A stretch of DNA of 64,000 nucleotides from Antedon mediterranea. Lineage: Eukaryota; Animalia; Echinodermata. The position numbers were made by a program, and so were the translations under genes. A model generated the notes under the pieces. The model was not told the DNA's origin. It searched no databases and worked only from the letters and a program-made list of their open reading frames with translations. Within the stretch, counting starts at the first letter, position 1. The number at the start of each line of letters is the position of its first letter. Shown here in pieces: positions 1 to 64,000 of the stretch. The DNA lies in NCBI RefSeq assembly GCF_964355755.1, contig NC_092679.1, forward strand, positions 24,101,432 through 24,165,431. The letters are read 5' to 3'.

Positions 1-35
1 AGAACTAGATCATAGCTTTTATAATGAGATAGTAC

Positions 36-200
36 AGTAGGCGAAGGACGAATGTTGAGTCGACCGTAGTGATACGGTAATGAATAAAATGGTGTACATA
101 ATGTCATTTCATGTTTCGGAAGAGTAGGGGGTTACCCCTGGGGTACTGGTTTATCTCGGCCCCTGTGGATTGCAATCGACATGAAACGTCATTGGGTGGC
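36..200 (+). mobile_element. Degenerate SINE fragment (Deu/Nin-type central domain)
   Basis: Shares AAGAGTAGGGGGTTACCCC..GG with the SINE at 42311-42667. Confidence 0.45.
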
Positions 201-1218
201 AGCAACACAAAGGGACCATTAAAGGTGAAAAATAGTGTCGTTTAATACAATATTTACAAATTTAGGAACAGTATAACAATATGAATTTCTAACAATGTTT
301 GAAATTATAAAGCATAATTATTTATAACATACTTTAGGTGAAGACAATGTAGAAAATTTTTAAATTGGCACCAACAATTTTAAAAATTTTTATTTTACTT
401 TTAGGTGCTCTAAACACACACACACACACACAGTACAGTATATTGAAATGTTCTACTGTGAATGTGTGTTTGGAATATTCCATTATTTTCGTCCAGACCA
501 AAATGTGGGGTTCATCTCAAAAGTTTGATTTTCTGAAAAAACTGACATAATCAATTTAAGGAACTACTCAGAAATTAGATACTAACTTAGATACTACAGT
601 AATTATTAAATAATAATAATAATAATATTTATTCGGCAAAAGTTTATAAAAGTACATTTCACAATTCATCTTGCCAGGAGCAAGTAATAGGCATGAGCCC
701 AAACAGAAAACTGCTCTTAATCCATCATTACTTATAAAATACAAAAATAACAAAACTAAAATAACTAAACTAAGTAGCACAAGTTAAAAAACAAAACAAA
801 ACAAAGTTATAATGAGATACACCAATTAAAAACAAGCTGCATTGAATGAACAATATAAACAATTACAACTTAATATTTTGAGATCAAATGTTTGGTGAAA
901 TACTGTAGTTTGGTGAAATAGTTTGGTGAAATAGTTTGGTGAAATAGTTTGGTGAAATAGTTTCAATAAACATTTGCTTCAATTATAGTTTGAATACTTT
1001 TGTTATGGTTATGAAAATAGAAGGAAAATGTTGTTAATTTTGTTTTATAAATGATGATATATTATTTATTTACTTGAATATAGTACAAGACTAGCAAACT
1101 TGAGTTTAACACTAAATGTCAATTCAATGATAAAAAGTTAGCAGTTAACCAGTTACAATCTGTTAAAATCAGTTATAAAACAGCAGTTACAACAGGGATA
1201 TAGCTGTCAAAGAGTTAT

Positions 1219-2463
1219 GATGTCCAATGTTATTAGGGTTGGTGGAGATGTCCAATGTTATTAGGGTTGGTGGAGATGTCCAATGTTCTTAGGGTTGGTA
1301 GAGATGTCCAATGTTATTAGGGTTGGTGGAGATGTCCAATGTTATTAGGGTTGGTAGAGATGTCCAATGTTATTAGGGTTGGTGGGGATGTCCAATGTTA
1401 TTAGGGTTGGTGGAGATGTCCAATGTTATTAGGGTTGGTGGAGATGTCCAATGTTATTAGGGTTGGTGGAGATGTCCAATGTTATTAGGGTTGGTGGAGA
1501 TGTCCAATTGTTATTAGGGTTGGTAGAGATGTCCAATGTTATTAGGGTTGGTGGAGATGTCCAATGTTATTAGGGTTGGTGGAGATGTCCAATGTTATTA
1601 GGGTTGGTGGAGATGTCCAATGTTATTAGGGTTGGTAGAGATGTCCAATGTTATTAGGGTTGGTGGAGATGTCCAATGTTATTAGGGTTGGTGGAGATGT
1701 CCAATGTTATTAGGGTTGGTAGAGATGTCCAATGTTATTAGGGTTGGTGGAGATGTCCAATGTTATTAGGGTTGGTGGAGATGTCCAATGTTATTAGGGT
1801 TGGTGGAGATGTCCAATGTTATTAGGGTTGGTAGAGATGTCCAATGTTATTAGGGTTGGTGGGGATGTCCAATGTTATTAGGGTTGGTGGAGATGTCCAA
1901 TGTTATTAGGGTTGGTGGAGATGTCCAATGTTATTAGGGTTGGTGGAGATGTCCAATGTTATTAGGGTTGGTGGAGATGTCCAATTGTTATTAGGGTTGG
2001 TAGAGATGTCCAATGTTATTAGGGTTGGTGGAGATGTCCAATGTTATTAGGGTTGGTGGAGATGTCCAATGTTATTAGGGTTGGTGGAGATGTCCAATGT
2101 TATTAGGGTTGGTAGAGATGTCCAATGTTATTAGGGTTGGTGGAGATGTCCAATGTTATTAGGGTTGGTGGAGATGTCCAATGTTATTAGGGTTGGTGGA
2201 GATGTCCAATGTTATTAGGGTTGGTAGAGATGTCCAATGTTATTAGGGTTGGTGGGGATGTCCAATGTTATTAGGGTTGGTGGAGATGTCCAATGTTATT
2301 AGGGTTGGTAGAGATGTCCAATGTTATTAGGGTTGGTGGAGATGTCCAATGTTATTAGGGTTGGTAGAGATGTCCAATGTTATTAGGGTTGGTGGAGATG
2401 TCCAATGTTATTAGGGTTGGTAGAGATGTCCAATGTTATTAGGGTTGGTGGAGATGTCCAATG
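1219..2463. repeat. 28-bp minisatellite, ~44 copies (GATGTCCAATGTTATTAGGGTTGGTGGA)
   Basis: Direct tandem array. Confidence 0.97.
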
Positions 2464-2691
2464 GTACTTTGCTGTACTTTGCTGTACTTTTCCAAGTATC
2501 CAGAGGTTTCTTGAGGGCGCTGTTGTTGAAATTAATTAGGTGCAAGGTTATACAATTAGCTTTACTGTAGACTAAGTGGAAGAAAGAACTTTGATTGAAT
2601 GTATCCCATCCTACAGTAGCTTTGGCCAGGATGTTTAAAGTAAAGAAATGGTGTACATGGTCTAGGCCTATGTACAGTACTACTGTACAGT

Positions 2692-2940
2692 AGGTAAAAA
2701 GGTAAAGGTGAGTCCCGTGTTCTCTGAACGTAGGGGAATAAGCTGTTAGGAGCTCATTGTACTAAGCCTCGGCATTATGTGGTAGGGTGGCCAGTTCCTT
2801 TCCACGCCGCCTTTTTTCTCCCTAGTATTTTCAACCAGGTACTCATTTTACAGCTGAGTGGACTGGGAGTTGTCGGGCATTGAACCCGGGTCTATCTGTA
2901 CGACAGTCAAGTGTCCTAACCACTCGGCTATCCAACTCCT
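2692..2940 (-). mobile_element. tRNA-derived SINE
   Basis: Minus strand reads TAGCCGAGTGGTTAGG (A box) ... GGGTTCAATGCC (B box), then GTCCACTCAGCTGTAAAATGAGTACC and a TTTACC-repeat tail. Confidence 0.7.
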
Positions 2941-3120
2941 TTAGTGTAGGTACCTCTTTCAAACTCAAATTCATTCGTGTCAATGTTCTTACTTAGATCT
3001 AAAGTATGTTATGACGGCGCACTAGACTTAAGGAAATGTAAAACTATAACAATGCTGGTCAGTTTCAGAATATCGTAAACGATTGACATACAAAAGTAAA
3101 AATTGGCAAATGATAGTCTT

Positions 3121-3276
3121 AAGCTCTGTGTACAAACTTTATGTGACAAAAATTGTGATGTGCCCATTATGGACATGATGATGTCATATCACTACCATAT
3201 TTGGGCATATCACTACCCTATTTGGGAACATCACACTTTTTTTTTCGAACTAGTTTAATAGTGTAGACAGATCTTT
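3121..3276. mobile_element. ~150-bp MITE family (TIR AAGCTCTGTCTACACTATCAAACT), representative copy
   Basis: Further copies at ~5655-5800, 6775-6911, 7277-7497, 8901-9040, 20585-20751, 44300-44436 and 60755-60838. Internal CATCACTACCATATTTGGG repeats vary in number; flanks are TA/TTA-rich. Confidence 0.8.
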
Positions 3277-3384
3277 ATGATAATTATGAAAATAAATTAT
3301 ATTTTTTATCATTTCTGTAAACTTCCTCTAGGTTTGTGTGTAAATTCTAGAATCTAGAATCGTATTTTTTTGGTTTTTTATTAG

Positions 3385-32565
<29,181 letters not shown>

Positions 32566-33924
32566 AAATCAACAGATGCAAGAACAATTTTGCTGAAAAA
32601 CATGTTATAATGAAGAATTTTCTCGCAGAACTCATAAAAAAATAGTATGAGAAAAAACAAATTATAACAAAGTTTGAGGATCATTTTTATTTTTTTGGTA
32701 GCGACAACACATAAGAATGGAAAATTATCTGAAAGTTTTCAGCAAAATATAAAGTCAATTAATTTTGCAAGATCCAAAATCATGGGATATTGGCAGCAAC
32801 ATGTGAGAATGAAGAATTGTATTGCAGAACTCGGAAAATATCTGACAATTGACAAGCGTGAGATTCGTAGGAAGTAGGGACAATGTGCGAGAATGTTTTA
32901 AAACTCATAAAGATATATGATAATCAACAACAATTATCAAAGTGTGAGATTAAAGTATAGTTCCATAGTGATAATAATATAATATTAAGGATGAAGATCT
33001 CTTACCAATATAATAGGAGAATTGTGAGATTCATCTAATCATTTAATGAGAGTAAAGATGAATCAGTAAAATCTTACAAACCAATTGGTTTTGTCATGAG
33101 ATTATCTGAGTACAATACAATCATGCAAGTACAACAAGATCAAGTACAACAAGATCAAGTATAACAAGATCAAGTACAACAAGATCAAGTACATACAAAT
33201 CTAGTGAGAATCAAGTACTATTTTGTGAGACTTAGATATGAGACCAACTTCTAATATTAAAACTAGGAATTATATACAGTATTTGAATGACTGTTAGCAG
33301 TTTATGACATTTTGTCATAAGATATTTACATTAGAATTTTGCAGTGTATTGTGGTTAACAAATACATTAAGTATTGACATCTGTATTGTATTTAATATGT
33401 AAAAACTGTCTCGCAATGTTCTTGTCTTATTAAAGGACACCTTTAGGACCCAAATGTTTCCCCTGAATAGGGGTTGGCTGTAGTGTTACAGCATTACCCC
33501 TTGTTGTGTCCCATCAATAGGGGTGAATCCTATTGTTCCGCTCAGCATTTTGTAAAATACTATCTATGTACGATTGCTGTATAATAAAATAAAGACTTGT
33601 ATTATCTCAGCATTACTGGATGATCTTAGCTATGACCAAAATGCAAGGATATTGAAAAGTACTGTCTCTCCCAAGTAGTTAGCAAAATATCGTTGAATGT
33701 CTCATCTAATTTGAATACTCTGAATTTGATTGTGCTGCTAATATCATTTTTGTGTATTTTAGAAATGCATATCGCATATAATTTATTTTGATTTACTTAC
33801 TAAAATTCTAGTATTTAATTTTTGTTTGATTTATAACATATCTGGGATAAAATGTAATAGAAACAAAACTTGGGGTAACTTTGTAATGTAACCCTTTAGG
33901 CAATAAAATAATATTACTACACTA

Positions 33925-34336
33925 CAGTAGAACCTGTATTGAGGGGACACCTGAGACCCAACTCAAAATGTCCACTTAATAGAGGTGTATTGAGGGGACA
34001 CCTGAGACCCAACTCAAAATGTCCACTTAATAGAGGTGTATTGAGGGGACACCTGAGACCCAACTCAAAATGTCCACTTAATAGAGGTGTATTGAGGGGA
34101 CACCTGAGACCCAACTCAAAATGTCCACTTAATAGAGGTGTATTGAGGGGACACCTGAGACCCAACTCAAAATGTCCACTTAATAGAGGTTTATTGAGGG
34201 GACACCTGAGACCCAACTCAAAATGTCCACTTAATAGAGGTGTATTGATGGGACACCTGAGACCCAACTCCAAAATGTACACATGGAAGTGTCCTTTAAT
34301 AAGGATGTCTCATGTCCAAAAGTAGAGATTTTACTG
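33925..34336. mobile_element. Tigger-like MITE containing a 51-bp x ~6.5 tandem array (downstream of the MAP4K stop codon)
   Basis: TA|CAGTAGAACCTGTA ... TAGAGATTTTACTG ends; internal GAGGGGACACCTGAGACCCAACTCAAAATGTCCACTTAATAGAGGTGTATT array. Confidence 0.75.
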
Positions 34337-37300
34337 TTATTACCATTTAGATTAACTTAGCTTTGAACTCAAAATGGCAACTTTAAACAAAGGTCTCAAA
34401 TTTAACTTTAATTAATTTAATTTTTCTTTTTCCGATATTCCTAAAAGATATTATAATATTATTGAATAGCCTAGAGTAATAACAATATCAAAACTTTAAA
34501 AAAGATAAGTATATTTTATATTTCTTACTCCTTCTACTATTAACTCCTATAAGGGTTCGTTGCATTAATTGCAGTATACTCCTTCTACTATTAACTCCTA
34601 TAAGGGTTCGTTGCATTAATTGCAGTATAAAATAATTACTCAAAATTGGCCTCATACAAGTTAGCAATTTTAAGAAACAAAAATATATTATAATAATGGA
34701 AATGAATAGGATATAGTTACTAACTTATTTTATTAGCAAATACATAGTGTATTATGTTATTGCTAAAACAGGCTGCTGTCATCAAATGTAAACAATGAAA
34801 TCTTTGTAACAACAAGTCAAAGCCAGCTATATATTAAAATACAGAAATTCCTTTTTGAGGGGTAGAAAATAATGTTCAACCTGATGGAAAGTTTGTTTTT
34901 TTCGAATTCATTGATGAGTTGTGGGTAAATTTGATATAGCAATCTTGTTATGAAAATATATTCTGATCATGTTCTCAAAATATTTCATTCTTTATAAATA
35001 TTCAGGCACTTGAAAATATACTTATGATGATAGTTGAATTTTAATTCAGTTTTCTATTGTAAATTTGAGATCAATATGCAGGTACTGTATAACCTATATT
35101 TTTCATTGGGAAAACATGGAATTTTTACATCAATCCTTTGCAGAAAATTTGTTTAGCTCAAACTCATTTTAGCTTTCTAAAGGGGGAAATACAGCTTAAC
35201 AACTTCATATCATTTGTTAAATTGCAAAAAAAAATTATGGATTGTATACGTACGTAAAATCCATGAAACGTAAGATTTTTTACAATTGTGTAATATCGGC
35301 AGAGAAAAATAAAAATAGATGTTTATAAAGATTTCTTTTTTGAAACACTTGCATTGTTTTGTGTACTTATGTATATGTGTGTATAGGTTTTGAAGCGTGT
35401 ATATGAAGCGACGTGTATTTAGAATAAGTTTCTAGAGAAGGCTGTTGGAATACTGTATTTGTTATTATTGATGATAAAGAATCATATTGGCTCCAAATAG
35501 ACTGGTTATACCAATGGTAATACAAATATAAACGTTAATGAATTTGTGTAAAAGAATTTATTTTATCAGAATGATGAAATTATACTATGGAATAAAGAAA
35601 ATATTTCACTTAATATATGACCAAAGATATCATTTTGAGTTGAATAATTATTATTGTTATAATTTTGCTGTAAAATCAATACTAGAGCTTACTTACATGG
35701 TATTGTGTAGCTAATCTGTTCCTATATTTGTTTGTGAAAGTTAGTAAATGGAATAAATATTAAAATAAAAGAATGTTAGAATATTATTTTATTTTTTATT
35801 GTTTAATAGGTAAATAATAAAATTATTATAATTATTCAATCAATCAATCAATCAATGTAATAATTTAATTTACAAAATGAATTTGTACTGTAAACTGTAT
35901 TCCAACAGCTTTCTGTTTTTGTACTGTGTTAGGGCATATGTAACATAAGTTGTGTCCTTATCTTGTTGTAAAAATGTACTAAAACAATTATAGAGAGTGT
36001 TTAAGTTGCTAACGATTATGTTGCAATTCCTCTGTTCATTAAACTTTAATAAGAATCTATGATTTTGTATTTATATGAAGATTTAAAAAAATTAATGATA
36101 GTTAATGAAATAGTAATATTATTAATTTCATCTTTGTATTTAATCATTGTTGATTTTAGAGTGTAAATATGCATAAAACTAATTTTTGATCTTTTTTTAC
36201 TAATTTGTAGAATTTATAGCTTAAAAAAGTTGCAGATTTTTTCTTTTTTCAGTCATTATTTTTATTTGTGGTTATCTATATAATACACACAGGGATAATT
36301 TTGGAGTTGTTAAAATTAGCGAATAATTTACAATATCCTCCTACCTTCTATGTGTAGTTTTTCATGTTTGTCCAATAAAATAATTACCATATATCAAAAT
36401 GTAAAAATTAAACTTTTTCTACAGTATGTATCTATGAGTGAGTAATAATTGGGCAAGTAATAATTGGAAAGTATGAATTTGTCAGGAAAAAGTCTGTCAG
36501 AATTTCATGTTGTAACTCTATAATAAAGGTTACCGTTTGGCCTTATTAGACCATACATTTAATTACGTCTTTTTGTTAATATATTGTGATTTTCTTAGAC
36601 ACACACAGCCTCAGAGGTGGCAATTCTGTGTTCAAGTCCTGTCAGATGGCCGTATTATTATCATGTTTAACTCCACAAAAAACACTACTACTATAAACAA
36701 ATCTTTGTGAGTAGAACATGTCGTGAATAAGATCCTGACATCTGACAGGATTGAACCCAGGACCCATGGGTCAGTAGCCGAGCATCTAAATCAAAGTCCA
36801 CTCAAAATATATCCTCTAATTTTAAGGATCTTTCTGTTCCGGCACGGTTCCAGTCCGACGGCAGAAAATCAATTTTAATACCAATGTTTCGTTTTCATGA
36901 TGCTCCAGGCGGCTATGCACTAATCAATATGCACTTAGCCAGATCTGAATATGGTGTGAAAGACCCGTAACACATGCATGTTCTTCTCATTGCAATTAGA
37001 TACAGAACAACATAACTAACATTTAACCATTTACTGGTGTTGTTTATTGTTAATACTTGATTATCAATCCACTTGATCAAGCGTCATTTATATTGGTTCA
37101 AGATACCAGGATAACATTTTGCACCAATCGAATCACTCATAAACATACGCTAGGGATTACAATGATGTTATGTCTACTTTTTGCACCAATCAAATCATTC
37201 GTAAACACACTAGGGAGTACAATGATGTTTTAATCTATTTCATTTTCTGGATGCTGTTAGACGATAATAATTGAGAAGAAATTGTAATAGACTAGCTGCT

Positions 37301-38099
37301 GTATTAATGTTTCAATCTAAATAAATATTATGACCACTGACCATTAAATGGGGTTAAAACAAATATACTGCCCTCTATTGTAAAATTGTTAACAGTACGA
37401 TAAATTATAGGATGGGTTGATATGCCAACTCAGGGCTCAAAACCTTTACCTAAAACAAAGATAGTTTGCTGGTTAAATTTAATCCTCTTTTTTTTTAAAG
37501 ATATCATCCATATGTAAATTTCAATGAAGAGCAAGTGTCTTTCCTCAACCGGAATTCGCTCTTACGTAAATTTATATAGATACAGCAGTTTTTCTCTATT
37601 TTCATATACATCATCTATCCATGTCTATGTTTAAAATCATTTTACAATGGTTTTATCCACCACACAATATGTTATCAAATTTTTACAAAATATATGCAAA
37701 TAAAAATTGTCAAAACAATATAAAATGGGAATAAGAAACAAAATCCTCTCCTCCCAATTGAAGTACTAGTTTTCAAAATTCCCCTTTCGATTGACTTTAT
37801 GTGTGACTATGATATACAATTAATGTTTAAAAAAATAAGAATTAAAATTGATTAAAACTTATATTTTTTATAAAAAAAATGCATGCAAGCAATCCATCCT
37901 CTGCATTGTTTATTTTCTATTTCATTCAAACCTCATAGTGCCATTGAAACTATGTTTATGTTTTGATAAAGTGATAACGAATATCATTATGAAACAAGTA
38001 AACAAATTTGTTTCATCAGTAATTTATCAAATTTGTTTTTTTGATTCTCCAGGTTGATATTATGTCAAGTATTGTTTTATCTTTTGCCGCAGTTAAGAA

Positions 38100-38650
38100 T
38101 TCCTATTGTTTACTAACGGTTGCTATGGTAAACCAATTTACATATTAAGTATTTGACCCTGGTGTTAAGTACGATCTACTTTTCCTGGAGTACGCTTGCG
38201 CGTCTCTCGCGAGTAATATTAAACATTTTGAAGATTAATACAATGTTTATATTGTAAAAATACCCATTTTAACAAATTGTAAAATCTTGATTAATACATG
38301 AATTTGTATGTTCTTTTTAATATTCATTTACCAAAACAAACTATATTGTAAAGAAGAGACCGTATCACATCGCGGAATAATCTTGTATCTGGGGTCATTA
38401 ATTGCAAATGGTTCTTCTCTCGTCGAGATCTCTGTGGTGCGAAGACATCGCGGTAAACAATATTTTTCCTGGATGGGTAAATCGATGTGGTACATATTTC
38501 TGTGTTTTAAACACATGTTTTAAGTCAAATTACTAGCCTATCTAGAATAAAGTTAATTCATATTTTATTAAATCGTTTATAGGACAGCTTAAATTGATAT
38601 GGATAGCCTACCTCGATAACCGAACATTATGATGGAGTGAGTTGGGTAAG
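38100..38650 (+). promoter_or_regulatory. Putative CDKL promoter and non-coding first exon
   Basis: Locally CpG-rich. TGTTTAC (forkhead) at 38107-38113, X-box-like GTTGCTATGGTAAAC at 38119-38133, CTCGCGAG palindrome at 38206-38213. Strong donor GG|GTAAGT at 38646 and an acceptor TTTTTCCACAG ending at 39541, upstream of the ATG. Confidence 0.5.
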
Positions 38651-39623
38651 TAGCCACACGACGAACATAGAAAAAATACCTGACAGTGTTGGTAATTTAT
38701 AATCAATTGTTTACTAGGTAGGCTTATACCTAGGCTAGGTCACATACTACTAGGCCTATTCTATCTAGCTAGGCCTAGGATTAGACTTTATATTGTATAA
38801 TGTTTATGTAGTGTGATTACTACTAGGCCTACTACTAGGCCCAAGATAAACATTGTTGATAAGTTGAAATTGAATCGCATTGTTGTTCAATGTCTGATAT
38901 ATAAATAAAAATTAGACAGAATAATGTGTTCCTTTTTTAATTTAAAATTCACAGCAGCAGTCCGGAGTGTCAGTCGAATCACACCATTGACACTGGGGTC
39001 TGCATTCAATGTCCGTAGAAATGTGTGCCCCCAAATAATCTGACAACAAACACCCGAGATACACACATATGTGAAAATCTTTAGTCCAAACTATTAGTAT
39101 TACTAGTAGGAGGCCTACATTAAATAATATATAAAATTATGAAGAGTTTAACATGCGCCCCAACAAAAACTGACCTGTAGTTTTGAGAAGGCTAAAAATC
39201 GGCATTCTTTATTGACTTTTCATCAAGTTCCAGTTTTCTTCCATGATTACTGTCTGTCTGCGTGCAATATTTTGTCCCACATCATTTTATTTTTTTAATG
39301 ACAAACAATAAGATTAATTGTTGAAAATGTAAAAACTGAGCGATTAAATCAATCCACAATATTTTCACAATACATGCCTTCAAAATCCTATATCAAAAAT
39401 GTTTTAGCTTATGTGAGGAGCCATAATTCCTTTGGCCTATGTACAGATAAAAAATAGTTTTAGCTTTTTAAAACAAATGTTAGTCTACAAGTTATTAGCT
39501 ATCAATCAAATTAATCAATTAGTTGTTTTGTTTTTCCACAGATTCATCATACTCAACCAGTTGAAGCACCAACTGCTAATAATTTAAAATAAAGTTGAAC
39601 TTTATATATTTATTTATATATAA

Positions 39624-61059
<21,436 letters not shown>

Positions 61060-61510
61060 CTGGCTGTGCATCCTGTCCGCGTATGTAAAGACACCCTACA
61101 ACTCCACTTACGAGGCTTCTCGGTAGCAGATGACCCTCGAGGACCTAGTGAAGTGCGTGGCGACGGTAGAGAAACAAAACTAAGCGTTAAAAGTGACGCT
61201 GCTCGATTACAACCGCCACATCTACCGGAACCACCTCGCTTACATGACCCCCTCTATCTGTTACCTAGAGTCAAGAGTGGTGGAAATTGATAGTTATTCA
61301 TTTATAAATTTAAAAGTGTGTACACATGAGTGTATACATCAGCCAATCCTCATACAGTATCATCTAATGACAGTAAACAGTCTGCAGTATTGTGTCTGCT
61401 GATGACAGCAGACCCATTCATAATACCTAATATTAAGTTACTGTATCTGTCTCTCTAAAAAAATAACAACTACATTTATAAGGTTGGTCTACTGATTGGA
61501 AAACTAAATA

Positions 61511-61610
61511 CCAATTTACGAGCGGTAATGGTAAGCCATAAACGGTATAAATATAGAATCTATATTATTTCTCTTTTTAAGCTTACCATTACCGCTTGTC
61601 AGTAAATTGG
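61511..61610. repeat. Inverted repeat / MITE remnant in the presumed CDKL 3' UTR
   Basis: CCAATTTAC.AGCGGTAATGGTAAGC ... GCTTACCATTACCGCTT..GTAAATTGG. Confidence 0.65.
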
Positions 61611-61788
61611 CCTTAACTAACCATTAACCATTCAGCTAAACAGCTGAATTGCATAGAGGCGTTAACACAACACTTTTGAAAAAGTCAGGAGATGCTATTC
61701 AGTAGCCCATGTGGGATGGCTGTGTCCGTCGGCCGACATGATATTGCAGACTGATTAGTTCTTCTCTAATAACGTTGAACAATCTTTA

Positions 61789-62751
61789 TCTAAGTATTAT
61801 TAATATACTGTTAAGTATTATTAATATACTGTTAAGTATTATTGATATACTGTTAAGTATTATTGATATACTGTTAAGTATTATTGATATACTGTTAAGT
61901 ATTATTGATATACTGTTAAGTATTATTGATATACTGTTAAGTATTATTGATATACTGTTAAGTATTATTGATATACTGTTAAGTATTATTGATATACTGT
62001 TAAGTATTATTGATATACTGTTAAGTATTATTAATATACTGTTAAGTATTATTGATATACTGTACTGTTAAGTATTATTGATATACTGTTAAGTATTATT
62101 GATATACTGTTAAGTATTATTGATATACTGTTAAGTATTATTAATATACTGTTAAGTATTATTGATATACTGTTAAGTATTATTGATATACTGTTAAGTA
62201 TTATTGATATACTGTTAAGTATTATTGATATACTGTTAAGTATTATTGATATACTGTTAAGTATTATTGATATACTGTTAAGTATTATTGATATACTGTT
62301 AAGTATTATTGATATACTGTTAAGTATTATTGATATACTGTTAAGTATTATTGATATACTGTTAAGTATTATTGATATACTGTTAAGTATTATTGATATA
62401 CTGTTAAGTATTATTGATATACTGTTAAGTATTATTGATATACTGTTAAGTATTATTGATATACTGTTAAGTATTATTGATATACTGTTAAGTATTATTG
62501 ATATACTGTTAAGTATTATTGATATACTGTTAAGTATTATTGATATACTGTTAAGTATTATTGATATACTGTTAAGTATTATTGATATACTGTTAAGTAT
62601 TATTGATATACTGTTAAGTATTATTGATATACTGTTAAGTATTATTGATATACTGTTAAGTATTATTAATATACTGTTAAGTATTATTGATATACTGTTA
62701 AGTATTATTGATATACTGTTAAGTATTATTGATATACTGTTAAGTATTATT
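61789..62751. repeat. 21-bp AT-rich minisatellite, ~46 copies (TAAGTATTATTGATATACTGT)
   Basis: Tandem array; explains ORFs 61775-62071 and 62049-62777. Confidence 0.97.
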
Positions 62752-64000
62752 ATACTAACTTTATTCCAAACTGTCATAATGCTTGAAAGTCATTTTCCAT
62801 TCCAACCGCGGTCAGGATGCCGTCGTAATTTTACGAATTCTACAGTTGCCAATTCCTTTTTTGCTGCGTATTGGTGTTCATTTTACCAAATCTTTTTGCT
62901 GTAATTAAAAATAAAATAGTTGTTGCTGTAGATGTTGTATGCTCACTGCACGCACGACAACACTGTTATCGCAGTGACTCAAATGCTGATGATTTCTATC
63001 TTAAATTCTACTTTTCATTATCATTTTTAGTAAACTTTAAATTTAATTTGGTTATATCAGGGAAGAGTGTATTTCACTGTCCTCTGGTTATATTAATTTA
63101 GACATTACTGGTTACTGTATATTCTTGTGAATAAAACATAGGATAAATAATCAAAGTTGAATACTCAAAAGCACTATGATTTTCATATACAATGGCTGTT
63201 TCGAATCAACTAATCCAATACCGGTTTAAAGCTGCTACAAAGCTTACAGCAATTTGTGCATAATAGCACCATGAATATATTCTTTAAAGATACTTGGATT
63301 TTAATTATTATTCATTTCATTATCATTCTCACAATAGATATAATCTACAAAAACTACTGTATTGAAAAGTACTTATTAGAATTCCTATACTAGGTGCCAA
63401 GGCAGCCATCTTACTATCCATGCATTCAACAACACATGAACAAAATGAAATTTAATTGTTTATTTTTTCTTTTTATAAGTGGAAACATTGGTTTTCATTT
63501 TTTTTTTTATGGAAGAGATTAACTTTATTAAAACTACAAATGAAAGTCTGATTTTATTAACCTTCATTTTTCATGTTTTTGAAGGTTTTTTCCCTGTGAA
63601 ACAAACGAGGGCCAATTATAACACTATAACGAATCTCTCATTTTTACATTTAAATCAATAAACTCGGGTAGGCCAAATTTTTATGGTAATTTGTAAAATA
63701 TAGAATTTTCAACTAAATTATTTTGGTCATATTTCGTATACACAAGAATATGCAGTAACTCGGGCATACCAGTTATTTGGATTAGGTTACAGCTTGTAGT
63801 AAACACAAACGCGTACAGAATGCATGGTTACGATTATTTATGTTATTTTTTTTTCATATTTAATCAAATTGTACACATTTTTAATGAATGTTATTTGTCT
63901 TTGTATATAATGTAAAAATTAATATGCATGTTATAGGTATGTTTACTAGGGTAGTTCCAAAAAAATTGCTTTATTAAAAAAAACATACATTTCAGTATTT

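What the first reader, a model, noticed from the sequence alone, without database searches (positions are those of the whole stretch)
61057..61293. Candidate stop-codon readthrough giving CDKL a hidden C-terminal extension
Seen: the CDKL stop is TGA followed by CTG, and the same frame stays open for 76 more codons (LAVHPVRVCKDTLQLHLRGFSVADDPRGPSEVRGDGRETKLSVKSDAARLQPPHLPEPPRLHDPLYLLPRVKSGGN), ending in a double stop TGA-TAG. This segment is ~51% GC by hand count, and the sequence turns AT-rich right after the second stop. It re-uses LP motifs (HLPE, LLPRV) like those before the stop (LPHL, HLPHI). The AG acceptors near 61126-61129 are the wrong phase to reach this frame from the preceding phase-0 exon. 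Known: UGA-C is the leakiest stop context, and UGA-CUAG is a characterised readthrough motif, one base different from UGA-CUGG here. The 359-aa form already matches normal CDKL1 length. Inference: the gene makes 359-aa and ~436-aa isoforms by recoding.
Basis: partly seen in the sequence, partly recalled or inferred. Interest (0 to 1): 0.8.

Follow-up and report, generated by a model that had tools for sequence, protein, structure and literature searches.

The report
Hidden coding tail behind CDKL1 stop
In a feather star, the gene for the cilia-length kinase CDKL1 has 76 strongly protein-like codons directly behind its normal stop codon, so ribosomes likely sometimes read through the stop and make a longer kinase, although translation and conservation of this tail are untested.

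Summary
The gene is a nine-exon CDKL1 of 359 aa that matches the Antedon mediterranea protein. It ends at TGA-C (61057-61060), and 76 open codons follow up to TGA-TAG. This stretch is the most GC-rich 228 nt of the window. Its codon-position bias (GC 0.72/0.47/0.34) was reached by 0 of 400,000 shuffles and ends at the second stop. The first stop is old: Anneissia ends with the same residues, and 106 of 120 homologues end at an LPxI-type motif. Both public samples carry the TGA without a listed variant and show no other copy of the tail. One contig, likely RNA, runs unbroken across it. No protein homologue and no SECIS were found. Best reading: leaky UGA-C readthrough to a 436-aa isoform (about 0.55). 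Caveats: no orthologous 3' UTR could be fetched; the context misses the invariant A of UGA-CUAG; there is no stem 8-9 nt after the stop; and the coding signal is strongest after a weak out-of-phase acceptor at 61124-61129, so an alternative last exon remains possible. New member of a known kind.

The parts
39636..39803 (+). CDKL1 exon 1 (ATG; kinase N-lobe)
   Evidence: GT donor; joined frame gives 359 aa
52513..52634 (+). CDKL1 exon 2
   Evidence: AG/GT bounds
53379..53451 (+). CDKL1 exon 3
53797..53887 (+). CDKL1 exon 4 (HRD, DFG); ends in phase 1
57815..58012 (+). CDKL1 exon 5 (TDY activation loop); ends in phase 1
58644..58726 (+). CDKL1 exon 6
59335..59391 (+). CDKL1 exon 7
60568..60723 (+). 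CDKL1 exon 8; ends in phase 0; holds cryptic phase-1 GT sites at 60596 and 60605
   Evidence: 100% identical to P0001 over 52 aa
60928..61056 (+). Exon 9 coding part, ending HLPHISNN (conserved terminal LPxI motif)
61057..61063 (+). First stop and its 3' context, TGA-CTGG
   Evidence: no variant listed in X1, X2, X4, X5
61060..61287 (+). Second ORF: 76 in-frame codons, no Met, rich in Leu, Pro and Arg, ends LPRVKSGGN; candidate readthrough extension
61114..61272 (+). Predicted rod-like RNA fold inside the extension; core helix 61122-61132 with 61255-61265; borderline after correction
61124..61129 (+). TAGCAG: weak phase-1 candidate acceptors (rival explanation)
61288..61293 (+). Second stop, doubled (TGA-TAG); GC and coding score fall here
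61294..61800 (+). AT-rich 3' UTR, on the same X1 contig as exon 9

Best explanation
The CDKL1 gene ends at an old UGA-C stop that is followed by 76 in-frame codons with a strong protein-coding base pattern, and a minority of ribosomes likely read through it to make a 436-residue form of the kinase. Shown: the gene structure, the open frame and its coding pattern, the age of the stop position, and that the stretch is single-copy. Inferred: exon 8 is spliced to exon 9 and the message runs across both stops; a near-cognate tRNA decodes the UGA (Trp, Arg or Cys, recalled) at probably a few percent or less; selection on the peptide keeps the frame and the GC1 above GC3 pattern. Inferred and weaker: the tail buries the family's terminal LPxI motif and offers a similar one (LPRV) at the new end, which would change where the kinase docks or how long it lasts, plausibly in cilia; the predicted rod may modulate leakiness.
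For: Coding pattern:. GC at fourfold sites is 17 of 43, against 43 of 131 in the CDS, so the GC excess sits in amino-acid-determining positions. The pattern stops at the second stop. The first 22 codons score 2.9 bits: 29% of 35 true coding blocks score as low or lower, while 3% of intron or UTR windows score as high; likelihood ratio 5-6 for coding. Old stop: Anneissia P0002 ends HLPHISNN; starfish P0086, P0095, P0124-P0126 end HLPNISNF; 106 of 120 homologues have [LF]Px[ILV] within 5 residues of the end. Not a repeat: one contig covers 61060-61293 in each of four runs, while repeats nearby pile up. No parent protein. Likely spliced transcript: the X1 contig (1060 nt) aligns from exactly 60928 and has 158 further letters upstream, which equals 60566-60723; the intron-7 contig ends at 60595, the expected 30-nt overlap (inferred from lengths, the joint itself was not listed). 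TGA-C is the favoured context of insect readthrough candidates (36%, PMC5100048 supplement). The exclusion checks of that paper are met as far as I could test them.
Against: No orthologous 3' UTR, so no conservation test. No homologue of the tail in any search. None of the 23 other CDKL1-type transcripts with an LPxI end shows TGA-C with a long second ORF: three are TGA-C, with 4, 9 and 15+ codons, the last cut off by its contig end. The context is UGA-CUG, and the three bases after the C were critical in OPRL1. No stem close behind the stop: z = +1.3 to +2.1 for four windows starting at 61060-61065, and the best duplex is no better than shuffles. The first-order coding score gains about 3 bits over codons 1-22 and about 33 over codons 23-76. 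CpG is not depleted (observed/expected 0.94, against 0.37 in the CDS), which is unlike the rest of the coding sequence. Abundant readthrough was not seen outside Pancrustacea, so the prior is low. X1 is only guessed to be RNA, and contigs drop rare variants.
Confidence: 0.55

Rival explanations
1. Alternative last exon: codons 23-76 are spliced in through the TAGCAG acceptors (61127 or 61130) from a phase-1 donor, bypassing the TGA.
For: The coding score rises steeply from 61126. Phase-1 donors exist: the ends of exons 4 and 5, and GT at 60596, 60605 and 60728. 60605 scores 2.4, within the range of 16 true donors (-0.6 to 8.2).
Against: Both acceptors (-4.4, -7.8) score below all 17 true acceptors (lowest -1.6). 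The donors at 60596 and 60605 and those of exons 4 and 5 would cut the kinase domain, which spans residues 4-286; 60728 scores -6.2. The X1 contig is unbroken from exon 8 (inferred) through 61127. The first 22 codons are open, 53% GC, and favour coding 5-6 fold.
Confidence: 0.12
2. Relic: the stretch was once translated (an earlier readthrough tail or a captured coding fragment) and is now an untranslated leftover.
For: No homologue anywhere; no recognisable stimulator; CpG content unlike the CDS.
Against: The frame is intact over 76 codons and begins exactly at the stop. No parent protein was found, although the first database holds Antedon proteins. No second DNA copy. The stop position is shared with Anneissia and starfish, so this is not a recently truncated ancestral tail.
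Confidence: 0.13
3. A structured or CpG-rich 3' UTR element that only looks like coding sequence.
For: The rod at 61111-61275 has z = -4.2 (dinucleotide) and -5.1 (synonymous shuffles), 0 of 300 each. The core helix is stable in four folding windows. CpG observed/expected is 0.94.
Against: Those bounds were picked after seeing the fold. With position correction 13 of 250, 80 of 150 and 112 of 200 shuffles do as well, and 4 of 159 other windows reach z of -4 or lower (scan stopped at 52201). Structure does not explain an in-frame periodicity that runs from stop to stop.
Confidence: 0.08
4. The tail is translated because A-to-I editing turns UGA into UGG (Trp), not because the stop leaks.
For: In two of four folding windows A61059 pairs with 61298 (probability 0.86 and 0.96), which would place the stop in a duplex.
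Against: The pairing changes in the other two windows. No A-to-G change is listed at 61059 in X1, though contigs hide minor forms.
Confidence: 0.07
5. A separate 76-aa downstream peptide is made by re-initiation at the CUG right after the stop.
For: The second ORF starts with CUG followed by G and has no Met.
Against: Non-AUG re-initiation directly at a stop is rare in cellular mRNAs (recalled). No small-protein homologue was found.
Confidence: 0.04
6. The UGA is read as selenocysteine.
For: The codon is UGA.
Against: No SECIS family among 4 weak Rfam matches in 60900-64000. A crude SECIS scan found 0 hits in 61057-64000, against 17 and 25 on the two strands of the whole window. Homologues stop here rather than carry Cys.
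Confidence: 0.01

Closest known systems
Functional stop-codon readthrough candidates of Drosophila and Anopheles (Jungreis et al. 2016, PMC5100048; abstract, passages, section 5 part 1, supplement parts 1 and 43 and term searches seen)
   Same: TGA-C first stop; an in-frame second ORF with coding signature that falls off after the second stop; old first stop; no downstream ATG; no SECIS.
   Different: Those rest on multi-species PhyloCSF; here the evidence comes from one genome. The host is an echinoderm. No echinoderm is in the part of their species table that I read, and the sea-urchin names were not found. The fly names CG7236 and Cdkl are not in their list.
Vertebrate UGA-CUAG readthrough genes OPRL1, OPRK1, MAPK10, AQP4, MDH1 (Loughran et al. 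2014, PMC4132726; passages seen)
   Same: UGA followed by CU; MAPK10 is also a CMGC-group kinase (group membership recalled).
   Different: Here the third base after the stop is G, not the invariant A. The extension is 76 codons, against 13 in MAPK10.
UGA readthrough with an extended 3' stem: alphaviruses, Drosophila kelch and headcase (Firth et al. 2011, PMC3159437; passages seen)
   Same: UGA stop with a predicted long-range helix in the following 100-270 nt.
   Different: Known stems begin 8-9 nt after the stop; this rod begins about 55 nt after it and has no covariation support.
CDKL1/4-type ciliary kinases (Canning et al. 2018, PMC5846859; Martin-Carrascosa et al. 2025, PMC12075339; passages seen)
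   Same: Kinase domain, TDY motif, 350-390 aa, variable tail; the C-terminal region matters for cilium length in C. elegans CDKL-1.
   Different: No readthrough form appeared in my searches (listing; 0 occurrences of the term in PMC12075339).

Membership tests
CDKL1/4 kinase | Kinase domain closest to CDKL1 proteins, with a TxY activation loop | tested here: met
   Pkinase E = 1.5e-76; top homologues are named CDKL1; TDY in exon 5
Functional stop-codon readthrough | In-frame second ORF with protein-coding signature | tested here: met
   Single-genome tests only; weaker over the first 22 codons
Functional stop-codon readthrough | First stop is old, not a recent nonsense change or a sequencing error | tested here: met
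   Same protein end in Anneissia and starfish; no variant listed in two samples. The identity of the codon in other species was not seen.
Functional stop-codon readthrough | Second ORF conserved across species with synonymous bias | not testable with these tools
   No crinoid DNA besides this species could be fetched
Functional stop-codon readthrough | Signal not due to alternative splicing | tested here: inconclusive
   Weak acceptors and an unbroken contig, but the score rises at the acceptor and contigs drop rare forms
Functional stop-codon readthrough | Signal not due to a downstream ATG or a gene on the opposite strand | tested here: met
   No Met in the ORF. The one long minus-strand ORF (61035-61253) is the shadow frame, with the GC excess at its second codon position.
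Functional stop-codon readthrough | Translation past the stop shown by footprints, peptides or a reporter | not testable with these tools
   Only assembled contigs were available
UGA-CUAG class | UGA followed by CUA(G) | tested here: not met
   The context is TGA-CTGG; the first six bases are invariant in that class
3' stem-stimulated readthrough (alphavirus, kelch type) | Stem starting about 8-9 nt after the stop | tested here: not met
   the rod starts near 61114
Selenoprotein | SECIS element in the 3' UTR | tested here: not met
Transposon or repeat fragment | Other copies in the genome, or a match to mobile-element proteins | tested here: not met
   Single contig per run at 85% identity or more; no Pfam, protein or viral match. 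Older, more diverged copies were not testable.

The most novel reading that the evidence does not exclude
CDKL1 is a recurrent readthrough target outside Pancrustacea. Crinoids have evolved a long selected tail that moves the pan-animal LPxI end motif to a second terminus, giving a recoding switch for a ciliary kinase. Lophotrochozoan-like CDKL1 transcripts with a shared [QE]GQG after the stop (L003, L009) or with no stop before it (P0045) show the same process independently. Echinoderms, absent from the species rows of the readthrough survey that I saw, may hold many such genes.
Probability: 0.15. Interest if true: 0.72.

Novelty: new member of a known kind. Interest (0 to 1): 0.47.

Why it matters
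If true, it is a long functional readthrough extension in an echinoderm and in the CDKL family. I found neither in print (searches; open-access library only). Abundant readthrough is thought to be confined to insects and crustaceans, so one solid crinoid case would justify a genome-wide frame-bias test in echinoderms. It also draws attention to the terminal [LF]Px[ILV] motif, present in 106 of 120 CDKL1 homologues; my one search for it listed no paper on it in CDKL kinases. The two isoforms would be a natural experiment on what that motif does.

Tried and rejected
No whole genome is held, so no genome-wide count of second ORFs was possible. Sequencing runs: no RNA holder listed on record; X1 is a guess. 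X2-X5 are one sample and may be the window's source. Polymorphism in X1 is too low to test constraint. Protein searches with the tail found nothing: 0 of 160 candidates (only proteins of 134 aa or more), 0 hits among 1.84 billion representatives with exon 9 plus tail, best Atlas score 0.75, no Pfam family. Scans of metagenome and viral contigs found none. The second metagenome scan gave 80 CDKL-like loci; none of the 10 placed in the tree grouped with the crinoids (quick tree; 37 rows: 27 of 120 proteins and 10 of 80 loci). Tandem duplication of exon 9 was rejected: protein alignment p = 0.23 and no DNA match in the window. Similarity of the tail to homologue tails: best z = 3.7 for two paddlefish proteins among the homologue tails tested, 2 of 200 shuffles as good; not significant after multiple testing. 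Recent nonsense allele or truncated ancestral tail rejected. The tail as a stray last exon of the upstream MAP4K gene was rejected, since that gene has its own stop at 32563-32565. Local stem-loop stimulator not found. No structure prediction was run, as the tail has no alignment. Earlier findings of the scan held nothing on this locus.

Full report
What is there. The window holds a complete CDKL1 gene on the + strand: nine exons from 39636 to 61059, all introns GT-AG, giving 359 residues and one stop. Exon 8 matches the 359-aa Antedon mediterranea protein P0001 at 100% and Anneissia japonica P0002 at 75%, and the last 79 residues equal those of P0001. The source is therefore a feather star. 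The stop is TGA at 61057-61059, followed by CTGG. The same frame is open for 76 codons to TGA-TAG at 61288-61293, with GC 0.513.

Is it more than chance? The open frame alone is modest: 191 of 20,000 dinucleotide shuffles, and 29 of 4,543 stop triplets on the + strand of the window. The base pattern is the strong part. GC at the three codon positions is 0.72, 0.47 and 0.34, against 0.49, 0.33 and 0.35 in the CDS. The difference between positions 1 and 3 was reached by 1 of 20,000 dinucleotide shuffles and 0 of 400,000 mononucleotide shuffles, and it is the largest of 56 open stretches of this length on both strands. The stretch is also the most GC-rich 228 nt of the window. A three-periodic model trained on CDKL1 and ten MAP4K exon cores gives 36.4 bits in frame 0 and about zero in the other frames; 0 of 6,714 sampled windows score as high. 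The model is small and favours GC-rich amino acids, so its absolute values should not be over-read. The pattern ends at the second stop.

The first stop is old. Anneissia ends with the same HLPHISNN, and three starfish clusters or members end HLPNISNF. Of 120 homologues, 106 carry [LF]Px[ILV] within five residues of the end. No homologue tail resembles the extension beyond chance. So this is not a recent nonsense allele that cut off an ancestral tail. Contigs from two samples show no listed difference in 61057-61293, while a 3-nt deletion at 61420 shows that X1 carries another haplotype. X2-X5 are one sample and may be the window's source.

Not a repeat and no known parent. One contig per run covers the extension, whereas repeats at 61363-61407 and 61516-61623 draw many contigs. 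Searches with the tail found nothing in 5.8 billion proteins of 134 aa or more, in 1.84 billion representatives, in metagenome or viral contigs, in Pfam or in the ESM Atlas.

Transcript evidence is indirect. No run is on record as RNA. In X1, one 1060-nt contig aligns from exactly the exon-9 start (60928) to at least 61800. It carries 158 further letters on the upstream side, the length of 60566-60723, and the neighbouring intron-7 contig ends at 60595, the 30-nt overlap expected for 31-letter words. I infer an exon 8 to exon 9 splice and an unbroken message across both stops. The joint itself was not among the rows shown, and such contigs drop rare forms.

Results against readthrough. First, the cumulative coding score gains only about 3 bits over codons 1-22 and about 33 over codons 23-76, and the rise starts at the TAGCAG at 61124-61129. 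Against this route: both acceptors score below all 17 true ones, all but the weakest donor (60728) would cut the kinase domain, and the first 22 codons still favour coding 5-6 fold; the truly coding [11 protein letters not shown] just before the stop is equally flat. Second, the context is not UGA-CUAG: the mismatch falls on a base that is invariant in that class, and the three bases after the C were critical in OPRL1 (PMC4132726, passages). Third, no stem starts 8-9 nt after the stop as in alphaviruses and kelch (PMC3159437, passages; folds). A rod at 61114-61272 looks strong with hand-picked bounds (z -4.2 and -5.1), but after position correction 13 of 250, 80 of 150 and 112 of 200 shuffles match it, and 4 of 159 other windows do as well. 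Fourth, CpG is not depleted (0.94 against 0.37). Fifth, none of 23 other CDKL1-type transcripts with an LPxI end (from 80 loci; the others lacked the motif, a stop or the anchor) shows TGA-C with a long second ORF. No SECIS was found.

How it most likely works. A near-cognate tRNA occasionally decodes the UGA in its leaky C context (mechanism recalled), adding one residue and 76 more for a 436-aa kinase. The tail is rich in Leu, Pro and Arg, slightly basic, has no Met, and is likely disordered (composition; disorder inferred). It would bury the conserved LPHI and end in LPRVKSGGN, a similar motif (chance 0.029). CDKL-1 needs its C-terminal region to control cilium length in C. elegans (PMC5846859, passages), although that result concerns the alpha-J region and not this motif. 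A role in ciliary docking or turnover is therefore a guess. I put functional readthrough at 0.55, a relic at 0.13, an alternative last exon at 0.12, a structured UTR element at 0.08, A-to-I editing at 0.07, CUG re-initiation at 0.04 and selenocysteine at 0.01.

Comparison with what is known. It works like the TGA-C readthrough candidates of flies and mosquitoes (PMC5100048; section 5 part 1, passages and supplement searches). It meets their checks for an old stop, no downstream ATG, no opposite-strand gene and no SECIS; the splicing check is inconclusive; and their defining test, cross-species coding conservation, could not be run. It is not a member of the UGA-CUAG class nor of the proximal-stem class. 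That survey found abundant readthrough only in Pancrustacea; no echinoderm was in the species rows I read (part 43 of 44; the start of the table in part 42 was not read), and CG7236 and Cdkl were not in its list. Searches for CDKL, crinoid, echinoderm and sea-urchin readthrough listed no such case (listings only, open-access library only). One supplementary index file of PMC5100048 could not be searched.

A side lead. Two lophotrochozoan-like transcripts continue LQGQGLY (L003, TGA-C) and VEGQGY (L009, TGA-G) after LPNI and the stop, and P0045 reads LPNIQGQGL with no stop. L003 and L009 differ at both Gly third positions. This could be an independent readthrough, or a nucleotide motif common in those genomes (recalled). 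It shares nothing with the crinoid tail, and three sequences are too few to decide.

Verdict. The feature is real and very likely shaped by protein coding, past or present. Readthrough is the best explanation but is unproven. New member of a known kind; interest 0.47.

Noticed in passing
window 13136-32565 (+): A MAP4K3/5-like kinase gene with a CNH domain (PF00780) ends about 7 kb before CDKL1. From memory, human MAP4K5-CDKL1 and MAP4K3-CDKL4 are neighbours too, which would make this an old gene pair.
   Followed up: partly
L003:1596-1643, L009:1080-1106, protein P0045: Lophotrochozoan-like CDKL1 sequences share [QE]GQG just after the terminal LPNI: behind TGA-C, behind TGA-G, and with no stop. 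Possibly an independent readthrough or stop loss, or a nucleotide motif.
   Followed up: partly
window 61511-61610: Strong hairpin in the 3' UTR (z = -8.6) in a multi-copy stretch; probably a MITE-like repeat.
   Followed up: partly
window 61791-62751: 21-bp tandem array of 45.5 copies right behind the known 3' UTR; the first A[AT]TAAA signals after the gene lie at 62904-62910.
   Followed up: no
window 41800-43045 (-): Transposase-like open frames ([12 protein letters not shown] motif, recalled) in CDKL1 intron 1, flanked by near-identical stretches on opposite strands at about 41290-41586 and 43308-43604; no convincing Pfam match.
   Followed up: partly
window 46500-52000: Several dispersed copies of a CpG-rich repeat of about 1 kb in intron 1 (seen).
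   Followed up: no
proteins P0001-P0120: 106 of 120 CDKL1/4 homologues, from cnidarians and molluscs to mammals, end in [LF]Px[ILV], although the tails are described as poorly conserved (PMC12075339).
   Followed up: partly
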